Positions 1 through 64,000 of a stretch of 64,000 bases of DNA are shown in pieces. Position numbers and translations under genes: made by a program. Positions within the stretch are counted from its first letter, which is position 1; each line of letters starts with the position of its first letter. The notes under the pieces were generated by a model. That model was not told the DNA's origin. It ran no database searches and was given only the letters and a program-made list of their open reading frames with translations. The stretch lies in assembly GCA_018825365.1 (NCBI GenBank), contig JAHJEV010000003.1, positions 387,669 to 451,668 on the forward strand, given 5' to 3'. This DNA is from Patescibacteria group bacterium. Lineage in GTDB: Bacteria > Patescibacteriota > WWE3 > UBA101185 > UBA10185.

Positions 1-29
1 TCATATACTCGGAATATATCCCGAATGGA

Positions 30-770
30 CTAAAGGTTCAAGGAATTATTTGTCTGCACATTTCGTAAAGCAACAAGTGCTTTCTCCATAAATTCTTCAT
101 TCATTGACCACCCACTGCCTATGCATTCATGGATAACACCTTCTAAAGACTTACCCAAAGTCTTCCTGGCCACTTCCAACTTACTATCCCAAGAATTAAT
201 TTTTGGTGAAATACTTCCGATTGGTTCTACAACGGGGGCGAATTCCGCCATCAAAGCATAAGTTATACCCTCATCAAGAAGACCAGCATCTGCATTTTCT
301 TTATTTTCAAAACCATGGGATTCAATATACCGGGCAAACTTACTGTGTGGTTTAGAGTCAAGAAGGACATGTGTACTTTCGTGCAAAGCTGTGGAAGCTT
401 GTACAGCACAGAATATATCTCTAGCCTGCTTTTTGCTGACACTTATATTCATCTCAGAAAGCGATTTAGATAATATTTCGTCAATTCCAGCTTTTAAACC
501 AGGGGTATATACCGTAACCTCTATGCCACTTTCGTCCTCCACACACTCTCCGCTTCCTAACTTTCCATTTTTTAAGTTAACCGATATATCTTTGGATGTT
601 GCGGTTTGGGAGGAGTACGATCCAAGGAAATTTTTTATTTTGCAAAGGTTTTCAACAACCTTTTCTTTTTCAAGCTCCTTGCTGGTATAAAAGACTTCGT
701 CCACATCAGCCGGTTCCCTTTTGTCCTCAACACGTATCTGCATTTCGGGAGGATCGTCTAAGGTAGTCAT
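30..770 (-). CDS. Zincin-like metallopeptidase (HExxH ... EGxxY, Peptidase_MA_2-like); C-terminus lies near the window start
   Basis: 246-aa ORF with HESTH motif and downstream LDEGITYAL (Glu as third zinc ligand). Paralogous in motif layout to ORF 2121..2747. Confidence 0.5.
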   Translation of the reverse strand: MTTLDDPPEMQIRVEDKREPADVDEVFYTSKELEKEKVVENLCKIKNFLGSYSSQTATSKDISVNLKNGKLGSGECVEDESGIEVTVYTPGLKAGIDEILSKSLSEMNISVSKKQARDIFCAVQASTALHESTHVLLDSKPHSKFARYIESHGFENKENADAGLLDEGITYALMAEFAPVVEPIGSISPKINSWDSKLEVARKTLGKSLEGVIHECIGSGWSMNEEFMEKALVALRNVQTNNSLNL

Positions 771-976
771 TTCTCAAAAGTTATCGCCTGAACAGGACAC
801 TTTTGGGCTGCGTCCTCAAGTTTTTCATCTTCTACATTTTCAGCGCCTTGTTTTACAAATGATTTTGCTTTGGATTCGTCGAAACCAAAGGCATCCGGTA
901 CAACCACTCCGCAGGCTCCGCAGCCGATACATTTTTCCTGGTCAAGATTTACTTTTTTAATTTTCTTTTCCTGCAT
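767..976 (-). CDS. Small 4Fe-4S ferredoxin
   Basis: 69 aa with CIGCGACGVVVP ... KCPVQAI (CxxCxxC...CP cluster-binding pattern). Confidence 0.6.
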   Translation of the reverse strand: MQEKKIKKVNLDQEKCIGCGACGVVVPDAFGFDESKAKSFVKQGAENVEDEKLEDAAQKCPVQAITFEK

Positions 977-1045
977 ATCTATATTTTACCAATTTTAAAG
1001 CGGAAATATAAGGATTTTGGTGGTAAAATGCTATTTGTTAACCAT

Positions 1046-1119
1046 TGGGGGATCGTCTAAAGGTAGGACGTCGCGCCCTGAACGCGATAATTGGGGTTCG
1101 AGTCCCTGTCCCCCAGCCA
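1046..1119 (+). tRNA. tRNA-Gln (anticodon CUG) with unusual C at position 33
   Basis: Manually folded cloverleaf. Acceptor TGGGGGA/TCCCCCA, D-stem GTCT/GGAC, anticodon stem TCGCG/CGCGA with loop CCCTGAA (CTG at 34-36). T-arm TGGGG-TTCGAGT-CCCTG, discriminator G, encoded CCA. Confidence 0.6.
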
Positions 1120-1199
1120 GAACGGGCACCCTATGCGTCCCGCTTCCCTCGAATACACTACAACAGCTTGATAAAAACCCTATTGAAAATCTCTTAGTT

Positions 1200-1232
1200 C
1201 GAACCAAAATGAGCCTTTGGTGGCTTGATATA
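1200..1232 (+). promoter_or_regulatory. Extended -10 promoter (TGaTATAAT) directly upstream of ATG 1241, implying a leaderless or near-leaderless transcript
   Basis: Sequence cttgaTATAATactcatATG. TGnTATAAT lies 10 nt before the start codon and there is no SD. Confidence 0.35.
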
Positions 1233-1240
1233 ATACTCAT

Positions 1241-1972
1241 ATGAAGTTAAAGTCACTTGAAAATTTTGATGAATCAATAAATAAAACCCTGAATTTATAT
1301 AGACTTGTAAACCAAAATATTAACTTTACAAAGGGCTTTATAGAGTATTTTGGGATTGAAAAACTATCAGCTCAAGAAGATAGAAAACGCGCTGAAGGTT
1401 ACAAAAATATTCTTAATATGGAGATTCCAAATGAGAACCTCGAATATTTTTCTGAAATATCTTTTGTTGCAATGTTCTCAAACTTCGAATTATTCCAAGT
1501 AGACTTACTAAAAGAGCTCTGGACCAAATATTCTAAATCCTTTGATACAAATACTGGTTATACTTACAACGAAATTAAAGATTTTACAAGTATAAAGAAA
1601 TTTAGAGACTATATTATTGATAAAGAGGCAAATAGTAAGTCCATTAATATAGCTGACTGGGGAAAATACTTGGAAAATACATTCAAAATAACTCCTTTTG
1701 AAACAAAAAGAGGAAATTTATTAGACGGGATTATCCATATGGGACAGATACGGGATGCGTTAATGCATTCAGGAGGTAAAGTGAGCTCGATACTACTTTC
1801 AAAACTAAAAAAGTATAATTATGAAGGTGAAAAATATAACATAGGAGATCAATTTCTGAAAAAATGGACCTACGACAAAATATTTATCATTCAAGCAGGC
1901 TTACTCAAAGAAGTGCATAACAACATACAAAAATGGGCATCCGTGAAGAATAAACCATACGAAAGTTCTTGA
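1241..1972 (+). CDS. Hypothetical protein (first gene of the accessory island downstream of tRNA-Gln)
   Basis: 243-aa ORF, AT-rich, no recognisable motif. Its stop codon overlaps repeat copy a. Confidence 0.5.
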   Translation: MKLKSLENFDESINKTLNLYRLVNQNINFTKGFIEYFGIEKLSAQEDRKRAEGYKNILNMEIPNENLEYFSEISFVAMFSNFELFQVDLLKELWTKYSKSFDTNTGYTYNEIKDFTSIKKFRDYIIDKEANSKSINIADWGKYLENTFKITPFETKRGNLLDGIIHMGQIRDALMHSGGKVSSILLSKLKKYNYEGEKYNIGDQFLKKWTYDKIFIIQAGLLKEVHNNIQKWASVKNKPYESS

Positions 1973-1990
1973 CCGACATGATCAGCCAAT
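1965..1990 (+). repeat. Short island repeat copy a (GTTCTTGACCGACATGATCAGCCAAT)
   Basis: Member of the 7-copy family GTTCTAGACC-N7-CTCAGCCA. A TTGAATGTTC fragment follows at 2013..2022. Confidence 0.7.
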
Positions 1991-2120
1991 CGGGACGGCT
2001 AAGGCTGCCATCTTGAATGTTCAATTTTCTTTATTATCTAGCTTTAGAATTTCATACTATATAAATGGATGACATAAAATGGGGTTAATGCAAGGTGTGT
2101 CACTCGTTACCTTTAACGAA

Positions 2121-2747
2121 TTAAAGTAGCTTATTAATTTCGGTGTAAGAAAGCTCGACTCCGAATATTTCAGTAAAAATTTTATCTACATCCTCTGAAT
2201 TTTTGTTGCCACGTAATTTCCTAATAAAAACCAAAAGCTTGTCCTTTCCAAATTTGTTGATTAAACACCCTATAACGAAACCCGCCTCCTTGTATATTTT
2301 GGCGTCTGTTTTATCGTAGTAGTCCAAGAAAGTTGTAAATTTTGTAGGTCTCTGCTTGTAACGAGCCAATTGGTTTGAAAGATAGATGCTTAGGCCTTCT
2401 GTAAGCCATCTTGGATTATCTGTAGCCGTTAAACTCTTGTAAAAATAGTGAATAACCTCATGCTTAATAAGCCTGGAATACTCATCATCAGTGTATTTAT
2501 GATTGCTCTCCTTTTCATAGTTATTAGGGTTTAGTAAGAATATATATTTACCATTGCCCCAACCCACGACCCATGCTTCGGTTTTAGTACCGTAGGCATA
2601 ATCAATACATTCTCTATCATCTATTAAACAAAATTTTGGTTCATTGTATGGTTTTTTGACATCAAAGAAGCTTTCCACTTCGGAAAGACCCTTCAAACAT
2701 AGTTGTTCTATTTTTTGATCATCTAATTTAGAAACTTTTAATATCAT
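2121..2747 (-). CDS. Zincin-like metallopeptidase (HEVIH ... WLTEGLSIY; Peptidase_MA_2-like)
   Basis: 208 aa with HExxH plus downstream EGxxxY. Sits directly downstream on the same strand of the Cys-rich peptide and the rSAM gene. Confidence 0.55.
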   Translation of the reverse strand: MILKVSKLDDQKIEQLCLKGLSEVESFFDVKKPYNEPKFCLIDDRECIDYAYGTKTEAWVVGWGNGKYIFLLNPNNYEKESNHKYTDDEYSRLIKHEVIHYFYKSLTATDNPRWLTEGLSIYLSNQLARYKQRPTKFTTFLDYYDKTDAKIYKEAGFVIGCLINKFGKDKLLVFIRKLRGNKNSEDVDKIFTEIFGVELSYTEINKLL

Positions 2748-2823
2748 ATTATTTTAAAGAAAGATGGTACCTTCGGTGATTGTTGTTAGCATTCACAGAA
2801 GGTACCTAATTCGTACAGACACA

Positions 2824-2955
2824 TTACTGATCGTCAGTAGGCCCATTGTTGGTGTCATTGCACATGGTGTCACAGGGCGGATCTTGGCCAGGGCCATACA
2901 ACTCGTCACAATCACAACTCGCCTGCACATCAAGAGCTACCAAACCGAGTGCCAT
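2824..2955 (-). CDS. Candidate RiPP precursor peptide, 43 aa, Cys/Asp-rich (MALGLVALDVQASCDCDELYGPGQDPPCDTMCNDTNNGPTDDQ)
   Basis: Hand-translated from the minus strand. AGGAGGTGA lies 6 nt upstream of the ATG and 25 nt after the rSAM stop. Four Cys, each followed by Asp/Asn. Not in the supplied ORF track, which shows only an antisense 93-aa ORF here. Confidence 0.5.
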   Translation of the reverse strand: MALGLVALDVQASCDCDELYGPGQDPPCDTMCNDTNNGPTDDQ

Positions 2956-2977
2956 TGTACTCACCTCCTTCCGGTTT

Positions 2978-4288
2978 CTAGACTTGTTCGACAATATGTC
3001 TCGTTATTAAAATGCTCATCGTTTCAAGTGCGTCAGACTCAGTAGCATTATAAGCTTGCGCTATCTGCTTGGCAGTTACTCCCTTCTCATTTAACGTTGA
3101 TTTTAGTATAGCATGAAGGGTTGAGTCTATTGCCTGCCAGTTGGCCGAGCTTCGATAAGCAATATAACCAAAATCCTCCTTGCGGAACCTTACCGAGGAC
3201 AATAACCTAATTACTGCACTTGCTGGAAATAGCTCGGGTTTGGCTACAAATCGTTGCGCAACTGGTTTTGAACCCAAACAGTAGGGATCACTACCAGATA
3301 GGTTTGTCCCTGCATTTAGTGACTCTATTCGGCATCCCGCACTACAAAACTTTGGATACTCTCGACACTCAACTGCACATGCTGCGGGTATGAGACTTCC
3401 ATCTCTCCACATACCCATATTCTGCCATGCCCCCAAAAGCCCGATTTCAATAGCATTCCCATAGGATATCGGGGCATGAGAACAAGGACGAATAGCTCCG
3501 TCAAACCCGAGAGTACAGCTGGTTCTGGCAGCAGAACAATGCCTGTCTCCAAACTCAGCGCGAGTTTCGTCATCTGGAAACAAACAAGCCGGGTATGGCT
3601 CCAATGAAGCTACCTGAATGCCAAAATCCCTCTTCAACCTTACAAGCTCCCTAAACATCTGCTGAATTTGCTGAGTCAAGAGCGAATACCCACTAAAGTC
3701 CTTGCAATTGAAGGGTTTGGATACTTTTGTTGCACAAAATGCCTGCGCGCCCAATTCGTAGGCCAATTTCCCGGTTTCGTAGATGGTATGGAAATTCTTT
3801 TGGGAAATAACCATGTTTACCGACACCCGAAAGCCATTTGCTATCGCAAGCCTAATGCCTGCAACAGTTCGACGATAGGCACCTTTCGTCTGGGCGATAT
3901 TATCGTTTAAAGTTGGATCAGCAGACATTAAAGAAGTTAGTATCGCTCTGATACCTAGTTGCCTCAGTAAAGAAATCATGCGTTTGTTCATTAGAGCTAG
4001 ATTTGTGTTAATGCTTATACGAACCCCGGCATCTTTCAAGGCAAGTAGCTCTGGCATAAGCTGTTCCAACACACCCAACGGTTCTCCACCAGTAAGAGTT
4101 ACGTGAAATACCTTGCTGTTGATTATCTCCTGTGCAGATTTGTTATGGACTTCCAGTTGTTTTGCACTAAGAGTCCGTTTTGGTCGCTTACCCCTACGCC
4201 AGTAGTTGTAGCAATGCACACAATTGTACGTGCACCACGGCGTAAGCTCCCATTGCACATCCAATGGTGCAGATAGTCTTGTGTACAC
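2978..4288 (-). CDS. Radical SAM/SPASM-domain peptide-modifying enzyme with C-terminal PqqD-like (RRE-like) domain
   Basis: CTYNCVHC (CxxxCxxC) near the N-terminus. Cys-rich SPASM region (CSAARTSC...CSHAP...CAVECREYPKFCSAGCR). C-terminal ~90 aa resembles the PqqD winged helix (YIAYRSSANWQAIDSTLHAIL...VTAKQIAQAYNATESDALETMSILITRHIV). GC content is much higher than the flanks. Confidence 0.85.
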   Translation of the reverse strand: MYTRLSAPLDVQWELTPWCTYNCVHCYNYWRRGKRPKRTLSAKQLEVHNKSAQEIINSKVFHVTLTGGEPLGVLEQLMPELLALKDAGVRISINTNLALMNKRMISLLRQLGIRAILTSLMSADPTLNDNIAQTKGAYRRTVAGIRLAIANGFRVSVNMVISQKNFHTIYETGKLAYELGAQAFCATKVSKPFNCKDFSGYSLLTQQIQQMFRELVRLKRDFGIQVASLEPYPACLFPDDETRAEFGDRHCSAARTSCTLGFDGAIRPCSHAPISYGNAIEIGLLGAWQNMGMWRDGSLIPAACAVECREYPKFCSAGCRIESLNAGTNLSGSDPYCLGSKPVAQRFVAKPELFPASAVIRLLSSVRFRKEDFGYIAYRSSANWQAIDSTLHAILKSTLNEKGVTAKQIAQAYNATESDALETMSILITRHIVEQV

Positions 4289-4378
4289 GTTTCACCTCCA
4301 TATTTAGGCTGATTATTTGATTAACAAAGTTCTTCGGGACAAATATAGAATAAATGATACAAAAAGTCAAGTTATTTG

Positions 4379-4537
4379 GCGTCATTGATACTTAAAAGGC
4401 AGTAAATGACAACCAACATTGCATAATATACCCAAGAGAATAAAACGAGACACTGAAACTGCCCTTTTTATAGTGTCTCATTTGTCTCATTTACATCCTG
4501 GAGAGTAAAATAGTTCTGAACCCGTATGCTCAGCCAG
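4379..4537 (+). repeat. Long island repeat copy 1 (~158 bp, ~90% identical to 9441..9597), ending in short-repeat copy b (4513..4537)
   Basis: Direct alignment by eye. Contains a TGcaTAATAT extended-10-like element and the hairpin GAGACACT-N17-AGTGTCTC (4447..4479). Lies upstream of ORF 4666. Confidence 0.7.
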
Positions 4538-4665
4538 TGAGATGAAAGCCGTGTATGTCCATTTATGTCACACAATGTTTACACTACCCCCGTATGCATT
4601 AGGATAGAGATTTAACCTCGGAGATGATATTCTAAAGTGGACGAAAATGTGTTTAAAAATTCATT

Positions 4666-5247
4666 ATGAAGCTTAATATATTTATAAAGTCGCTTGTGCT
4701 GAATGATTGTATTTTTTGGTTTTCAAACTATCTATTTCTTTCTATTGCAAGTATCCATATTTCAAAAAATATGGACAACGGTTCTACGCTAACTGCGGGC
4801 GTGTCTTTTGGAACATATTTCTTATTCAGGGGAATCACTGACCTGGTAAGCCCCCATCTTCACAAGAAACTTAGCACTAAAAACAAAGTTATTACTCTCA
4901 TTTTGTGTGTTTGTGCAGTATCCGCTGCCTTTTTCCTACTTTCATTTGTCAACAACGCCTATCTTGCAATCGTACTATTCGCAGCTATAGGTATCAGCCT
5001 AGGGATTTATAATCCCATCAAATATGCAGTTTTTTCTCTGCACTTGGATAAAAGTAAAGAGGAAAAAGAGTGGGGGCTAATGGATGGTGTTGGATTAATA
5101 AGTATCGCCCTCGCATCTTACCTTGGAAGTTATTTAGCGGAGAAAATTGGATTTGTTTACCTTCTAAGGATCTCCAGTCTTGGTTTTTTGCTTTCTACGC
5201 TTCCACTATTATTAAGGATACCGAGCTTACGCAAATATATATTTTAG
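4666..5247 (+). CDS. Membrane protein resembling the C-terminal half of an MFS transporter (possibly truncated)
   Basis: 193 aa with ~6 predicted TM helices. No N-terminal half is present. Confidence 0.4.
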   Translation: MKLNIFIKSLVLNDCIFWFSNYLFLSIASIHISKNMDNGSTLTAGVSFGTYFLFRGITDLVSPHLHKKLSTKNKVITLILCVCAVSAAFFLLSFVNNAYLAIVLFAAIGISLGIYNPIKYAVFSLHLDKSKEEKEWGLMDGVGLISIALASYLGSYLAEKIGFVYLLRISSLGFLLSTLPLLLRIPSLRKYIF

Positions 5248-5303
5248 CGACCGTGCAGAAATATTGGATCCTGGGCTGGGCCGTTAAGCCTGGGGAATAT
5301 AAT

Positions 5304-5329
5304 GGTTCTAGACCGACATGCTCAACCAG
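5304..5329 (+). repeat. Short island repeat copy c (GGTTCTAGACCGACATGCTCAACCAG)
   Basis: Family member lying between the ORF 4666 stop and the methyltransferase start. Confidence 0.7.
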
Positions 5330-5336
5330 TAAAAAT

Positions 5337-5933
5337 ATGTTAATGAATAAAATAGATATATTGTTAATAAATACCCCATTTAGAAAGTGGCTCTTAGATC
5401 GTGCTACCAAGAAGTACTATTTTGAGTATTTTCATGAATTGAAGGAGAAGACAGTTTTGGAAATAGGATGTGGAAGCGGTGGAGGGACGGAACTTATTCT
5501 AGAATATTTTTCCCCGCAACAAATAATTGCTACTGATCTTGATCCAAGATTAATTTCTCTGGCTAAAAGAAATGTTAAAAACAAAAAGGTTACTTTTGAA
5601 AAGGCTGACGCAACGAAGCTAACCTATGAGAATGAGGGGTTTGATGCAGTCTTTGATTACGGTGTAATTCATCATATTCCTTTGCCAGAATGGAAAAAAT
5701 GTTTAAACGAGACATATAGAGTGTTAAAACCGGGTGGAAAATTATTTGTATGGGATTTATCAATTGAATTTTTCAATACCGTTTATGGGAGAATAATCAA
5801 ATTCTTTAGTGTACATCCATACAGTAAGATGTATAGAAAACAAGAATTCGTGAATTACCTAAACTCAATAGGTTTTAAAATTATCAAAAGGGCTGAAGGA
5901 CCGAGGTACTTTGTTGTTATCGCAAAAAAGTAG
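5337..5933 (+). CDS. Class I SAM-dependent methyltransferase
   Basis: VLEIGCGSGGG motif I and an acidic motif II (ATDLD). Start set at ATG 5337 (MLMNKIDIL...). The longer track ORF from 5070 would read through repeat copy c. Confidence 0.7.
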   Translation: MLMNKIDILLINTPFRKWLLDRATKKYYFEYFHELKEKTVLEIGCGSGGGTELILEYFSPQQIIATDLDPRLISLAKRNVKNKKVTFEKADATKLTYENEGFDAVFDYGVIHHIPLPEWKKCLNETYRVLKPGGKLFVWDLSIEFFNTVYGRIIKFFSVHPYSKMYRKQEFVNYLNSIGFKIIKRAEGPRYFVVIAKK

Positions 5934-6006
5934 AAATTATGAGATTAACCCAATTCTTATAGTAGATCGCTATTGCATGATTAGCGTTTAGTTATAATGA
6001 TTGAAT

Positions 6007-6034
6007 GGTTCTAGACCGACATGCTCAGCCAACC
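6007..6034 (+). repeat. Short island repeat copy d (GGTTCTAGACCGACATGCTCAGCCAACC), preceded by TTGAATG
   Basis: Family member after the methyltransferase stop, flanked by a GGTT/AACC inverted repeat. Confidence 0.7.
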
Positions 6035-6140
6035 AGCTTTCATAGCAACATTAACTCAGTAGTTCGTAGGTATGGGTGGAACTCCACAAAATAAAAGGGC
6101 TTGCTTTGGTAACAAACCCTTTTGGACTATAGCGAAACCG

Positions 6141-6371
6141 TTAAATGTGATGAACTGGCTCTTCTTTACAAAGCTTATGTACAAAGCAAGACACATTTGG
6201 ATACTTAGTATCCAGCTGCTCGAACAAAAGCTTTAAGTCAACTCCAGAAGCCACAAAAGTTCCGTCTACATAGGCAACATAAGTGCCTTCCAGCAACTCC
6301 CCCAAAAGGCGATCTTTATCCTTCTCGTAAGCTTGCCAATTAACATCCGGTTTATTTGGTTTATTGGCCAT
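6141..6371 (-). CDS. Hypothetical small protein
   Basis: 76-aa ORF preceded by aaggagactgaaaATG. Confidence 0.4.
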   Translation of the reverse strand: MANKPNKPDVNWQAYEKDKDRLLGELLEGTYVAYVDGTFVASGVDLKLLFEQLDTKYPNVSCFVHKLCKEEPVHHI

Positions 6372-6482
6372 TTTCAGTCTCCTTCTTTTAGATTTTCTGG
6401 ATTATAGCACTTTCATAGAAGTTCCATATCTAATACTTAATACGAATTAACTAGAGTCAGTCAAAAAGTTCAAATAGCGTAC

Positions 6483-7601
6483 GTGACTGCCAGCCATTTT
6501 TCAACAAAGTTTTTTGCTACAATTAAGAAAACTATTATGAAGATTAAAGATTGGCATTTAATAGGCTTATCAGTATTTATATTCTTCTTAGATTTACTCA
6601 CATTAGGAAATCGTCAAGTTATTGATAATCAAGTAACTAATAAGATTGCTTTTGTTATTGCGTTACTGTGTGTTTTTACTTTTCTGTTTGGCATCATAAA
6701 AACTGTACGCAATATTTTTTCACATAGGAAAGTTGTAGATAAAATAAAAATAGAGCAGGAGGAAAAGCAGGGAAGTAGAGCAACCGGGGTAGAGATACGC
6801 CTTCGTAAACTTGTTGGAGTACTACTGATAGTGAGTGTTTCTCCATTGCTTTTATTCGGCCCATATATTATTTTGGGATTACCCAATCTTTTTTTAGCCT
6901 TATATCTGTTGTTAAACCGCCGATATCATCTTCTTTTTGATGGTTTACTTGTTTTCATTGGATGCGTAGGTTTCTATCTAAATAATTTAACTTTATATAA
7001 AAAAATAGAACTGTCTGTTTGTCCTGGATTAATCAATATCAATGAAATTCTTATAGTAAATGTTATCCCAGGATTAATCACATCTCTTTTTTTACTGGCT
7101 CCGTTATTCCTTTTTGTGGGAGACATTATTGCTCGATTGAAACTCGCGCACAAAGAAAGGTTATGTGTTATTTCCTTAATAACTATTGTTCTAGCGTTAC
7201 TTTTTCTTCCCTTTTTACATACTCCGAGAGTTGCTTTAGGAGAAGCAACAGGCGGTGGAACGGGCGGTGGAAAAGGTGGTCTACAACATTTTTCTGCATG
7301 GAATACTCAATTTCTCATGTCATATGATCAAACCTTAAAGTCTTATATATTCACTGCTCAAATGCCCAATCAAGACAGCAACAATTCCTCTTCAATAACT
7401 AACATCTGTGTTGATGGTAACCTTATCTCGATTACTAAAGAAAATGACATGTTACAGGTAGACAATGGGGTAATTTCCGATGGAAAAATTTCGGTAGCTC
7501 CCGGACAGACGGCTACTATTAAACTGGTTTCTCAAAAACCCTTCTATGTGGTTTCTTTATTTGAAGGAATATTTCATTATTTAAATAGCTTTCTTAAATA
7601 A
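6483..7601 (+). CDS. Hypothetical polytopic membrane protein with Gly-rich segment (GEATGGGTGGGKGG)
   Basis: 372-aa ORF with multiple hydrophobic helices. Start uncertain: GTG 6483 or ATG 6537. Confidence 0.45.
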   Translation: MTASHFSTKFFATIKKTIMKIKDWHLIGLSVFIFFLDLLTLGNRQVIDNQVTNKIAFVIALLCVFTFLFGIIKTVRNIFSHRKVVDKIKIEQEEKQGSRATGVEIRLRKLVGVLLIVSVSPLLLFGPYIILGLPNLFLALYLLLNRRYHLLFDGLLVFIGCVGFYLNNLTLYKKIELSVCPGLININEILIVNVIPGLITSLFLLAPLFLFVGDIIARLKLAHKERLCVISLITIVLALLFLPFLHTPRVALGEATGGGTGGGKGGLQHFSAWNTQFLMSYDQTLKSYIFTAQMPNQDSNNSSSITNICVDGNLISITKENDMLQVDNGVISDGKISVAPGQTATIKLVSQKPFYVVSLFEGIFHYLNSFLK

Positions 7602-7612
7602 GTTAAAACGTA

Positions 7613-7660
7613 GAGACTCTCAGCTGGTTCTAGACCCGTATATTCAGCCAGAAAGGTCTC
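7613..7660 (+). repeat. Short island repeat copy e (core GGTTCTAGACCCGTATATTCAGCCAG, 7626..7651) with flanking imperfect inverted repeat GAGACTCTCAGCTGG / CCAGAAAGGTCTC
   Basis: Family member immediately after the ORF 6483..7601 stop. Confidence 0.7.
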
Positions 7661-8254
7661 TTGTTTCTCCACCGATATGTATCTTATACTAACTATGTGG
7701 TAAGCGAGATTATTCCAGTGGAACCAATAGAAGTATTAGCATCTTTTTTGGTATCTAACAATGTTATTGGATTTGTAAATGAGCATAAATCATTTAATGG
7801 TGCCACGCTCCAGCGTTATATAAAACAACAATATGATTTCTATAATAAATTGCCCAAAACAATTTTAGAAGCAAGGGTACACGATAAAAATAGGCTGAGT
7901 AGAATATTTAAGCACAGGTGGTTTTTACAAATAGTACCGTTAAAGTATATAGGGGTATGGCCGGGTGTTGGAGATTTACCTAAAGAATGGAGTGCTTTTT
8001 CTGTGCTTGACATTAGCAAACGTCTAGAGGGTACAAACAAAACCCTCCATTCAGTTCAAAAAATATATTCTATGATTCCATACATTAATGAAATACTTTA
8101 TCTATTACCCCCAATTCTTGTTATGGGTAGTGAGATACGAGATATAAACAATAACCAACTAATGCCATTTGATGCAGACGATGGCTCTCACAGGTGTATA
8201 GCTGCTGCTTTAAACGGCGTGGAAGAAGTTAAATGCTATGTCGGACTATCCTAA
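7661..8254 (+). CDS. Hypothetical protein with ParB/Srx/DGQHR-like motif (FDADDGSHRCIAAALNG)
   Basis: 197-aa ORF. The DGSHR..AA motif resembles the ParB-like nuclease and DndB DGQHR signature. Confidence 0.4.
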   Translation: MFLHRYVSYTNYVVSEIIPVEPIEVLASFLVSNNVIGFVNEHKSFNGATLQRYIKQQYDFYNKLPKTILEARVHDKNRLSRIFKHRWFLQIVPLKYIGVWPGVGDLPKEWSAFSVLDISKRLEGTNKTLHSVQKIYSMIPYINEILYLLPPILVMGSEIRDINNNQLMPFDADDGSHRCIAAALNGVEEVKCYVGLS

Positions 8255-8316
8255 TCAGATCTAATATAAATTTATTAATTAGATACACTCCGATGCCTAA
8301 GTTATAATATCAAAGT

Positions 8317-9369
8317 ATGGTAACTACTAACGACCAAAGCGAATCCAATAAAGTGCAACGTAAAACGTATGTTGAGCATCACGGTAAGGTCGCTGAGGCA
8401 GGTGATAGATTTAAACACGTTATGGCAATAGCACTGGATCCAATATCTAAATATGAAAACGGCATTATTCGCTGCATTACTAGCCGACAAGGGAATGTAG
8501 AAATAGGCGGTTACATAGACCGAAGCGAACTTCACACAATTAAAGGCAACTCCCTTGAGCACTTTATCATTGGGGAAAGATTAAAAATGCGTAACGAAGA
8601 CGAAATCATTAAACAGGTCGGTGGGGAAGACCTGGATTTCATAGGACTTGAAGACCCAGACATTTTTATTGACGAACATACTGGTCTTACACATATATAC
8701 TTCACAATGCCCTTCTTGAGCAAAAAAGAGAATATGAGCTTGGTGAATCTTGGACATGCTGTTGGCAATGACCTAAATTCCCTTGAAATGACATTGCCTG
8801 TTCTTACAGCAGAGTATAAAACAAATGCATGCGCAAAGGAGGTTTCTATATCCCCACTCAATAGACTGGGGGTTAGAAATAACCTTATAGAGTCAAGCGC
8901 CTATGAAGAGGGTATTTGGTATTCCACAGTGAGAATTGCAATAGCAAAAGACTTAGGTAAATCATGGGAGTTTGGAGAAACTGTATTCCATCCAAACGAG
9001 CACAAGATTCCATGGATTGCCGGCCACGCTTCCCCAGGGCCACTTTTACCCAAAACATTTATTGATCTTGGCAAAGGAAGGATGCTTGGCATTATAAACG
9101 GACGCGAGGCTAACCAGATTATCGGTAAGAACATTAAATATGGAATGTTCTCAGTTGGACTTTTTGTTTATGATTATGAGAATGGAAAAATCGAATGGGT
9201 ATCACCAAAACCCCTAATCCAGGATAGCCTGGCAAAAACTATCACATTCGCCAGTCAGTTCATAGAAACAAATAAAGGCATGGGAATTCTGTATGCCCAT
9301 GTTGATGACTCTTTCGTGCGTGCTTACACTTTGTATGCAGAGGGTATCAGGTCATTACTACCATTTTAA
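8317..9369 (+). CDS. Hypothetical protein
   Basis: 350-aa ORF with no motif I can name confidently. A beta-propeller-like glycosidase is possible but unsupported. Confidence 0.45.
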   Translation: MVTTNDQSESNKVQRKTYVEHHGKVAEAGDRFKHVMAIALDPISKYENGIIRCITSRQGNVEIGGYIDRSELHTIKGNSLEHFIIGERLKMRNEDEIIKQVGGEDLDFIGLEDPDIFIDEHTGLTHIYFTMPFLSKKENMSLVNLGHAVGNDLNSLEMTLPVLTAEYKTNACAKEVSISPLNRLGVRNNLIESSAYEEGIWYSTVRIAIAKDLGKSWEFGETVFHPNEHKIPWIAGHASPGPLLPKTFIDLGKGRMLGIINGREANQIIGKNIKYGMFSVGLFVYDYENGKIEWVSPKPLIQDSLAKTITFASQFIETNKGMGILYAHVDDSFVRAYTLYAEGIRSLLPF

Positions 9370-9440
9370 TACTCAAATAAGTGTTTAAGTTAACCCTAGC
9401 CAAAGAAAACTACATCTAGTTAACAGATAGACAAAAACTA

Positions 9441-9597
9441 GCGTCATTGATACTTAAAGACAATAAATAACAACTAACATTGCATAATATATCCTAGAGA
9501 ATAAAATGAGACACTGAAACTACCCTTTTATACTGTCTCGCTTGTCTCATTTACATCCTGGAGAATAAGAAGGTTCTAAACCCGTATGCTCGGCCAA
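9441..9597 (+). repeat. Long island repeat copy 2 (~157 bp), ending in short-repeat copy f (9572..9597)
   Basis: ~90% identical to 4379..4537, with the same hairpin and promoter-like element. Lies upstream of ORF 9640. Confidence 0.7.
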
Positions 9598-9639
9598 TTA
9601 AAAATTAAGAAATGTAATTTTTTGTTGTATTATTAGAAT

Positions 9640-10134
9640 ATGAAAGTTCCTAAAGTATTGAAGTTCTCTGGATTATTTATCATTTTATTTTTGGTCATTT
9701 TTTATGCTTCCACTCTTGTCGCTTACCGATATGGTGCAAAATGTCATTGCTATGGATTCAAAACCAACGGCTTGTGTTTGGGTATAAATACGGTATGTAC
9801 AGGGTTGGGACCAGCTTTGCATGTAAATTTTAATAACAATATGACTGAAAACTGTAATTCCCAAAAAGACGCGAATACTTTAACTATAGATTTTGCTCAA
9901 TGTAAAAATTGTGAAGAAATAATTTACGTCGGTTTTGGCTCAACAACGTATGAGATGTATAAATCTCAAGATGATAATTACTGCACAATGCAATATGGAG
10001 GGGAAATCGAAAATCCTAATTGGAAAGGTGATTTGAACACCACATGTACAGTTCCAAGAAACATTGGAATCAAAACCTTTAATATTACCAACTATGGTGT
10101 GGATTTTTCATCTCTAGCGGCATATTGTAAATAG
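9640..10134 (+). CDS. Secreted cysteine-rich protein (N-terminal signal/TM helix)
   Basis: 164 aa. Hydrophobic N-terminus followed by 13 Cys spread through a polar domain. Confidence 0.5.
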   Translation: MKVPKVLKFSGLFIILFLVIFYASTLVAYRYGAKCHCYGFKTNGLCLGINTVCTGLGPALHVNFNNNMTENCNSQKDANTLTIDFAQCKNCEEIIYVGFGSTTYEMYKSQDDNYCTMQYGGEIENPNWKGDLNTTCTVPRNIGIKTFNITNYGVDFSSLAAYCK

Positions 10135-10137
10135 CTA

Positions 10138-10163
10138 GTTCTAGACCTATATACTCAGCCAAG
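10138..10163 (+). repeat. Short island repeat copy g (GTTCTAGACCTATATACTCAGCCAAG)
   Basis: Family member beginning 3 nt after the TAG of ORF 9640..10134. Last copy seen in the window. Confidence 0.7.
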
Positions 10164-10324
10164 AAAAACGAGAGGTATATTAAACTCTAGTCCTTACTTT
10201 TGGCGTTGACAAAAAGTTTCAAAAGTTGCATATTACTTTGTGCGAATTTTTACGAATTTCTCAAACGACCATAATGTCTTATCCTCTTCAGTAATAAATT
10301 CATCTAAACTAAGAAACAATTCCT

Positions 10325-10840
10325 TTGTTAAAAATACAACCGCCTAAGTATGAGTACTGCCCATTTTGTAAGACTAAATTATTAGCTAAAGTTGACGACG
10401 ACCGTTCAAGAAAATACTGCCCTTCTTGCGGTTGGATATACTATCCTCAGGTTTTTGACTCTGTAGCAGCAATAATAATAAAAAATAATAAAATGCTGTT
10501 AGTTGAAAGGGGTCGAGAACCATATAAAAACACGTGGATGTTTCCCGGCGGGTTTGTTGAATATGGAGAACATCCTGAAGAAACATTGAGACGGGAGGTG
10601 AAAGAAGAAACAGGTTTGAAAGCGGAAAAAATTTCCTTTTTCAAAATAGTTCAATCAGTGGATGATCCCAGAGCACCGGGAAATCTCATTTTTTTCTACC
10701 AAGTCAAACCATATGAAGGATCGATAAAAACTGACGAAAAAGAAAACGTTGCTGTGAATTGGTTTTCTTTAGACCGGTTACCAAAAATTGGATGGAAATC
10801 TCACAAATATATTATAAAGGCGTTAAAAAAAGACAAATGA
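10325..10840 (+). CDS. NUDIX hydrolase with N-terminal zinc ribbon
   Basis: Nudix box GGFVEYGEHPEETLRREVKEETG. N-terminal CPFC...CPSC ribbon. Confidence 0.8.
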   Translation: MLKIQPPKYEYCPFCKTKLLAKVDDDRSRKYCPSCGWIYYPQVFDSVAAIIIKNNKMLLVERGREPYKNTWMFPGGFVEYGEHPEETLRREVKEETGLKAEKISFFKIVQSVDDPRAPGNLIFFYQVKPYEGSIKTDEKENVAVNWFSLDRLPKIGWKSHKYIIKALKKDK

Positions 10841-12261
10841 AAAGGACAACCATGTTAAAAAAATATGATTGTATTATAGTGGGCGCAGGACCAGCAGGTA
10901 TTTTTGCTGCTTTAGAATTTGCGAAACACACCAAACTTAAGATTTTGTTACTAGAAAAAGGAAATGTTCTCGAAAAGCGAATGTGCCAAACAGCTAAAAA
11001 TGGTGGGGTCTGTGTCAATTGCAAGATCTGCGATAATACCAAGGGCTGGGGTGGCGGAGGTGCCCTTTCAGATGGAAAACTAAATGTGGCTACAACTACA
11101 ATTGGAGTTAGAATGCTGGACTATATGTCAAAACCGGATTTCACCCGCTTGGTTAAGGTTGCAGATGAGCTTTGGGTAAGGTTTGGAGCTCCGGAAAATC
11201 TTTTTGGAATTGATAATACTGAGATTAGAAAGATAAAAAAACTTTGTACTAAAGCAAAACTAGATTTTAAGGTTAGCCCGATAAGACATATAGGAACGGG
11301 CAGGAGTTTTGACGTTCTTAACAATATGTATGAGGCGTTAAAATCAAAAATAGAAATTAAGTTTAATTCAGAGGTTGAAGAGATACTTGTTGATGATAAT
11401 AAAACAGTAGGGGTAAAACTAAAAAACTCCAAAAAATATTTTGCTGATAATGTTATTGTTGCTCCAGGAAGAGAAGGCAGCACGTGGTTTGCAGATGAGT
11501 GCAAAAGACTTGAACTAGATAAAGTGGTACACCCAGTTGAATTGGGTGTCAGAGTAGAAGTTCCTTCTGAAGTAATGAAAAGACTTACCGATGTTTTGTA
11601 TGAAGCAAAAATCTCATATGAGGGAAAAACATTTAATGACTTTGTTAGAACATTTTGTATGTGTCCAAACGGTTTCGTGGCACGAGAGCGGGTTAATGTT
11701 GGTGGCTCCAGTATTATTAGCGCAAACGGGCACAGTTTCAGTGACCGAAAATCAGAAAACACAAACTTTGCAATTTTAGTAAGAAGTAATTTTACCGCCC
11801 CATTCAAAGAGCCTAACCTTTACGGGACTTATGTTACCGGGCTATCCAATTTAATTTCCAGCGGTGTCTTGGTTCAAAGGTTAGGTGACCTTTTGGCCGG
11901 AAGAAGATCTACCCCAGAAAGAATAAAGAAAGGTCTAGTTAAACCTACACTAACCGATGCCGATCCTGGAGATTTGGCCTTTGCTCTCCCCTACAGGCAC
12001 TTAGTGAATATCATGGAAATGCTAAGGGCGTTGGATAAAGTTACACCTGGGGTATTTTCTTTTGATACTCTACTTTATGGAACTGAAGTTAAATTCTTCT
12101 CTTCTGGACCTGTGTTCAAGAAATTTTTAGAAACACAAATAAATAACTTGTATGCTTGCGGTGATGGAGTGGGTGTCAGTTCTAATCTTGTACATGCCTC
12201 TGTTTCGGGATTGTTAGTTGCAGAATATATAGTTAATAAAATTAAAGAGAAAGGAAAATAA
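10837..12261 (+). CDS. FAD-dependent oxidoreductase (COG2509-like)
   Basis: IIVGAGPAGIFAA dinucleotide-binding motif. Start ATG overlaps the NUDIX stop (ATGA). Confidence 0.75.
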   Translation: MKRTTMLKKYDCIIVGAGPAGIFAALEFAKHTKLKILLLEKGNVLEKRMCQTAKNGGVCVNCKICDNTKGWGGGGALSDGKLNVATTTIGVRMLDYMSKPDFTRLVKVADELWVRFGAPENLFGIDNTEIRKIKKLCTKAKLDFKVSPIRHIGTGRSFDVLNNMYEALKSKIEIKFNSEVEEILVDDNKTVGVKLKNSKKYFADNVIVAPGREGSTWFADECKRLELDKVVHPVELGVRVEVPSEVMKRLTDVLYEAKISYEGKTFNDFVRTFCMCPNGFVARERVNVGGSSIISANGHSFSDRKSENTNFAILVRSNFTAPFKEPNLYGTYVTGLSNLISSGVLVQRLGDLLAGRRSTPERIKKGLVKPTLTDADPGDLAFALPYRHLVNIMEMLRALDKVTPGVFSFDTLLYGTEVKFFSSGPVFKKFLETQINNLYACGDGVGVSSNLVHASVSGLLVAEYIVNKIKEKGK

Positions 12262-12263
12262 CT

Positions 12264-13547
12264 ATGCCAGGAGTAGTTGTCTTAGGATCTCAATGGGGAG
12301 ATGAGGGTAAGGGAAGGCTTGTTGATTATTTGGCCAAAAAGGCTAGTTACGTTTGCAGGTTTAGCGGAGGAAATAATGCCGGTCACACAGTTGTGTACAA
12401 AGGAAAACAGTATCTTTTTACTATTCTTCCTTCAGGAGTTTTGTCAGAAAAAAAACTTGTCATAGCTGCCGGTGTATGCTTTGATCCGGAGGTTCTCATT
12501 TCAGAAATTGATATGGTAGAAAAGGCGGGAATAAAGGTAAAACTACTCATTGATCCGAGGGCTCATATTGTTATGCCCTATCACAGACAGCGTGATACGG
12601 CCAACGAGGCAAGAAGAGGTAAAACCGCAGTTGGTAGTGTGGGTTTTGGTGTTGGATATTGTTTTGTAGATAGAGCAAGAAGAGAAAATTTACGATTTGA
12701 GGACATCATTATACCAACTCTTGCCAAAAAGAAATTAGATTATTTTTTCCCCTCTAAAAAAGAGACGCTAGAAAAGATCTATGGTGTTACACCCTTACCT
12801 AAAGAAGAAATTTTAAAGAGGATTTTAAAATTTGGTAAAAAACTTAGACCTTACTTATGTGATGTTTCTTTAGAATTAGGTAAGGCGCTGGAAAAAGGCG
12901 AAACAGTATTATTTGAGGGAAGCCAGGGCGTTATGTTAGATGTTAATTTTGGAACGTACCCTTACGCTACAGGGTCCCATATTATTTCGGGCTATGTTTT
13001 TACTTCTGTTGGGTTACCGCCACAAAACCTAAAGGTCATTGGCGTTGTAAAATCCTTTAGCTCTAGAGCAGATACGGGTGCAGGTCCTCTACCAACAGAA
13101 ATATCAACGGCACGGGGGGCAGGAAAACATATTTTATATAAAGGTCATGAGTTTGAGGAGTTCCTAAATATTCCGGTAAGACCAAGAAGAATAGGCTGGC
13201 TGGATTTGCCAATGTTAAGGTATGCTCATCAATTGAATAAGTTTTCGGAGTTAGCTCTTACTCATGCTGATACTATGATGGGACTAAAGGAAATACTTGT
13301 CTGCACCCACTACGAAATAAAAAAGAAAAAGTATCTGTATCCACAGTTTCCGGGAATAACGGAAAATGTAAAACCGATATACAAAAGGTTTCCTGGTTGG
13401 CAATTTGAGGTTAGTAAAATTAAGAGGTATTCCGATTTGCCCGGGGAACTAAAATCCTACATTGAATTTATTGAAAAGGAGACCGACACCCCAATAAGAT
13501 ATATTTCCTTGGGTGCAGAACGGGAATCTCTAATCGAGAAAAGGTAA
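12264..13547 (+). CDS. purA: Adenylosuccinate synthetase
   Basis: N-terminal VVLGSQWGDEGKGRLVDYL...GGNNAGHTVV, diagnostic of AdSS. Confidence 0.9.
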   Translation: MPGVVVLGSQWGDEGKGRLVDYLAKKASYVCRFSGGNNAGHTVVYKGKQYLFTILPSGVLSEKKLVIAAGVCFDPEVLISEIDMVEKAGIKVKLLIDPRAHIVMPYHRQRDTANEARRGKTAVGSVGFGVGYCFVDRARRENLRFEDIIIPTLAKKKLDYFFPSKKETLEKIYGVTPLPKEEILKRILKFGKKLRPYLCDVSLELGKALEKGETVLFEGSQGVMLDVNFGTYPYATGSHIISGYVFTSVGLPPQNLKVIGVVKSFSSRADTGAGPLPTEISTARGAGKHILYKGHEFEEFLNIPVRPRRIGWLDLPMLRYAHQLNKFSELALTHADTMMGLKEILVCTHYEIKKKKYLYPQFPGITENVKPIYKRFPGWQFEVSKIKRYSDLPGELKSYIEFIEKETDTPIRYISLGAERESLIEKR

Positions 13548-13679
13548 TCAACAATAAATCTCAACTTCGGAGACATTCGTTATAGGACACCTGTGTTCCA
13601 GTCTTTTATTTTCATCCTGGAAAAGGAACCCCATATATAAATTCTAGCATTTGATATACTACAAACGTTAACAGCTGCT

Positions 13680-14651
13680 ATGTCAAATTTTTGGAAAAAA
13701 TTATCAAAACCATTTACCGCATTGGCCCCAATGGATGGGGTTACGGATTTTGTATTCAGAGAAATAGTTTGCGAAATTGCAAAGCCTGATGTTTTGTTTA
13801 CCGAATTTACCCCAACGGATGCGATTGTTTCAAAAGGCTACAACAGAGTTATCGGAAATCTTAAATACTCAGAAAAACAGCGTCTGATAGTTGCCCAGAT
13901 ATGGGGAATTCATCCTGAAAATTTTTATAAAACTGCAAAACTTTGCAAAAACTTAAAATTTGATGGAATAGACATAAACATGGGCTGCCCGGACAAGAAT
14001 GTTGTAAAAATTGGATCCGGAGCGGCGTTAATAAATAATAAAAAACTGGCGGAGGAAATTATTAAAGCTACTAAAAAGGGGGCAGGAAACATTCCGGTAA
14101 GTGTAAAAACAAGAATAGGGTTCGCCGAAGTAGTCACTGAGAATTGGATTTCTTTTTTACTTAAACAAGATATAGACGCAATATCAATTCACGGAAGAAC
14201 AGCAAAAGAAATGTCAAAAGGCCGGGCTGACTGGGATGAAATTGCTAAGACCGTAAAACTAAGAGACACTCTGTCTCCAAAAACCGTGATTATAGGAAAC
14301 GGAGATGTCTTAAGTTACAAAGAAGTGTTGGAGAAATCGGAAAAATACGGGGTCGATGGAGTAATGATAGGAAGAGGAATATTCTCTAATCCTTGGATAT
14401 TTGAAAAAACACAAAATCCCCTTTCTCATTCAACTGAAGAGCATCTTAGACTTCTCACAAAACATACAAAGCTATTTTGTGATACTTACCGTAATGAGAA
14501 AGACTTCAATACCATGAAAAAGTTTTTCAAGATTTATGTAAGATCATTCAGAGGGGCAGGAAAAATAAAGAAACAGTTAATGGAATGCAAGAATCACGAA
14601 GATGTTGAAAGAGTGGTTCTACCTTATCTCAGTAACCTCACCACGCCTTAA
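13680..14651 (+). CDS. dus: tRNA-dihydrouridine synthase
   Basis: ALAPMDGVTDFVFR...CPDKNVVK...GNGDV motifs of the Dus family. Confidence 0.85.
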   Translation: MSNFWKKLSKPFTALAPMDGVTDFVFREIVCEIAKPDVLFTEFTPTDAIVSKGYNRVIGNLKYSEKQRLIVAQIWGIHPENFYKTAKLCKNLKFDGIDINMGCPDKNVVKIGSGAALINNKKLAEEIIKATKKGAGNIPVSVKTRIGFAEVVTENWISFLLKQDIDAISIHGRTAKEMSKGRADWDEIAKTVKLRDTLSPKTVIIGNGDVLSYKEVLEKSEKYGVDGVMIGRGIFSNPWIFEKTQNPLSHSTEEHLRLLTKHTKLFCDTYRNEKDFNTMKKFFKIYVRSFRGAGKIKKQLMECKNHEDVERVVLPYLSNLTTP

Positions 14652-14813
14652 CCTGTAAATAATTATCAGGCGCCTACTAAACTTCAGAATTGGGTTTTTT
14701 AATCCAAACGGTACCGAAAATGACTGTGGAGATGATGATCTAAACGATTTATCACAGATTTATAACAAATAGAAAAATGGCTGTTGTCTTGCCTATTGTG
14801 ATATACTGGGTCA

Positions 14814-15515
14814 ATGAAAAAAACAAATATCAACATTAAAGCTATTTTTTCCAAAATTAAGACTTTCTTCGTGAGAATTAATCCTTTTAAAAAGAGTGGA
14901 AACACGTCTCTTACATCCATGAAAAATTACATCGTTAAAAACAAACTGCTTGTAGGAGGAATTGCAGCAGTAGCAGTCGCATTCCTAGGTGGCTACTACA
15001 TCAAAAGCCTTTTTATCGCTGCAACGGTAAACGGGTCTCCGATATCAAGAATGAAAATCATTAAGGAACTTGAAAAAAGAGGCGGTGCTTCAACCCTTGA
15101 AAGTATAGTTACCGAAAAACTAATAAAGCAGGAAGCTGCAAGAAGGCGTATTTCAGTAACTAATGAGGAAATCGACTCAGCAATCGCAAATATTGAAGTT
15201 AGCCTTAAAAGCCAGTCACAAGACTTAAAATCAGCACTTGCTTTACAGGGAATGACCTTAAACGATCTTAAAAATCAGATAACTTTACAAAAACTGGTCG
15301 AGAAACTACTGGCCGACAAAGTCACTGTGACGGACGAGGAAATAACGAAATACATCACCGACAATAAAATCTCGCTTCCCGAGGGAACAGATCAAGAAAA
15401 CACAAGGTCAATCATCAAACAGCAAATCACTCAGGAAAAATTGGGGCAGGAAATACAATCCCTGCTAGATGACTTGAAAAAGGCTGCGAAAATTAACATA
15501 TTTGTCAAGTACTAA
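14814..15515 (+). CDS. Membrane-anchored SurA-N-terminal-domain chaperone-like protein (no PPIase domain)
   Basis: TM helix followed by a SurA_N-like helical domain. Start may be at the internal Met at 14919. Confidence 0.5.
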   Translation: MKKTNINIKAIFSKIKTFFVRINPFKKSGNTSLTSMKNYIVKNKLLVGGIAAVAVAFLGGYYIKSLFIAATVNGSPISRMKIIKELEKRGGASTLESIVTEKLIKQEAARRRISVTNEEIDSAIANIEVSLKSQSQDLKSALALQGMTLNDLKNQITLQKLVEKLLADKVTVTDEEITKYITDNKISLPEGTDQENTRSIIKQQITQEKLGQEIQSLLDDLKKAAKINIFVKY

Positions 15516-15550
15516 TCGTAAAAGTCATCAAAATCTAATATACTTTAACT

Positions 15551-16117
15551 ATGCTGCTCAAATTCACAAGATCTATAGATGAGATGCTACCTCTTTTGAT
15601 GAATGGAAAGGAAGTCAAAAGTAAGGATCCCGTCTATTGGGTCTTCTCCAATGTTTCAAAAAAATGGGAGCACGCAACCCTCATCTGTCCGGGAGACTTT
15701 GGAGGAGAGTTTCCTAAAACATTCGGACACTACCACACCACAGACTCAATTGAAAAATACAAGGTTTTATATGGGCAGGGAATCATAATTATGCAAAAAA
15801 GAAAGTTCATAGATGATGATTGGGTACCAGACCAAATCGAAAAAGTCTATTTTGTTGAGTTTCTCTCGGGAGATGAAATAAATATACCGCCGGAATGGGG
15901 CCATTCCTGTTCAAATATAGGTGCGGAGCCTTTATTGTTACTTGACGATTGGAAGGGAGAAGAGGATTACGAACCGATTAAGAAGTTGGGCGGTCTAGCT
16001 TACTTTTTGGTAAACAAAGATGGTAAAGCGGAATTTGTTCCTAACAAGAACTACAAAGATCTTCCAAAACCGGAGTGGATAACGGCCTCTGATTTTAATA
16101 AACTATCGTGTGAGTAA
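15551..16117 (+). CDS. Cupin-type glucose-6-phosphate isomerase (cPGI)-like protein
   Basis: Matches both cPGI signature motifs: TLICPGDFGGEFPKTFGHYH...EKY (TX3PX3GXEX3TXGHXH..EXY) and PPEWGHSCSN (PPX3HX3N). Confidence 0.55.
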   Translation: MLLKFTRSIDEMLPLLMNGKEVKSKDPVYWVFSNVSKKWEHATLICPGDFGGEFPKTFGHYHTTDSIEKYKVLYGQGIIIMQKRKFIDDDWVPDQIEKVYFVEFLSGDEINIPPEWGHSCSNIGAEPLLLLDDWKGEEDYEPIKKLGGLAYFLVNKDGKAEFVPNKNYKDLPKPEWITASDFNKLSCE

Positions 16118-16165
16118 GCTTTTCCAGGATTTGATTTGTAACTTTTGGTATAATGAATAGACTTT

Positions 16166-16864
16166 ATGTCAAAAATCGAAGAAAACAAAACCTCGCTCCC
16201 CAACCACATATCCATAATAATGGACGGTAACAGAAGATGGGCCAAAAAGCGCGGTCTTCCTGGAGCTGAGGGGCATAGACAGGGTTCTATTGCTTTTGAA
16301 TCTTTAATGGATTACGCACAAAAAATAGGTTTAAAGTGTTTATCCGCTTGGGCATTCTCCACAGAAAACTGGAAAAGGTCAAAAGAAGAAATAGATTATC
16401 TATTCTCGTTAGTAAGAAAGAAGATGGAAAAGTGGAAAAAGAAATTCATTAAGGAAAAGATCCATTTCCACCATATTGGAAGAAAAGACAGGCTTCCAGA
16501 AGATATTAGAAAGGTTTTGGAGGAAACGGAGGAGGCAACAAAGGATTTTGACGGTTTCATTGTTGCATTGGCCGTTGATTACGGCGGACACGATGAACTT
16601 ACAAGAACCATTAAAAAACTTGTTGATGAAAAGATCGAAATTACACCGGAAAACATCGAAAATAATTTAGATACAGCGGGGCTTCCTAAAATTGATCTAA
16701 TAATAAGAACTGGCGGGGAAAAAAGACTGAGTGGGTATATGCCTTGGCAAAGTGAGTGTGCAGAACTTTACTTCTCAGACACATATTTCCCAGATTTTAA
16801 ACCAAAACATCTGGATGAGGCGATAAAAGACTTCAACTCTAGGGAAAGAAGATTTGGAAAATAG
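16166..16864 (+). CDS. uppS: Isoprenyl transferase / undecaprenyl-diphosphate synthase
   Basis: HISIIMDGNRRWAKKRG and ...RTGGEKRLSGY motifs. Confidence 0.9.
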   Translation: MSKIEENKTSLPNHISIIMDGNRRWAKKRGLPGAEGHRQGSIAFESLMDYAQKIGLKCLSAWAFSTENWKRSKEEIDYLFSLVRKKMEKWKKKFIKEKIHFHHIGRKDRLPEDIRKVLEETEEATKDFDGFIVALAVDYGGHDELTRTIKKLVDEKIEITPENIENNLDTAGLPKIDLIIRTGGEKRLSGYMPWQSECAELYFSDTYFPDFKPKHLDEAIKDFNSRERRFGK

Positions 16865-17020
16865 TTAAAACATCCTAAAACTCAGCTTATACGGTGCATT
16901 TTCTTCTTGGTTCTTTTTATTTTCTTATTCATTTGTCGGCTGTTTCTCTTTTTGTTTCTTGGCATATCGTAGATATTCTGCCATAAATACCAAATTAATC
17001 AAGGCTTCTTGTGATAAAAT

Positions 17021-17662
17021 TTGTTCGTGAGAGTCGTTACCGGAAACAAAATTGAAGAGATAAATAAGCAAAAATTCCAAGAAATGACTGGTGGTTACTC
17101 CCGTGTTGAAATTGATTTGGGTACCGGAGATGGAAGGTTTGTTTATAAAAATGCCCTCTTAAGAAAAGACACCCTTTTTATTGGGGTTGACCCGGCGGAA
17201 AAACAATTGGAAATTTATTCAAAAAAAGCTGCAAAAGAAAAGGTTCAAAATTTAATTTATGTAGTATCTTCCTTTGAGATGCTACCAAGCGAGCTTAGAG
17301 AAACTGCGGATAAAATATACGTGAGCTTTCCATGGGGTACCTTGCTCGAAAACATTGTTAAACCAACAAAGGGTGGCTTAGATAAACTTCTGGAGTTATT
17401 AAAAGAAAAAGGAGAACTAGAAATAATTTTGGGGTACGCGCAGGAACTTGAACCGTCAGAAACAAAAAGATTAAACCTTCCCCCAATTCACTTAGGTTTA
17501 ATAAACGATATTATAGTTCCGGCTTTTGAGGACAGATCCTTTCATGCAAAAGAATTTTACGAAATGAGCAAAGAACAGCTTGGGGGTGTAGAAACCACAT
17601 GGGCAAAAAAGCTTAGATTTGGCAGGGACAGGAAAATCTACAAACTAGTATTCTCCAAGTAA
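17021..17662 (+). CDS. KamB/NpmA-family 16S rRNA (adenine1408-N1)-methyltransferase homolog
   Basis: Motifs VEIDLGTGDGRFVYK, FIGVDP, SFPWGTLLE and C-terminal TWAKKLRFGRDRK, matching my recollection of NpmA/KamB. TTG start with an extended -10 (TGaTAAAAT) immediately upstream. Confidence 0.5.
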   Translation: MFVRVVTGNKIEEINKQKFQEMTGGYSRVEIDLGTGDGRFVYKNALLRKDTLFIGVDPAEKQLEIYSKKAAKEKVQNLIYVVSSFEMLPSELRETADKIYVSFPWGTLLENIVKPTKGGLDKLLELLKEKGELEIILGYAQELEPSETKRLNLPPIHLGLINDIIVPAFEDRSFHAKEFYEMSKEQLGGVETTWAKKLRFGRDRKIYKLVFSK

Positions 17663-17668
17663 CTCCCA

Positions 17669-17866
17669 TTACCTTATTAATAATAAAAATATCGCAACTG
17701 CAACAACACCTATGATTAGTATTTTAATTATTGGTTTCTTCCAACTTAATTTCACCGGGGATGTTTCTTTCGGAGCCTCTACTATTGGTTCTTCAGCAAC
17801 TGGTGTAGCAACCGGAGCTTCCGGAACTTGCGGCATCGGAACGTTTTTTTCTTCCAATTTAATCAC
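17669..17866 (-). CDS. Small Pro/Glu-rich membrane-anchored protein
   Basis: AGGAGG SD, then GTG/TTG start. C-terminal TM helix IIKILIIGVVAVAIFLLLI. Confidence 0.35.
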   Translation of the reverse strand: MIKLEEKNVPMPQVPEAPVATPVAEEPIVEAPKETSPVKLSWKKPIIKILIIGVVAVAIFLLLIR

Positions 17867-17959
17867 CTCCTATTTAATGCTATCACTTTTGAAAATCCAT
17901 TACTATTAATGTATCATCTCAGTACTATAAGAAAATATATCGCATAGAAGGAGGCGAAA

Positions 17960-18316
17960 ATGACCCACAAGTTTTTGATTTCAATCGATACCTGTCAAGG
18001 ACTCCGGTATGATCAACTCACAACTTACCTTTATGAAAACGGGTTAGTAAAGAACTTGGTACAGGGAAATGTGTCCCAAGATGGATCGGAGGGAACGGTT
18101 TATGCCTATGTAAGTAACAAACAGAGATTTCTGGCTTACTTAAACAGACGGAAATTAAACCGAACCGCCGATGACCCAAGGGAGATGATCAGAAGTTTCC
18201 ACTACGAAGGGAGAATATATGTTCGCCCTCCGGATGACGAAGAGATAAAGACTAGTCAAAATCTGAAAAGAATGAGGAAACGAACCAACGTATCTGGGAA
18301 TGGTGTAAAATTCTAA
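17960..18316 (+). CDS. Hypothetical protein
   Basis: 118-aa ORF preceded by gaaggaggcgaaaATG. Confidence 0.45.
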   Translation: MTHKFLISIDTCQGLRYDQLTTYLYENGLVKNLVQGNVSQDGSEGTVYAYVSNKQRFLAYLNRRKLNRTADDPREMIRSFHYEGRIYVRPPDDEEIKTSQNLKRMRKRTNVSGNGVKF

Positions 18317-18416
18317 CAACCTACCTACAACAACCACTTTTGGATAACAGAGGTGGCTGTTCTTTTTCTCTAAACATCTAAAGGGTGATAAAATACAAAA
18401 GTACAAAGGCATTTAT

Positions 18417-18492
18417 CGGGGTGTGGCGCAGTTGGTAGCGCGCACGTATGGGGTGCGTGAGGTCGCAGGTTCGAGCCCTGTCACCCCGACCA
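18417..18492 (+). tRNA. tRNA-Pro (anticodon GGG)
   Basis: Manually folded. Acceptor CGGGGTG/CACCCCG, D-stem GCGC/GCGC, anticodon loop ATGGGGT, T-loop TTCGAGC, encoded CCA. Confidence 0.8.
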
Positions 18493-18538
18493 AAGATTCT
18501 TGGGGAGTTTTAACTATTAGTGTTATTGATTTATTATC

Positions 18539-19375
18539 TTACTTAATCCCGAGTGCCGCGTTGATCACAGGCTCCATAGCATCGTAACCGTACGCCCCGG
18601 CAAAGTTTGTGGTATTTATATAAAATCCCGGCGTCCCATTCACCCCTACACTAGAAGCTAAGCCCATATCCGCAGTCAACTGGCTATCATACTTTCCGCT
18701 ATCGAGACAAGATTTCATGTTACTTGCGTTAATTACGGAGCCTAAAAAGTCAGCCAATACACCGGACTGAGTCTTATCATTTTTCACAGTATTATTCATC
18801 AGATTATATCCGGTATTGCTCATAATAAGATCATTCACCTCCCAAAATTTTCGCATTTCAAATGCGCAGTACAAGGCTTTCATCCCCATTTCCCCACTCC
18901 CATGCCCTGGGAAATAAATTAACGCAAACGATGCTTTACCCTGATCGACTAGTTTTCTTATTTCTGGAACCGGGGCTAGATATGTTCCACCATCCTCTAC
19001 CAACTTAAACTGACCTGTGTTAAGTTCTTTATTCTTTCCCCCGGCAATCTGGCAATAAGGACAGCTAGGATCTGATACTTCAAGGATAACCAACTTTCCG
19101 TTAGCATCTCCAAACTTTATCGCAGCTTTATTAATGGCATCTTTTATCTGGGCGAGTTCTATTTTTGGTTGTTGCGGTTGTTGATTTGCGCCAGTAGTAG
19201 TTTCGGTACCTTGCGCACTCTTGCCGACGTTTTTTTCCAACATTTGTACCTTGGTCAAAAGCGACCCTATTACAAAAGCTGCAACAACAAGCACTATAAC
19301 TAAAGCTATTTGAACAATTTGATTATTTAAGATTGAAGATATCTTTTTACTTGAGCTGTGTTTTTCCATAAGCAC
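18539..19375 (-). CDS. DsbA-family thiol:disulfide oxidoreductase with N-terminal TM anchor
   Basis: CPYC active-site motif in a thioredoxin-like domain. Confidence 0.7.
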   Translation of the reverse strand: MLMEKHSSSKKISSILNNQIVQIALVIVLVVAAFVIGSLLTKVQMLEKNVGKSAQGTETTTGANQQPQQPKIELAQIKDAINKAAIKFGDANGKLVILEVSDPSCPYCQIAGGKNKELNTGQFKLVEDGGTYLAPVPEIRKLVDQGKASFALIYFPGHGSGEMGMKALYCAFEMRKFWEVNDLIMSNTGYNLMNNTVKNDKTQSGVLADFLGSVINASNMKSCLDSGKYDSQLTADMGLASSVGVNGTPGFYINTTNFAGAYGYDAMEPVINAALGIK

Positions 19376-19445
19376 TCCTTAAATTTGTTATTGCGAAATG
19401 ATATCCTTATTTTCTGCGAGTCGCAACTTTTAAATCTTGAAAAAA

Positions 19446-20414
19446 TTATTCTATGACTTCTCTGACCATGTAGGTTTTTCTTCCGGATGACTCAAAGTAT
19501 GTTCTTATCATAAGCTCCCCCAGCATACCCAACATCATCGATTGAACTCCAACTATTATAAGTAAAACCGAGAGAGTTAAAAGGGGTCTGTTTCCAATAC
19601 TGTGACCAAGCAACTTTAAAACCAAAAGATATATCCCAGCCAACCCACCAACTCCAGAAATCATCGCCCCGGTAAATCCGAAAAGTCTTCCCGGCATAGC
19701 TTTAAACGGCTTTCTTGCGTAATAAAGCAGGAAAAAAAGGGTCATAATATCAAGCATTACTTTAAATGTTCTTTTGTGGTCTTTATAATAAGAAACCCCG
19801 AAATCCCTGTCTTTAAAATCAACATCAAATTCAGTCATTTTCGCACCGAACACACTCACATAATCAGGTATGAACCTATGCATTTCTCCATATAATCTTA
19901 GGTTTTTAACAATTTCTCTTCTGAAACCCTTCATTCCGGAACCTCTGTCTTTCATGTGAACTCCGGAAATTTTTCCGATAATAAAATTGGCGAGGCCGCT
20001 TTGTTTTGCTCTTCCGCTTTTTCCCGCACTCCATCTTTGAGCTCTATTTGTGTTTACAAAATCGTATCCTTCATCCAAAAGGTCGATTATTTTATTTATA
20101 TTTTCAAGCGGGGTCTCCAAATCTGCAGATACTGTGATTACATAATCTCCGGCGGCTATATCAAAACCTGCCGCATAGGCGCAGCTCTGACCAAAATTAG
20201 TCATTAGGTTTACTCCTCTTACCTCGAGGTGGGTGTTTGCATATTTCCTAATGACCTTCCAAGTACCATCTTTACTGCCGTCGTCCACCACAATAATTTC
20301 AAACACATACCTGTGGTTTTGGATAAGCTTAAATAATTCATCTAAGGTTCTATTAATATTTTCTTCCTCGTTGTAACAAGGAATTATTATCGATACAAGT
20401 CTATTTTTTTCCAT
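19446..20414 (-). CDS. GT2 family glycosyltransferase (polyprenyl-phosphate sugar transferase-like) with C-terminal TM helices
   Basis: SIIIPCYNEE...VVDDGSKD...DADL motifs of GT-A family 2. Confidence 0.8.
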   Translation of the reverse strand: MEKNRLVSIIIPCYNEEENINRTLDELFKLIQNHRYVFEIIVVDDGSKDGTWKVIRKYANTHLEVRGVNLMTNFGQSCAYAAGFDIAAGDYVITVSADLETPLENINKIIDLLDEGYDFVNTNRAQRWSAGKSGRAKQSGLANFIIGKISGVHMKDRGSGMKGFRREIVKNLRLYGEMHRFIPDYVSVFGAKMTEFDVDFKDRDFGVSYYKDHKRTFKVMLDIMTLFFLLYYARKPFKAMPGRLFGFTGAMISGVGGLAGIYLLVLKLLGHSIGNRPLLTLSVLLIIVGVQSMMLGMLGELMIRTYFESSGRKTYMVREVIE

Positions 20415-21346
20415 ATTTTTTCCTTAAACCAATCGACCTCTTTCTTAAGGCCATCTTGAGGCTTCGTAGTTGGATTATACCCCAAAATCTCCCTTGCTTT
20501 TTCGATAGTTGCCCGTGTCTCCAGCTGATCGCCCTGTCTTGGCGGCTTAATATCGTATATGGCCTTTTTACCCAAATAATCCTCAATTATTTTAATTCCC
20601 TCGCCTGTTGTAATTGCGCTATCAAGTCCAAGGTTAAATATCTCACCTATACACTTATTAATATTATTAAGAATCGAGACATAACCATCAATCATATCTC
20701 CTATGTATGTATAACTCCTCAAGTGCTTTTCACTTCCTTCATAAAATGGGAAAGGAACATCATTTAGAATTGAGTTGATAACTTTCGGATAGAGTTTATC
20801 CGGTCTTTCCCTCTCACCATATACAGAAAACGGTCTTACTGAGCACACTGGAAATTTTTTATCCCTTTGATAAGCAAGTATAAGCTGCTCTGCAGCGAGT
20901 TTTGTAACACCGTAGTAAGAGGTTGGTTTGGGAGGGGTATTTTCATCATCCATAGCGTGTACCCCATAAACCGAAGATGTGGATGTGTTTACGAAAATTC
21001 TAAGATCCGGAATATTCTTTAAAGCCTGATACAAATTTTCTGTTGCGTTAATATTGTTTTTAATAAAACTATCAAGAGGAACATCCGCTGATATTCCGGG
21101 CTGTGCAGCAAAATGAAAAACCGCCCCAACACCTTCCAGCACGTCATCTATCTTATCTGTTACTAAATCAAGTTCGTGAACTCTTATTCTCTGTTTTTCA
21201 AGATCTAAAGCGTTAAGCTTTTTCAAATCTACGCAGTAATAAGGACTAAAATTATCAATTCCAACGACTTCGTGTCCAAGTGAGTGTAACCTTTCGGAAA
21301 GATGGAAACCTATAAATCCTGCTGCACCAGTTACAAGTATCTTCAT
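20387..21346 (-). CDS. NAD-dependent epimerase/dehydratase (SDR)
   Basis: MKILVTGAAGFIGFHL Rossmann motif and YGVTKLAAE catalytic YxxxK. Confidence 0.8.
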   Translation of the reverse strand: MKILVTGAAGFIGFHLSERLHSLGHEVVGIDNFSPYYCVDLKKLNALDLEKQRIRVHELDLVTDKIDDVLEGVGAVFHFAAQPGISADVPLDSFIKNNINATENLYQALKNIPDLRIFVNTSTSSVYGVHAMDDENTPPKPTSYYGVTKLAAEQLILAYQRDKKFPVCSVRPFSVYGERERPDKLYPKVINSILNDVPFPFYEGSEKHLRSYTYIGDMIDGYVSILNNINKCIGEIFNLGLDSAITTGEGIKIIEDYLGKKAIYDIKPPRQGDQLETRATIEKAREILGYNPTTKPQDGLKKEVDWFKEKIWKKIDLYR

Positions 21347-21474
21347 ATCTATTTATTTTAACAGAATTTACATCACGTTTTTGTCACTCCATACCGAAAA
21401 AAATCAAGAGAGAAAAAAGTAAACCCCCTTCTATTTCTAAAAGAGGGTTTTTGGCGTGGAGACCAACTTGTTAA

Positions 21475-21750
21475 CTATTTGGTATCGAGGCCGTTTTTTC
21501 TTATAAACAACTTTTCTTTTCCTTTCAAGTCAATAACCCCAAACAGTAGGGCAATAATGATGGTGGTAAACAGACACAGTACAATGAAGAAAAGTATACC
21601 GCCAACAAGAACTGCAATGCTGTCGTTGTAAGAAACTCGGCTAAGAGCGGTTAAGACAATTGCTGCTCCAAAACACCACACAATTGTTGATAAAAGAAAG
21701 CTTGCCACGAGTTTTCCTTTATCGATTTTGGGATTTAAAGTCCATCTCAT
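21475..21750 (-). CDS. Small membrane protein
   Basis: 91-aa ORF with two hydrophobic helices. Confidence 0.3.
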   Translation of the reverse strand: MRWTLNPKIDKGKLVASFLLSTIVWCFGAAIVLTALSRVSYNDSIAVLVGGILFFIVLCLFTTIIIALLFGVIDLKGKEKLFIRKNGLDTK

Positions 21751-21852
21751 AACTCTCTCCTTTTTGAATGGTCCAACTTCGAATATCAGTGTGATTATCG
21801 CCTAAAAAGCTAAAATAATCAACCATAGCCTCTTAATGTGTAATACCTTGAC

Positions 21853-22236
21853 TCAGGACTTTTTCTGTGGAAGTACTTGACAAGATTTACTAATATTAGG
21901 CTCCCCACCATATTCAGGATAATCAAGGTTCTCTAAAGATTTTTTCCCATTAAACCAATTCAAAATATTTGAAATGGTAACACCGATTTTCAAACCTGTG
22001 AAAGAACCGGGCCCTAGATTCGGAATAAATTCAGAAACATCCCCGACCTTTATTTTTTCCTTTTTCAAAAAATCCCGAATCGTCCCAACAATATCGATAT
22101 TTCCACTCTTTTTCTGCAAAACTTTCTCTTCACCATCAGTTACCTTGGTTAACCTCACCTCTTTTTCATCTCTTTTGGAGGAGTCTATATAAATTTTATA
22201 TTCTGATTTTTCTGCTGTTTTCATCGACATATTCAA
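21853..22236 (-). CDS. tsaB: Truncated TsaB-like t6A biosynthesis protein (N-terminal domain only)
   Basis: NLGPGSFTGLKIGV motif. 127 aa versus ~220 aa typical. Immediately downstream of tsaE. Confidence 0.55.
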   Translation of the reverse strand: MNMSMKTAEKSEYKIYIDSSKRDEKEVRLTKVTDGEEKVLQKKSGNIDIVGTIRDFLKKEKIKVGDVSEFIPNLGPGSFTGLKIGVTISNILNWFNGKKSLENLDYPEYGGEPNISKSCQVLPQKKS

Positions 22237-22594
22237 AATAAATTCTAATTGTATTTTCAGGTAATAGATTCTCTGCTAACTCCGGCCACTCAATTATCAT
22301 GATAGAATTTTCATCTTCAATCATCTCCTTTATGCCCAGGTCCCCAACCTCTTTTTCCGAAATTATTCTATACAAGTCAATGTGATTTACATGCCCGTAT
22401 TTCCTGGCGATTACAAACGTTGGACTCTGAACCCTATTTTTTAAACCTAAACTCTCAACCAAATATCTCGTAAAGGTAGTTTTACCACTACCCAAATCAC
22501 CATATAAAGCTAGTGTGTCCCCCAATTTTGTCTTTTCTGCTATTTCAGAAGCAAGTTTTTTAGTTTCTTCGGTAGAGTGGGTAATAATTTCCAT
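22196..22594 (-). CDS. tsaE: tRNA threonylcarbamoyladenosine biosynthesis ATPase TsaE
   Basis: GDLGSGKTTFTR Walker A and SPTFVIARKY motifs. Confidence 0.8.
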   Translation of the reverse strand: MEIITHSTEETKKLASEIAEKTKLGDTLALYGDLGSGKTTFTRYLVESLGLKNRVQSPTFVIARKYGHVNHIDLYRIISEKEVGDLGIKEMIEDENSIMIIEWPELAENLLPENTIRIYFEYVDENSRKIRI

Positions 22595-22911
22595 AAAAGT
22601 ATTCCCGAAATAATTGCACCAAGAGTATCTACACCAAGATCAAAAATGCTGCAAGATCTACCGAGTATTGTTAACTGATGTAGCTCATCGAAAACCGCAT
22701 AAGATACCGTCATAACAATGGAAAGAGGTATGTCTTTCGTTGCTTTAAAAAAAGCAATGCAAAGAATTATGAAAAGTATAAAGTGACCTGATATCTCCGA
22801 GGGCTCATTCCCAACTATTGATCTGTTTACCGCCTCTCCATTAATCGAGGAGAGAGCGTAGATGAGAAGCATTACAAATATTGCAGGTATCCAGTTTCTT
22901 AAAATCTTCAC
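22540..22911 (-). CDS. VanZ-family membrane protein
   Basis: YAVFDELHQLTILGRSCSIFDLGVDTLG, characteristic of VanZ-like proteins. Confidence 0.55.
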   Translation of the reverse strand: MKILRNWIPAIFVMLLIYALSSINGEAVNRSIVGNEPSEISGHFILFIILCIAFFKATKDIPLSIVMTVSYAVFDELHQLTILGRSCSIFDLGVDTLGAIISGILLWKLLPTLPKKLKNLLLK

Positions 22912-23572
22912 TTATTGATTGTATCATTTCCTTTTTATTCTTAGGCTTTTGAGATAAGAAGCCAAAAATAGCAGCCGCAAGAAATAAACCAATACTAAAA
23001 TATAAGTAGAGTTTCTTTGGAATATTTTCTATAAATCCCAGGTATGAGCTTTTGTAGCTTTGTGATGTTTCCATAACTTCAAAAACCTCGTTATTCTTTT
23101 CTTTTGTTGTATCTTCATAGTTTGAAAGGCTATAATTTATTTCCTCCACGTATCCATCATAGATTTTTTCGCCCCAAATATTTTTCTTGGGCGTAAAATA
23201 AGTTTTTCCATCTCTCAAACTTTCTATTTCAAACCAAAGATAAGTTTTATTAACATTTAAATTTTGGAGTCTAATAAGCATGTTCTCAGATATTTTCGGC
23301 AAATAATCCGTAGAAGAGAAACTTCCCGCCCACTCCTTATTCTCAGGATTAAATATCTCTACAGTTCCGTTTCCTGTCAAAGGCTTGACCACAAAATCTT
23401 TATTTTCATAACCAGAAAAAAGATAGGAAAAGTAAACTTCAGTTTCGGTGTTTTCTGGAACTAAATATTCCTTTAAAGAGAAGTCGAAATTAGTAAACAA
23501 AGCATAAGAGACACTAACTAAATAAAATAGGACAACAAAAAAGATAAATGTTTTAAAAAATATTGTTCTCAC
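22841..23572 (-). CDS. Hypothetical protein with N-terminal TM anchor
   Basis: 243-aa ORF, hydrophobic N-terminus. Confidence 0.4.
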   Translation of the reverse strand: MRTIFFKTFIFFVVLFYLVSVSYALFTNFDFSLKEYLVPENTETEVYFSYLFSGYENKDFVVKPLTGNGTVEIFNPENKEWAGSFSSTDYLPKISENMLIRLQNLNVNKTYLWFEIESLRDGKTYFTPKKNIWGEKIYDGYVEEINYSLSNYEDTTKEKNNEVFEVMETSQSYKSSYLGFIENIPKKLYLYFSIGLFLAAAIFGFLSQKPKNKKEMIQSISEDFKKLDTCNICNASHLRSLLD

Positions 23573-23636
23573 ACAGAGTTATTTTTACCGAAGGTAGGTA
23601 AGAAACAAGATATTAAAATCTACTAAGAATGGAAAT

Positions 23637-24878
23637 TTATCTTAAATGCCAATAAACAGTCATGTAGCCGCCACTATGGAATATGAAGACACCGTTTCCT
23701 CCATCGCCCATGCAGTTTCTACAAAAATAAGCTTTTCCGCCTGCAACAGCATAAACTATTGATCCGACCTTTCCGTACATATCATACGCGGGGTGAGCTT
23801 TCCCACCATAATATATCGAAGACCAGCAGGTGTCTCCAAAACCCTGAGAAATCGTTGGGCTGCTAAGCGGCCACCTCCAGCTTCCCTCCCCCACTGTTTT
23901 ATTTGTTGCAGAACTACAACCAGTATTCCAATACACTGTTTTTTTCTCAAGTTTCTTTGCAGGATCAACATAATTTGAGTAATACCAATCCCACCCCTCT
24001 ATATCTTTAAATGACGAATACTTATAAACACCGAAATGTACGTGATCCCCAAAAGAATATCCCGTGTTACCCTGAATCCCGATAGCATCTCCAGCTTTAA
24101 CATCTTTGGATTTTTCATTTTTTAGTACTGCAACAGCCCTGGTAATTTGCAAAAGCTCTTTTCTTGCATCCTCCAGTCTCTTTTGAAATTTCGCCTCATC
24201 GTTTTGTGTCTGCTCAAGTAAAGCTTCTTTAACATTTTTTTGATCTTCTAAAGATGCTCTATATGAATCAAGGTTTGCCTTCTCAACCTCAAGCTGTCTC
24301 TTTAGAGTTTCCTGTTCTTGTTTTGATTCCTGAAAAAGTCTTTTCTGTTCTTCAAAATTTCTCTTGGATTTATCCATATCCTTAATCATCTTATCGTCGT
24401 TTATCTCCATCACCTTTAGATACTCTGACTTTTTTACAAGTTGGTTCAAAGTATCACTTCCAAAAAGAATCATCAAAAACGAATCATCCTTCTCCTTGTA
24501 TCTTTCTCTCATTCTTGAGCCTAAAACGCTTCTTTGATGGTCTATTGATTTCTCCAATTTATCTATTCTTTGAGCCAAATCACTAATATCCCCTGCAAGT
24601 TTCTGGATCTTTTGTTCTGTCTTTTGAATATTGGCAATTGAGTTTTGAATTTTATACTGTGTAAGAGATATCTGTCCGTCCATATAAGAAATCTCGTTCT
24701 GAAGGGTAACCTCCTTACCGCGAAGGTCGCTTAATACCTTCTCCAAACAAGAAACTTTAAGCTCGGGATTGGAAATGCTATCGCATTTACTCGCTGCAAT
24801 AACTGGGGTGACAAAAACTGATAAAATCAGCACAAAAGACGCAATAAAAGCACAGATAAAAAGGCTTTTAATCCTCAT
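23637..24878 (-). CDS. M23 family peptidase with long coiled-coil (EnvC-like murein hydrolase activator)
   Basis: N-terminal signal, ~250-aa coiled coil. C-terminal M23 motifs (GIQGNTGYSFGDHVHFGV). Confidence 0.8.
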   Translation of the reverse strand: MRIKSLFICAFIASFVLILSVFVTPVIAASKCDSISNPELKVSCLEKVLSDLRGKEVTLQNEISYMDGQISLTQYKIQNSIANIQKTEQKIQKLAGDISDLAQRIDKLEKSIDHQRSVLGSRMRERYKEKDDSFLMILFGSDTLNQLVKKSEYLKVMEINDDKMIKDMDKSKRNFEEQKRLFQESKQEQETLKRQLEVEKANLDSYRASLEDQKNVKEALLEQTQNDEAKFQKRLEDARKELLQITRAVAVLKNEKSKDVKAGDAIGIQGNTGYSFGDHVHFGVYKYSSFKDIEGWDWYYSNYVDPAKKLEKKTVYWNTGCSSATNKTVGEGSWRWPLSSPTISQGFGDTCWSSIYYGGKAHPAYDMYGKVGSIVYAVAGGKAYFCRNCMGDGGNGVFIFHSGGYMTVYWHLR

Positions 24879-24882
24879 ATAT

Positions 24883-25791
24883 TTAGTATTTCAAATACTT
24901 TTTGATTGCTGTTTTGCTTCCGAAGTATCCAAGCAAAAACCCGGATAAGAGGAGGATAAAAGCAAGAATTGTATTAAAAATTATCGGGTTTATAAAAAAT
25001 CCTGGGATAAAACCAATAGCCAAACCTTTCGAGAATATTCCCCATCTATCTATACCTACTCCCAAAAGTATGATTACACCAGAGGCCGCAGCTGCCGAAA
25101 CCATGCTAAAAAATACTCCTTCGTACATGAACGGGTCCCTAACATACGAATCGGAAGCACCCACAAGCTTCATTATTTCAAGCTCCTTTCCCCTAGCGTT
25201 AATAGATGTTCTTAATGCGGAAATAATAACCGAGTACGAAATCAGGAAAAATGAAACCACTAGAATAAAACCGACTATATAAACTGCCCTGCTGGTTGAA
25301 GCAAATCTTGAGACAACATCTTTGTAAAACCTAACCTCCTCAACCCCCTCCTGTGATTTATATTCATTTGTCAGCTTGTCCAAATTTCCGATGTTTTTGG
25401 CCTTCACTTCAAGACTGGCGGGCAAGATGCTTGCAGAAATTGATTCCAACAAAACCGGCTCATCCTTGTTTATCTCTTTGAAAATTCTTAAAGCCTCCTC
25501 TTTTGAAACGTAAGTTACAGACGCAACCCTGGCGTCATTCCCTATGTTTGCCTTCAAAGGCAGTATCTTGTCCTCACCAAAATCATCTTTGAAAAAAATT
25601 GTTATCTGCGCCTGATCTTCCAAGTATCTCAAAGCCGTCTGGGAGATTACAACGACATCTATGAAAATCCCCAGCAATAAAAAGGTAATTCCCATCAAGA
25701 GAAAGTTAGATACGCTCATTAATTTCTCTTTCTGAAGATGTCTTCGTAGATTTTCCCAAAATTTCGGCATTTTTGATGGTTTTTTAGACAC
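24883..25791 (-). CDS. ftsX: Cell division permease FtsX
   Basis: 4-TM FtsX topology. Start reassigned to GTG 25791 (AAGGAGGAaagtatcGTG), overlapping the ftsE stop by 8 nt. Confidence 0.8.
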   Translation of the reverse strand: MSKKPSKMPKFWENLRRHLQKEKLMSVSNFLLMGITFLLLGIFIDVVVISQTALRYLEDQAQITIFFKDDFGEDKILPLKANIGNDARVASVTYVSKEEALRIFKEINKDEPVLLESISASILPASLEVKAKNIGNLDKLTNEYKSQEGVEEVRFYKDVVSRFASTSRAVYIVGFILVVSFFLISYSVIISALRTSINARGKELEIMKLVGASDSYVRDPFMYEGVFFSMVSAAAASGVIILLGVGIDRWGIFSKGLAIGFIPGFFINPIIFNTILAFILLLSGFLLGYFGSKTAIKKYLKY

Positions 25792-26470
25792 GATACTTTC
25801 CTCCTTCTTGATCTGAAGTAATTTTACCTTCCTCAATCCTAATAACTCTTTTTTTGAGGGAGTCAACAATTCTTTCATCATGGGTTGCCATAATAACCGT
25901 AGTCCCAAGTGAATTAATCTTTTCTAAAATCTCAACTACTCCATCAGAGGAATCAGGATCAATCATTCCGGTTGCCTCATCGGCTACCAAAACATCCGGC
26001 TCGTGAGCCAAAGCTCTTGCAATTGCGACTCTTTGCTTTTCTCCACCGGAAAGCTGACTTGGAAAATAGTCTTTCTGATTTGTCAAACCTACCAAACTTA
26101 GAATGTTTGGGATAATATTTTTTATTTCCTCTTTATTAGTACCAACAACCTCCAAAGCCACAGCAACATTATCGTAAACAGTTTTTGAATCCAAAAGCTT
26201 GTAATCCTGGAAAACAACCCCGATTTTTCTTCTTAGATCAGGAACTTCCTCATGTGGAATATCCGAAACACTCTCGCCATTAAATTTAATTTCGCCGTCT
26301 GTTGGTCTTTCTTCTCCTATTAAAAGGCATACAATTGTTGATTTACCGGCTCCTGAAGGACCCACAATAAAAACGAATTCCCCACTATTAACATTGAACG
26401 AAACGCCATCCAAAACTTTTATGCCGGGGATATATTCCTTCGATACTTTCAAAAACTCAATCTGATGCAT
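25784..26470 (-). CDS. ftsE: Cell division ATP-binding protein FtsE
   Basis: GPSGAGKST Walker A, LSGGEKQRVAIARAL signature, Walker B. Confidence 0.9.
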   Translation of the reverse strand: MHQIEFLKVSKEYIPGIKVLDGVSFNVNSGEFVFIVGPSGAGKSTIVCLLIGEERPTDGEIKFNGESVSDIPHEEVPDLRRKIGVVFQDYKLLDSKTVYDNVAVALEVVGTNKEEIKNIIPNILSLVGLTNQKDYFPSQLSGGEKQRVAIARALAHEPDVLVADEATGMIDPDSSDGVVEILEKINSLGTTVIMATHDERIVDSLKKRVIRIEEGKITSDQEGGKYRV

Positions 26471-26891
26471 TTTTTATCACTACCTCCGAAACATCAATTA
26501 CATCCGTTTTTCCATCCTGCATTTTTGAAACACGCCCATAAATTCTAACATTCAAATTTTCAGCCAATGACAATTTTTGATCGTTTGCTCTTAAAAAATA
26601 AAGGGTCTTCCCGCTGGAGTCGTTTAGTGAATAAGAAACATTTTCAAGGGGATAGAGCTCTGGATTTGAATATAAAACCTTACCCTCGTAATACTTTCGT
26701 TCCTCAGCTGGCGCTGTTACTTGGGTTTGGTTATTGCTTTTTTCATCTTTATTTAACCTTCGATTTATAAAATAACCACCAAGAACTCCAATAAGGGTAA
26801 AGGAGATGAATACAAAGGCGAGTACGATTAATAATTTTCTGCCTTTTAGCTCTTCGGTTTTGGCATAAAGGCGTTTAAGCAGGTCTAACAT
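26457..26891 (-). CDS. Hypothetical membrane-anchored protein
   Basis: 144-aa ORF with N-terminal TM helix. Confidence 0.4.
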   Translation of the reverse strand: MLDLLKRLYAKTEELKGRKLLIVLAFVFISFTLIGVLGGYFINRRLNKDEKSNNQTQVTAPAEERKYYEGKVLYSNPELYPLENVSYSLNDSSGKTLYFLRANDQKLSLAENLNVRIYGRVSKMQDGKTDVIDVSEVVIKNASD

Positions 26892-26917
26892 AGTTAAGTC
26901 TATTATATATCAGAAGA

Positions 26918-27328
26918 TTGGATATGTATAAACCAATAAAATTTGTTACAAAAATAAATTATAAGGATTTTTCTACTTATTACTTATATTGCAAACCACT
27001 AAAAACTCTTCTTCCTGTGGAAACATCTGAAGATAAACCATTTCCTTCCAGTACAAATACTCTTAAAAGGTTAATTAATGCGTTAGGAGGAAAAATTAAA
27101 TACCTAAAGATATACAGGTATGATCAGAGTAACTTCTATACCTATCTGAATGTTGAGAAGTCCGGAAGTTCTTATGATGTGAATATAAGTTTTAAAGATG
27201 GGATGGATGTGGTGAGGGATTCATGCATTCCGATATATGCTGAAGAAAAAATTCTCACAAACTTTGGGTTTGAAGTAACAGAAGAATTAGTTAAAAAAGC
27301 TTTGACAGAAAACGAAAACTATTTATAA
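26918..27328 (+). CDS. Hypothetical protein
   Basis: 136-aa ORF. Confidence 0.4.
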   Translation: MDMYKPIKFVTKINYKDFSTYYLYCKPLKTLLPVETSEDKPFPSSTNTLKRLINALGGKIKYLKIYRYDQSNFYTYLNVEKSGSSYDVNISFKDGMDVVRDSCIPIYAEEKILTNFGFEVTEELVKKALTENENYL

Positions 27329-28392
27329 AGATATTTTGTGATGTTGACGTTGTGCTCAACGAGAGTCTTTGCATAATGAGTCACACCAGATGTATCGGTT
27401 AAATAAAAATAGTAAGGTGTTGGCTGAGGCTCAACAACAGCCTTTAGTGAGGAAAGACTGACACTTGAAATCGGGGTCGGAGGGAGTCCAGCCTTTTCTC
27501 TCGTATTGTAAGGACTGTCAACCTTTAACTCCTCTGAAGTTAAATCATTCGGCCACCAATTAAGCTCCAGATACTGCTCCAAAGTTGGTATGCAATATCC
27601 GTTTCCTTTACACAGCCTTGTTAATGAAACTGCATATTGAACAGTAGCGTCTGCGTCGAGTTTTACCCCCTCCCTAAGCCTTTTTATCAAAATTCCCGCA
27701 ACGATGGGTCTGTCCGCTTCACTGCTTACCTCTCTTTCAACAATCGAGGCCAACGTAACTAATTGTTCTTTATTAAATCTGGACTTTCTGATGTTTTCTT
27801 CAGTCAAAACCTCGGCCGTTTTTTGATCAAATGTGTCTTTCAATAATTTGACCAACTCTTCTTCATTACTATCTTTGTTTATAAAATAAGTATCCGGGAA
27901 AAGATAACCTTCAAGCCCGGAAGCCGCATTTACAAAAGATGGGTAATCAATTTTTGGAAGCCTTTTTGTTGCGAGTCTTGCAAATTCCTCAGCTCGCCAA
28001 CCTTCGATAAAGGTAACGGTTATATCATTTGTCCCGTGACTTAGCTGCTTAACTAATTCAACTAAGGGGGTTCCAGCCTTTATGGTATATGTTCCTGCCT
28101 GAATACTTAATTCTGATCTGTTTAAAAATACGTGCAAAACGAACAAAAATGGCGAATTAATCGCGCCTCTATCTCCAAGCGTACTGGCAATTTCAAAAAC
28201 GCTATTCCCGCTTCCAATTTCAACTGTTATCTCCTTGTCTGTTTGAGAAGGTCGGTTAATTGCGACATTGTAGTAAAAAAAGAAAAGGGTTGGGACGATT
28301 ACAAGAAAAAAGAAAAGTAGCCATGTCAGTATAATTCTTTTCTTTTTGGGAGTTAGAACATGATATTTTGTGGGATCTAGCTCATCAACCAT
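27319..28392 (-). CDS. mltG: Endolytic murein transglycosylase MltG (YceG-like)
   Basis: N-terminal TM helix and the YceG core, including the GLPPTPI motif. Confidence 0.85.
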   Translation of the reverse strand: MVDELDPTKYHVLTPKKKRIILTWLLFFFLVIVPTLFFFYYNVAINRPSQTDKEITVEIGSGNSVFEIASTLGDRGAINSPFLFVLHVFLNRSELSIQAGTYTIKAGTPLVELVKQLSHGTNDITVTFIEGWRAEEFARLATKRLPKIDYPSFVNAASGLEGYLFPDTYFINKDSNEEELVKLLKDTFDQKTAEVLTEENIRKSRFNKEQLVTLASIVEREVSSEADRPIVAGILIKRLREGVKLDADATVQYAVSLTRLCKGNGYCIPTLEQYLELNWWPNDLTSEELKVDSPYNTREKAGLPPTPISSVSLSSLKAVVEPQPTPYYFYLTDTSGVTHYAKTLVEHNVNITKYLYK

Positions 28393-28571
28393 GCAGTTAT
28401 TTTAACATAGACCGGCCGTTTCTCGATACTTATTTAGTATAGATTTATAACGAGCAGTATAGCTATAAAAGATGGTTCGATGGGGTATTTACAAAGCTTA
28501 TCAATTCTCGACTCCTCGCATTTGAGCTTATGCGAACTGTTAAGATACTAGTGTTTGTTTAGTTTTGTGTG

Positions 28572-28610
28572 AGAAAAAATAGAACCCCTTGATGTAAATC
28601 GCAGGGTTCT
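28572..28610 (-). terminator. Rho-independent terminator for gene 28630..29013
   Basis: On the minus strand: AGAACCC-loop-GGGTTCT followed by ATTTTTTCTC. Confidence 0.45.
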
Positions 28611-28629
28611 TTCAAATAGAGCATTTTGG

Positions 28630-29013
28630 CTACATGAGTTGCTCGGCCCACCTGATTTTTTCTTCAGTTGCCATCAGCCAAAAGCCTTCTGGTAGTATGG
28701 GCCACACATCCACGTTATCGCCCCATTCAATACTGTGGTTGGTTGCGAATCGTCTCCAGGCCTTTGCGAGATAGATAGCCCATCGTCTTAGTCTATCTTG
28801 GCGTTCGGAAGATGTGCTTCCTACTGCAAAAATCTGCATGGCAGTCATGTTGCTTGTGCTGCTCAGTCTGATATGAAGCACAGCGACTTGCCCGTTGTTG
28901 ACATCACCAAGAGCATCAGCGGTTGCCTGTCGAAGAGCTGGACCAAGTTCGTCCATAAACTTATCGATAAGTTCGCTCGCTACCCCGGTAGTAAAAAGAA
29001 GAACATTTGGCAT
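28630..29013 (-). CDS. GC-rich hypothetical protein, possibly tautomerase-superfamily-like (Pro after initiator Met)
   Basis: 127 aa starting MPNV. ~50% GC against a ~36% background. Has its own SD (AAGGAG) and terminator. Confidence 0.45.
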   Translation of the reverse strand: MPNVLLFTTGVASELIDKFMDELGPALRQATADALGDVNNGQVAVLHIRLSSTSNMTAMQIFAVGSTSSERQDRLRRWAIYLAKAWRRFATNHSIEWGDNVDVWPILPEGFWLMATEEKIRWAEQLM

Positions 29014-29126
29014 CTCTCACTCCTTTGAAAATGATCTTATGGATTGTAATTAGGATGATTATATTACAAACGCAGAGTTTCGTCAAATACTACAGGGTAG
29101 TATAATCGCCCGTTTTGTGGTAGAAT

Positions 29127-29452
29127 TCATGCTACAGGAAGCTGGCTGATTGCTGTGCGAAAGCATAGAGGAAAGTCCAGACTGCAAAGAGCAAGGGAAC
29201 GGAGGGTAACCCCCGACGTGTAAACGCTGGTGCTAAACAAACGAAAGTTTGTTTAGACAGAAGGTGAATCAACATCTTCTGAGAGCAACAGAGACGAGCT
29301 TTTTCCGTTAGCTTAAGCATGGAAAAAGAGTGAAACGGGCAATCCCACCCTGCAGAAACCCACGAACGTACCGTTTTAAGCCTGCTCGGCAAGGTATAAA
29401 GATGGGGCGTAGATAGATAATCGGCTAAAACAAAATCTGGCTTACGGGCTTC
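29127..29452 (+). ncRNA. rnpB: RNase P RNA
   Basis: GGAAGCUGG...GAGGAAAGUCCAGACUGCA ... ACAAAAUCUGGCUUACGGGCUUCC. P1 pairing GGAAGC/GCUUCC. Conserved P4-region blocks are present. Confidence 0.75.
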
Positions 29453-29465
29453 CTGTGCCCAAAAA

Positions 29466-30455
29466 TTACTTGGATAATCCCAAATATCTTTTAAGAATTA
29501 TAGTTCCGATCATCGTCACCGGCATTGCGCATATCGCTCCAACGATACCAAAAAAGTGGCTTCCCACCAAAAGCGCGATTAAAACCATCAGAGGTCTAAA
29601 ACCTGACACCCTTCCCATAACTTTAGGTACCAATATATTATTTTCAAGCTGTTGAATAAGTATAAACAAAACAACCACCCCAATTCCTTTTATCGGAGAT
29701 TCCGTAAAACCAACTATTCCGGCAAGTATCCCTGAAATAACAGGACCAATCATCGGAATTGCCTCTGCGATACCGGCAACAATTGCCAAAGCTACAAAAT
29801 ACTTTATTCCCAAAATTGCCAAACCTACAAAACTAGCAAGACCAATTACAAGCATGAGCAAAAGCTCCCCCCTCACCCAAGCTCCAACACTTTTTTCGAT
29901 CTCCTCAAATGTTTCCTCTACTGTTTCTTCCATCTTATCCGGGAAAATACCAATAAAATTCTTTTTAATATTTAGCCAATCCAAAGACATATAGATTGAA
30001 ATAATTATTAAACTTATAAAAGCCGCCACGTTTGTAAAAACAGAAACTGTTGCCGACAAAATTCCGGTTGTAACTTTAGAGGCTTGGGGGATTAACTCAG
30101 AAAAGTTAAGTTCCAGGTTTCCGGGTAAAGTTATGTTTCTCATAATTGAAGAAAGGTTCACAATCATTTTTTGAGATTCAGAAACTACCGGTGGGACAAT
30201 AAAAGTCACAACACCAATTAAAATTGCAGTCAATATAAGGTAAGAAATTATTACAGCGGCACCTCTTGATAAGGGTTTGTTAAAAAGAGTCAGCCTCGTA
30301 AAATATTTAACAGCCGATTCCATTGATATGACAATCAAAGTGGCTATAAAAAGAATCCCTATTATGGGGCCAAGTTTATAAATAACATAAATACCCAATA
30401 AAGCTAGCAGAGTTACAAATATCGTCTTTACGGATATAACAATCTCTTTATTCAT
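29466..30455 (-). CDS. AI-2E family transporter (UPF0118/PerM-like)
   Basis: 329-aa, ~8-TM protein with the typical AI-2E architecture and length. Confidence 0.75.
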   Translation of the reverse strand: MNKEIVISVKTIFVTLLALLGIYVIYKLGPIIGILFIATLIVISMESAVKYFTRLTLFNKPLSRGAAVIISYLILTAILIGVVTFIVPPVVSESQKMIVNLSSIMRNITLPGNLELNFSELIPQASKVTTGILSATVSVFTNVAAFISLIIISIYMSLDWLNIKKNFIGIFPDKMEETVEETFEEIEKSVGAWVRGELLLMLVIGLASFVGLAILGIKYFVALAIVAGIAEAIPMIGPVISGILAGIVGFTESPIKGIGVVVLFILIQQLENNILVPKVMGRVSGFRPLMVLIALLVGSHFFGIVGAICAMPVTMIGTIILKRYLGLSK

Positions 30456-31391
30456 TTAACTTAGTTCTCCTTCAACTTTATTGTATATTATTTTCCAGCA
30501 GTCGTCTTTGGAAATGTCCACCCAAAATATGTCTTTGTTTTTTTTGAAATACGTCATCTGTCTCTTTATATATTTGTGGACATCGTACTTAGATTTTTGA
30601 ATTGCTTCCCCCTCGGTTGTTTTTCCTTCTACAAACTGTATGGTTGATTTGTAAACCAGCCCATGCATTTTTGGGGAACTTCCGTACCCCAGTTTTATTA
30701 AATTCTTCACTTCCTCAATAATCCCACACTTCCATATTTTTTCTACCCATAAATCCGACCTTTTATATAAAAATCCTCTCGGAGCATTTAATCCAATGTA
30801 GAGAAAATCACAATTTTTAAGATAGGGGAGAGCGGCTTCATTTATTTCCTTGGAAATTTCCCTTTCAATAGCTCTTACCAGACGAATTTTATTATTTTTG
30901 TCTATTTTATTAAAAGCTTCCGGACTGAGTTTAGACAACTTCTCCTTTAAATCTTCTAAACTCATTAAATTCAAGGATTCTCTTAATTCCAAGTCAGGCT
31001 TTACTTTCGAAGGTTTAACTTTTCCAGTGAAAAGATCAATATAAAAACCTGTTCCCCCTACCAAAAATACATTTTTGTCGGACTTTAAAATTTCTTTGGT
31101 CTTTTTTAAAGCAAAAAGCGCGAAATCATATCCAGAAAAAAACGTGTTCAAAGCTGTAAGGTCGTATCCCCAAACCCTTATTCCGTCTAACACCCAGCTT
31201 TCGTTTCCCCTCTCGACATTAATATCGTGATCGATAGGAAATTTACCTGTTCCAATATCCATACCTTTGTAAATCTGTCTTGAATCAGCTGAGATTATTT
31301 CTCCGTTGTACTTCTTGCATAAATCCAAAGCCAAAGAAGTTTTTCCTGAAGATGTGGGACCTAAAATTATAAAAACCTTACTTTTTTTCAT
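30456..31391 (-). CDS. miaA: tRNA dimethylallyltransferase
   Basis: ILGPTSSGKTSLALDL P-loop and ISADSRQIYKGMDIGTGK. Confidence 0.85.
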   Translation of the reverse strand: MKKSKVFIILGPTSSGKTSLALDLCKKYNGEIISADSRQIYKGMDIGTGKFPIDHDINVERGNESWVLDGIRVWGYDLTALNTFFSGYDFALFALKKTKEILKSDKNVFLVGGTGFYIDLFTGKVKPSKVKPDLELRESLNLMSLEDLKEKLSKLSPEAFNKIDKNNKIRLVRAIEREISKEINEAALPYLKNCDFLYIGLNAPRGFLYKRSDLWVEKIWKCGIIEEVKNLIKLGYGSSPKMHGLVYKSTIQFVEGKTTEGEAIQKSKYDVHKYIKRQMTYFKKNKDIFWVDISKDDCWKIIYNKVEGELS

Positions 31392-32589
31392 TTTTCGATT
31401 GTTTCCAAACTTTTGTTAAGTATGAGTGCCTTCTTTTTTTCTCAAGTAAAGGTACGTCATCTTTTAGCGTCATTTGAGCAACAGTACCCTTTCTTGGAGA
31501 ATACATTGCAATAAAAGCAACCGCAAATTTGGCTTTCCTTACAAGTTTTACTGTATCCATAAATTGCTTTTTTGTTTCTCCCGGAAACCCAACTATTAGG
31601 TCCGTTCCTATTTCAACCCTCGGCTTTGCTTTTCTTATTCTTTTTACCAAATCTAAAAACTCCTCGGCGGTGTATCTCCTGTTCATCGCCTTAAGAATTT
31701 CATTATTCCCGGACTGAACTGCAATGTGAATATAATTTGAAATCTTTGAAAGCGTTATCGCTTCAACAAGATCGTTTGTGAAATCAAAAGGATTTGAAGA
31801 TATAAAATCTATTTTTTCTAAACCTTCAATCTTGTGTAGCTCCCTTAATAATCCGGCGAATGGAAGTTTTTGACTGTTTCCAAGTCTAATTTTTGCTTTT
31901 TCACTTTTACTCAAACTCCAGGAGTTCACATTTTGACCACAAAGCGTGATTTCATTCTTCCCGTTTTTGACCAAACACTTTATTTCCTGCAAAATTTCTT
32001 TTTTGCTTCGGGAAACTTCCCCGCCTCTTGAATAGGGGACAACACAATAGCTACAAAAGTTATCACATCCAAAAGAAACATTCACAAAAGCATGGTTCTT
32101 ATCGTTTTTTTTCCTCTCAACTTTACCGGTACTTATTTTCTTTACTCTTTTCATTAAGTTATTCTCCTTTAAAGCCTTAAGTAACCCGGAAACATCACTT
32201 GGAGCAAAATAACCATTAAAATTTCGCGTTTTTCTTTGAAGATCTTCTATTTGGTATCTTTTCCTATTACCCAGTGCGCTACCGACAATACAACCCGTCA
32301 ATAAAACGCACGATCTTTTTCTTTTTTCTCTATCAAACTGATTAATTATCTTTCCTATCCCATAAACCTTATCCTCACTTTTTTGTCTTACCGAGCAGGA
32401 ATTAACAATAAACAGATCTACTTTCTTCAACACATAGTTGATCTCCTCGACCTCATTTTTAAATTTCGGTAATTTAAGTTCTACAAAACCCAAATCCTCA
32501 AGTAAACCCGCGATTAGACCTGAGTCCGCCTCATTTGCGTAACATCCGAAAGTTTTAATGAAATAGGTTTTGGAAATGGAACTTAACAT
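31378..32589 (-). CDS. miaB: Radical SAM methylthiotransferase (MiaB-like)
   Basis: N-terminal MTTase domain Cys (TFGCYANEAD, CSVR), radical SAM CDNFCSYC, TRAM-like C-terminus. Adjacent to miaA. Confidence 0.75.
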   Translation of the reverse strand: MLSSISKTYFIKTFGCYANEADSGLIAGLLEDLGFVELKLPKFKNEVEEINYVLKKVDLFIVNSCSVRQKSEDKVYGIGKIINQFDREKRKRSCVLLTGCIVGSALGNRKRYQIEDLQRKTRNFNGYFAPSDVSGLLKALKENNLMKRVKKISTGKVERKKNDKNHAFVNVSFGCDNFCSYCVVPYSRGGEVSRSKKEILQEIKCLVKNGKNEITLCGQNVNSWSLSKSEKAKIRLGNSQKLPFAGLLRELHKIEGLEKIDFISSNPFDFTNDLVEAITLSKISNYIHIAVQSGNNEILKAMNRRYTAEEFLDLVKRIRKAKPRVEIGTDLIVGFPGETKKQFMDTVKLVRKAKFAVAFIAMYSPRKGTVAQMTLKDDVPLLEKKRRHSYLTKVWKQSKNEKK

Positions 32590-32594
32590 GAAAA

Positions 32595-32945
32595 TTAACT
32601 AATTAATGAACCGTTTTTGGCCTTCTTTTTTGGCACAATTAGAATGATTTTTCCGTCATACTCTACAGCTAAAATCATCCCCTCAGACTCAAGCCCTATC
32701 ATCTTTCTTGGCCCTATATTAATAACAAATGCCGCCTGTTTGCCTATTAAACTTTTGGGCTTAAACCACTGCTTAATGCCTGAGAGTATCTGTCTTTTCC
32801 CAAGATCCCCAAAATCAACTTGAAGTTTAATAAGTTTCTCGGAGTCTTCAACATTTTCGGCCGATACAATAGTCCCAATTCTCATATCAACTTTTGCAAA
32901 ATCTTCAAATTTTATCTGCGGTTTTAACCCGATATTAGCGTTCAT
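32595..32945 (-). CDS. tRNA-binding domain protein (CsaA/EMAP-like OB fold)
   Basis: KVDMRIGTIVSAE...KLIKLQVDFG pattern of the MetRS C-terminal-like tRNA-binding domain. Confidence 0.7.
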   Translation of the reverse strand: MNANIGLKPQIKFEDFAKVDMRIGTIVSAENVEDSEKLIKLQVDFGDLGKRQILSGIKQWFKPKSLIGKQAAFVINIGPRKMIGLESEGMILAVEYDGKIILIVPKKKAKNGSLIS

Positions 32946-32950
32946 ACGGT

Positions 32951-32985
32951 TGACTATACCGCAATTATTCTATAAACTCCACCTG
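32951..32985 (+). promoter_or_regulatory. Candidate sigma70-type promoter for rpmH-rnpA-yidD-yidC
   Basis: TTGACT - 15/17 nt - TATAAA/TAAACT upstream of a GGAGG SD. Confidence 0.35.
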
Positions 32986-33003
32986 TACATTTGGAGGTAA
33001 AAA

Positions 33004-33162
33004 ATGGCAAAAACATTTAGAACATACCAGCCTAAGAAAAGAAAAAGAGCCAAAACTCATGGCTTTAGAAAAAGGATGTCCACACCCGGTGGCAAAAATG
33101 TTATTAAAAGACGAATGGCAAAAGGTAGAAAGAAACTATCTGTTGTTTCAAAGTCAAAGTAG
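33004..33162 (+). CDS. rpmH: 50S ribosomal protein L34
   Basis: [25 protein letters not shown]... Not in the ORF track (below its length cutoff); hand-translated. Confidence 0.9.
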
Positions 33163-33179
33163 TTTCTGCTCAATTTACA

Positions 33180-33530
33180 ATGCTCAAAAAAGAAAATCGT
33201 CTCTCTTCCAATTTTGAATTTAACATAGCAAGAAAATATGGAACCCATGTCGAAGGAGATTTCTCACATATTTATTTTGTAACACCGAAAAATTACGAAG
33301 GACCGACAAAAGTTGGGGTTGTTGTTTCAAACAAGTTACATAAAAACGCGGTAGTTAGAAATAGAATTAAAAGATTATACAGAGAGGCAGTTAGGAATAG
33401 TTTTGATAAGATAAACAAAGGAAACCTGTGGGTCGCAATTCATCCGAAGTTTAACTCACAAGATAAGACTTATGAAGAAATTAATGCTGACTTTAATAAG
33501 ATTCTACAAAAAGCATCTTTCTCCAATTAA
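33180..33530 (+). CDS. rnpA: Ribonuclease P protein component
   Basis: KRLSSNFEF... and RNRIKRLYRE (RNR motif) directly after rpmH. Confidence 0.85.
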   Translation: MLKKENRLSSNFEFNIARKYGTHVEGDFSHIYFVTPKNYEGPTKVGVVVSNKLHKNAVVRNRIKRLYREAVRNSFDKINKGNLWVAIHPKFNSQDKTYEEINADFNKILQKASFSN

Positions 33531-33687
33531 TTTTGGGTTGGATATTTGTAGATACAAACCAAGCTGCGCCGATTACACATACCAAGCTATCGAAAAATAT
33601 GGGGCACTAAGGGGTGGTTGGATGGGTTTCAAAAGAGTGTTAGGATGTAATCCGTTTTCCAAAGGAGGCAACGATCCTGTAAAATAA
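33472..33687 (+). CDS. yidD: Membrane protein insertion efficiency factor YidD
   Basis: CRYKPSCADY...GALRGGWMGFKRVLGCNPFSKGGNDPV, classic YidD. Confidence 0.8.
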   Translation: MKKLMLTLIRFYKKHLSPINFGLDICRYKPSCADYTYQAIEKYGALRGGWMGFKRVLGCNPFSKGGNDPVK

Positions 33688-33702
33688 CAGAATCTAAAAA
33701 CT

Positions 33703-34476
33703 ATGTGGAATATCGTTCTAGTTAATCCAATATTAAACTTGCTAGTAGCCTTGTACAGAGGCGTTGGGAACCTTGGTATTGCCATAATTATTTTCACAAT
33801 TATTGTGAAGTTTGCAATGATTCCTTTAACAATCCCGTCAATAAAAATGGCAAAAAAGCAAAGGGACATCCAACCGGAACTTGACAAATTAAAAAAGAAA
33901 TTCAGTTACGACAAGAAAAAACTCGCTGAAGAGCAGATGCTTCTTTTCAAAAGACACGGAATAAATCCCACGTCCGGATGCATAACAACCATTATTACAT
34001 TTGTTTTCATGATTGCTATATACAACGTCATATCAATGTTTACTATGGCAAAGGATATCCAACTTATTAACGCCAGACTTTATTTCCCCTCATTTATATT
34101 TGGTGCGGGCGAGACAATTAACACATCATTTTTACACCTAAATCTTACAAAACCAGATCCTTTTATTATTGTTACTATTCTTGCAGTACTTACACAATTT
34201 ATTGCAACAAAAATGATGATGCCCTTCTCCCAAGTTGCCGATAAAGCAGTTAAAAAAACTCCCGGCCATGCCGACGACATAGCTCAAGCAATGCAAAAGC
34301 AAAACTTATACATAATGCCGATAATGTTTTTCGTATTCGGACTTACTCTACCCTCCGGTGTCATGCTTTACATTTTGTTCTCAACTATTTTCCAAATTGT
34401 TCAGACATACATGTTTTCAGGCTGGGGAGGATTAAAACCCTGGCTAATTAAATTAAAATTTTTTAAAAGGGAATGA
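33703..34476 (+). CDS. yidC: Membrane protein insertase YidC (short Oxa1-type)
   Basis: Conserved first TM and IPLTIPSIKMAKKQRDIQPE...LFKRHGINP core. Confidence 0.85.
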   Translation: MWNIVLVNPILNLLVALYRGVGNLGIAIIIFTIIVKFAMIPLTIPSIKMAKKQRDIQPELDKLKKKFSYDKKKLAEEQMLLFKRHGINPTSGCITTIITFVFMIAIYNVISMFTMAKDIQLINARLYFPSFIFGAGETINTSFLHLNLTKPDPFIIVTILAVLTQFIATKMMMPFSQVADKAVKKTPGHADDIAQAMQKQNLYIMPIMFFVFGLTLPSGVMLYILFSTIFQIVQTYMFSGWGGLKPWLIKLKFFKRE

Positions 34477-34958
34477 AGCATATGGATATTAAAGAGGTAA
34501 TCGAAACAAATCTTAAGAAAATATTTTCTCTTATCGGTATAAAACCCGAGTATTCAATCGAATCGGACGAAGAAGGTGTGTACAATGTGAAAATCTCAGG
34601 TGACAACCTAAATTTCCTAATCGGATTTAGGGGACAGTCTCTTGAGGCTCTTCAAACTCTTTTAAAATTAATAGTTTTTAGAAAAACCGAACAACAAATA
34701 GTTCTTTCAGTAGACATAAACAGCTACAAGAATCAAAAAAGTGAAAGGTTGCAGGAAATGGCAAGAGGTTTTATAGATAAAGTTAGATTTTTTGAGAAAG
34801 AAATTGAACTTCCAGTTATGAACCCCTGGGAAAGAAGACAAATTCACGTGTTTGTTGCTGAATACGAAGACGTAATTTCAGAAAGCACCGGAGAAGGTGA
34901 AAGTAGAAGGGTAGTTTTAAAGCCTAACAAGGTTGGTTCCAAAAAGAAGGAAAAATGA
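34473..34958 (+). CDS. jag: Jag/KhpB RNA-binding protein (KH + R3H domains)
   Basis: GFRGQSLEALQ (KH-like) and ELPVMNPWERRQIHVFV (R3H). Follows yidC. Confidence 0.75.
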   Translation: MKHMDIKEVIETNLKKIFSLIGIKPEYSIESDEEGVYNVKISGDNLNFLIGFRGQSLEALQTLLKLIVFRKTEQQIVLSVDINSYKNQKSERLQEMARGFIDKVRFFEKEIELPVMNPWERRQIHVFVAEYEDVISESTGEGESRRVVLKPNKVGSKKKEK

Positions 34959-36061
34959 AATTTTCTTGCTTACAGGAAAACTTATCAAAGGGACTTCAAA
35001 CAGTAATGCATGCCGTTCCTGCTAAAAGTTCGTTGCCGATTTTATCCAATGTTTTGATCTCAACTGATAACGGAAGACTTAAACTTGCGTCCACAAATCT
35101 GGAAACCGCAATCAGCACTTTTGTTGGTGCTTCAGTAGATGAGGAAGGATCAACCACAATACCCGCAAGGCTCCTGAAAGATTTTATAACTAACCTTTCC
35201 CCGGGAAAAATTAACGCACAGGTTAAGGATGAGATTCTCATCATCACCTCAAAAAACACTAAATCAAAATTTAATGGGAGTAGCGCCCACGACTTCCCGG
35301 AATTACCGACATTTCCAAAGAAATCAAAAGGTTTGGAACTTGATCCAACAACGTTAAACGAAGCTATGTCACTGGTTGCTTTTGCATCCGGAATCGACTC
35401 CAGCAGACCTATTTTTACCGGTATTTCTGTCACATTCTCAAAAGGTAAATTAACCCTTGCCGCAACAGACGGTTTCAGACTCTCAGAAAAAATAGTTACA
35501 ATTAAATCCAATGCCGAGGATTTTTCTGTAGTTCTTCCAGCAAAAACACTTTCTGAAGTCTCTAAAATATTTTCGTCATCTTCAGAACCAATTCAATTTG
35601 CTCTAAACCAAGATGAGAACCTAGCATTATTCAAATCTGAGGATACTTTAATCGCAACAAGAATACTTGATGGCCAATACCCCGATTACAAGAAAATAAT
35701 CCCAACGGAACATGTCGTTAAAGCCGATTTTAATACGATAGATTTCTTCGAGGCTGTGAGGCTTACAGATATTTTTGCCAAAGAGGGAAACAATACTATA
35801 AAGGTTCGATTTGACCCCGAAGGAAAGATAAAAATCACATCATTATCCGAAGAAACAGGTCAACACGAGAGCGTTTTCTCTGCCGAAATAGAGGGAGAGC
35901 TTGTTGAAATCGCATTTAACTCGAAATACCTGTTAGATTTTTTAACAAACATCAAATCTGAAAAGATTGAATTTCTGTCTAATGGAAATGTATCACCATG
36001 TTTGTTCGAACCTGACAAGCAAAAGAACTTCATACATATAATAATGCCGATGCAAATTTAA
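34955..36061 (+). CDS. dnaN: DNA polymerase III beta sliding clamp
   Basis: MKFSCLQENLSKGLQTV...LPILSNVLI N-terminus and three-domain length. Confidence 0.85.
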   Translation: MKFSCLQENLSKGLQTVMHAVPAKSSLPILSNVLISTDNGRLKLASTNLETAISTFVGASVDEEGSTTIPARLLKDFITNLSPGKINAQVKDEILIITSKNTKSKFNGSSAHDFPELPTFPKKSKGLELDPTTLNEAMSLVAFASGIDSSRPIFTGISVTFSKGKLTLAATDGFRLSEKIVTIKSNAEDFSVVLPAKTLSEVSKIFSSSSEPIQFALNQDENLALFKSEDTLIATRILDGQYPDYKKIIPTEHVVKADFNTIDFFEAVRLTDIFAKEGNNTIKVRFDPEGKIKITSLSEETGQHESVFSAEIEGELVEIAFNSKYLLDFLTNIKSEKIEFLSNGNVSPCLFEPDKQKNFIHIIMPMQI

Positions 36062-36075
36062 CTTTCTGAGGGATT

Positions 36076-38466
36076 TTATCTTAAATCCAAGTCTCCGCTT
36101 TTTCGCAGTGGGTTCGTTTGTGGTGTGTTTGGTTTTTGAGTTGTGTTGTTTTGAGGAATTGGTGGTTTAAGTTGAGTAGAAACCGGATTTGGCTTTTGCG
36201 GCTGGGTCCTTTGTTGATTTTGATTTGTTTTTTGTTGCGGTCTTTGTCTTCTCATCTCCTCAACAGAATCCAATATATCTCCGGCCGAAGGCATTTTGTT
36301 AATATAATCCTCATCGTCGTTATCTACCTTTTTAAGGTTTACCGTTTTGTTAACAACCATAGGTTTTTGTTCAACTTTAGGAGGAGGTGTCTGTTGAATT
36401 TGCGGTTTGGGTTGCGGAGTAGTTTGGACAACAGGCTTTACCTCCGGTTTTCCTTCTGGCCTAACCTCCGGTTTCACAACCGGAAGCGCTATTTCTTTTT
36501 TAGGCTCCTCAGGAAGCTTTGGTTTTACGATAAATTCTGGTTTCACCACACCACTTTTATCAAAAGTTGTATACGTATCCATACTTTCCGGAGCCTTGTA
36601 AGGCTTATACACGGGTCTTTGTGTACCTTGGTTTGGAAGCTTTGCTTGCTGAGTTTCTCTTTCTTTCCTAAGCCTTAAAATCTCCTCAGGATTTGTAGTA
36701 ATCAATTTATTTTCCGCATCAGAGGCCATAACTTTTATAGCTACGTGGTTTGCGCCCGCAAAAAATAGGCCTTCTCCAACTCCTGCCCCAAGAAGAAATC
36801 TTTTTTCTCCCTCTGATAAGTAAAAGGTCTCCACAACTTTATCTATTGCGGCAGGGTGCTGTTTTAAAAGCATTTGAATTGACGAGTTTGTAACAATAGC
36901 TTTCCCATATTCGGAAGTTAAGAAATCATCAACATCTTGAGAAATAGTTGTAAGACCTAAATAATATTTTCTAGCTCTTTTTGCTATTCCATAAATAAAC
37001 CTCGCGCTATCCGGGTTTTGCATCAGATACCAAGCCTCCTCGACAATAAGTATTCTTTTTCTTAAATCTCTTCGAATAGTTGTCCAAACAAAATCCAAAA
37101 TCATGTAAAAAGCAATTGGTCTTAAAGCTTCTTCAAGATTCTTGGTTGAGAAAACAGTCATTCTGCTGGTCAGATTAATATTTGATTGAGAATCAAATAT
37201 TCCGGTCATAGATCCTTTGATGAATCTTTCAAGCCTTTCGGCCATGCCTCTTGCTTCTGATTCCTCTGCCCCGAGAAGCACTTTATACAAATCTTCCATT
37301 ACCGGAGGCTCTTTCGTGGCCTGCGTTTCGGGATCAGCAGTAATTCCCTTTATTCTATAAGTTTCTATTAAAGCCCTATCCAACAAAGCCTCTTCTGTGG
37401 CGTTTAGACCCCCAAGCATTAATTTCAAAAGAGTAATAAGCGAAATAAGTTTTTGCCCAAGCTCGTTTTCTCCTTCAACCGCAATGCCTGATAAATCAAA
37501 TGGGTTTATTTTATTTTTTGAGTTAGCAGAAAAATCAATATAATTCCCCCCGACCACAGAACACAATTCTCGATACTCCTCCTCTGGATCGATAATCAGT
37601 ATCTCTGCTCCGAAAATTAGCATTCTGAGTGCTTCCAACTTTACGTAGTAAGATTTTCCTGCACCGGATTTCGCGAAAACAACTTCATTTGCATTCTCAA
37701 GGGAGAACCTGTCAAAAATAACCAAAGACCCATTGTGTCTGTTGATTCCATACATTACCCCCTCCTCCATTGTTAGATCCGAAGATGTAAATGGAAAGGT
37801 AGTCGCTAAGCTCGTCGTGTCCATGTTTCTCGTGATGAGAAGCTTATCGCAACCAGTTGGGACGGAGGACTGAAAGGCATCTTCCATTTGTAAGGAAGCC
37901 GTCTTTGAAATAAGCAGGAGCGAGGCCAGTGTTGATTCTAATTTGGCGGAAATATTGTCTAATTCCTCAAGGGAAGCGGCGGGAATTGTTATATAAAAGG
38001 AAAACTGGAAATATTTTTCTACTCCCTTTACCAACTGTTCCTGCAAGGCATTTGCGTCCTCAAGAGCGGCCTGAACGACGGGGTCTGTAATCTTTCCCTT
38101 CTCCTGATTGGACATCGTCGTCGCCTCAAGCTCCGTTATCTTTCTTCTTAAATCATCAAGTATAACTTTTGATTTGACCGGGTAATAAAACATGGACATC
38201 AAAAGTGTATGTTCAAAATTAATTATTGGCGAAAGCCAATTGGCTCCAACAAATCTCGGATACCCTGAAACGAACATGGTTCTGTAATACATGTTTCCAA
38301 TTTTTAAGTTGTTGAAGTCAACTTCAATAGCAGAAGGTGCAATAATATCTCTAACATTTAACATTCCCTCAGCGAGAATCTGAGGAGGAGTCTTCTCCCC
38401 GGGAACTTCTTTTTGATTCGAAGCGCTGGATTTTTTATTAAATATCGTAAAAATATTAAATGCCAT
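36076..38466 (-). CDS. VirB4/TraC-like type IV secretion ATPase with ~180-aa Pro/Gln-rich C-terminal tail
   Basis: FAKSGAGKSYYVK Walker A, ILIVEEAW Walker B region, VirB4-like length. C-terminus is low-complexity (KPEVRPEGKPEVKP...TQPQKPNP). Confidence 0.8.
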   Translation of the reverse strand: MAFNIFTIFNKKSSASNQKEVPGEKTPPQILAEGMLNVRDIIAPSAIEVDFNNLKIGNMYYRTMFVSGYPRFVGANWLSPIINFEHTLLMSMFYYPVKSKVILDDLRRKITELEATTMSNQEKGKITDPVVQAALEDANALQEQLVKGVEKYFQFSFYITIPAASLEELDNISAKLESTLASLLLISKTASLQMEDAFQSSVPTGCDKLLITRNMDTTSLATTFPFTSSDLTMEEGVMYGINRHNGSLVIFDRFSLENANEVVFAKSGAGKSYYVKLEALRMLIFGAEILIIDPEEEYRELCSVVGGNYIDFSANSKNKINPFDLSGIAVEGENELGQKLISLITLLKLMLGGLNATEEALLDRALIETYRIKGITADPETQATKEPPVMEDLYKVLLGAEESEARGMAERLERFIKGSMTGIFDSQSNINLTSRMTVFSTKNLEEALRPIAFYMILDFVWTTIRRDLRKRILIVEEAWYLMQNPDSARFIYGIAKRARKYYLGLTTISQDVDDFLTSEYGKAIVTNSSIQMLLKQHPAAIDKVVETFYLSEGEKRFLLGAGVGEGLFFAGANHVAIKVMASDAENKLITTNPEEILRLRKERETQQAKLPNQGTQRPVYKPYKAPESMDTYTTFDKSGVVKPEFIVKPKLPEEPKKEIALPVVKPEVRPEGKPEVKPVVQTTPQPKPQIQQTPPPKVEQKPMVVNKTVNLKKVDNDDEDYINKMPSAGDILDSVEEMRRQRPQQKTNQNQQRTQPQKPNPVSTQLKPPIPQNNTTQKPNTPQTNPLRKSGDLDLR

Positions 38467-38475
38467 GTTTTAGTC

Positions 38476-39177
38476 TCACTCCTCAATAATCGCTGGATTA
38501 ACAATCGCAGTTTTATAATCGTCTATATTTGTACGAATTCTCTGCCCATGAACAGTGCTTGGATTGTAGATATCGAAATAAAGTTCGACCAACTCTTGAG
38601 TAGTCAGTTGCTTAGTTTTTATACCAATTCTATTGAATTCCTTTATTATGTGATCAACCTTCGGTCCTATTTCTATCTTTCCAGATTGCAGGGCTTTTTC
38701 GACATCGACATTTATTCTCTTGTTGTGGGATCCGGTTAATCTCATCACCCAATCAAAAGCTTTTGATCCTTCCTGACCAACTATCGGTGAGCCTGAGGGA
38801 ACAACAACGTAAAACTTTTTATCCAAAACTTCATTAACTTTTATTACTTCCTGAACGAATTTTCTATATGCCTCAGCTTGGTGTTTAAGTAAAGGATCCG
38901 TAAGTTTGCTTTCAACCTTCCTAACTTTGTCAACATATTTTGAAATATCAAGTTTTCTTGACCTAATTACGATCTGAATAGGAAAAGTTATCGAATTTAG
39001 AAGCATGGAAAATGCCGCTATTATGGCATCTTGCTCAATCTCAGATAAAAGATCAAAATTTACTGCCGTAGTTTGAACAACAGAGCATATAATTCCGTTT
39101 TTGAGAATTACGTAATTATCTTTAATATCTTGAATGTCTAAATGATCCTGAGTTGTAAATTTATTCTGGGCGGGCAT
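38476..39177 (-). CDS. Hypothetical protein in VirB4-like operon
   Basis: 233-aa soluble ORF immediately upstream of and co-directional with the VirB4-like gene. Confidence 0.4.
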   Translation of the reverse strand: MPAQNKFTTQDHLDIQDIKDNYVILKNGIICSVVQTTAVNFDLLSEIEQDAIIAAFSMLLNSITFPIQIVIRSRKLDISKYVDKVRKVESKLTDPLLKHQAEAYRKFVQEVIKVNEVLDKKFYVVVPSGSPIVGQEGSKAFDWVMRLTGSHNKRINVDVEKALQSGKIEIGPKVDHIIKEFNRIGIKTKQLTTQELVELYFDIYNPSTVHGQRIRTNIDDYKTAIVNPAIIEE

Positions 39178-39179
39178 TG

Positions 39180-40787
39180 TTATCTACCAATCATTTCTAA
39201 AGGAGGCAATACTTCTCCTTTAACTTCTACAGGAATTATATCAAACGTTAGGTTTGTTTTATTGGACGGACTTATCTCAACTGTGTAAGTTCCATTTGTA
39301 AGGGGGGTTGAGATGACGAATTGCCCCATCGTATTAGTTTTTAGGGCTCTTACTGCCTCTCCCCTTTTGTTTTTTACTATGATTAGAAAATCACTTAGAA
39401 ACTTATCTTTAGAATCCTTGACAATACCACTTACAACATTAGGGACTTTCGTTAAAGGTTGAACATAACTATACTGAGAAACACCCCCCGATGTAGTGGT
39501 TTTTTGTTCTTCTAATTTCTGTCTAAGTTCCTCAACCTGTTTTCTTAACTCCGTGTAGCTTGAGGCCAACTTTTCTTTCTGAACTCCCAATCGTTTTAAA
39601 AGCTGTTCTTGGTTTGAAGTTTCCAAAGACATAGATTTTCCTCTTTGTATTTGAAGCGTAAGCCTCTCAATTTCTTTGGCCAGATCTTCATTTTGAGTCC
39701 TTAACTTACTAACAGTTTCCTCTGCAACTTCCCCAACCTGCTGCTCGTTATCAACCTTAATTTCAGTTGGTGAACTAGCACTAAACGAACGGGCAACTTT
39801 ACTTTTAGCAACCACCAAACCCTCTTCTTGCTTAATTTTGTCTAAGAGTTCCTTCAGTTTCTCAGCCTTCACCTTCACATCTTCCTCATCTTGTAAGTCC
39901 TGGGACGTACTCAAAACTCTTTCGCCTCTAATTGGAAGTATCAATTCCCCTTGGGACGGGGTAAGGTTTGTAAATTTTCTACCAGAGTGCATATCCGGAG
40001 TCATGGGCTCGTAAGTGTAAAGACCGCGCTGTGGTGTAAATCTTTCCGGAAGAATAAATGTATCTTTTTGTACCGCGGGCGTAATCTCAGTAACTTCTTT
40101 TACTCCTGCTTTTTCTTGCTTTAGAGGCTCTTCCTTCCCCTCGACAACCACACCTACATTCTTTACCTCTTTTGGTTTTTCTTGTATTAACGGGGTTACG
40201 GAGGATTCGGGCAGAGTTTCTACCACAATAGTAGAAGGCTCCTCTACCAACACCCCAACCTGCGAGCTCCTGGAAGCTGTGGGGGCACTTGGGTAGGCTA
40301 GCCTTACTTTCATTAAATACTCTCTTTCGGGAATATCAAGAGGATCCTCTTTTTCTTGTTCGTCTTGAATTTTCAGATACTCTTCAAGTTTTCTTCTGCT
40401 TGAGGTAGGTGCCAATGTGATCATTTCTTGTCTTACCACGGCAAGACTGTCGTAAATGAATGCCGTGGGGAGCTGGGGTTTTTTCATCCAAATTCTTTGG
40501 GTGGGGTGGTTTACCGCCCTAACAAAGTTTACTATCCACTCATCAAGTCCCCTCTCCTCAATAGGTACAAACGCCAAACCCAAAGCCAAAAGTGCAAGGA
40601 AAACAACAAACGGCCACTTAAAAATCCCTATTACTACAACACTAGCAAGATACGCAGCCAATCCAAAGGTAAAAAGATAAGCGAATTGCCGCATTGTTAG
40701 ATCGCCAATTAGCTTAAATTGAACATCCATTACATTTTGCGGTACTGGGTGTTGTTTATTTGACTGAGGCATATCGGGCATGGGCAT
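39180..40787 (-). CDS. Membrane protein (2 TM) with coiled-coil and C-terminal carboxypeptidase-regulatory-like beta-sandwich
   Basis: N-terminal hairpin TM pair, central Glu/Lys-rich coiled-coil. C-terminus IVKNKRGEAVRALKTN...TYTVEISP resembles a CarboxypepD_reg fold. Confidence 0.45.
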   Translation of the reverse strand: MPMPDMPQSNKQHPVPQNVMDVQFKLIGDLTMRQFAYLFTFGLAAYLASVVVIGIFKWPFVVFLALLALGLAFVPIEERGLDEWIVNFVRAVNHPTQRIWMKKPQLPTAFIYDSLAVVRQEMITLAPTSSRRKLEEYLKIQDEQEKEDPLDIPEREYLMKVRLAYPSAPTASRSSQVGVLVEEPSTIVVETLPESSVTPLIQEKPKEVKNVGVVVEGKEEPLKQEKAGVKEVTEITPAVQKDTFILPERFTPQRGLYTYEPMTPDMHSGRKFTNLTPSQGELILPIRGERVLSTSQDLQDEEDVKVKAEKLKELLDKIKQEEGLVVAKSKVARSFSASSPTEIKVDNEQQVGEVAEETVSKLRTQNEDLAKEIERLTLQIQRGKSMSLETSNQEQLLKRLGVQKEKLASSYTELRKQVEELRQKLEEQKTTTSGGVSQYSYVQPLTKVPNVVSGIVKDSKDKFLSDFLIIVKNKRGEAVRALKTNTMGQFVISTPLTNGTYTVEISPSNKTNLTFDIIPVEVKGEVLPPLEMIGR

Positions 40788-40843
40788 ATTAACTTAGATT
40801 ATATGGCCCAGTGGGTAATTCGGCAAGATAAGGTGAATTCAGA

Positions 40844-43800
40844 CTACCTCAAAAGAACAAGGAAACTCAAATCCTTCTGGAAAATCCCCCTGCTTTCCAA
40901 CAGCTTACCACTTTCGCTTAAGGAACTGCTTTTTGCCTCCACAATGGTACCAAAGGGTGGGCTAAAGGAAAAAACATAAGCGTCAGATCCGGTTCCTGCC
41001 TGTTTTTGCCATACGAGACTATATTGATTCTGATCCTTAGTAATTGAAAGGTTTACCGGAAGATCGTAACTTAAAATAAGCCTAACACTCTCCCCGGGAT
41101 TTATCTTGAAACTCGTCTCAAAGGAGTTATAAGCTCCCTCCTTAGAAACTGTAATCCCCTTAAAAATATCGCTTTCTACACCACCGTTATAAGAAATCTT
41201 TGCTCCCGTAAGTTTAGAGCCGTTTTGGGTTATTGCCCTGACATAATCTGTGTAGGGGCCCCCCGGCCAAGCGTTATCATCGGCAGTGTGTTTATAATCA
41301 AGGTATAAATTAGCTCTAAGCAACCCGTCCCTGGTCAACGCACTTACTTCATAAGTCATTTTGTTCTCAACATAATAATTTGCTTTCGTACCGCCAAGAT
41401 TGGCATTTACTATAAAAAGATAATCTCCGGGTGTATCTACCAAGCTTCCATCCCAGCGTTTTTCCTTCAAAAGTTTGTCCACAACGTTATTAGTGAAATA
41501 AATCATTAAGTGTCTTTCATCAAGGGACTTTCCTATCTGAGAAAGGAGTGGGGAGTAACTCTCACTTTTCAAAGCAAACAATCTCTCCATAAGTTTGCTT
41601 CCAAGTATAGTAAGGAATGATTTTTTGTCAGAAGACCCTTCTTTGTAGTCAAACCCGCTGTAGTACTGAGCTCTCTCATAAAAATTTTCTGCGCTAATGT
41701 CTTCGTTGTAAGATGCAAGATACAAAGGTCCTGTGACTTTTAAGAGACTTTTTACAAAATCCAAATCAACGGCAAGATAACCATTTATTGTTTCTCCGGT
41801 GATTTTGAAGTAGAGATCGTCAAAAGCTTTGGTAGATTTTGGAAAATCTGGATCCCAATTTGAATTCCTTAAATAAAGCACGTTCTCTTTTAGGAAGTTC
41901 TTAATCTGCTCTGGGGGCGTAACAGCTATTTTTCTCAAATCTATCTGTCCGTCGGGGTTGTAAATATCATCAATAACGAAATTTTTTATTTTTCCCTTAT
42001 CCAATGTTAAAACACCATACGAACCTATAAAGCCACCCGTCGGTCTCATTTCACTTGAGTTTTGAAACCAAAAAACATATTTTTTCTCGCTGTCTATTCC
42101 CAATATCTGGGGTAATTCGGAAATTAGTGTATAGCCAGAGTCAAACAACTCTCTTGCAAGAGCGGTGGCTTTTTCGTATTCAGATAGCTTTGTTATTATT
42201 TTTTCCGGGAATAAGCTTTTGTCAACCCCTGAAAAATCCGCCTCGGCTAAACTCAGGTGATTTTTTGCTTCGGAAATCCCAAATTTTGCCTCAATAAAAG
42301 AATCAGCATTTAAAACCTCCTGGGTATCCGGCCTTAAAACGCCAAGCGTGTTTTCTAAAGGTTTAATTGCAACAGAGGCAGAATACAAAGATCGGGAAAA
42401 AGATTCCGTAGAGCCTAAAAGTTTATCGTAAGAAGAAAGATAGTTGGTTTTCTTCGTTATTGAAAACACCCACCCAACTCTTCTAAGTGATTTTCTAGCA
42501 CTATTAAAACCGTCCGCTGCCAAAAGCGCCTCTTTTTTTAATGACAGCGAGTCCATTTTGGATACCGCAACTTTAGCTTTTTCAAGCGACAACACAGCCC
42601 TCTGAGAACTGAACAAAAAGCTTAGTACCGGAAAAGCTATAAACACAAGTGCCGCAGCAACAATAACGGCAAGTACACTGGGTACATATCCGAAATCTCC
42701 TTTTAATCTGTATTTAAAACTTCTTAACTTGTCTTCCAAACCACTGAAGATGTTTTTCTTGCCTATTTGGGTTACTTCATTTTTGACTTCCTTTCTCAAC
42801 ACCTTAATTGGCGACTCTTTGTACTTTCTAAAAAAATTCACAGGTTCTTTCAATTTCTTCTCTGATGCCTTCTCTTTTTCCCGAACTATTCCTTGAAGAG
42901 AAGTCACCTTTTCCTTGCTTTCTTTTGTACTTTCTTTGATTTTTTCCTCAACAAGTTTTATCGGTTTAAAAGCATGGGTATTTACTGAGTAACCAAAATC
43001 CTCAAGTGTTCTTATAACTCCCTCTTTTAGTCCAACTTTCGACTTCCAACCCAAATCTTTCAGGTTAAATGTATCCGGGGATTTCAACTGCTGTTTAAAA
43101 TCTGTAATTCCCGGTTTAAACTGAACAGAAAGCTTTGCGTCAGCTAAACTTTTAATCATGTAGGCGATCTCTAAAGCTGAGACCGGGTCTTTTGGTATAA
43201 GAGAGTAGATATTTCCTTTTGTTTTCGAATTAAATTGAGCTTTCACTAACCCGGAAACTACATCTGAAACGTAAAGATAGTACTCTTTCTCCGTTCCCTC
43301 CCCATATATCTCAATCGAAGATCCATCCAATACATTTTTTATAAATCCACCCAAAAATCCGCTAGATGATAGATCCATTCTTGGACCATAGACTTCCGGG
43401 ATTCTAACAATCCTCACATCAGCACCGTGAGTTTTAAAATATTCCCAAACAACCGCCTCTGCAAAACGTTTGGCTTCAATTAAACTAAATTTGTTTTCTT
43501 CGCTGGGTGTGATCCCAAAGTATTTATCAAGATAAAGTTGGGACATCCTTCCTTGATACACATCAATTGTTGAGACCAAAAGGAATTTTGCAGATGATCT
43601 TCTTGCCAAATCCAAAAGATTCTTGGTTCCCAAAGAGTTTGTAAAAAGAGATTCGAGATTTAAATAATCCTTGCTGTACAAATATTCCTCTACTCCGGCA
43701 AGGTGAAAAATATAATCCACACTTTCAATTTCTGGCGGGATTCCCTCATTAATATCTACATCGTACAAAGCAAATTTTTTATTGGATAAAAGATCCTTAA

Positions 43801-43960
43801 CGTGTATTTTTTTGCCGGTTTGGAAGTTATCCAAAACGATAACTCTGGCGTTGTTATCAAGCAAAGCCTCTGCCAAATGGGATCCTATAAATCCAGCTCC
43901 ACCAGAGATAAGTATGGTGGGAACCAGAGCAGATTTTGTTATTACTTGTTTTTTTGGCAT
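40844..43960 (-). CDS. Fusion protein: N-terminal SDR/UDP-sugar decarboxylase-like domain + TM helix + ~600-aa extracytoplasmic domain of unknown function
   Basis: ILISGGAGFIGSHLAEAL Rossmann motif. Expected YxxxK region reads IEAKRFAE (no Tyr). TM around residue 430. Long C-terminal domain without recognisable motifs. Confidence 0.6.
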   Translation of the reverse strand: MPKKQVITKSALVPTILISGGAGFIGSHLAEALLDNNARVIVLDNFQTGKKIHVKDLLSNKKFALYDVDINEGIPPEIESVDYIFHLAGVEEYLYSKDYLNLESLFTNSLGTKNLLDLARRSSAKFLLVSTIDVYQGRMSQLYLDKYFGITPSEENKFSLIEAKRFAEAVVWEYFKTHGADVRIVRIPEVYGPRMDLSSSGFLGGFIKNVLDGSSIEIYGEGTEKEYYLYVSDVVSGLVKAQFNSKTKGNIYSLIPKDPVSALEIAYMIKSLADAKLSVQFKPGITDFKQQLKSPDTFNLKDLGWKSKVGLKEGVIRTLEDFGYSVNTHAFKPIKLVEEKIKESTKESKEKVTSLQGIVREKEKASEKKLKEPVNFFRKYKESPIKVLRKEVKNEVTQIGKKNIFSGLEDKLRSFKYRLKGDFGYVPSVLAVIVAAALVFIAFPVLSFLFSSQRAVLSLEKAKVAVSKMDSLSLKKEALLAADGFNSARKSLRRVGWVFSITKKTNYLSSYDKLLGSTESFSRSLYSASVAIKPLENTLGVLRPDTQEVLNADSFIEAKFGISEAKNHLSLAEADFSGVDKSLFPEKIITKLSEYEKATALARELFDSGYTLISELPQILGIDSEKKYVFWFQNSSEMRPTGGFIGSYGVLTLDKGKIKNFVIDDIYNPDGQIDLRKIAVTPPEQIKNFLKENVLYLRNSNWDPDFPKSTKAFDDLYFKITGETINGYLAVDLDFVKSLLKVTGPLYLASYNEDISAENFYERAQYYSGFDYKEGSSDKKSFLTILGSKLMERLFALKSESYSPLLSQIGKSLDERHLMIYFTNNVVDKLLKEKRWDGSLVDTPGDYLFIVNANLGGTKANYYVENKMTYEVSALTRDGLLRANLYLDYKHTADDNAWPGGPYTDYVRAITQNGSKLTGAKISYNGGVESDIFKGITVSKEGAYNSFETSFKINPGESVRLILSYDLPVNLSITKDQNQYSLVWQKQAGTGSDAYVFSFSPPFGTIVEAKSSSLSESGKLLESRGIFQKDLSFLVLLR

Positions 43961-44065
43961 TTTGGGCAGCTGAGATACAGCCTCTCAGATATGTTTTACT
44001 ACTTGATTATATTAGATTTTGTAACGCTTTAACACAATAATTTGCTGGTATAATTCATTTTAAAT

Positions 44066-44671
44066 ATGGAAATAAAAGATGTATACAAAAAATTAATTAG
44101 GCATAGGACAAATTTAATGCTTTCTCTACTTGCCGGAGCACTTTTAGGAATTATTTTCTACTTGCTACCTTCCAAATATGTTGCTTCCGGATCATTTTTT
44201 GTTAACAGAAAAACCAGTGCTGAGAACAGTTTCTTCACATATGAGGGGTATTACGGCCAGCAAACGGCTCTTTCTTACACAAACTCAATTCTTTCTTTGA
44301 TGGAAAGTGTTGATGTTAAAAAAATGGTTCTGGAATCAAACAAAATGCCGTTAAATAACAAAAATATAAACATGTTAAACAAAATTGTAAGCGTGAAAAA
44401 AACAGGACCTCAGATCATATACCTAACTGTTAAAGGCAAAACCTACGAAGAGGCAAAAAGGCTCTGGAACAGCGTCTCCAATGTGACGGTAGCTGCGGCA
44501 TACGAAATAAACAGAAATGGGGATAAAAACCTGTCGATTGCTCCGATATCACCACAACCCTTGGTTGGTCTACCTTATAAATCAATTTATTTATATGGAG
44601 TTGTTGGAATACTAATATCTTTTACGTTAGCTTCGTTTTTTATCTGCTTGAAAGAGTATTTTAAAAACTAG
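44066..44671 (+). CDS. Wzz/PCP-like chain-length determinant family protein
   Basis: Two TM helices (N- and C-terminal) bracketing a periplasmic domain. Adjacent to glycan genes. Confidence 0.45.
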   Translation: MEIKDVYKKLIRHRTNLMLSLLAGALLGIIFYLLPSKYVASGSFFVNRKTSAENSFFTYEGYYGQQTALSYTNSILSLMESVDVKKMVLESNKMPLNNKNINMLNKIVSVKKTGPQIIYLTVKGKTYEEAKRLWNSVSNVTVAAAYEINRNGDKNLSIAPISPQPLVGLPYKSIYLYGVVGILISFTLASFFICLKEYFKN

Positions 44672-44676
44672 TTAAT

Positions 44677-45108
44677 ATGAAACTGATTCTTTACACAGAC
44701 GGCGGGGCCAGGGGAAACCCGGGACCCGGAGCAATAGGGGTAGTTATAAAAAACCTCAAGGGTGAGGTAGTAAAAGAAATTGGAAAAAATATTGGAAAAT
44801 CTACAAATAATGAAGCTGAGTACAAAGCGATAATAGCAGGACTTGAATCGTGTCTTGAAAAAGGTGCTTCGGAGTTGGAATGCTACCTGGACAGTCAGCT
44901 CGTCGTCAGTCAATTGAAAGGAGAATTTAAAGTCAAAAATACAAAATTAAAGAATCTATGGGCGCAGACAAAAAATATCGAGAAAAATTTTAAAGAAGTT
45001 TTATACATCCACATTCCAAGAGAGAAAAATCATCTTGCGGACAAAATTGTAAACGAAGTACTGGATTCAAATAACTATTATGACCTTTGTAAAACTAACC
45101 CCCTGTAG
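44677..45108 (+). CDS. rnhA: Ribonuclease HI
   Basis: YTDGGARGNPGPG, NNEAEYKAI and DSQLVV catalytic-residue context. Confidence 0.8.
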   Translation: MKLILYTDGGARGNPGPGAIGVVIKNLKGEVVKEIGKNIGKSTNNEAEYKAIIAGLESCLEKGASELECYLDSQLVVSQLKGEFKVKNTKLKNLWAQTKNIEKNFKEVLYIHIPREKNHLADKIVNEVLDSNNYYDLCKTNPL

Positions 45109-45948
45109 AAACGCTGTACTAAAAACCCTTTCCTACAGCGGAGTTTTCAAGTACCCACTTAGTTACTATCAACTATGCAACTATCTCATTTCACCAAACT
45201 GGTTCAGCGGAAAACAGATAAGAAAAGAGGTGAGAGATTTAATAAGTGAAAAGGTTATTGGCGAGAAGAATGGTAGGTATTTTTTATCATCGATAGAAAC
45301 AGTAGATGTCGAGAAAAGAATTAGGGAAACCGAACTTTCCTTAAAGAGAAACGGAAAAGTATTTGGAACGTTACAGAAGATACCGTGGATAAAAATGGTT
45401 TCTATTACCGGATCCGCGGCAAATTATAATAACGAAAGAAATTCTGATTTGGACCTTCTTTTCGTAACGGCAAAGAATAGAGTTTGGCTTACAAGGGGTT
45501 TTGTATTTTTAGTTTTAAAATTAATGAAAAAGCTTCCACAAAATCCCGCGACAAGAGAGATATGTCCAAATATTTTTATGGACGAAAGTAGTATGTCTTG
45601 GACGAAGAAAAAAAGAAATTTGTATGTGGCTCAAAATATAGTCTCGATGCAGCCATTAATAAATAAGGAGGGGATGTATTTTAGATTCGTAGACTCAAAT
45701 AGATGGATAAAGGGCTATTACAACAACTTTAAAATTATCCCTACAAATAAATTAAACGCTTCCCCGCTCTCGGGAAGTCCGTTAGTAAATATAGTCGAAG
45801 AAATCGCTATGAAAATGCAGATATTTTATATGAAAAATAAAATGACAAATGAAGTGGCAAATAGAAATCTAATTCACTTCAAGAAAAACGACAACAGCAG
45901 TTGGATACTAGCAAAATACAAAAGTATATTTAGAAAATACAGATCAGC

Positions 45949-45955
<7 letters not shown>
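45080..45955 (+). CDS. Nucleotidyltransferase-fold protein (Pol-beta superfamily-like GS...DxD motif)
   Basis: ITGSAANYNNERNSDLDLLF matches the GS-X9-13-DxD minimal nucleotidyltransferase signature. Confidence 0.4.
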
Positions 45956-47577
<1,622 letters not shown>

Positions 47578-47592
47578 ATTTATTCCTCCAAT

Positions 47593-47898
47593 TTAACTTT
47601 CAATTATTGCCAAAATATCTTCTTCCTTAACGAGAAGCAGTTCTTTTCCTTCAATTTTTATCTCTATCCCTCCCCATTTTTTAAACATAACTATATCTCC
47701 CGCCTTAACATTCATGGGCACAATATTCCCACCGTCATCCCTTTTTCCAGAACCTGTTGCCAAAACTTTTCCTTCCTGTGGTTTTTCTTTTGCAGTGTCG
47801 GGAATAACAATTCCTGACGGAAGTTTAGTCTCACCTTGCAAAGGTTCAACTAATAAATAATCGGCCAGTGGTTTTATTTTATTTATAGATGCAGTCAT
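47593..47898 (-). CDS. groS: Co-chaperonin GroES
   Basis: IKPLADYLLVEP...EKPQEGKVLATG pattern, immediately upstream of groL. Confidence 0.9.
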   Translation of the reverse strand: MTASINKIKPLADYLLVEPLQGETKLPSGIVIPDTAKEKPQEGKVLATGSGKRDDGGNIVPMNVKAGDIVMFKKWGGIEIKIEGKELLLVKEEDILAIIES

Positions 47899-47944
47899 AA
47901 AAGCTCCTTTAAAATAGATAATTTAATATAAATTTCTTGATATA

Positions 47945-49768
47945 TCAAGACCTGAAACGGGCGTAAACTCTCATTTTTCCCTCACCTATTTTTTCCTGTT
48001 TGTACACCTCAATTTCTTTCAGTTCTCCGGTATTTTTTGCATGCGGGCCCCCGCAAAACTCCTTACTCACTGCCAAATTTAAGTCATCCCCAACATAATA
48101 TACTTTTACTTGATCCGGATATTGTTCTCCGGGAAGATAGTGAGCTCCTGATTTAATAGCATCGTCCTTTGACATTATACTGCAACTAACCGAAAGGTTT
48201 TGCTTAATAACATCATTCACAAGATTAACAACCTTTCCAAGTTCTTCTTCGGAGAGTTTGTCTGAGTGCGGAAAATCAAATCTCAAGCGCTCTGATGTAA
48301 TATTAGACCCTATCTGTTTTACATGGTCACCCAAAACTTCTCTCAGAGCCATAACAAGAAGATGGGTTGCGGTGTGATATTTAACGACTAGCTCACTTTG
48401 ATCGGCAAGACCTCCTTTAAACCTCTTTTCCGCCCCAGCTCTTGAGGTAGTCTGATGCGAAGTTACTAACTTTGACACATCTTCACAAATCTTATCTGAA
48501 AGTTCTTTTGAAATTCCTACTTTCTCATTTAAATCATCAAGAAACATTTCAAGGGGGTAACCATTTGATTGGTACAGATCAAACGCAATCTTTGCACTTT
48601 CTAAAACCTCCAACTCACCAACAATTATTTTTTTATCAACGCTTCCCATCCCTTTCTCAATCTTTTTTAAAGCAACTACCTGTCCGTCCACCAATGCTTT
48701 ATCATATTTTTCCTCCTCAAGCCTGAGATATTTTTCAATAAAACCTTGGTTTTGAACCAACTCCGGGTAATCCGTTGAGCATTCCTTTACAATAATTTTG
48801 GATAGGTCAACAAGGAACGGTTTTTCTATATGCAGGAGTTTTCCGTATCTTATTGCTCTTCTTATTAATCTTCGTAAAACATAGCCCTGGTCTGAGTTTG
48901 AGGGAGCGATACATTTTTGGTCTCCCAAGATAAAGGTTGCTGCTCTTGCATGATCGACTACTATTCGTAATGATTTCTCATCCTTTTTCTTTGACAATTT
49001 TCTGATTTTGTCTGCCAGTACTTTAAGCTCCTTAATGTCAAAAACATTGCTTTTCTTGCTCAAAACTGCAGTAGTTCTTTCTACGCCCATTCCGGTATCA
49101 ACATTTCTTTGTTTAAGTTGAATATATTTCCCATCCCTTGTTTTTTCGTACTGCATAAAAACGTTGTTCCAAACCTCGACCCAGCCTTCTTTGTTATCGG
49201 CCGTAACCAAATCGGGGGGATCCCCCTTTCCTGTCCACACAAATATTTCCGAATCTGGTCCACAAGGTCCTGTTTCACCAACCGGTCCCCACCAATTATC
49301 TTTCTTTCCAAGGAAATAAATTCTCTTTTCGTCTATTCCTAAAGATTTCCAGATCCCTGCTGTCTCATTGTCCCTTGGGGCATCACTATCTCCCGCAAAA
49401 CAACTCACTGCTAGCTTTTTGACAGGAATTTTCAATTCCTTTGTTAAAAATTCAAAACTCCAAGAAATTGATTCTTTTTTCCAATAGTCTCCTAAAGACC
49501 AATTACCCAACATCTCAAAAAACGTCAAATGAACATCATCACCAACCTCATCTATGTCATCTGTCCTGATACATTTTTGAAAATTTACTAGTCTTTCTCC
49601 AGAAGAGTGCTTTTCTCCCAGTAAAAATGGAATAAGTGGATGCATACCCGCTGTTGTAAAAAGTACAGTTGGATCATTTTCCGGAACAAGAGAAGAGGAA
49701 GGAATCACAATGTGTCCCTTATCTTTAAAAAACTTTATGTATTTTTCTTTTAGTTCATGCGTTGTCAT
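47945..49768 (-). CDS. alaS: Alanine--tRNA ligase, short form lacking the C-Ala domain
   Basis: N-terminal class II catalytic motifs (FTTAGMHP), editing-domain HTATHLL and CGGPH. 607 aa versus ~870 aa typical. Confidence 0.85.
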   Translation of the reverse strand: MTTHELKEKYIKFFKDKGHIVIPSSSLVPENDPTVLFTTAGMHPLIPFLLGEKHSSGERLVNFQKCIRTDDIDEVGDDVHLTFFEMLGNWSLGDYWKKESISWSFEFLTKELKIPVKKLAVSCFAGDSDAPRDNETAGIWKSLGIDEKRIYFLGKKDNWWGPVGETGPCGPDSEIFVWTGKGDPPDLVTADNKEGWVEVWNNVFMQYEKTRDGKYIQLKQRNVDTGMGVERTTAVLSKKSNVFDIKELKVLADKIRKLSKKKDEKSLRIVVDHARAATFILGDQKCIAPSNSDQGYVLRRLIRRAIRYGKLLHIEKPFLVDLSKIIVKECSTDYPELVQNQGFIEKYLRLEEEKYDKALVDGQVVALKKIEKGMGSVDKKIIVGELEVLESAKIAFDLYQSNGYPLEMFLDDLNEKVGISKELSDKICEDVSKLVTSHQTTSRAGAEKRFKGGLADQSELVVKYHTATHLLVMALREVLGDHVKQIGSNITSERLRFDFPHSDKLSEEELGKVVNLVNDVIKQNLSVSCSIMSKDDAIKSGAHYLPGEQYPDQVKVYYVGDDLNLAVSKEFCGGPHAKNTGELKEIEVYKQEKIGEGKMRVYARFRS

Positions 49769-49772
49769 TTTA

Positions 49773-49847
49773 TGGAGGCCCGGGCGGGAATCGAACCCGC
49801 GTATAAGGGTTTTGCAGACCCTCGCCTTACCACTTGGCTACCAGGCC
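49773..49847 (-). tRNA. tRNA-Cys (anticodon GCA)
   Basis: Manually folded. Acceptor GGCCTGG/CCGGGCC, anticodon loop CTGCAAA, T-loop TTCGATT, discriminator U, encoded CCA. Confidence 0.8.
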
Positions 49848-49917
49848 ACATCAACGTTTATCGACGCAGCGTGATATTGCTATTTTACCATTATCATGGT
49901 AATTTAGGTATTGAGAA

Positions 49918-51090
49918 ATGGCAGTATCTACTATAAGAACAAACAAAAACTCATTTTCAACTGCTCTTATATACTTTTTAGGTATATTGGGTATCGCTTT
50001 GATTGTGTTTTTCGCAGGGGGTTTAATCACCGGGGGTTTTGGGGGGAGGGCTGCTTTGTCTGTTCAAGTTACAAATGACACCGCCCAGGTTCTCCTTAAT
50101 GGGAAAGTTCTTGGGGACACCCCGCTTGAATCTAAAAATGTTAAGTCCGGAACAAACACAATAATTGTAAAAAGCGACACCCAGCAATATCAAACTTCAA
50201 TAAAATTTCTTCCAGCTAAAAAAGATGTCAGTTTTGCAGTTGGTATAGTAAGGGACTTGGGGGTTTCAGATCTTTTCTCTTCCGGTCAAGAATTTTGGTT
50301 TGACAAAGGAAGTCCTCAGGACACTCTAAAAATTATCTCGGAACCATCTGGAGCTACAGTTTATATAGATGGGTCAGAAATTGGAAAAACCCCGTTTTCA
50401 TCTTCGGCCATCACGACAGGAGACTATGAAATAAAAATCGCATTAGCTGGATATGAGACGCAAATTGCAAGAATAAGTATTCAAAAAGGATACACATTAA
50501 ACGGATCGATAAAAATGTTTCCATATCCGATTTCCCCAACTGTAACAGCTTTTGAGGGATCTCCAAATCTTTATAATGGAACTCTTGATAATCTCAACGT
50601 AACTTCAGACACCCAATCTTGGGTTAAAGGACTTTTATACTGGAACCAGACGAGAGGAATAAACATCGACAATGTTGGTTTAAATAAAGAAAAGGTTTTT
50701 GATTATTACATTGATTACAAAGGAAACATTTTTGATGCTGATGGAACCATTCTTGCAACAGCCCAAACTTTAGAAAAACTAAAAGGAGCGAAAAGAGGTT
50801 TGTATCTTGGAAGAACTTCCGACGGAATCGGACTTACAAAAGAAGCAAAGGATGCATTAGAGACCCTCTCCCAAATAGGATTATCTTCCAAAACTGCGAC
50901 TGTGAAAGATACCGGAACCGGTTGGTTAAGAGTAAGAAGTATTGGGGGTCTTAATGGAACTGAAATTGCAAGGGTAACCTCAGGTGCAACATATCAGGTA
51001 CTGGAACTGGGCACGGGATGGGTAAAAATAAAAGTATCAGATACCATTGAGGGTTGGGTTTCAGCGGATTACGTTACCTTATCTGAATGA
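49918..51090 (+). CDS. PEGA-domain protein with C-terminal bacterial SH3 domain and N-terminal TM anchor
   Basis: PEGA repeats (SEPSGATVYIDGSEIGKTP...YEIKIALAGYET) and SH3b-like WLRVRS...WVSADYV. Confidence 0.6.
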   Translation: MAVSTIRTNKNSFSTALIYFLGILGIALIVFFAGGLITGGFGGRAALSVQVTNDTAQVLLNGKVLGDTPLESKNVKSGTNTIIVKSDTQQYQTSIKFLPAKKDVSFAVGIVRDLGVSDLFSSGQEFWFDKGSPQDTLKIISEPSGATVYIDGSEIGKTPFSSSAITTGDYEIKIALAGYETQIARISIQKGYTLNGSIKMFPYPISPTVTAFEGSPNLYNGTLDNLNVTSDTQSWVKGLLYWNQTRGINIDNVGLNKEKVFDYYIDYKGNIFDADGTILATAQTLEKLKGAKRGLYLGRTSDGIGLTKEAKDALETLSQIGLSSKTATVKDTGTGWLRVRSIGGLNGTEIARVTSGATYQVLELGTGWVKIKVSDTIEGWVSADYVTLSE

Positions 51091-51672
51091 TTCATACCAG
51101 TCTAAAAGATCTGGTCTTAATTCCATAATTCTTTGAACACTTTCACTGTATTCCCTCACTAGACCTAATTTTCTCTCATATTTTGCAACCGAAGCGATAA
51201 CTCCGGCATCATTCCAAAATCTTTTCTTGTTGAACTCCAAAAATTCTTTTGTCACTTCAAGATATTTTGAATCTGTATTGTTCTGGAATGTTTCCAAGTT
51301 TATATCTTTTAATGCAAGAAGGTAATATAGAGGAAATATGTTTCTGATTGTAACCAAATTGTTCTCATTTAGAAAATAAGCTTTTTCAAGGTCGGCTAGT
51401 ATCTTTTCTTTTATCTGTGATTTGATAGATAGATCCTTAACATACAAAAACTTTATTAAGTATACTTTTGCCCTTCCTTTATAATAATTTGGCTCGAGTG
51501 GGTTTTGACTCACTGCCTTTTCAGAAAGATTTACTGCAGATTCCAAATAATTCCCATTTAGCAGTGCTTGTGATCTTTTGTAATTTATATCTGCAAAAAA
51601 AATCCTAATAAAAATCACACACACCAATATATAAACGGACCATATAAAGATAAGTAAGACTTTTTTTGTCAT
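51079..51672 (-). CDS. TPR-like repeat protein with N-terminal TM helix
   Basis: Start placed at MTKKVLLIF (ATGA overlap with upstream gene). Helical repeats with conserved Y/A/L positions. Confidence 0.4.
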   Translation of the reverse strand: MTKKVLLIFIWSVYILVCVIFIRIFFADINYKRSQALLNGNYLESAVNLSEKAVSQNPLEPNYYKGRAKVYLIKFLYVKDLSIKSQIKEKILADLEKAYFLNENNLVTIRNIFPLYYLLALKDINLETFQNNTDSKYLEVTKEFLEFNKKRFWNDAGVIASVAKYERKLGLVREYSESVQRIMELRPDLLDWYESFR

Positions 51673-52973
51673 ACGTCGCAGTAGGCAACAAAAATCCAAA
51701 ACAACAAAGCTGTTGCTACAACCGGCCAGCCGAAAATATTGGTCACTGCAAATGCAACAAGCGCCGGGCAAACAAAATAATGAGAGCTTAACGCAGACTT
51801 AAGAATTAATACGACATAAAGAAAAAGAGCAAAAATTCCACACTCTGACCATATCTCTAAGTAATAATTATGCGGCTTATTAAGAACGAAGTCCCATTCC
51901 GAAGAATAATTTAACTCCTTACCTCTAAAAGGTTGGTAAGCGTATGGAAAGGTCTCTGGGCCCGTACCTATGAGCATATTTTTAGCCGATGATTTAATAA
52001 GAAGGAAAGTACTTCTCCACAATTCTTTTCTTATATATCCAGGATCGGATATCTTGTAACTTTCCCCCGCTGCGTAAACCCTCTGCACAAAAGAAAACAA
52101 CTTTTTAACATCAAAAATCGCATCGTTCACCCTGGGTTTGAATATCCCCATATTAGTAGAAATAACACCAATAGAAAAAATTCCTATTATCAAAATTCTC
52201 AAGAAAGCTTTTCTATCAAGTACTTCCTTTGCTGCGAAAAACAAAACAAAAGTGACTAGACCTACGGCCAAACCCAGAAAACCAGAAAGGGAATAGGTTA
52301 GCCAAAAACAAAAGAATCCTAAACAAAAAATGAAAACCCAAGTCAGGGATATTTTCGTCTTTTCGCAAAGTCCAAAATACAGAGAAACAGGAAGAAGAAC
52401 AGCAAGATATTGCGCCAACCAGTTTGGCTGTCCTAAAGTCGAGAAAACTCTTTCAACGGGAATGTGGGGCCAAATAAAAGTAATTCCAAATTTTTGAGAT
52501 ATTCCAGCTATAGAAATCGGAATGATTGTCAAAAGAGAGACCTTTAATATCTTTATAAAATCTTCCTTTCTAATCTTGTTTACAGCCACAAAATAAAGAC
52601 CGAAGTAAACTATATAAGAAATAAGTCCGTCGTTAAATCTGGTGTAGTAACCAAAGACAGATGTGTATATATCGGACGACAAAATTGTTGAAATTATTAC
52701 TAACGCTAAAAATAAAGCTACTACCGAGGAGATTTTCTTCAGTTTAAAACGATGAATAACTAAGTCAGTAAAAAAGAAAGCAATGATGAAAAACCCAAGT
52801 ATATAGACGAAAAACATTTTTGGAAATTCATATAGCTCATTTGCTTCGGAAATTGTTATCAGAGGAGTTAAAAACACAAGAATCGAAAACAGTACCAGGT
52901 AGATATTTTCCCCAAAAAATGACCAAAGAAAAGATTTTCTCGCAGCTTCCTTCATTGACTCTATTAACCCCAT
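51669..52973 (-). CDS. O-antigen ligase/Wzy_C-like polytopic membrane protein
   Basis: ~11 TM helices with a large loop near the C-terminal third, typical of the Wzy_C family. Confidence 0.55.
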   Translation of the reverse strand: MGLIESMKEAARKSFLWSFFGENIYLVLFSILVFLTPLITISEANELYEFPKMFFVYILGFFIIAFFFTDLVIHRFKLKKISSVVALFLALVIISTILSSDIYTSVFGYYTRFNDGLISYIVYFGLYFVAVNKIRKEDFIKILKVSLLTIIPISIAGISQKFGITFIWPHIPVERVFSTLGQPNWLAQYLAVLLPVSLYFGLCEKTKISLTWVFIFCLGFFCFWLTYSLSGFLGLAVGLVTFVLFFAAKEVLDRKAFLRILIIGIFSIGVISTNMGIFKPRVNDAIFDVKKLFSFVQRVYAAGESYKISDPGYIRKELWRSTFLLIKSSAKNMLIGTGPETFPYAYQPFRGKELNYSSEWDFVLNKPHNYYLEIWSECGIFALFLYVVLILKSALSSHYFVCPALVAFAVTNIFGWPVVATALLFWIFVAYCDV

Positions 52974-53056
52974 GGTAGTAATATTTTATCAGTCCTGCTC
53001 AATGTTTGCCTAACTAAAAGCTTATTCATGAAACAAAAAGCAGAGATGTCAAACTG

Positions 53057-53635
53057 ATGTTATCTAAAGTACTAGTCAAACTCATAGATCGAGCAATCGT
53101 ACCGGCCATTTTGCTTCTTGCCACAAGAGTAGTTTCTATTGTATTGATAAGTAGATATTTAGGTCTCCCCGTAAAAATCTCCAAGTCTGGTTTTGTATTT
53201 GAATCCTATGCAGATTTTGTTAAGGTGAACTCCTACTCAACACTGGCAATGATCGTTATTTTGATTCTGGGACTTATTTATATCTTACTAAAGTCCTTGG
53301 CATTCCACGATAGCCACATTAAGCCCTCCCTTTCAGCAAAAGTGTTTAGTCTTAAAATTCAACATTTAATTCAAGGCTCGTTTCACCTTTATTCCGAAGC
53401 AGCAATTTGGCTTTCCTATGCTTATCTTTTACTTCTCTTCTCGGGAATAATGCTTGTTTCGAAACTTCTTTATAATTGGGTTTTTTATATGGCTGCCGGT
53501 GTGACTTTAGTGTCCACAATTCTTTTCATACTTGATGTAGAAGAGGAGATAAAAATAAAAGGGTTGGATAAAGGCGAAAGTGAATACGAGTACGATGAGG
53601 ATAAAGAGTTATTATGTAAGGAGGAACTTGAATGA
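53057..53635 (+). CDS. Hypothetical membrane protein
   Basis: 192 aa, 4 hydrophobic helices, acidic C-terminus. Confidence 0.35.
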   Translation: MLSKVLVKLIDRAIVPAILLLATRVVSIVLISRYLGLPVKISKSGFVFESYADFVKVNSYSTLAMIVILILGLIYILLKSLAFHDSHIKPSLSAKVFSLKIQHLIQGSFHLYSEAAIWLSYAYLLLLFSGIMLVSKLLYNWVFYMAAGVTLVSTILFILDVEEEIKIKGLDKGESEYEYDEDKELLCKEELE

Positions 53636-53892
53636 AAAACCTTATAAAAATAACCTTCAACTCTTTGCTTCTTGTTATTCTTCTTAGTGTAATATTTTTA
53701 CCGATTGGAATGATGTCTTTAATAAATTATGACGAAAAACAGGTTGTTCTCTCCACCAAAGATACGAGAACTCAGATCCAAGAACCGTTGGATGCACTTC
53801 CAGGATCTGTACCCAAAGAGGTAGAGGAGATAATAATGAAACTGGAAGGCGCTTATCAGCAAATCACATCTTCGACACAGCCAAAAGAGTAA
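53632..53892 (+). CDS. Small membrane protein
   Basis: 86-aa ORF overlapping the previous stop (ATGA). Confidence 0.3.
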   Translation: MKNLIKITFNSLLLVILLSVIFLPIGMMSLINYDEKQVVLSTKDTRTQIQEPLDALPGSVPKEVEEIIMKLEGAYQQITSSTQPKE

Positions 53893-54837
53893 TTAACCTA
53901 GATCCGGTATTAAATACATCACACTAAACGCGATTATTCCCCACAAAACTACGGATAATAGAAGTGGGATATCGGTTAAAAGTGCTCTTTCCGGAGACTC
54001 TCCCTCATTTTTCTCGTAAATTACATACAGGTATCTGGCTATTCCATAAATTACAACCGGAATTGTTAACATCATTAACTTCGGACTTTTTAAAACCGAA
54101 GGTAAAAAGGAGGTCAACTTTCTGCTTACAAGTGAAGGAGAAATCATAAAAGAAAAAAGCGAATAACTCAAGATGGTGTAAGATGCTGACATTGAAATCA
54201 TCGAATCCAACAACGCATCGGGATAATGTCTTAAAGTTTTTCTTGTTCCGGCATCCCCACCTCCAGAAAACGCTGCAAGGATAGTTTTTTCAGATCTTCT
54301 TTTTCCAAAGGCAAGCAACATTGAGATGCCGATAGTCGTTAAAGCTAGCCACGAAGAAACAGAGGTTCCCGAGGCAAAACCACCAGCAAATACTCTTAGT
54401 ACAAAACCCGAAGCGACTATCAAAGAGTCCATTATTATCACATTTCTAAAATAGAAAGAGTATCCGAGCTGCAAGATGACGTAAACAACAAGCATTATAG
54501 AAAAATACGAATCTAAATATAGGAAAGAGAAAACTATAGAACCCAGTATCAAAACTATAGAAATCATTGAGGCTAAACCAATCGGCAACTTACCTGAAGC
54601 TATTGCCCTGTTTTTCTTTATTGGGTGAAATCGGTCACTAGGGGCGTCAACAATATCATTTAAAAAATAGGCGCCGGATGAGACTACACAAAAAACTAAG
54701 AAAGCTTTCGTTGTAACCGAAAATGTATCCCCTAAAAACAATCTTCCGGCAAAAATCGGGGCGGCAAAAAGACTAAGGTTTTTCAACCACTGTCTGGGTC
54801 TTGCTGTTCTGATAATGTGGTAAAGATTAGTAATCAC
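53893..54837 (-). CDS. UbiA-family prenyltransferase (decaprenyl-phosphate phosphoribosyltransferase-like)
   Basis: RPRQWLKN...YFLNDIVDAPSDRFHPIKKNRAIASG, the DPPR-synthase-type motif. Confidence 0.7.
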   Translation of the reverse strand: MITNLYHIIRTARPRQWLKNLSLFAAPIFAGRLFLGDTFSVTTKAFLVFCVVSSGAYFLNDIVDAPSDRFHPIKKNRAIASGKLPIGLASMISIVLILGSIVFSFLYLDSYFSIMLVVYVILQLGYSFYFRNVIIMDSLIVASGFVLRVFAGGFASGTSVSSWLALTTIGISMLLAFGKRRSEKTILAAFSGGGDAGTRKTLRHYPDALLDSMISMSASYTILSYSLFSFMISPSLVSRKLTSFLPSVLKSPKLMMLTIPVVIYGIARYLYVIYEKNEGESPERALLTDIPLLLSVVLWGIIAFSVMYLIPDLG

Positions 54838-54870
54838 TACCTCTGATGATATCTGTTTTTGCTTACTTTC

Positions 54871-55539
54871 TCAACAATCGATTCTATATCCAAATCCCCT
54901 AACTGTGCGAATAAGTTTCTTTCCGATAAGTTTTAAGAATCTCCCCCGCAAACTTTTAATATGAACCTCTACGGTGTTACTAAAAACATAAATCCCTTTT
55001 TCCCAAACATGCTCCAAAATTTCTTCTTTCGACACAACTCTTTTTCTATTAATTACTAGGTACTCCAAAAGATCAAACTCCTTTCTTCTTAAACGAAGAA
55101 CTTTTCCCTTGACTAAAACCTGTTTTTGACGGCAATCAACTTCCAGCTTTCCAATTTTTAGTACACACCCATCGACCACCGAATTGTTTCGTCTAGTTAA
55201 AGCTCTTACTTGAGCTTTAATCTCCAATATATTAATTGGTTTTTGTAAATTTACATCAGCCCCCGCATCCAAACTCATAGCTTTACTACTTAGTTCGCAA
55301 CTATCATGAAGGAAAATTATAGGAGTTTTAATATCCGCATCTCTGGTTAGTCTGCAAATCTCAACACCGTCCATATCAGGAAGGGTAGCGTCAACCACCA
55401 TTACATCATAGTCGTTAATCTGAGATAAATATGTACCCTCAACCCCACTGTAAGCCACATCAACAATATAATCCTTCTCCACTTCAGTGAGTACATCCTC
55501 AAGCAACTCTTTATCATCTTCTACCAAAAGTATCCGCAT
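54871..55539 (-). CDS. OmpR-family response regulator (orphan)
   Basis: Receiver domain (MRILLVEDD...VVDATLPDMDG) plus winged-helix C-terminus (RTVRGFGYRI). Confidence 0.8.
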   Translation of the reverse strand: MRILLVEDDKELLEDVLTEVEKDYIVDVAYSGVEGTYLSQINDYDVMVVDATLPDMDGVEICRLTRDADIKTPIIFLHDSCELSSKAMSLDAGADVNLQKPINILEIKAQVRALTRRNNSVVDGCVLKIGKLEVDCRQKQVLVKGKVLRLRRKEFDLLEYLVINRKRVVSKEEILEHVWEKGIYVFSNTVEVHIKSLRGRFLKLIGKKLIRTVRGFGYRIDC

Positions 55540-55618
55540 CTTTATCTAAAAAATACTACATCTATTATCTAATTAAATATTAAATGAAAATTAAATTTTA
55601 GGAAAGTTACTGGGAGTA

Positions 55619-57139
55619 TTAATTTTTAATGGGCGTGGTAAAACCAGTCTCTTCCTTCTTTTTTCTTACAATGCTCACGTTCAAAAGGATGATTAAAAAC
55701 ATAACTATCCCGGCAATAATGAACATAAGTTTAAAGACGTCTTTTTCAGGAGTCAAAAGACCAATCAAACCAAACACGGCTGTCGCGCTCCAATAAAAAA
55801 GAGCCACTTTACTGGTACTCCATCCCCTATTTAAAAGGATGTGATGCAAGTGACCCCTATCACCTTTAAATGGATTTTTCTTCTGAACCAATCTTCTTAC
55901 AACTGTTACAAAGGCGTCCAAAAAAGGAATCAGAATGATAAGTACTGAAACTGCAATCTTAGCTTTAGCAAGAATTGCCAAACTTGCAATAACTAAACCC
56001 GCAGACACCGCACCAAACCCCCACATAATTTGGGAGGGGTGCCAATTAAACCTTACAGACCCAAAAGAAGCTCCAGCACTTATTGCAGCTAGTATAGCAA
56101 TTTGCATGTGAAGTGGCTGCAGGTCGTTAAATCTAAGAGCTAAAATAGCAATTAAAATGGAGGCCACTCCCACAATTCCTGCATACTGGCCGTCAACTCC
56201 GTTTGACCAAGACAAAACGTTCATAAGCCAAACAACCCAAACTGCTGTGAGAATAACCGGAACTACCGCCAGTACTCCGGATCCAATCGAAATTTGGAGA
56301 ACATTTAAATTAACCATTCCGCCAAAAGGATTACTCACTGTATTTATAGCCACACCTGAAAAAACAACCGGAAGAACGGATAAGAATAATAAAAATAATC
56401 TCAGAGCGGGATTTTCAAGTGCCCTATAACTTGATGAAGGATGTGTATTTTGATAATCGTCTATAATACCCAAAACCGCAACCATTAATACCGAAAGATA
56501 AAAACCCAAAAATTCTTTTGGAAATCCAATAAATAAAAATGCGGAGAGCAAAAATACAAGTGAATAAACAAACCCACCTCCTCTTGCTGAGGGTGCCTGC
56601 AAAATCATTCCCGGATGATCGTGAATCTGAGGATTGGTGATTAATTTCTTCCTTTGGGCGTAATCTATAAAATAGGGCATTATGAGAAACATCAAAAGGA
56701 AAGCGGTAACGGCATAAGGAACAAGTCCGATGTAAAGTGGATTTATGAAAGGCTTAAAAGGAAGTGAAGCCACCTGAATTATTCTGAAAGAAGACGCTGC
56801 CAAAACCAAATTACTGGAAAGCACGAACATCCAAACAATGTCTTCAAAAAATTGAATGTAGTACTTGTTTAACAACACAAATAAAAGCCCGACAAAGCTT
56901 ATCGCCAGCATCATCAGAGGGATAAGAAAAATACTAAATTTAGGCGCAAGCTGATAATCTCCCCAGGTCTTTGTATACCAAAAAGGTATCTCGGAGTTTA
57001 TATACCTATATCTAAATAAAATATACAAAAAAGAAAATATCGAAAGAAAAACAGCCAGTAGAAACCTAGATATAGTTTTATCTTTAAGTTTCACACTTAT
57101 GTAATCGACAATTTTTTTAATTTTCTTATTTTGTCTCAT
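55619..57139 (-). CDS. MraY/WecA-family (GT4) polyprenyl-phosphate sugar-1-phosphate transferase with extended N-terminal membrane domain
   Basis: LGIIDDYQ and NVLSWSNGVDGQ (NxxNxxDGxDG-like) motifs. 506 aa with many TM helices. Confidence 0.55.
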   Translation of the reverse strand: MRQNKKIKKIVDYISVKLKDKTISRFLLAVFLSIFSFLYILFRYRYINSEIPFWYTKTWGDYQLAPKFSIFLIPLMMLAISFVGLLFVLLNKYYIQFFEDIVWMFVLSSNLVLAASSFRIIQVASLPFKPFINPLYIGLVPYAVTAFLLMFLIMPYFIDYAQRKKLITNPQIHDHPGMILQAPSARGGGFVYSLVFLLSAFLFIGFPKEFLGFYLSVLMVAVLGIIDDYQNTHPSSSYRALENPALRLFLLFLSVLPVVFSGVAINTVSNPFGGMVNLNVLQISIGSGVLAVVPVILTAVWVVWLMNVLSWSNGVDGQYAGIVGVASILIAILALRFNDLQPLHMQIAILAAISAGASFGSVRFNWHPSQIMWGFGAVSAGLVIASLAILAKAKIAVSVLIILIPFLDAFVTVVRRLVQKKNPFKGDRGHLHHILLNRGWSTSKVALFYWSATAVFGLIGLLTPEKDVFKLMFIIAGIVMFLIILLNVSIVRKKKEETGFTTPIKN

Positions 57140-58680
57140 CTTACTTTGGTCGTATGATACAGTCTCTTAAATTTTTTACCTAACAGCATCATTGTTTGCG
57201 CTTGTAACCACGGCAAAAAAGAAAAGGTTAACAGATTAAGCATTATAAGAGGGCTTTCCAAGTATGTGGCCATTCTTCTAAACAGGGACCATTCCTTCGG
57301 AGGAGGACTTGAAAACTTTTTCTTGAAAAAAGTACCGGGAATCATAAACACAAGGGTCAAAGTTAGAATTGTACTCATTATCTTCGGAAGACTGTATGCA
57401 AAACTTGATTGCTTAACCAAGGGGTTTACAAGTGTAACAATTCCAAAACCGAAGGTTATTAAAAAAACCGAGTTCACAAGAAAAACCCTTTCTTTCAAGT
57501 GTCTAATCATCCAGCTAAGTTTTTTAGACGATTTTATTTCTCTGTGCTTCAGAAATCCCTTAACGGAAAGTGGGAAATCCACAACTCCCCAACCCCATCT
57601 TAAAAGCTGTTTATACAAACTCCTATATGAATCTGAGTAGGACTTTCCTTCGACTGCATCGGCTGAGTATGGGATGTAATAAGGGACACCGTCAAATTCT
57701 CCTTTTCTTACAAAAAACGCTCTCCAGAAAAAAATCGTGTCGTCCGCTCCCAGAGCAACATCAAAATAATCGGCGTCGATCAAAGTTTTAAGGGAAACTG
57801 AAAAAGCGGAGAATGTTTTCCTGACGCTACCTTTTGAAACGGCCCAATCAGAAATAACTCCAACAGTTGTGGAGTTGGCCTCAATTCTCATCATGAAAGG
57901 AACTCTCCATAAGTTGTTATCAAAAAGAGGAACCGCAGAGGAATAGAAATGATTATCCCTTCTATCTGTAGTCAAATAAAGGTGGGTGAATCGTGCGATA
58001 TACTGCTTGTCCAAAACGTGGTCTGAATCGAAGTTACTGAAAGTATAGTTTCTGATATTTTCTCCGAGTTTGTTTAGTTCTTCAACAGCATGTGAACATC
58101 CCCAGTGTCTATTTGCCCCACCATCCCCTATCGCCTCGCCTGGAATTCCTACCGGATGAATAAAAAACATTAACTTACAAAGTTGCTTTTCCCTCTCACC
58201 AATTATTTTTCTTATCCTATCTATAGTATCTACAGCCCACTTTTCTTCGGCCGTAAAAACCAAAATAATTTGAGAAGTTGGGAATGTTTGGTCGAAAATA
58301 CTATCAATACAATCAGTTAAAACGGGGTCGGGTTCATTCACAACCGGAATAACAATTAAATGTCTAACCTCATTTAATGATGGGGGAAGGGTTTCTTTGT
58401 CTGGAAGTTCCTCAAAGTTAAGTTTCTGACACTGAAGATACCAGTTAGTCGCCATCTCTTCCTTGTACCTGCTATACCCAACAAAAAGACCAATGGAATG
58501 TCTAAATGCAAGATAAGACCAATAAACAGTAAGAAATGTTAAAAGATAAACCATTGCCTGAGGATAAAAAATGCCAAGCCACACCGGGGATGTTAGAAAT
58601 GCCCAAGTCGTGATACCCAGCAGTATCTCCAAAAATCTGTGCACAAACCGATCGTTTTTTTCGATAAATGATTTCATCAT
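57136..58680 (-). CDS. Membrane-embedded GT2 glycosyltransferase (processive synthase-like)
   Basis: N-terminal TMs, GT-A core (VIPVVNEPD...FDSDHV), C-terminal TMs. Confidence 0.6.
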   Translation of the reverse strand: MMKSFIEKNDRFVHRFLEILLGITTWAFLTSPVWLGIFYPQAMVYLLTFLTVYWSYLAFRHSIGLFVGYSRYKEEMATNWYLQCQKLNFEELPDKETLPPSLNEVRHLIVIPVVNEPDPVLTDCIDSIFDQTFPTSQIILVFTAEEKWAVDTIDRIRKIIGEREKQLCKLMFFIHPVGIPGEAIGDGGANRHWGCSHAVEELNKLGENIRNYTFSNFDSDHVLDKQYIARFTHLYLTTDRRDNHFYSSAVPLFDNNLWRVPFMMRIEANSTTVGVISDWAVSKGSVRKTFSAFSVSLKTLIDADYFDVALGADDTIFFWRAFFVRKGEFDGVPYYIPYSADAVEGKSYSDSYRSLYKQLLRWGWGVVDFPLSVKGFLKHREIKSSKKLSWMIRHLKERVFLVNSVFLITFGFGIVTLVNPLVKQSSFAYSLPKIMSTILTLTLVFMIPGTFFKKKFSSPPPKEWSLFRRMATYLESPLIMLNLLTFSFLPWLQAQTMMLLGKKFKRLYHTTKVR

Positions 58681-59453
58681 ATTTTAAAAAGTTTGCAGGT
58701 GTTCTGATATGAACATTCGCTTACCTCGTCTAAAGTTTTTTGCTTTACCTGTGCGACTTTTTCAGCCACAATTTTAACATATTTTGGGTAATTTATCTCA
58801 CCTCGAAGGCTTTGTGGAGGTAAATACGGAGCGTCTGTTTCTAAAAGAAACTTATCCATTGGAATATTTTTTACTACTTCTAAAAGCTGTTCCTTTTTCG
58901 GATATGTAATTATGTTTGTGAAAGAAATACAAAAACCAAGATCCAAAATCATTTGAGCGTAGTCCCAATCAGATGTGAAACAGTGCATCACTCCACTAAG
59001 CCCCTTTTCTGAATACTTTTTAAGAAGTGCATATACCTCCTCGTTCCCATTTCTGTTATGAATAATCACGGGAAGTTTATTTTCTAATGCAAGATTAAGA
59101 TGCATTTCGAGAAGTTCAACTTGTTTATCAAGCGTTCTCCCGTTTTCCCATAACGGCATCTCGATCCCAGTTTCACCAATAGCAACTACCCTTTTTGAAC
59201 TTTTAAGATTTTCTTCAAGGGATTTTTTAAGATCTGAAAGGGAAATTTCTATATTTTCGTGGGGGTAAATACCAACAGAACAAAATATCTTTTCTGATTT
59301 TCCAGAAGCTTCAATGGCTTTTTTATTTTCTTCTATTGAAGTTCCTACGATAATAAACTTCTCAACTCCGAATTTTTTTGCATCTTTAATAATTTCTTCG
59401 ATACTTTCCTTATATTTTTCGTGAACAAGATGACAATGGGAATCTATAAGCAT
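58677..59453 (-). CDS. tatD: TatD-family metal-dependent DNase/hydrolase
   Basis: MLIDSHCHL...and TIM-barrel His/Asp/Glu pattern (ETDAPYL). Confidence 0.85.
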   Translation of the reverse strand: MLIDSHCHLVHEKYKESIEEIIKDAKKFGVEKFIIVGTSIEENKKAIEASGKSEKIFCSVGIYPHENIEISLSDLKKSLEENLKSSKRVVAIGETGIEMPLWENGRTLDKQVELLEMHLNLALENKLPVIIHNRNGNEEVYALLKKYSEKGLSGVMHCFTSDWDYAQMILDLGFCISFTNIITYPKKEQLLEVVKNIPMDKFLLETDAPYLPPQSLRGEINYPKYVKIVAEKVAQVKQKTLDEVSECSYQNTCKLFKI

Positions 59454-59516
59454 GGTAACTTAAATGATATCACGCAAGGAATTAGTACTAAAAAAGGGCA
59501 CTCCCAACAGTGTGTG

Positions 59517-59560
59517 GTGTAAAAAATAAAAAGCCAGGCTCTTTGCGAAAGTCTGGCTTT
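59517..59560 (-). terminator. Rho-independent terminator for gene 59589..59993
   Basis: Minus strand: AAAGCCAG-loop-CTGGCTTT followed by TTTTATTTTTT. Confidence 0.5.
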
Positions 59561-59588
59561 CTTCTTCTTACGAAGGTTTCTCATTAAG

Positions 59589-59993
59589 TTAACTGCTGTA
59601 TTTTTTGACCAACTCGGCAGCAGCTTTTTCTAGCTCAGGCGTTACCGGTGTGCCAAGTGCGGATTGATGCCACGTTTTGCTACGGTGGTACTCACACATT
59701 TCCTCATGTTTTTGCATTCTTTCGCGAACAACCTCTGGAAGATCATTCGAACTGGGACCGGCTATTACCAGCAACGAGTACTCTTCGCAACTTACCCCAA
59801 TGTCAATTTGTAGTTTGGGTAGATGTTGCAGGTCGCGGTTTCGAAGAGCAGTGGCTAATTTGAACTCGTCGCTAGATCGAAACGCCACTTGCTCATCTAG
59901 GGTCAAGTCTCGCATCATTTCCTCGTGCGTTTGACCACGTTCCTCGGGCGTGTGATCGCAAGACCACCTTCCACATACAGGACATAAAGACAT
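59589..59993 (-). CDS. GC-rich hypothetical protein with N-terminal zinc-ribbon-like CPVCGRWSCDH
   Basis: Start set at ATG after AAGGAGGTAGTG. ~50% GC against an AT-rich background. Own terminator. Confidence 0.45.
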   Translation of the reverse strand: MSLCPVCGRWSCDHTPEERGQTHEEMMRDLTLDEQVAFRSSDEFKLATALRNRDLQHLPKLQIDIGVSCEEYSLLVIAGPSSNDLPEVVRERMQKHEEMCEYHRSKTWHQSALGTPVTPELEKAAAELVKKYSS

Positions 59994-60070
59994 CACTACC
60001 TCCTTTTCTGGTTTGATGGGTTGATTGTACAACAAGATTTGCGAGGGTGCAAACACTACAGGTTTATAAG

Positions 60071-61960
60071 TTATTTTATCAGATCTTTAAACTCATCCCC
60101 ATCAATTGTCTCTTTTTCAAGTAATTTCTCAGAAATCTTATCCAAAGCGGCTCTTTTTTCATTTAAAATCCTCTTTGCTTCGGCAAAGCAACCACTCATT
60201 ATTTTTTCTATCTGAGCATCAATTTTTGCGGACATATCATCGCTTAGTTGCGCACTTGCTCCAAACTCTTTGGCAAGCCAAGAAAACTCACTCTTTGATT
60301 CGTAATAAATAGGGCCAAGTGAGCTCATTCCATATTCTGCAACCATTTTTCTGGCAAGCTCTGTCGCTCTTCTGATGTCATCTGCTGCTCCGATAGTCAT
60401 TTCGTTAAAAACAATTTCTTCAGCAGCCCTTCCCCCAAGCATTGTAGTTATAAACGAAATTATTCTTGTCTTAGTCTCCTGATATCTATCCCTCTCCGGA
60501 GGAAGATCGGTGTGGCCTAAAGTCTGACCTCTGGCCACAATGGAAACTCTTTGAACGGCATCCATATCTTTAACATTTGCGGCAACCAAAGCATGCCCAG
60601 CTTCGTGGTACGCGGTCATTCTTTTTTCCTCTTCAGATTGAAGTGTTTTTCTTTCCGAACCTATGGTGACTTTAAGTGCGGCCTCTTCGAGATCAGCCTC
60701 GGTCAAGCTGTCTCTGCCTTCCCTTGCCGTAAGAATCGCTGCTTCATTCAGCATGTTTTCTATATCAGCGCCGCTAAACCCAACAGTTTTTCTGGCAATC
60801 TTTTCAACTGAAACGTCCTTATCAATTGGTTTACCTTTCATATGTATCTTTACAATTTCCTCCCGGTCTTTGAGATCCGGAAGGGGAATACTAATTCTTC
60901 TATCAAACCTTCCCGGTCTTATCAAAGCTGAATCCAACATATCGGGTCTGTTGGTTGCAGCAAGAACAATAACGTTGGTTCTGATATCAAACCCGTCCAT
61001 TTCAATAAGTATCTGATTTAAGGTTTGCTCTCTTTCATCATGCCCGCCGCCAATTCCCATTCCTCTTTCTCTTCCAATTGCGTCAATCTCATCGATAAAA
61101 ATTATGCTTGGCTGGTGTTCTCTTGCCATATTAAACAAATCTCTTGCTCTTGAGGATCCAACCCCAACAAGCATTTCCATAAATTCACTTCCCGCAACAC
61201 TGAAAAACGGGACTCCTGCCTCACCGGCTATTGCTCTTGCTAGCAAGGTCTTTCCCACACCAGAAGGTCCAACTAACAAAACGCCTTTAGGAATTCTTGC
61301 CCCAAGCTTTCGATATTTATCAGGAAACTTCAAGAAATCCACAACTTCCATCATTTCTCTTTTTGCCTCTACACATCCGGCAACATCGTTGAAAGTTACT
61401 TTCTGCTGACCTTTCATAAAAACCTTAGCACGCGATTTTCCAAAAGACATTATTTCCCCACCTTGGCCTCTCATTTGTTTGACCAGGAAAAACAATATTA
61501 ATAGTGGAAACCCAAACATAAGTATAGGTGAAAGAACATCCATGAAAGCAACTTTGTGAACTATCTCAAGTTTCCCAGCAATCTTGCTTCTGTCCACGCT
61601 ATTGTTGCTTAATATTTGATCAAAGCTGATGTCACTCTCTTTTTTGGCAAAGACTTTGGTTCCGTCCCTCATTAAAATGTCGATCCTGTCTCCGTTGACA
61701 GTGACATCCTGAACCTTACTCTCATTTATAAGGGTTACGAATTTGTTAATTGGAATTTCCTCACTGGTTAAATTTACATTTCCAAAAGAACTGGTAAGAA
61801 AATACATTGCTACTGCCAAAAAGACATAAAAGAAAATATTATTTAAAAGATTGGGTTTTTTAACTTGGATAACTATCTTTTTGGGCATTTTAAATCCCAG
61901 TTTATTAGAATTTTTCTTGCCGTTTTTTGTATTTTCTTTTTTATTATTTTCCTGTGCCAT
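60071..61960 (-). CDS. ftsH: ATP-dependent zinc metalloprotease FtsH
   Basis: GPSGVGKTLLARAIAGEA Walker A, SRF motif, HEAGHAL zinc site. Confidence 0.9.
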   Translation of the reverse strand: MAQENNKKENTKNGKKNSNKLGFKMPKKIVIQVKKPNLLNNIFFYVFLAVAMYFLTSSFGNVNLTSEEIPINKFVTLINESKVQDVTVNGDRIDILMRDGTKVFAKKESDISFDQILSNNSVDRSKIAGKLEIVHKVAFMDVLSPILMFGFPLLILFFLVKQMRGQGGEIMSFGKSRAKVFMKGQQKVTFNDVAGCVEAKREMMEVVDFLKFPDKYRKLGARIPKGVLLVGPSGVGKTLLARAIAGEAGVPFFSVAGSEFMEMLVGVGSSRARDLFNMAREHQPSIIFIDEIDAIGRERGMGIGGGHDEREQTLNQILIEMDGFDIRTNVIVLAATNRPDMLDSALIRPGRFDRRISIPLPDLKDREEIVKIHMKGKPIDKDVSVEKIARKTVGFSGADIENMLNEAAILTAREGRDSLTEADLEEAALKVTIGSERKTLQSEEEKRMTAYHEAGHALVAANVKDMDAVQRVSIVARGQTLGHTDLPPERDRYQETKTRIISFITTMLGGRAAEEIVFNEMTIGAADDIRRATELARKMVAEYGMSSLGPIYYESKSEFSWLAKEFGASAQLSDDMSAKIDAQIEKIMSGCFAEAKRILNEKRAALDKISEKLLEKETIDGDEFKDLIK

Positions 61961-61998
61961 TAGTTTTATGAGTATACCCTAAAAAGGGGAAAACTTTC

Positions 61999-62073
61999 TG
62001 GTGCCAACGGGTGGAGTTGGACCACCGACCTAGCGCTTATGAAACGCCCGCTCTACCGCTGAGCTACGTTGGC
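61999..62073 (-). tRNA. tRNA-Met (CAU), elongator-type (or Ile2 if lysidinylated), with atypical T-loop TCCAACT
   Basis: Manually folded. G1-C72 acceptor GCCAACG/CGTTGGC, anticodon loop TTCATAA, no 3xGC anticodon stem. Encoded CCA. Confidence 0.65.
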
Positions 62074-62168
62074 ATACCAAACACAAACATTACTACAAGG
62101 GGATTATACAATATAGAAACATTTAGGAAACAGTTATAATAATTACGGCAATTACTTAAGATAAAATT

Positions 62169-63062
62169 ATGATTAACCCATCAGAAATACACACAGCACT
62201 GAACGAAAATATAGATAAGCTTAAAGATACAACAGAGGGTATTTTTATTTTAGGAGATGTGCAAACAAAAAGCTTAACACAGATCTTGAAAGAAAGCGTA
62301 GAGGATAAGCAGTTACACAGACGTGAAATCCTATCTTTTGGGCTAAGCCTTATATACAATGGATTACCAAACTCTACCAAGAAAATTTTGCAAGAACAGG
62401 CACTTGAGAAAACGCCGTTAGATATTCCAAAAATTAATGAATACCGAGTTATGGAAAGGTTGGGGTCCGGTGGAATGAATATAGTATATTTTTTCTCACC
62501 ACACGAAGGAAAATCATTTTCTGTAGGACTGAAAAGAAGAGGTTTTGATACCGAAAAAGAAGCGGGAAAATTTGCTAAAGCTCAAAAAACTGAATATGAA
62601 TATTTTAGAGACATGTACAAGGACGTCCCCAATCTGATACCAGAGGAAAACCAAGTCTTGTATAGAAATTACAAGAATGAAATATCTCTAATGTTTGTAA
62701 GAAAGTACGTTCCCGAACCGCTAAGGGATTTTTTTAAGATACCAAGAGAAGAACTTGAAAATATAATTATTAGCAATCGTGAGTTTAGAGACCAGCTACT
62801 AAAGTTTGCAACTATATCTCTGGAAAACAGTGACACTATTTTAAACGAGGAATTGGATATACTTGGGGATAAAAACCTAGCGGTAACGGGTGAGAAAGGT
62901 AAAGAAAAACTTATTCTGCTTGACCCGCATACTATACTTGCTAAGAAACCGGAAATTAGATCAAGAATAGAAAATAGGCTTAATCAATTAAAAGAAATGT
63001 TGATTGAAAGTAGCTTAAACATAACCGTACCAATCAGACTGGATCAACTAGAGAGAGTTTAG
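62169..63062 (+). CDS. Hypothetical protein with protein-kinase-like glycine loop (RLGSGGMNIVY...SVGLKRR)
   Basis: GxGxxG-V motif followed ~14 aa later by a Lys in a VAxK-like context. No clear HRD/DFG motif. Confidence 0.4.
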   Translation: MINPSEIHTALNENIDKLKDTTEGIFILGDVQTKSLTQILKESVEDKQLHRREILSFGLSLIYNGLPNSTKKILQEQALEKTPLDIPKINEYRVMERLGSGGMNIVYFFSPHEGKSFSVGLKRRGFDTEKEAGKFAKAQKTEYEYFRDMYKDVPNLIPEENQVLYRNYKNEISLMFVRKYVPEPLRDFFKIPREELENIIISNREFRDQLLKFATISLENSDTILNEELDILGDKNLAVTGEKGKEKLILLDPHTILAKKPEIRSRIENRLNQLKEMLIESSLNITVPIRLDQLERV

Positions 63063-63075
63063 ATTAAATAATTTT

Positions 63076-63149
63076 TGGTTGCGGGACCTGGACTCGAACC
63101 AGGACCCCCGGATTATGAGCCCGGTGAGGTGCCATTCCTCCATCCCGCG
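63076..63149 (-). tRNA. Initiator tRNA-fMet (CAU)
   Basis: C1xA72 acceptor mismatch (CGCGGGA / TCCCGCA) and an anticodon stem with G29-C41, G30-C40, G31-U39. Loop CTCATAA, T-loop TTCGAGT, encoded CCA. Confidence 0.7.
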
Positions 63150-63210
63150 TTATTGCCTTCATATTCTACCAAATTAAGGGAATATTTCAAAATAGCCTAT
63201 TAAACAAGGG

Positions 63211-63591
63211 TTAGAAAAAAAGCTTGTACCAAGCGTACCAGTTAGCATCTTTTAAACTGTTTTCTTTCTTCTCACTCCTATCCTGCGTACCCAAAACTCC
63301 GCTTGAAAATACATTTTTTCCACTATCTACAACAACATACACCTGCTCTCCCGGTTTTATCATATTCAGGTCGTTCCTGGCTTTTTCCTCAATATAAGCA
63401 TCAGTTTTTTTGTACTCTATATCGGAATTTAAATCCTCAACCTGCTTTATCATCCCTGCCACCTCTTTTTGGACGTCATCAAGCCTCTCTTTGCTCTTCA
63501 GAATATTAAAGGTAGACCTGATAAATCCCACAGATAAAGCAAAAAATAAGGCTGTTAAGAGGATGTATTTAAACTGCTTCAGTTTGGACAT
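63211..63591 (-). CDS. FtsB/DivIC-like septum formation initiator (TM + coiled coil)
   Basis: Start placed at MSKLKQFKYILLTALFFAL. Single TM followed by a leucine-zipper-like coiled coil. Confidence 0.45.
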   Translation of the reverse strand: MSKLKQFKYILLTALFFALSVGFIRSTFNILKSKERLDDVQKEVAGMIKQVEDLNSDIEYKKTDAYIEEKARNDLNMIKPGEQVYVVVDSGKNVFSSGVLGTQDRSEKKENSLKDANWYAWYKLFF

Positions 63592-63725
63592 TACCTTGAT
63601 AATAGGCAATATATTGACACATTTCAACCTGTTTGATACTCTACCCCATAGAAATTTGCGTTTAACCTTATTTTTGGTATAATGGCGCATGAGCAGGGGT
63701 TCTCCCCACAAGGGAAAATACTATT

Positions 63726-64000
63726 ATGAAACTAGAAATAACTCATAAAAAATTCGTAGATCAGCTTAAATCCGAAGGAAAATCGGAGGCAACTGTTGTT
63801 GCATACAACAAGGATATTGAACAAATTGTCACGTTTGTTGCAAAAGATGGTGTTTTAGATGTTGAAGATTTAAAAATCGAAAATCTTCAAGCATTCATGA
63901 ACAGCCTTGTTGAGCAAAACTACACACCAAAATCAATTTCTAGAAAAACAAATGCTGCAAGAACTTTTATTAAATACCTAACAAAAGAAGGTTACATAAA
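63726..64000 (+). CDS. Tyrosine recombinase XerC/XerD-like, N-terminal core-binding domain (3' partial at window end)
   Basis: SEATVVAYNKDIEQ...PKSISRKTNAARTFIKYL resembles the phage-integrase SAM-like N-domain. Confidence 0.55.
   Translation, partial: MKLEITHKKFVDQLKSEGKSEATVVAYNKDIEQIVTFVAKDGVLDVEDLKIENLQAFMNSLVEQNYTPKSISRKTNAARTFIKYLTKEGYI

What the first reader, a model, noticed from the sequence alone, without database searches (positions are those of the whole stretch)
1965..10163. Seven-copy ~26-bp repeat family (GTTCTAGACC-N7-CTCAGCCA), each directly 3' of a same-strand ORF: cassette-array-like island after tRNA-Gln
Copies lie at 1965, 4513, 5304, 6007, 7626, 9572 and 10138. Each begins within a few nt of the stop codon of a plus-strand ORF: hypothetical, MFS-like fragment, methyltransferase, membrane protein, 350-aa hypothetical, Cys-rich secreted protein. 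Several have short flanking inverted repeats (GGTT...AACC, CTGG...CCAG, GAGAC...GTCTC). The core contains two near-palindromic half-sites, TCTAGA and GCTCAGC. No copies were noticed elsewhere in the 64 kb. Conserved sites punctuating unrelated promoterless-looking ORFs resemble a chromosomal cassette array or CALIN (compare VCR-type attC sites), a REP/MITE-like family, or a shared terminator/operator. No integrase is present in this part of the window. The nearest recombinase is the xerC/D-like fragment at 63.7 kb.
Basis: seen in the sequence. Interest (0 to 1): 0.8.

Follow-up and report, generated by a model that had tools for sequence, protein, structure and literature searches.

The report
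Pseudo-tRNA-Gln ends bounding gene cassettes
The seven repeats are 24-nt look-alikes of the 3' end of the neighbouring tRNA-Gln gene that mark the right-hand junctions of small DNA units inserted one after another behind that tRNA; the same site family is found across candidate-phyla-radiation (CPR/Patescibacteria) bacteria, so this is a tRNA-anchored cassette island rather than an integron.

Summary
The repeat is real, but its core is GTTCTAGACC-N6-CTCAGCCA (24 nt), not N7. It has seven plus-strand copies, found nowhere else in the 64 kb. The only other match is the 3' end of tRNA-Gln itself (1096-1119), where the array begins.

The motif ("M") occurs in 95 genome stretches, almost all CPR. 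Every stretch that holds a tRNA holds tRNA-Gln, upstream of M and co-oriented with it. M travels with its left flank; homology ends at the terminal CCA.

A relative with 88-92% identity has the same flanks but different cassettes. All four breakpoints fall on sites.

M does not fold, so it is not an attC, REP or terminator. 114 island ORFs contain no tyrosine integrase.

A CPR-wide family of large serine recombinases (LSRs) integrates exactly at the CCA end of tRNA-Gln. One member sits at an M site in the same geometry, so M works as a mimic of the tRNA arm of attB. The distal arm of these LSR elements has a different sequence, so the integrase-less cassettes are not simply LSR-element relics. 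The enzyme that moves them remains unidentified.

Verdict: a tRNA-Gln accretion or cassette island, a new variant of a known kind. It is integron-like in layout but not in mechanism.

The parts
1046..1119 (+). tRNA-Gln(CTG) gene with encoded CCA. Its last 24 nt (1096-1119, GTTCGAGTCCCTGTCCCCCAGCCA) are the founding, attB-type member of the repeat family, and the array starts immediately after its CCA.
   Evidence: ARAGORN; Rfam tRNA 52.9 bits; eighth match to the motif; PWM 11 bits. Homology to the relative L116 stops exactly at 1119.
1120..1145 (+). 'R-box' right half-site GAACGGGCACCCTATGCGTCCCGC directly after the tRNA CCA. It resembles the integrase-proximal (P') arm of CPR serine-recombinase elements and recurs after tRNA-Gln or M in other genomes.
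   Evidence: The P'-like start is present after 13/140 M and 4/31 tRNA-Gln-type 3' ends, against 0.7% of control CCA positions.
1120..1988 (+). Unit 1: R-box, a 243-aa hypothetical ORF (1241-1972) and site M1 (1965-1988, GTTCTTGACCGACATGATCAGCCA). The ORF's stop codon lies inside M1. The unit is absent from the 88-92% relative.
1989..4536 (+). Unit 2: three minus-strand genes (208-aa MA-peptidase-like, a 43-56-aa Cys-rich peptide, a 436-aa radical SAM enzyme), then extension X (4379-4512) and site M2 (4513-4536). The unit's left end, ATCGGGACGGC, is P'-like.
4537..5328 (+). Unit 3: a 193-aa MFS half-size ORF (4666-5247) and site M3 (5305-5328).
5329..6031 (+). Unit 4: a SAM-methyltransferase ORF (5337-5933) that starts 8 nt after M3, and site M4 (6008-6031, perfect consensus).
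6032..6496 (+). Unit 5a: a minus-strand 76-aa DUF5678-like ORF and a degenerate, longer site at 6468-6496 (GTTCAAATAGCGTACGTGACTGCCAGCCA). Homology to the relative resumes at this site.
6497..7650 (+). Unit 5b: a 354-aa membrane protein (6537-7601) and site M5 (7627-7650). It is shared with the relative (91%), and homology stops inside the last bases of M5.
7651..9596 (+). Unit 6: 185/197-aa and 350-aa hypothetical ORFs, extension X (9441-9572) and site M6 (9573-9596). The relative has three other units in its place. A 99.9%-identical metagenome contig has a different methyltransferase gene upstream of the 75-nt X-M.
9597..10161 (+). Unit 7: a 164-aa Cys-rich secreted-type ORF (9640-10134) and the last site M7 (10138-10161). 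Conserved core genes follow (NUDIX and onwards).

Best explanation
The repeats are attachment-site half-sites: 24-27-bp mimics of the last 24 nt of the tRNA-Gln gene (T-loop GGTTCnAnnCC ... CAGCCA). Each marks the right-hand junction of a small DNA unit inserted by site-specific recombination at the CAGCCA/CCA end, either of tRNA-Gln itself or of an earlier mimic. Repeated insertion, replacement and decay have built a tandem array of eight units behind the tRNA.

Shown:
- the site family is related to tRNA-Gln and restricted to loci downstream of tRNA-Gln across CPR bacteria;
- the site is inherited with the DNA on its left, and homology ends at the CCA;
- cassette content turns over between related genomes exactly at these sites;
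- a CPR-wide family of large serine recombinase (LSR) elements integrates at precisely this position of tRNA-Gln, and in one case at an M site, so M can serve as the tRNA-side (B) arm of an attB.

Inferred:
- the integrase-less units are moved, or were moved, in trans by a recombinase that reads the tRNA-like arm;
- the LSR family is the only candidate seen so far, but its own distal (P) arm is a different sequence, so the units are not simple LSR-element remnants;
- co-orientation and tight packing suggest read-through expression from upstream, as in integrons.
For: 1. Relation to the tRNA. The only extra hit in the window is the tRNA-Gln 3' end. Base-by-base reading of the sequences gives 16 of 25 identical positions, including GGTTC and CAGCCA.

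2. Genome scan. 95 stretches match against about 17 expected by chance, and nearly all are Patescibacteria. Of 19 stretches with any tRNA, all 19 carry tRNA-Gln (CTG or TTG), upstream of M and co-oriented with it. Some arrays mix true partial tRNA-Gln ends with M.

3. Polarity. 142 pairs of copies share only the left flank and 5 share only the right. Five Saccharibacteria genomes are identical through ...CTCAGCCA and diverge at the next base.

4. Turnover. MAG CAZLHE01 (L116+L070) shares the flanks and units 5b and 7 but has other units elsewhere. The breakpoints fall at 1119, 6468-6496, 7627-7650 and 9573-9596. Contig L146 is 99.9% identical yet has a different gene upstream of X-M6. The ~55 nt that follow tRNA-Gln in L042 also follow an M site in L134 (there beyond an inserted LSR element).

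5. Recombinase link.
- In L030/L134 the LSR ORF ends ...WLSMSV*, which is the antisense of M.
- Its 68-70% homologues P0003 and P0004 end WLGDRDSNP, the antisense of tRNA-Gln, and overlap that gene.
- P0107 and P0037 also overlap tRNA-Gln, while P0005 and P0012 overlap tRNA-Asn.
- 52 of 120 homologues have antisense-T-loop 'DSN' tails.
- The L134 element (about 7.2 kb: S24 repressor, primase-helicase, LSR) is bounded by M|P' on one side and by a P arm (AAAATCATCCCACTTGGACAGCCA)|B' on the other.

6. Cargo is diverse and lacks any recombinase other than the LSR. It includes defence genes: CBASS SMODS and Cap15, Shedu, restriction-modification.
Against: - No recombinase lies in or beside the window's array.
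- Only one LSR gene directly abuts an M site. blastx finds no LSR remnants next to any other M or tRNA-Gln copy in the 95 stretches.
- The LSR elements' own P arm differs from M, and none of the window's sites is of that type. LSR integration followed by decay therefore does not by itself produce M-ended units.
- By the published rules, serine integrases recombine attP with attB, not B-type with B-type sites (PMC3783163).
- Right half-sites after M are poorly conserved.
- Near-identical strains from seven assemblies carry the same array, so turnover is slow or rare.
- No circular cassette or empty site was recovered.
Confidence: 0.7

Rival explanations
1. Integron-type cassette array without integrase (CALIN): the repeats are attC sites recombined as folded single strands by an IntI encoded elsewhere.
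For: The layout is integron-like. Most ORFs are co-oriented, each followed by a conserved site, and some gaps are too short for a promoter: M3 to ATG is 8 nt in the window, and M to ATG is 12-16 nt in L116. Cassette content varies between relatives.
Against: 66-nt windows on both strands fold no better than shuffles (z -1.1 to +1.1). The conserved part is 24-27 nt with no second arm. GTTCTAG does not fit GTTRRRY. No tyrosine recombinase was found among 114 island ORFs or by phmmer across 95 stretches. The site copies a tRNA end and the array starts at a tRNA gene, not at an attI next to intI.
Confidence: 0.03
2. RNA-level element: M is a tRNA-like 3' tag (T-loop plus CCA mimic) on mRNAs that directs 3'-end processing, CCA-related metabolism or stability. 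Its clustering near tRNA-Gln would then be secondary.
For: M is intergenic in 123 of 135 cases. The upstream gene is co-oriented 87:29, usually ending 0-100 nt before M. M keeps the tRNA positions G53 T54 T55 C56 A58 C61 and the G73-CCA end.
Against: No partner strand exists for a T stem or acceptor stem, and there is no covariation or stable fold. There is no Rfam match even at E<=5. About a quarter of copies follow opposite-strand genes. Homology breakpoints and an LSR-element insertion fall exactly at the CCA, which is a DNA-level property.
Confidence: 0.07
3. Inert scars: the copies are decaying duplicates of the tRNA-Gln 3' end left by ancient integrations and no longer serve as recombination sites. 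Cassette differences between relatives would arise by ordinary homologous recombination and deletion.
For: The array is identical in all near-identical strains sampled. No integrase is nearby. Several copies in the window carry 1-2 substitutions. One junction in the relative retains only GCGCCA.
Against: M is a distinct consensus, different from the tRNA, and it is conserved across Saccharibacteria, WWE3, Microgenomates and Peregrinibacteria at up to 46 bits. Random decay would not produce that. One M hosts a complete LSR element inserted at the CCA. The spacer variants are inherited with the left flank.
Confidence: 0.12
4. Host-recombinase (Xer-type) modules: the units are integrase-less elements that exploit a chromosomally encoded tyrosine recombinase, as IMEX elements do at dif or pdif modules do on Acinetobacter plasmids. 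M would be the 11-6-11-type site.
For: The units carry no recombinase. The site has a two-block architecture with a less conserved 6-nt centre. Phylum-wide conservation would fit a conserved host enzyme. A xerC/D-like gene is present in the window (63727 onwards) and in related genomes.
Against: The two blocks are not inverted repeats of each other and do not resemble dif consensus arms (reading of the sequence plus general knowledge). The crossover maps to the 3' CAGCCA rather than to the central N6. The site copies a tRNA end. No experimental or contextual link to Xer was found.
Confidence: 0.08
5. REP/MITE-like dispersed repeat or shared intrinsic terminator/operator.
For: It is a short conserved intergenic repeat that often lies just after stop codons.
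Against: It occurs at one locus in 64 kb and at only one or a few loci per genome. It has no palindrome and no hairpin followed by a T run. It has a fixed orientation and a fixed link to tRNA-Gln.
Confidence: 0.02

Closest known systems
tRNA-targeted integrative elements and the accretion ('additive') islands they build, e.g. tycheposon islands of Prochlorococcus (bioRxiv 10.1101/2020.12.28.424599)
   Same: The island starts at the 3' end of a tRNA gene and contains direct repeats that resemble the tRNA 3' part. New units are added in tandem. Cargo is variable, with adaptive and defence genes, and differs between close relatives. Related loci contain elements with an integrase plus a primase/helicase replication module. 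A minority of tycheposons also use large serine recombinases.
   Different: Here the repeat is not a literal partial tRNA. It is a separate consensus conserved across a whole radiation. Units are very small (0.5-2.5 kb), tightly packed, mostly single-gene and without integrases. The only integrases seen are serine, not tyrosine, recombinases, and their own distal arm is a different sequence from the repeat.
Integron cassette arrays / CALINs
   Same: ORF-plus-site units are arranged head to tail and mostly co-oriented, with little room for promoters. Functions are diverse and mostly unknown. Content varies between strains. The platform site is fixed (attI in integrons, the tRNA-Gln end here).
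   Different: There is no IntI, no attC hairpin and no R''/R' boxes. The site is a 24-27-bp double-strand-type sequence copied from a tRNA.
Large serine integrase attB/attP systems (A118/LI, Bxb1, phiC31; PMC3783163)
   Same: The LSR gene abuts the junction. The crossover lies at the centre of a roughly 50-bp region. The integrase-proximal arm carries an inverted copy of the outer motif (GGTTTTGA against GGTTCTAGA), about 24 bp from the junction on each side, as read from the L134 junction sequence. tRNA-Gln and M align base for base as B-type arms.
   Different: Classical LSRs target protein genes and do not leave arrays of B-arm mimics. B-type by B-type recombination is not a known LSR reaction.
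IMEX elements at dif / pdif modules
   Same: Integrase-less modules are bounded by short conserved sites and presumably moved by an enzyme encoded elsewhere.
   Different: The site is unrelated to dif. All copies are in direct orientation. The array is anchored to a tRNA gene.

Membership tests
Integron / CALIN (attC array) | attC: an imperfect palindrome of about 55-140 nt that folds into a hairpin with extrahelical bases | tested here: not met
   All seven copies, in 66-nt windows on both strands, fold at -1.4 to -6.1 kcal/mol with z -1.1 to +1.1 against shuffles. The conserved part is only 24-27 nt.
Integron / CALIN (attC array) | R''/R' core sites RYYYAAC ... GTTRRRY at the cassette boundary | tested here: not met
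   The site starts GGTTCTAGACC. GTTCTAG has C and T where purines are required, and there is no RYYYAAC partner.
Integron / CALIN (attC array) | intI tyrosine recombinase with attI at the array head (absent by definition in a CALIN, but present in related genomes) | tested here: not met
   No Phage_integrase domain among 114 island ORFs from 30 loci. phmmer with XerD finds none in the 95 stretches. The array head is a tRNA gene.
tRNA-targeted integrative island (Campbell-type insertion) | The island begins at the 3' end of a tRNA gene and is co-oriented with it | tested here: met
   Window: tRNA-Gln at 1046-1119, with sites at 1965-10161 all on the + strand. In 19 of 19 tRNA-containing stretches the tRNA is tRNA-Gln, upstream and co-oriented.
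tRNA-targeted integrative island (Campbell-type insertion) | Direct repeats derived from the tRNA 3' part bound the inserted DNA | tested here: met
   M matches the tRNA-Gln end at 16 of 25 positions (my reading of the alignment) and at 11 bits. No other tRNA in the window scores. True partial tRNA-Gln ends co-occur with M in L047, L026, L048 and L084.
tRNA-targeted integrative island (Campbell-type insertion) | An integrase gene inside the element, next to one junction | tested here: not met
   None in the window's island. The feature is met only in related loci, where an LSR abuts tRNA-Gln (L130-L133, L137, L138) or M (L134).
tRNA-targeted integrative island (Campbell-type insertion) | Presence/absence polymorphism with breakpoints at the repeats | tested here: met
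   Four of four breakpoints against MAG CAZLHE01 fall on sites. L146 gives a further variant.
Large serine recombinase attachment site | An LSR (Resolvase + Recombinase + zinc ribbon) acts at the site | tested here: inconclusive
   There is one natural insertion of a complete LSR element at an M site, and close homologues lie at tRNA-Gln. No LSR is in the window, and there are no LSR remnants beside other M copies.
Large serine recombinase attachment site | A site of about 40-50 bp with two imperfectly symmetric half-sites around a central dinucleotide, with attB zinc-ribbon motifs 5 bp closer to the centre than in attP (PMC3783163) | tested here: inconclusive
   In L134/L130/L131, reading the junction sequences shows outer motifs GGTTC(T/G)A... 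and ...TCAAAACC lying symmetrically about 24 bp from the junction. M and the tRNA align as the same (B) type. The P arms are a different sequence (AAAATCWTCCCAYYTGGNSAGCCA). Right half-sites after most M copies are not conserved.
REP/BIME or MITE | Palindromic unit, many dispersed copies on both strands | tested here: not met
   no palindrome, a single locus in the window, a single orientation.
Intrinsic terminator | A G+C-rich stem-loop followed by a T run | tested here: not met
   The only terminator-like hit at any site is a weak minus-strand match over M2, and none lies on the plus strand. Terminator-like counts in the region are close to those of shuffles.
Xer/dif-type site (IMEX, pdif module) | A 28-bp site with two partly palindromic 11-bp arms around a 6-bp centre where exchange occurs, recombined by host XerC/D | tested here: inconclusive
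   The two-block layout with a variable 6-nt centre is present. However, the arms are not inverted repeats, and breakpoints map to the 3' CAGCCA. Xer activity is not testable with these tools.

The most novel reading that the evidence does not exclude
CPR/Patescibacteria bacteria may possess an integron-analogous gene-capture platform. In it the 3' end of the tRNA-Gln gene plays the part of attI. A 24-27-bp pseudo-tRNA end at the 3' side of each promoterless cassette plays the part of attC. A trans-acting recombinase inserts, excises and shuffles integrase-less cassettes; it is not an IntI, and may be a serine recombinase or an unrecognised enzyme. The same sites double as landing pads for LSR-type plasmid-like or phage-like elements. 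Some cassettes carry a further ~50-nt conserved module (TGTCTCATT x2 ... CCTGGAGA) of unknown role.
Probability: 0.3. Interest if true: 0.85.

Novelty: new variant of a known kind. Interest (0 to 1): 0.6.

Why it matters
CPR bacteria have tiny genomes and few recognised mobile elements, and it is poorly understood how they acquire accessory and defence genes. A site family conserved across the radiation and anchored to tRNA-Gln would give a concrete, searchable marker for their flexible gene pool. Such sites bound small units that carry methyltransferases, transporters, RiPP genes, NUDIX hydrolases, CBASS, Shedu and restriction systems.

The finding also identifies a large family of serine integrases with defined natural attB sites (tRNA-Gln and tRNA-Asn 3' ends) and a defined attP arm. 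These could be tested directly as genome-engineering tools.

If the integrase-less cassettes prove to be mobile, this would be a second kind of cassette-capture platform, mechanistically distinct from the integron.

Tried and rejected
- attC-like or terminator-like folding of each copy on both strands: nothing beyond shuffles.
- Rfam at gathering and at E<=5: only the tRNAs.
- RNA consensus fold of 16 X-M elements: -2.5 kcal/mol, no covariation.
- A sigma-70 promoter inside X: the -10 position is not conserved among copies (my reading of the sequences); promoter-like counts equal shuffles.
- Viral contigs: the relaxed motif gives only chance-level single hits, none with the X box. No viral relatives of the L030 LSR were found.
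- Tyrosine recombinase search (phmmer with XerD) over all stop-to-stop ORFs of the 95 stretches: only the window's truncated xerC/D-like gene.
- The commonest gene family next to M (cluster 0, a zinc-ribbon protein of 337-522 aa) has no recombinase domain and no PDB relative. It sits among defence genes and is probably cargo.
- blastx for LSR pseudogene remnants to the right of every M and tRNA-Gln end: only L030.
- The idea that M is the P arm of the LSR attP was rejected. The distal ends of the L134 and L138 elements, and the attP-state C-terminal tails WLA(R/G)WDDFRT seen in some homologues, define a different P arm.
- Metagenome search for an empty or alternative junction (CAGCCA plus the flank of M7): one relevant contig with the same junction but a different gene upstream of X-M6; no empty site. 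This contig could also be an assembly join across identical X-M copies.
- The distal end of the LSR elements integrated at tRNA-Gln in L130-L133 lay beyond the 10 kb that could be fetched.
- The literature library contains no paper with the motif or the X box; the hits are unrelated primers.
- Archaeal and alphaproteobacterial motif hits lie inside conserved ~555-562-aa ORFs and are coincidental.

Full report
**Observation.** With a 6-nt gap, GTTCTAGACC-N6-CTCAGCCA matches seven times with 0-2 mismatches, all on the + strand, at 1965, 4513, 5305, 6008, 7627, 9573 and 10138. Chance expectation is 0.02. The search returned an eighth hit with three mismatches: 1096-1119, the last 24 nt of the tRNA-Gln(CTG) gene at 1046-1119.

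A weight matrix built only from copies in other genomes finds exactly these seven (26-46 bits) plus the tRNA-Gln end (11 bits). It finds nothing else on either strand of the 64 kb, and none of the other four tRNA genes scores. A degenerate, 5-nt-longer site at 6468-6496 became visible only through comparison with a relative. Copies 2 and 6 share about 135 nt of extra upstream sequence.

The claim that each copy lies 'directly 3' of a same-strand ORF' is only partly true. Distances from the stop codon run from an 8-nt overlap to 203 nt, and copy 2 follows a minus-strand operon.

**What the site is not.** Folded as single-stranded DNA, 66-nt windows around every copy, on both strands, are no more stable than dinucleotide shuffles (z between -1.1 and +1.1). 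There is no terminator-like stem followed by a T run on the plus strand at any copy and no Rfam match even at E<=5. A logo of 129 distinct copies shows conservation only over aaG-GTTCTAGACC-nnnATG-CTCAGCCA-a. These results exclude attC sites, REP-type palindromes and intrinsic terminators.

**Distribution.** An exact-match scan of one genome per prokaryotic species returned 95 stretches, against roughly 17 expected by chance from the size of the collection. Almost all are Patescibacteria: Saccharibacteria, WWE3, Levy-, Shapiro-, Woyke- and Gottesmanbacteria, and Peregrinibacteria. The few archaeal and alphaproteobacterial hits lie inside conserved ~555-562-aa ORFs and are coincidences.
- In CPR genomes the site is intergenic.
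- The gene upstream is co-oriented 87 times against 29 and usually ends 0-100 nt before the site.
- Nineteen stretches contain tRNA genes. All nineteen contain tRNA-Gln (CTG or TTG), always upstream of the sites and on the same strand. Only three other tRNAs were seen in total.
- All these tRNA-Gln genes end ...CAGCCA (two of them lack the terminal CA in the gene call).
- Several arrays mix literal partial tRNA-Gln 3' ends, hybrids and M copies.

The repeat is therefore a diverged but separately conserved derivative of the tRNA-Gln 3' end, tied to the region downstream of that gene.

**Polarity and breakpoints.** Comparing the 400 nt on either side of all copies gives 142 pairs that share only the left flank and 5 that share only the right. 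In five Saccharibacteria genomes the left flank and the site are identical through ...CTCAGCCA, and the sequences diverge at the very next base. The site therefore belongs to the DNA on its left, and the junction is at its terminal CCA.

MAG CAZLHE01 (contigs L116 and L070, which overlap) is 88-92% identical to the window in four places: the gene upstream of tRNA-Gln, the tRNA, unit 5b, and unit 7 with the downstream core genes. It carries different units in between. Homology ends or resumes at 1119 (the tRNA CCA), at 6468-6496, inside the last bases of M5 (7627-7650), and at the GCCA of M6.

In L116 the units are packed like integron cassettes, with 12-16 nt from the site to the ATG and stop codons 0-10 nt before the next site. 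The TCTAGA of the site supplies the stop codon for ORF 1241-1972 in the window (as a TGA variant), for an 87-aa ORF in L116 and, on the other strand, for the recombinase gene in L030.

Seven assemblies of near-identical strains carry the same array, and their contigs often break at the duplicated X-M. One metagenome contig is 99.9% identical over 6.5 kb yet has a different methyltransferase gene immediately upstream of the 75-nt X-M6 module. That is either a strain variant or an assembly join to a further X-M copy.

**Gene content.** The window's units encode:
- a 243-aa hypothetical protein;
- a radical-SAM enzyme with a small Cys-rich peptide and a peptidase-like protein;
- half of an MFS transporter;
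- a SAM methyltransferase;
- a DUF5678-like protein;
- a 354-aa membrane protein;
- two hypothetical proteins;
- a Cys-rich secreted-type protein.

Among 114 ORFs from islands in 30 loci, the commonest Pfam families each occur only two or three times: GNAT, MFS, Mrr, sortase, NUDIX and others. No tyrosine recombinase is present. The only recombinase domains are Resolvase and Recombinase, in two proteins. Units ending in the extended site often carry defence genes: SMODS and Cap15 (CBASS), Shedu, type I restriction, DUF2779 and DUF4238.

**The recombinase link.** In L030 (the whole contig is L134) a 526-aa large serine recombinase gene runs antisense into the site. Its last residues, WLSMSV*, are the translation of the reverse complement of M.

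The homology search returned more than 2,700 relatives, mostly unnamed; the few with taxon labels are CPR.
- The two closest distinct relatives (P0003 and P0004, 68-70% identity) end WLGDRDSNP..., the antisense of the tRNA-Gln 3' end. Their genes do overlap tRNA-Gln in four contigs.
- P0107 and P0037 do the same at another tRNA-Gln. P0005 and P0012 do so at tRNA-Asn.
- In all, 52 of the 120 best homologues carry an antisense-T-loop 'DSN' tail.

The elements have a common module: repressor or restriction-modification cargo, DUF5659, a Toprim/AAA_25 primase-helicase and the recombinase, followed by the tRNA. The sequence to the right of the junction is homologous whether the left partner is tRNA-Gln or M: AGCGGAACGCTCAATTTCAAAACCC, ATCGGTACGGACATCCTCAAAACCC, AGAGGTACGAGTATCCGCAAAACCC.

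In L134 the element can be delimited. It runs 7.2 kb from M|P' to a distal arm, CTAAAATCATCCCACTTGGACAGCCA. Beyond that arm lie ~55 nt that, in another genome (L042), directly follow tRNA-Gln. This is a natural insertion of a serine-recombinase element into a site made of M plus a native tRNA-Gln trailer. M therefore functions as a stand-in for the tRNA arm (B) of attB. M aligns base for base with the tRNA arm, whereas the elements' P arm is a different sequence (AAAATCWTCCCAYYTGGNSAGCCA). That P arm also explains the alternative C-terminal tails WLA(R/G)WDDFRT seen among the homologues. Reading the L134, L130 and L131 junction sequences, the outer motifs on the two sides of the junction (GGTTCTAGA / TCAAAACC) lie symmetrically about 24 bp from it. 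This matches the size of serine-integrase sites (PMC3783163).

**Right-hand partners.** Immediately after the tRNA CCA in the window lies GAACGGGCACCCTATGCGTCCCGC. Related 'R-boxes' follow tRNA-Gln in several lineages and follow M in at least seven loci. A relaxed pattern shared by R-boxes and the recombinase-proximal arms (AGnnG[AT]AC-like) follows 13 of 140 M copies and 4 of 31 tRNA-Gln-type 3' ends, against 0.7% of control CCA positions. M1 in the window is followed by ATCGGGACGGC, close to the L130 arm ATCGGTACGGA. Some unit junctions therefore look like complete two-armed sites. Most right arms are not recognisably conserved.

**Interpretation.** The best-supported reading is a tRNA-Gln accretion island. 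Units were inserted by site-specific recombination at the CAGCCA/CCA end of the tRNA gene or of an earlier mimic, and each unit brought its own mimic at its right end.
- Shown: the relation to the tRNA, the polarity, the breakpoints, the phylum-wide conservation, and the use of the same point by serine-recombinase elements.
- Not shown: which enzyme moves the integrase-less units.

They are not simple relics of the serine-recombinase elements, because those end in a different arm. No recombinase remnants flank the other copies, and by the published rules serine integrases do not recombine two B-type sites. The units could be mobilised in trans by an enzyme not yet recognised, or by an unusual reaction of these recombinases, or they could now be largely fixed.

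The conserved X module upstream of 42 of 150 copies has the blocks TTTTTATAsTGTCTCATTTGTCTCATTT and CCTGGAGA, at variable distance from M. It has no RNA fold or covariation. It looks like a set of protein-binding sites, and its role is unknown.

**Comparison and novelty.** The closest known systems are tRNA-targeted integrative elements and the tandem islands they build. The tycheposon islands of Prochlorococcus are an example: partial tRNAs flank elements, repeated integration pushes older elements inward, and a minority use large serine recombinases.

The layout resembles an integron array, but every structural criterion of integrons fails. The literature library holds no paper containing the motif or the X box.

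I therefore rate this a new variant of a known kind. It is a tRNA-anchored island whose att repeat has become a distinct, radiation-wide consensus bounding very small integrase-less cassettes, together with a large family of CPR serine integrases whose genes overlap tRNA 3' ends.

Confidence in the att-site/accretion-island reading is about 0.7. Confidence that a serine recombinase moves the cassettes themselves is well below 0.5.

Noticed in passing
window 2121-4288 (minus strand): A compact RiPP-like cluster sits inside unit 2. It comprises a radical SAM enzyme (436 aa, 2978-4288), a small Cys/Asp-rich peptide gene just downstream (43 aa as called in L121; ORF 2824-2994) and a 208-aa protein with a weak MA-peptidase match. 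A good minus-strand promoter match lies at 4370-4342.
   Followed up: partly
window 4379-4512 and 9441-9572; 42 of 150 copies in other loci: A conserved extension 'X' lies upstream of some sites: TTTTTATA(C/G)TGTCTCATTTGTCTCATTT (a tandem 9-nt repeat, with an inverted GAGACAC further upstream in the window) followed by CCTGGAGA or another block, 28-71 nt before M. It is conserved at 80-100% across CPR classes and has no RNA structure. It may be an operator or an accessory-protein binding site.
   Followed up: partly
L130-L143 and proteins P0001-P0120: In this CPR serine-recombinase family the 3' end of the gene crosses the attachment site, so the C-terminal tail changes with integration state. 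Tails are WLA(R/G)WDDFRT... across attP, WLGDRDSNP... across tRNA-Gln, WLPR(V/L)DSN... across tRNA-Asn and WLSMSV* across M. This could be a built-in switch or simply a consequence of gene position.
   Followed up: partly
L139 1495-3141 and 10001-11599: Two serine-recombinase genes lie in tandem next to tRNA-Asn. The inner one still reads across an intact attP-type arm (ACGAAAATCATCCCATCTGGCGAGCCA), and a truncated pseudo-tRNA-Asn end (GTTCTGTATGGGGAGCCA) lies nearby. This suggests that analogous mimic sites exist for tRNA-Asn.
   Followed up: no
window 1965-1988; L116 2055-2078; L030 3730-3753: The TCTAGA (or TCTTGA) inside the site provides stop codons on both strands. ORFs that run into the site from either side terminate there: ORF 1241-1972 in the window, an 87-aa ORF in L116, and the recombinase in L030.
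   Followed up: no
L043, L065, L095, L111, L092, L099, L036, L113, L049: A family of 337-522-aa proteins with several zinc ribbons and a conserved TNWRLM..G..YRLGYL.G.L.(A/G)YE.EEDL motif lies directly upstream of X-M. It sits beside CBASS (SMODS, Cap15), Shedu, DUF4238 and DUF2779 genes. It has no Pfam or PDB match and is possibly an uncharacterised defence protein.
   Followed up: partly
window 4666-5247: The MFS_1 match covers only profile positions 6-174 of 347. The 193-aa ORF is a half-size transporter, either truncated at the cassette boundary or a six-helix half-protein.
   Followed up: no
window 63211-64000: A DivIC-like septum protein gene (minus strand) is followed by the start of a xerC/D-like gene at 63727, cut by the window end, next to tRNA-Met. 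The same Xer-DivIC-tRNA-Met neighbourhood appears in L139/L140, so this is the housekeeping Xer rather than an island integrase.
   Followed up: partly
L121, L122, L128, L129 (contig ends); L123, L125: Independent assemblies of the same organism break at the duplicated X-M (window ~4463-4536) or near tRNA-Gln. The repeats therefore fragment MAGs at precisely this island, which will bias surveys based on draft genomes.
   Followed up: no
L116 3700-3724 and L066 3159-3185: In two genomes the sequence right after the tRNA-Gln CCA (ACTAGCCTGGAGAATTACC / TATAGCTTGGAGGAACCGCTTAC) resembles the inner part of the X module (CTAGCCTGGAGAAAGTTACC), which normally precedes M. I have no explanation for this.
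   Followed up: no

What the first reader, a model, noticed from the sequence alone, without database searches (positions are those of the whole stretch)
4379..9597. Two ~158-bp near-identical segments upstream of unrelated island genes, carrying a promoter-like element and a conserved hairpin
Segments 4379..4537 and 9441..9597 are ~90% identical. Each sits upstream of a different plus-strand gene (4666 membrane protein; 9640 Cys-rich secreted protein). Each contains TTGCATAATAT (extended -10-like), a GAGACACT-N17-AGTGTCTC hairpin, a tandem TGTCTCATTT motif, and ends in a short-repeat copy. Either a mobile promoter/5' UTR module or a small structured RNA is duplicated within the island.
Basis: seen in the sequence. 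Interest (0 to 1): 0.6.

Follow-up and report, generated by a model that had tools for sequence, protein, structure and literature searches.

The report
Shared tails of mobile gene cassettes
The two look-alike 158-base segments are the end pieces of two mobile gene cassettes in a cassette array next to a glutamine tRNA gene. Their last 24 bases mimic the tRNA's end and look like a docking site for a large serine recombinase, in a system that is widespread in ultra-small (CPR) bacteria and that I could not find described.

Summary
Segments 4379-4537 and 9441-9597 are 87% identical, and they are the only two copies in the window.

They are not primarily upstream modules of the genes that follow. 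Each is the 3' tail of the preceding cassette, and it contains four parts:
- a dead relic of the last codons of an Mrr-type endonuclease gene;
- that gene's 3' UTR, with a stable inverted repeat built on TGTCTCATTT boxes;
- a CCTGGAGA linker;
- a 24-nt core, GTTCTAGACC-NNN-ATGCTCAGCCA.

The core occurs 7 times, plus one degenerate copy, only at 1965-10161. That stretch lies downstream of tRNA-Gln, and each core sits at a gene end. The core mimics the T-loop-to-CCA end of tRNA-Gln.

The same core was found on more than 119 metagenome contigs. In 17 fetched loci and in the window, tRNA-Gln lies upstream on the same strand. Related strains differ by whole cassettes, with breakpoints exactly after ...CAGCCA.

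In three loci a large serine recombinase gene ends inside the core. A 70%-identical homologue ends at a genuine tRNA-Gln.

Best reading: an extended attachment-site arm plus a terminator-like boundary. An outward promoter is not excluded. A structured RNA is not supported.

The parts
1046..1119 (+). tRNA-Gln (CUG). It anchors the cassette array. Its 3' end GGTTCGAGTCCCTGTCCCCCAGCCA is the model that the repeat mimics.
   Evidence: ARAGORN and Rfam. Sequence. tRNA-Gln lies upstream on the same strand as the repeats in 17 other loci.
1965..1988 (+). Core repeat copy 1 (GTTCTTGACCGACATGATCAGCCA). It overlaps the stop codon of ORF 1241..1972. It is followed by ATCGGGACGG, which matches the first bases beyond the junction at recombinase genes in L124 and L001.
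4379..4405 (+). Segment A, coding relic: ASLILKRQ-stop, the last 8 codons of an Mrr_cat-type endonuclease gene. No gene is attached to it.
   Evidence: Translation. Alignment with L014, whose ORF end matches Pfam Mrr_cat with E = 1.7e-11.
4406..4461 (+). Segment A, lineage-specific 3' UTR. It contains TTGCATAATAT (4419-4429), AGAGAATAAAAC (4435-4446) and the left hairpin arm GAGACACT (4447-4454).
   Evidence: This stretch is shared only with segment B and L014.
4443..4483 (.). Inverted repeat AAACGAGACACT / AGTGTCTCATTT, 11 of 12 complementary, with a 17-nt loop. An A-tract lies before it and a T-rich run after it.
4462..4512 (+). Segment A, family-wide conserved arm: CCCTTTTTATAG, the tandem boxes TGTCTCATTTGTCTCATTT (4474-4492), ACAT, CCTGGAGAG (4497-4505) and TAAAAT (4506-4511).
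   Evidence: Alignments. The promoter scan gives TTGTCT-18-TAAAAT.
4513..4536 (+). Core repeat copy 2 (GTTCTGAACCCGTATGCTCAGCCA). It marks the end of segment A and of the cassette that carries the minus-strand radical-SAM and peptidase genes.
5305..5328 (+). Core repeat copy 3, at the end of the MFS half-transporter cassette.
   Evidence: The strain breakpoint against L042 falls exactly at 5328|5329.
6008..6031 (+). Core repeat copy 4, a perfect match to the consensus, at the end of the methyltransferase cassette.
6468..6496 (+). Degenerate core (GTTCAAATAGCGTACGTGACTGCCAGCCA). It marks the end of a small cassette carrying a 76-aa minus-strand ORF.
   Evidence: Homology with L042 and L099 resumes at 6491-6497.
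7627..7650 (+). Core repeat copy 5, at the end of the 372-aa ORF cassette. The same cassette occurs in L042 and L099 with different neighbours.
9387..9470 (+). Segment B and 54 nt to its left, coding relic: KLTLAKENYI-stop-LTDRQKLASLILKDNK-stop. This is about 27 terminal codons of the same Mrr_cat-type gene, broken by an in-frame stop.
9504..9552 (.). Inverted repeat in B: AAATGAGACA pairs with the second box TGTCTCATTT (10 of 10) or, less well, with the first box.
9523..9572 (+). Segment B, family-wide conserved arm. It holds the boxes (9534-9552), CCTGGAGAA (9557-9565) and TAAGAA (9566-9571). The near-identical strain contig L062 shares sequence with the window only from 9522 rightwards.
9573..9596 (+). 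Core repeat copy 6 (GTTCTAAACCCGTATGCTCGGCCA). It marks the end of segment B and of the two-gene cassette 7651-9596.
10138..10161 (+). Core repeat copy 7. It starts right after the stop of the Cys-rich ORF 9640..10134 and is the last copy in the array. Housekeeping genes follow.

Best explanation
**What each segment is (shown).** Each 158-bp segment is the right-hand tail of a mobile gene cassette. From left to right it holds:
- a dead remnant of the 3' end of an Mrr-type endonuclease gene;
- that gene's 3' UTR;
- a conserved arm of about 50 nt with TGTCTCATTT boxes, whose first box pairs with an inverted copy in the UTR;
- a 24-nt core that imitates the T-loop-to-CCA end of tRNA-Gln.

**Where the cassettes sit (shown).** Cassettes lie head to tail downstream of tRNA-Gln. 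Each ends in ...CAGCCA, and the next one starts at the following base. The tails therefore lie in front of unrelated genes only by packing.

**How it most likely works (inferred).**
- The core is a half-site for a CPR clade of large serine recombinases. These enzymes insert DNA exactly at the CCA end of tRNA-Gln or at a pre-existing core.
- Because every inserted unit brings a new tRNA-like end, the array can grow and its cargo can be swapped.
- The hairpin acts as a two-way transcription stop at the cassette boundary. In recombinase-bearing elements it sits just beyond the stop codon of the convergent recombinase gene.

**Why A and B look alike.** They descend from one Mrr cassette tail whose cargo was replaced twice. 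The similarity does not come from selection on the whole 158 bp.
For: **1. Array.**
- The core has 7 copies within 3 mismatches, all on the plus strand and all within 1965-10161. Zero are expected by chance. One degenerate copy lies at 6468-6496.

**2. Family.**
- More than 119 metagenome contigs carry the core.
- In 112 distinct copies, positions 1-10 and 14-24 are nearly invariant and positions 11-13 are free.
- In copies without the arm, the upstream ORF is co-oriented in 51 cases against 16, and the median distance from stop codon to core is 23 nt.

**3. tRNA link.**
- tRNA-Gln is upstream on the same strand in all 18 cases where one was found.
- The core matches the tRNA-Gln 3' end at 15 of 21 specified positions, in the same register.
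- The flank that follows tRNA-Gln in the window and in L028 follows arm+core in L012, L106, L120 and L121.

**4. Cassette turnover.**
- L042 is 97-98% identical to the window. It joins window position 5328 to about 6497 and so lacks two cassettes.
- L099 carries the 372-aa cassette between different neighbours.
- L062 is 99.4% identical to the window but diverges left of 9522.

**5. Recombinase.**
- L001:3736-5313(-) has Resolvase, Recombinase and Zn_ribbon_recom domains. It ends W-L-S-M-S-V-stop, which is the reverse complement of the core.
- Homologues in L039 and L087 end at cores.
- The 70%-identical P0003 ends at a genuine tRNA-Gln, and the DNA beyond the ...CAGCCA junction is homologous to that in L001.
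- 42 of the 120 closest homologues end in (W/L)L(P/R)..DSN, the antisense translation of a tRNA 3' end.
- The 11 + 3 + 10 block layout fits the published half-site of serine integrases: an inner recombinase-domain region, a tolerant stretch, and a 9-bp distal zinc-ribbon motif at positions 16-24 (PMC3783163).

**6. Relic.**

**7. Flat identity.** A-B identity is 80-92% in every block.

**8. Hairpin.**
- z is -3.4 to -4.8.
- The stem pair at position 6 is A-T in 7 copies and G-C in 3.
- A-tract and T-tract flanks are present, and L087 has a canonical terminator at the same place on the recombinase strand.
Against: - No recombinase gene was found in the window (tblastn). Recombinase-core adjacency rests on three loci plus one tRNA-Gln case.
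- Cassette left ends show no conserved second half-site. A classical serine-integrase site needs one, so single-gene cassettes may move by another route, for example homologous exchange between cores.
- Only about 20-25% of cores carry the box arm. Only 10-11 of 138 copies carry the inverted box. Neither can therefore be essential for recombination.
- The loops are 15-29 nt, which is long for an intrinsic terminator. The terminator scan (loop 3-8) did not report this hairpin.
- In copy A the upstream genes are divergent, so a plus-strand terminator has nothing to stop there.
- The sequence-level conservation of CTTTTTATACTGTCTCATTTGTCTCATTTACATCCTGGAGA in copies that lack any hairpin is not explained by termination.
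- There are no expression data.
Confidence: 0.6

Rival explanations
1. **Outward-facing promoter or 5' leader module.** The conserved arm is a sigma-70-type promoter, with -35 TTGTCT inside the second box, a spacer of about 18 nt and a -10 next to the core. It fires across the cassette boundary and expresses whatever lies downstream. This can coexist with the attachment-site reading.
For: - TTGTCT-18-TAAAAT lies at 4482-4511, scoring 9 of 12.
- The same spacing to a TAnnnT hexamer is found in L002, L017, L041, L106 and L115.
- Copies with a longer gap carry extended -10 motifs: TGCTATAAT, TGTTAAAAT, TGATACAAT.
- In L091, L118 and L069 the boxes lie 55-170 nt upstream of co-oriented ORF starts, with no core in between.
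- Both window copies are followed by co-oriented genes, 130 nt and 43 nt after the core.
Against: - The -10-like hexamer is the least conserved part of the arm: GATTAA, GAGTAC, TAAGAA, GGGTAG, CAACAG. Copy B has TAAGAA.
- The count of TAnnnT at spacer 18 is 8, barely above other spacings, which reach 7 at spacer 21.
- Promoter-like sites in the region are no more frequent than in shuffles: 33 found against 30.9 expected.
- The ORF downstream of arm-bearing cores is on the opposite strand in 14 of 26 cases. In L001 and L039 it is the convergent recombinase gene.
- TTGCATAATAT lies in the lineage-specific half.
Confidence: 0.3
2. **Accessory protein-binding sites.** The TGTCTCATT boxes occur as 1-3 direct copies plus an inverted copy. 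On this reading they are binding sites for a DNA-binding protein of the mobile element: a recombination accessory or directionality factor, a repressor, or a replication initiator (iterons next to the AT-rich CTTTTTATA).
For: - Conservation is at the sequence level without RNA covariation.
- Box copy number varies from 1 (L043, L121) to 3 (L017), and extra boxes occur further upstream in L034, L039 and L097.
- 24 of 30 tandem boxes lie within 110 nt of a core.
- All three recombinase-adjacent cores have a hairpin or box module nearby.
- Elements encode a Toprim + AAA_25 primase-helicase (L001, L124) and an S24 repressor-like protein (L120).
- From memory, not tested: small serine resolvases bind TGTCYNNTA-like half-sites.
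Against: - No candidate binding protein co-occurs consistently.
- The L124 element at tRNA-Gln has no boxes.
- Serine integrases are not known to need accessory DNA sites (PMC3783163).
- The resolvase motif could not be checked in the paper library.
Confidence: 0.2
3. **Neutral segmental duplication.** The two copies are a chance leftover of a duplication inside the island, with no function in any part.
For: - Identity is uniform across all blocks, including a dead coding relic, and substitutions are mostly transitions.
- There are only two copies in 64 kb.
Against: - The right-hand ~75 nt are conserved in many unrelated contigs with GC content of 32-50%, behind unrelated genes.
- The core is nearly invariant in 112 copies.
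- The two copies were truncated at different points of the relic, 8 versus about 27 codons. This argues for two separate cargo replacements that both kept the tail.
Confidence: 0.1
4. **Small structured RNA gene.** The segment encodes an sRNA, or a tRNA-like RNA that ends in GCCA.
For: - The local hairpin is stable.
- The 3' end resembles a tRNA end.
Against: - There is no Rfam match at gathering score or at E <= 10.
- The consensus structure energy is -2.2 and -2.05 kcal/mol, with at most 1 compensatory pair.
- The hairpin is absent from most family members.
- The acceptor-like strand ATGCTCA has no complementary partner upstream.
- The part 5' of the core is not significantly tRNA-like. The best result was p = 0.018 among 30 tests.
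Confidence: 0.04

Closest known systems
Tycheposons and tandem tRNA-targeted integrative elements of Prochlorococcus genomic islands (bioRxiv 10.1101/2020.12.28.424599)
   Same: - Both have a site-specific integrase plus a primase/helicase module plus cargo, inserted at a tRNA gene.
- In both, successive integrations push older elements into the island, and partial tRNA copies are scattered through it.
- Here, L001 and L124 carry a recombinase and a Toprim/AAA_25 gene at a core or at tRNA-Gln.
   Different: - 910 of 937 Prochlorococcus elements use tyrosine recombinases. Here the enzyme is a large serine recombinase.
- The repeated site here is not a copy of the host tRNA end. It is a near-invariant pseudo-end shared across hosts whose own tRNA-Gln sequences differ.
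- Units are mostly single genes. Some are as short as 46-71 nt and carry no integrase.
Integron gene cassettes (attI / attC / IntI)
   Same: - Both are head-to-tail arrays of mostly co-oriented, mostly single-gene units.
- Each unit carries one recombination site directly after the stop codon.
- There is one fixed entry point.
- Cassette content varies between strains.
   Different: - No tyrosine integron integrase was found among the ORFs that were scanned.
- The site is a 24-nt conserved sequence. It is not a 57-141-nt imperfect palindrome recognised as folded single-stranded DNA with R''/R' GTTRRRY boxes.
- The anchor is a tRNA gene end.
- The associated enzyme is a serine recombinase.
Attachment sites of phage large serine integrases (A118/LI, Bxb1, phiC31; PMC3783163)
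   Same: - The half-site is about 24 bp.
- It has a conserved inner block, a few tolerant positions, and a conserved 9-10-bp distal block.
- The recombinase has the Resolvase + Recombinase + zinc-ribbon architecture.
   Different: - Only the left half is conserved in most copies.
- The tRNA end and the core carry the distal motif in the same register. The 5-bp shift that distinguishes attB from attP is not seen.
- The recombinase ORF runs across the site.
- Arrays of such sites have not, to my knowledge, been described for these enzymes.
Lambda int-att-sib geometry (retroregulation; from established knowledge, not tested here)
   Same: A hairpin lies on the far side of the attachment site from a recombinase gene that reads towards the site. 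Integration therefore separates the gene from its 3' hairpin (L001, L039, L087).
   Different: - No evidence of RNase III processing.
- The recombinase family is different.
- The window copies have no recombinase gene.

Membership tests
Large-serine-recombinase attachment site | A large serine recombinase gene (Resolvase + Recombinase + zinc ribbon) physically linked to the site | tested here: met
   Met in related loci. L001, L039 and L087 have the gene ending in the core. L124 has it ending at tRNA-Gln. Not met in the window itself.
Large-serine-recombinase attachment site | Half-site of about 20-25 bp with an inner block and a distal 9-bp motif | tested here: met
   Logo of 112 copies: positions 1-10 and 14-24 are conserved and positions 11-13 are free. 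Compared with PMC3783163.
Large-serine-recombinase attachment site | Two half-sites with imperfect dyad symmetry around a central dinucleotide | tested here: inconclusive
   No general conservation lies to the right of ...CAGCCA. A subset shares A-N3-G-N-ACG or GAAYGGGCAC.
Large-serine-recombinase attachment site | Recombination between the site and its partner catalysed by the enzyme | not testable with these tools
   This needs an in vitro or in vivo assay. Only the natural products were seen: junctions exactly at CCA.
Integron cassette / attC | IntI-type tyrosine recombinase with an adjacent attI and Pc promoter | tested here: not met
   The window array ORFs and the ORFs beside the arm-bearing cores in related loci have no Phage_integrase hit. 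The Pfam scan of 126 further ORFs lists only 25 of 144 families, so a single integrase hit there could have gone unlisted. No recurrent recombinase family appears in ORF clustering.
Integron cassette / attC | attC: imperfect inverted repeats R''-L''...L'-R' with a GTTRRRY core, low sequence conservation | tested here: not met
   The core is a highly conserved direct sequence. GTTCTAG does not fit GTTRRRY, and no upstream inverse copy is present.
Integron cassette / attC | Array of co-oriented units, with one site after each ORF and content that varies between strains | tested here: met
tRNA-targeting integrative element (tycheposon-like) | Integration at a specific tRNA gene, leaving partial tRNA copies | tested here: met
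   18 of 18 arrays with a nearby tRNA are anchored at tRNA-Gln. The copies are mimics, not exact duplicates.
tRNA-targeting integrative element (tycheposon-like) | Integrase plus replication module inside the element | tested here: inconclusive
   Present in L001 and L124. Absent from the window array and from most cassettes.
Intrinsic (Rho-independent) terminator | G+C-rich stem, short loop, then a U-tract | tested here: inconclusive
   The stem is 7-12 bp and a T-rich tail is present on both strands, but the loop is 15-29 nt. The consensus scan did not report it. L087 has a canonical one at the same position.
Sigma-70-type promoter | -35 and -10 hexamers at 16-18 nt spacing, conserved among homologous copies | tested here: inconclusive
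   Present in A, scoring 9 of 12. The -10 is not conserved across the family.
Known RNA family / structured sRNA | Match to a covariance model, or a conserved structure with covariation | tested here: not met

The most novel reading that the evidence does not exclude
CPR (Patescibacteria) bacteria carry an integron-like gene-cassette system run by a large serine recombinase instead of a tyrosine integrase.
- The CCA end of tRNA-Gln is the fixed entry site.
- A 24-nt pseudo-tRNA end at the tail of every cassette is the mobile site.
- Because each inserted unit regenerates a tRNA-like end, arrays grow and shuffle.
- Some tails, including the two 158-bp segments here, additionally carry a boundary module (terminator and/or outward promoter, TGTCTCATT boxes) that insulates or drives neighbouring cassettes.
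Probability: 0.35. Interest if true: 0.8.

Novelty: new variant of a known kind. Interest (0 to 1): 0.6.

Why it matters
CPR bacteria have tiny genomes, and little is known about how they exchange genes.

A cassette array anchored at tRNA-Gln would be a concrete, testable route for gene flux in this radiation. The array has a near-invariant 24-nt site shared across many lineages and is linked to a large, tRNA-targeting serine-recombinase clade with 2773 homologues at E <= 1e-20. The cargo seen here includes transporters, metal pumps and defence genes such as Mrr, Shedu, Fic and a viperin-like radical SAM enzyme.

It would also supply naturally paired serine integrases and short attachment sites. 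These are sought-after genome-engineering parts.

It also shows that 'promoter-like repeats upstream of unrelated genes' in such genomes can be cassette tails.

Tried and rejected
- **Rfam.** Searches at gathering score and at E <= 10 found only tRNAs and noise.
- **Viral, phage and plasmid collections.** There were no hits in viral contigs for either the core or the arm. There were none in phage or plasmid records. This is not a known phage or plasmid feature.
- **Diversity-generating retroelement (TR/VR pair).** Rejected. The mismatches are mostly transitions, not adenine-specific, and neither copy lies in a live ORF.
- **Small ORF on the minus strand (MRQMRHYKK...).** Rejected.
  - A 1-nt indel shifts the frame between A and B.
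  - The lengths are 14-32 aa with unrelated C-termini.
  - The 'MRQ' repeats are simply the 9-nt boxes, whose copy number varies from 1 to 3.
- **ORF starting at the ATG before the core (MVLDRHAQP).** Rejected. The ATG is absent in most copies.
- **Xer/dif-like site and IS200/IS605- or IS91-type ends.** Considered from the sequence alone and dropped. There is no dyad symmetry, no conserved left end and no recurrent gene family among the ORFs next to cores.
- **Displaced genuine tRNA 3' ends.** Rejected. ATGCTCA cannot pair with the tRNA 5' end, and no host tRNA-Gln has this end.
- **Whole arm as a decayed tRNA-Gln.** Not significant.
- **Recurrent neighbour gene.** Clustering of 663 ORFs gave only cargo families.
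- **Right end of the L124 element.** Not found.
- **Literature.** Searches found no description of this array.

Full report
**1. The observation**

Segments 4379-4537 and 9441-9597 align over their full length. 139 of 159 columns are identical (87.4%), with two 1-nt gaps, 15 transitions and 3 transversions. Exact shared blocks of 13-23 nt occur only at these two places in the 64-kb window.

All named motifs are present:
- TTGCATAATAT is in both copies.
- GAGACACT-N17-AGTGTCTC is in A. In B the right arm has one mismatch, but the left arm pairs perfectly with the second box.
- The tandem TGTCTCATTT box is perfect in A and imperfect in B.
- Both segments end in a copy of a short repeat.

The 65-nt hairpin region folds much better than shuffles on both strands, with z between -3.4 and -4.8.

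**2. The short repeat is the key**

A repeat search found a 24-28-nt direct repeat. A pattern search with up to 3 mismatches finds seven copies of GTTCTAGACC-NNN-ATGCTCAGCCA. All are on the plus strand and all lie within 1965-10161. None lies elsewhere in the window, and zero are expected by chance. An eighth, degenerate copy is at 6468-6496.

Each copy lies at or just after the end of a gene or small gene group. The stretch starts downstream of tRNA-Gln (1046-1119) and ends before housekeeping genes (NUDIX, purA, dus).

The core has the same register as the 3' end of tRNA-Gln:
- core: GG TTCTAGA CCnnn ATGCTCA G CCA
- tRNA-Gln: GG TTCGAGT CCCTG TCCCCCA G CCA

15 of 21 specified positions match. 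However, the acceptor-like strand of the core cannot pair with the tRNA 5' end.

**3. The family outside the window**

The window is from MAG GCA_018813105.1. The arm's 21-mer hits two WWE3 genomes.

Most hits have 0-1 mismatch to the consensus even at positions the pattern left free, and many contigs carry several same-strand copies.

In 112 distinct copies, positions 1-10 and 14-24 are almost invariant and positions 11-13 are free. Position -1 is usually G and position -3 usually A. Nothing is conserved downstream.

ARAGORN finds a tRNA-Gln upstream on the same strand as the cores in 17 loci and in the window. There is no counter-example among loci that have a tRNA-Gln.

The host tRNA-Gln sequences differ from one another and from the core. 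The core is therefore a conserved mimic and not a duplicated host end.

In copies without the box arm, the upstream ORF is co-oriented in 51 cases against 16. The median distance from stop codon to core is 23 nt.

**4. The units behave as cassettes**

- Contig L042 is 97-98% identical to the window. It joins window position 5328 directly to about 6497 and so lacks two units, 5329-6031 and 6032-6496. The breakpoints fall exactly after ...CAGCCA.
- The 372-aa-ORF unit occurs in the window, in L042 and in L099 with different neighbours.
- L099 also contains 'empty' units of 46 nt, and L013 and L040 contain one of 71 nt.
- L062 is 99.4% identical to the window from 9522 rightwards and unrelated to its left.
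- The flank that follows tRNA-Gln in the window and in L028 follows arm+core in L012, L106, L120 and L121. This is what insertion at the CCA end would produce.

**5. The enzyme**

No gene family recurs next to cores in general.

In L001, however, the core is abutted by a convergent 526-aa large serine recombinase with Resolvase, Recombinase and Zn_ribbon_recom domains. Its last codons, W-L-S-M-S-V-stop, are the reverse complement of the core. A Toprim_2 + AAA_25 primase-helicase gene follows. Homologues in L039 and L087 also end at cores.

P0003 is 70% identical to the L001 enzyme. It sits with a Toprim/AAA_25 gene and ends antisense to a genuine tRNA-Gln. The DNA beyond ...CAGCCA is homologous to that in L001.

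The clade is large, with 2773 homologues at E <= 1e-20. Sources name members as WWE3, Patescibacteria, Parcubacteria and Levybacteria. 42 of the 120 closest homologues end in (W/L)L(P/R)..DSN, the antisense reading of a tRNA CCA, acceptor and T-arm.

The core's layout of 11 + 3 + 10 nt fits the published serine-integrase half-site: an inner region, tolerant positions, and a 9-bp zinc-ribbon motif at positions 16-24 (PMC3783163).

There is no recombinase homologue in the window.

**6. Anatomy of the two segments**

L014 aligns with B at 78% identity. In L014 the left part of the homology is the end of an ORF...VELIDRQKLASLILKKQ-stop, which matches Pfam Mrr_cat with E = 1.7e-11.
- The same frame in B reads LAKENYI-stop-LTDRQKLASLILKDNK-stop.
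- In A it reads ASLILKRQ-stop, with no gene attached.

The segments therefore start with dead codons, followed by the former 3' UTR.

Only the right ~75 nt, from CCCTTTTTATA onward, is conserved family-wide. It is found behind unrelated genes: an S24 repressor-like gene, a radical SAM gene, Shedu and an ABC transporter.

A-B identity is flat across blocks: relic 89%, UTR 88%, hairpin and boxes 89%, linker 80%, core 92%. The A-B likeness therefore reflects descent from one tail. The different truncation points, 8 versus about 27 codons, indicate two separate cargo replacements.

**7. What the inner module does**

*Hairpin.*
- An inverted copy of the box is present in 10-11 of 138 distinct core copies.
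- One stem position switches A-T (7 copies) to G-C (3 copies).
- Most copies have an A-tract before the stem and a T-rich run after it. The better U-tract is often on the minus strand.
- All three recombinase-adjacent cores have a hairpin about 20 nt beyond the core. In L087 it is a canonical terminator on the recombinase strand.
- I therefore favour a two-way terminator or boundary. In autonomous elements it lies across the attachment site from the recombinase gene.

*Promoter.*
- TTGTCT-18-TAAAAT is present in A.
- Extended -10 motifs occur in longer-gap copies, and three box modules lie directly upstream of ORFs.
- Against this, the hexamer next to the core is the least conserved stretch, and the spacing signal is weak.

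*RNA.* The consensus folds of 12 copies are about -2 kcal/mol on either strand, without covariation.

*Open point.* The sequence-level conservation of the boxes is compatible with a protein-binding role. That remains open.

**8. Comparison and verdict**

The closest described analogue is the tycheposon/tRNA-island system. The array logic resembles integrons, and the site resembles a serine-integrase half-site. It differs from each in defining points (see the membership table).

I found no description of this array in the paper library.

- The finding as stated is confirmed.
- Its promoter/sRNA interpretation is only partly supported.
- What it uncovers is a probably undescribed variant of site-specific cassette accretion in CPR bacteria.

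Noticed in passing
window 2978-4288 (-) and 2121-2747 (-): The cassette to the left of segment A carries a radical SAM protein that matches prokaryotic viperin (pVip) models in PADLOC (E = 8e-18). Next to it is a weak Peptidase_MA-like ORF. This may be a defence cargo.
   Followed up: partly
window 4666-5247 (+): The 'membrane protein' after segment A is only the N-terminal half of an MFS transporter (profile positions 6-174 of 347). It ends 54 nt before core copy 3. It is either a truncated gene or a half-transporter cassette.
   Followed up: no
window 1989-1998: Directly after core copy 1 the sequence is ATCGGGACGG. This matches the first 10 nt beyond the junction at the recombinase genes of L124 (ATCGGTACGG) and L001 (AGCGGAACGC). 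It may be the scar of a lost recombinase element.
   Followed up: partly
P0001-P0120 (homologues of L001:3736-5313): Many large serine recombinases of this CPR clade have C-termini such as WLPRLDSNQQP or LLRGEDSNLQP. These are translated from the antisense strand of a tRNA 3' end, so the ORF crosses its own attachment site and its C-terminus changes on integration.
   Followed up: partly
L099:10480-10549 (-); L013:6804-6898 (+); L040:6491-6585 (-): There are 'empty' cassettes. One is a 46-nt unit made only of CCTGGAGAATATAATG plus a core. Another is a 71-nt unit between two identical cores.
   Followed up: no
L091, minus strand, about 160-480 from the right end: A box-and-hairpin module with a perfect extended -10 (TGCTATAAT) precedes a small hydrophobic ORF (MRQKTNNLKLVTIILTVIFSLVTGLL...). 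That ORF reads into the core.
   Followed up: no
L106:1521-2678 (-); L120:7575-8213 (-); L014:1-159 (+): Cargo next to arm-bearing cores includes a Shedu SduA_C protein, an S24 (LexA/CI-like) peptidase and an Mrr endonuclease. Fic and AbiEii-type AAA_21 hits appear in the bulk scan. The arrays may be enriched in defence genes.
   Followed up: no
window 17021-17662 (+): An ORF outside the array matches NpmA-type 16S rRNA (adenine1408-N1) methyltransferase (E = 4e-52). In other bacteria this family confers aminoglycoside resistance.
   Followed up: no
window 1120-1160; L028, L057, L096, L013 after tRNA-Gln: The first 20-30 nt after tRNA-Gln share a motif (GAAYGGGCAC..., or GATCACCAAAGGTGACC forming a small hairpin) across otherwise different genomes. 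This may be the chromosomal right half of the attachment site, or a tRNA 3' processing or terminator element.
   Followed up: no

Follow-up and report, generated by a model that had tools for sequence, protein, structure and literature searches.

The 188-residue protein encoded at 15551..16117 (+) of the window, that is, of the whole 64,000-nucleotide stretch of DNA analysed here, is a member of the cupin-type phosphoglucose isomerase (cPGI) family (PF06560) by sequence, by profile and by predicted fold. Its most probable activity would be that of a divalent-metal-dependent isomerase of glucose-6-phosphate (G6P) and fructose-6-phosphate (F6P), as in the enzyme of P. furiosus (PfPGI), a reading drawn from sequence, predicted fold, selection and the gene context of relatives, to which we assign a probability of roughly 0.7. 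What is modestly new is the evidence from gene context and gene fusions for the subfamily to which the protein belongs, together with a naturally His-less variant of its active-site loop. The features on which the discussion is based are collected in Table 1.

Table 1. Features of the cupin gene and its surroundings in the window, and recurrent neighbours of the gene at related loci.
Feature	Position (nt) or frequency	Strand	Remarks
SurA-N-like protein, upstream neighbour	14814..15515	+	conserved synteny block; not functionally linked
Cupin-type PGI-family CDS, 188 aa and stop	15551..16117	+	ATG start
cPGI signature 1, residues T43-Y70, TLICPGDFGGEFPKTFGHYHTTDSIEKY	15677..15760	+	holds H60, H62, E68, T43, T57, G59, Y70
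Inserted stretch W91-F101, about 11 residues, missing from canonical cPGIs	15821..15853	+	subfamily-specific; predicted longer beta-hairpin
cPGI signature 2, residues P113-N122, PPEWGHSCSN	15887..15916	+	holds H118, N122 and the clade-specific C120
Shortened active-site loop, W134-Y140, WKGEEDY	15950..15970	+	3-residue deletion takes out 'GH'
C-terminal extension, L171-E188, with conserved P172, P174, W176	16061..16114	+	absent from PfPGI; predicted strand and helix
Undecaprenyl-diphosphate synthase (UppS), downstream neighbour	16166..16864	+	conserved synteny block
PGM/PMM neighbour	8/67 loci
Glucose-6-phosphate dehydrogenase (G6PD) neighbour	5/67 loci
ROK sugar kinase (glucokinase-like) neighbour	4/67 loci
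PPDK_N neighbour	2/67 loci

The gene is a real and selectively maintained member of the cPGI family. The open reading frame reported in the initial annotation is present with the sequence quoted there, and its start codon is backed by an N-terminus, MLLK(S/F)TR, that is conserved in 44 homologues. A search of 5.8 billion proteins recovered 49 full-length homologues with identities of 40-91% and E-values down to 1e-119, all of them carrying PF06560, and the few that are named belong to Patescibacteria. Also, the same protein recurs, identical, on four contigs, including JAHJCK010000002.1 of assembly GCA_018813105.1. When the gene is compared with its 91%-identical relative (P0001), dN/dS is 0.067 at a dS of 0.66, in the same range as the 0.056-0.064 obtained for other pairs of the family, which contain a His in the active-site loop. 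These homologues, the identical copies, a high-confidence AlphaFold model and a dN/dS of 0.07 leave a negligible probability that the frame is a chance ORF or an annotation artefact. Moreover, the GC content of the gene (0.40) lies less than 1 sd from that of the window (0.376 +/- 0.031), which argues for a resident gene, and with an equally unremarkable GC3 a recent horizontal transfer was rejected. A scan for promoters and terminators gave results no better than those of shuffled sequences.

Family membership had been proposed in the initial annotation on the basis of two cPGI signatures, and both are indeed present: T-x3-P-x3-G-x-E-x3-T-x-G-H-x-H-(spacer)-E-x-Y (signature 1) and P-P-x3-H-x3-N (signature 2). 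In a six-frame translation each of them is found once in the 64-kb window, in both cases inside the cupin gene. The two patterns are said to originate from the work of Hansen and co-workers in 2005, in which the spacer of signature 1 reportedly ranged from 6 to 11 residues. Between HxH and ExY, the window protein and 46 of 68 CPR-type relatives have a spacer of five residues, the length being six in all 35 canonical cPGIs sampled (35/35), and the double Pro of signature 2 is kept in only 10 of the 68 CPR-type relatives. The profile check suggested along with the signatures was positive, the match to Pfam PF06560 (GPI, cupin type) reaching 71 bits for a gathering score of 20.7 bits (E=1e-19, profile positions 54-171 of 182). 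With characterised cPGIs the protein shares no more than 23-26% sequence identity; in the PDB, the P. furiosus and T. litoralis enzymes match it at E about 4e-9, and an hhalign comparison of the 44-sequence CPR family with 35 canonical cPGIs, PfPGI among them, gives a probability of 99.4% (E=2.7e-21). An NCBIfam scan of the protein returned no relevant match, which is uninformative because PfPGI itself is without an NCBIfam match.

Two other domain assignments for the cupin protein from Pfam and TIGRFAM, a CshA repeat and Polysacc_synt_C, were discarded, their scores being below the cutoffs. The weak CshA similarity, to adhesin repeats of this type and below threshold (E 0.28 in Pfam, E 0.03 for TIGR04225), falls in the C-terminal hairpin region, approximately residues 125-185 (15923..16105); the same region also resembles 17 repeats in P0302, an adhesin of 3280 aa, through the common motif Y.(I/V)..DG...F.P.K.Y. 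This likeness is probably convergent.

The predicted structure leads to the same family. For an AlphaFold2 model computed from the family alignment (pLDDT 93.6, pTM 0.87), the first 12 places of a Foldseek search against the PDB go to PfPGI or TlPGI structures (E about 1e-13, TM 0.65-0.72), whereas all other cupins remain at E>=1.7e-5 and TM<=0.41. The metal ligands of PfPGI are His88, His90, Glu97 and His136 (PMC6627849). In the window protein, H60, H62, E68 and H118 align with H88, H90, E97 and H136, respectively, and are invariant in the 44-sequence family. Moreover, T43, T57, G59, Y70, N122, Y29 and Y140 align with PfPGI T71, T85, G87, Y99, N140, Y52 and Y160, which are substrate-contact positions in the PfPGI inhibitor complexes, and most of the residues that touch the substrate are in this way kept. 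When 68 relatives are compared, H60, H62, E68, T43, T57, G59, N122 and Y29 are unchanged in all of them (68/68), and a few distant ones differ at H118 (2/68), Y70 (5/68) or Y140 (1/68). The insertion W91-F101 lengthens the beta-hairpin formed in the model by strands 76-87 and 90-105.

In the mechanism proposed from this correspondence, the metal would sit within the beta-barrel, coordinated by H60, H62, H118 and E68, and would bind the open-chain sugar phosphate via O1 and O2 and polarise both. E68 would then be the base that passes the proton on via an enediol-type intermediate, by analogy with the P. furiosus enzyme. In a CPR cell, typically without phosphofructokinase (PFK), the G6P would be supplied by a ROK kinase, a phosphoglucomutase or G6PD-linked metabolism, and the F6P produced would enter the non-oxidative pentose-phosphate bypass and the synthesis of amino sugars and cell envelope. 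A link between G6P and F6P that serves this bypass and amino-sugar synthesis is the scheme usually drawn for CPR bacteria that have no PFK (Jaffe et al. 2020, PMC7304191). With this predicted enzyme, the reconstructed metabolism of one Patescibacteria MAG would gain its G6P/F6P step.

With respect to gene context, the order SurA-like protein, cupin, UppS and NpmA-like methyltransferase is found in the window genome and in its 15-17 closest relatives. A local operon logic for the function of the cupin was rejected, this block being inherited synteny of housekeeping genes that carries no information on sugar metabolism. When the immediate neighbours are counted at 67 related loci, PGM/PMM, G6PD, ROK and PPDK_N are the only recurrent metabolic families adjoining the cupin gene, and the PGM/PMM, G6PD and ROK neighbours fall in separate clades of the tree. 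Moreover, three fusions are present in the representative library (P0331, P0347 and P0416): a GalU-cPGI protein of 585 aa, in which TIGR01099 scores 360 bits, above the equivalog cutoff, next to PF06560, and two PGM/PMM-cPGI proteins of 542 and 822 aa. The partners seen as neighbours or in fusions, PGM/PMM, G6PD, ROK and GalU, all make or use G6P or G1P. The neighbours (G6PD, ROK and PGM) and the fusions (GalU and PGM) are the strongest available argument for CPR-type cupins isomerising glucose phosphate, and they add to an assignment that was formerly made from HMM matches alone.

Some further arrangements were observed around PF06560. Longer proteins containing this domain include one of 735 aa (P0368) and one of 1542 aa that also has a MraZ domain (P0438). 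At the loci L056-L060, L065 and L068 (e.g. L060:10723-12159) a PGM/PMM gene is followed by the cupin PGI-like gene and by a gene for a 478-aa protein, which has no Pfam match at 1e-5 and whose N-terminus, by eye, resembles the ATP-grasp part of PEP-utilising enzymes; upstream of this conserved three-gene block there are a DUF72 gene and an acylphosphatase-sized ORF.

The most particular trait of the window protein is its active-site loop. In most close relatives this loop reads W-K-D-G-H-x-x-x-D-Y and matches Y152...G157-H158-D-Y160 of PfPGI, with W134, a Trp that is invariant across the close family, aligned with Tyr152, and Y140 corresponding to Y160. The His-less, three-residue deletion is present in 3 of 50 close homologues, namely the window protein, P0001 and P0002 (74% identity), and exactly the same three proteins carry the substitution W120C (codon 15908..15910; GHSCSN vs GHSWSN). 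That both changes occur together suggests that the two segments touch and that one change compensates for the other. In PfPGI, Tyr152 and His158 are described as involved in proton transfer, on the basis of structural and QM/MM work to which PMC6627849 refers, and the counterparts of these proton-relay and ring-opening residues are not conserved in the window protein. However, at least 12 more distant members of the family are also without a His in the loop, including the PGM/PMM neighbours L056 and L059, the ROK neighbour L055 and the PGM fusion P0347, which argues that the loop His is not a family-wide requirement. Also, MAFFT and hhalign place the family His at sites 2-3 positions apart when it is aligned to PfPGI His158, and because of this disagreement the equivalence of both residues is uncertain. 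Since dN/dS is unchanged, the deletion is not read as a loss of function, a view to which the other His-less members and the uncertain His158 equivalence also contribute. The change at both positions would rather be a variant feature than a reason for exclusion from the family, because they lie outside the published signatures and the His is absent in other branches.

Several observations count against the PGI reading, namely the 23-26% identity, the change of Tyr152 to Trp, the deleted loop His and the spacer that is one residue shorter. Together with the long branch that separates the subfamily from canonical cPGIs and with W120C in the remodelled active site, they could fit an enzyme of the same family and chemistry that acts on another or a broader substrate, for example mannose-6-phosphate (as a PMI or a bifunctional PGI/PMI) or a sugar phosphate of envelope glycans. 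Envelope genes abound in the window neighbourhood (UppS, GT2 and an NAD-dependent epimerase/dehydratase), and PGM/PMM, the recurrent neighbour and fusion partner, acts on Glc and Man phosphates, so that its presence cannot separate glucose from mannose phosphates. However, the G6PD and ROK neighbours and the fusion to GalU, a UTP-glucose-1-P uridylyltransferase, point specifically to glucose phosphates. Moreover, the phosphate- and sugar-contact positions Y29, T43, T57, Y70 and Y140 are kept as in PfPGI, and the structural match to 2y0o, 7nzp and SPO2919 is much poorer (TM 0.31-0.39). On this balance, a different or broader substrate is the main alternative, but appears rather unlikely.

It could also be argued that the cupin of the His-less clade is catalytically impaired or repurposed, for example as a binder of metal or sugar phosphate, and that a conventional PGI encoded elsewhere serves the cell. 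The deletion removes the His in only those three of the 50 close homologues, and it concerns a residue whose PfPGI counterpart, His158, is implicated in proton transfer (PMC6627849). Nonetheless, the dN/dS inside the His-less clade is equal to that of the His-containing pairs, all the metal ligands are intact, some of the other members without the loop His (at least 12) lie beside PGM/PMM or ROK, and the correspondence of the family His with His158 is itself in doubt, all of which makes an impaired or repurposed protein very improbable. With an isomerase of G6P and F6P as the preferred reading, it is tentatively proposed that the WWE3/Microgenomates-type cupins might form a distinct cPGI subfamily with a longer hairpin, an extended C-terminus, Trp at the Tyr152 position and a plastic loop, in which the window clade has lost the His158 equivalent, carries W120C and is yet under strong purifying selection. 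Should the His-less enzymes have remained efficient PGIs, a relay of protons or an opening of the ring of the His158 type would be dispensable in cupin PGIs, which bears on their debated mechanism; should they not, a shift to another sugar phosphate would be indicated. The natural variants without the loop His would be ready-made 'mutants' for the enzymology of cupin PGIs.

Regarding its distribution, the CPR-type subfamily was found among GTDB species representatives at 73 loci in 73 species-level genomes, which belong to WWE3, Daviesbacteria, Blackburnbacteria, other Microgenomates, Moran-, Giovannoni- and Portnoybacteria, plus three DPANN archaea. A profile search of 1.84 billion cluster representatives (50% identity) gave 1036 clusters of the subfamily at E<=1e-3 and 553 at E<=1e-10. 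Also, 3477 homologues of PfPGI are found in the protein collection at E<1e-5; many come from bacterial MAGs, and the bacterial ones include Chloroflexi, Atribacteria, Firmicutes, Actinobacteria and Betaproteobacteria. The idea that cPGIs are rare in bacteria, from which the initial annotation started, is not compatible with these numbers. In a rough NJ tree the CPR/DPANN-type sequences form one clade on a long branch from canonical cPGIs, in agreement with the 'sibling clade' of Jaffe et al. 2020 (PMC7304191), and the window protein lies deep within the WWE3/Microgenomates part. In the same rough tree, the DPANN copies L064, L066 and L071 (Aenigmatarchaeota, Micrarchaeota) are nested among Parcubacteria-type sequences, which hints at an exchange between two groups of small-celled symbionts.

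The view of the protein as an unusual PGI solution is not supported either, given that the subfamily is common and that PF06560 cupin PGIs were already known to be scattered across the CPR, where they make up one of three alternative forms of the enzyme (Jaffe et al. 2020, BMC Biol 18:69, PMC7304191). In that work, more than one PGI form was present in only about 2% of CPR genomes, and about 15 genomes, mostly Nealsonbacteria, had the cupin form only. With 71 bits, the window protein passes the counting threshold of those authors (30.2 bits; PMC7304191). Cupin PGI-type genes of the CPR have been known since 2020 and are common, and the window gene would encode an ordinary enzyme. The picture of CPR metabolism is unchanged, three interchangeable PGI forms having been described already. 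For the biochemical characterisation of a CPR cupin PGI, no paper was found in the searchable literature.

The description of the source genome as bacterial and CPR-like is borne out by the rest of the window. Its GroEL has a 100% identical counterpart in a MAG labelled 'Patescibacteria group bacterium' and shares about 78% identity with a WWE3 GroEL, and other genes are typical CPR housekeeping genes (rnpA-yidC-jag-dnaN, a VirB4/PrgI module, FtsH, AlaRS and envelope glycosyltransferases). A Pfam scan of 61 ORFs of >=110 aa, those judged likely genuine among the 70 listed in the 64-kb window (about 14% of one 458-kb contig), revealed neither a PF00342 PGI nor a SIS domain, and no other glycolytic or pentose-phosphate gene among these same ORFs.

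Some additional genes of the window are worth recording. The gene at 17021..17662 (+) encodes a homologue of the NpmA-family 16S rRNA (adenine1408-N1) methyltransferases (PF24675, 177 bits for a cutoff of 60). The NpmA family is of the pan-aminoglycoside-resistance type. Since the four-gene synteny is kept in at least 10 related Patescibacteria genomes, this copy seems to be a conserved resident and not a resistance gene of the mobile kind. A 1038-aa protein of unusual architecture, with an N-terminal NAD-dependent epimerase/dehydratase and DUF4012, is encoded at 40844..43960 (-). The genes at 36076..40787 (-), for a VirB4/TraG-type P-loop ATPase (796 aa), a 233-aa ORF product with no Pfam match and a 535-aa PrgI-family protein with CarboxypepD_reg, together constitute a type-IV-secretion-like module. 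At 33180..36061 (+), rnpA, yidC, jag/KhpB (KH and R3H) and dnaN are consecutive, with no dnaA between jag and dnaN. Also, at 4666..5933 (+) an MFS_1 fragment of 193 aa runs into the 5' part of an ORF for a class-I methyltransferase of 287 aa; the overlap may reflect a truncated transporter or a mis-set start.

Finally, the window protein can be compared with the systems already known. It resembles PfPGI and TlPGI (1QXJ, 1X7N, 1J3P) in its size of about 190 aa, the single cupin barrel, the site of three His and one Glu, and both signatures. However, the first 20 or so residues of PfPGI have no counterpart in the window protein, which in turn has the insertion of about 11 residues and the conserved C-terminal extension of 18 residues, a Trp (W134) in place of Tyr152, and a shorter His158 loop without the His. 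Moreover, its source is a mesophilic CPR bacterium, whereas the other two enzymes come from hyperthermophilic archaea. The cupin fold is also shared with D-lyxose isomerase (2Y0O/7NZP) and the sugar-phosphate isomerase SPO2919 (3I7D), which likewise perform a metal-dependent aldose-ketose isomerisation, but these structures fit the model much less well (E about 1e-5 to 1e-4, with the TM values given above), and no sequence-family match accompanies them. Among bacteria, active cPGIs were reportedly described from Salmonella enterica and Ensifer meliloti by Hansen and co-workers in 2005, along with the archaeal AfcPGI and MmcPGI, and the two bacterial enzymes are a precedent for active bacterial cPGIs. 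With the CPR cupin PGIs of Jaffe et al. 2020, the window protein has in common the Pfam family, the radiation and the inferred role as an alternative PGI form; the cupin-only genomes of that set are mostly Nealsonbacteria, whereas the present subfamily is mainly from WWE3, Daviesbacteria, Blackburnbacteria and other Microgenomates-type bacteria.
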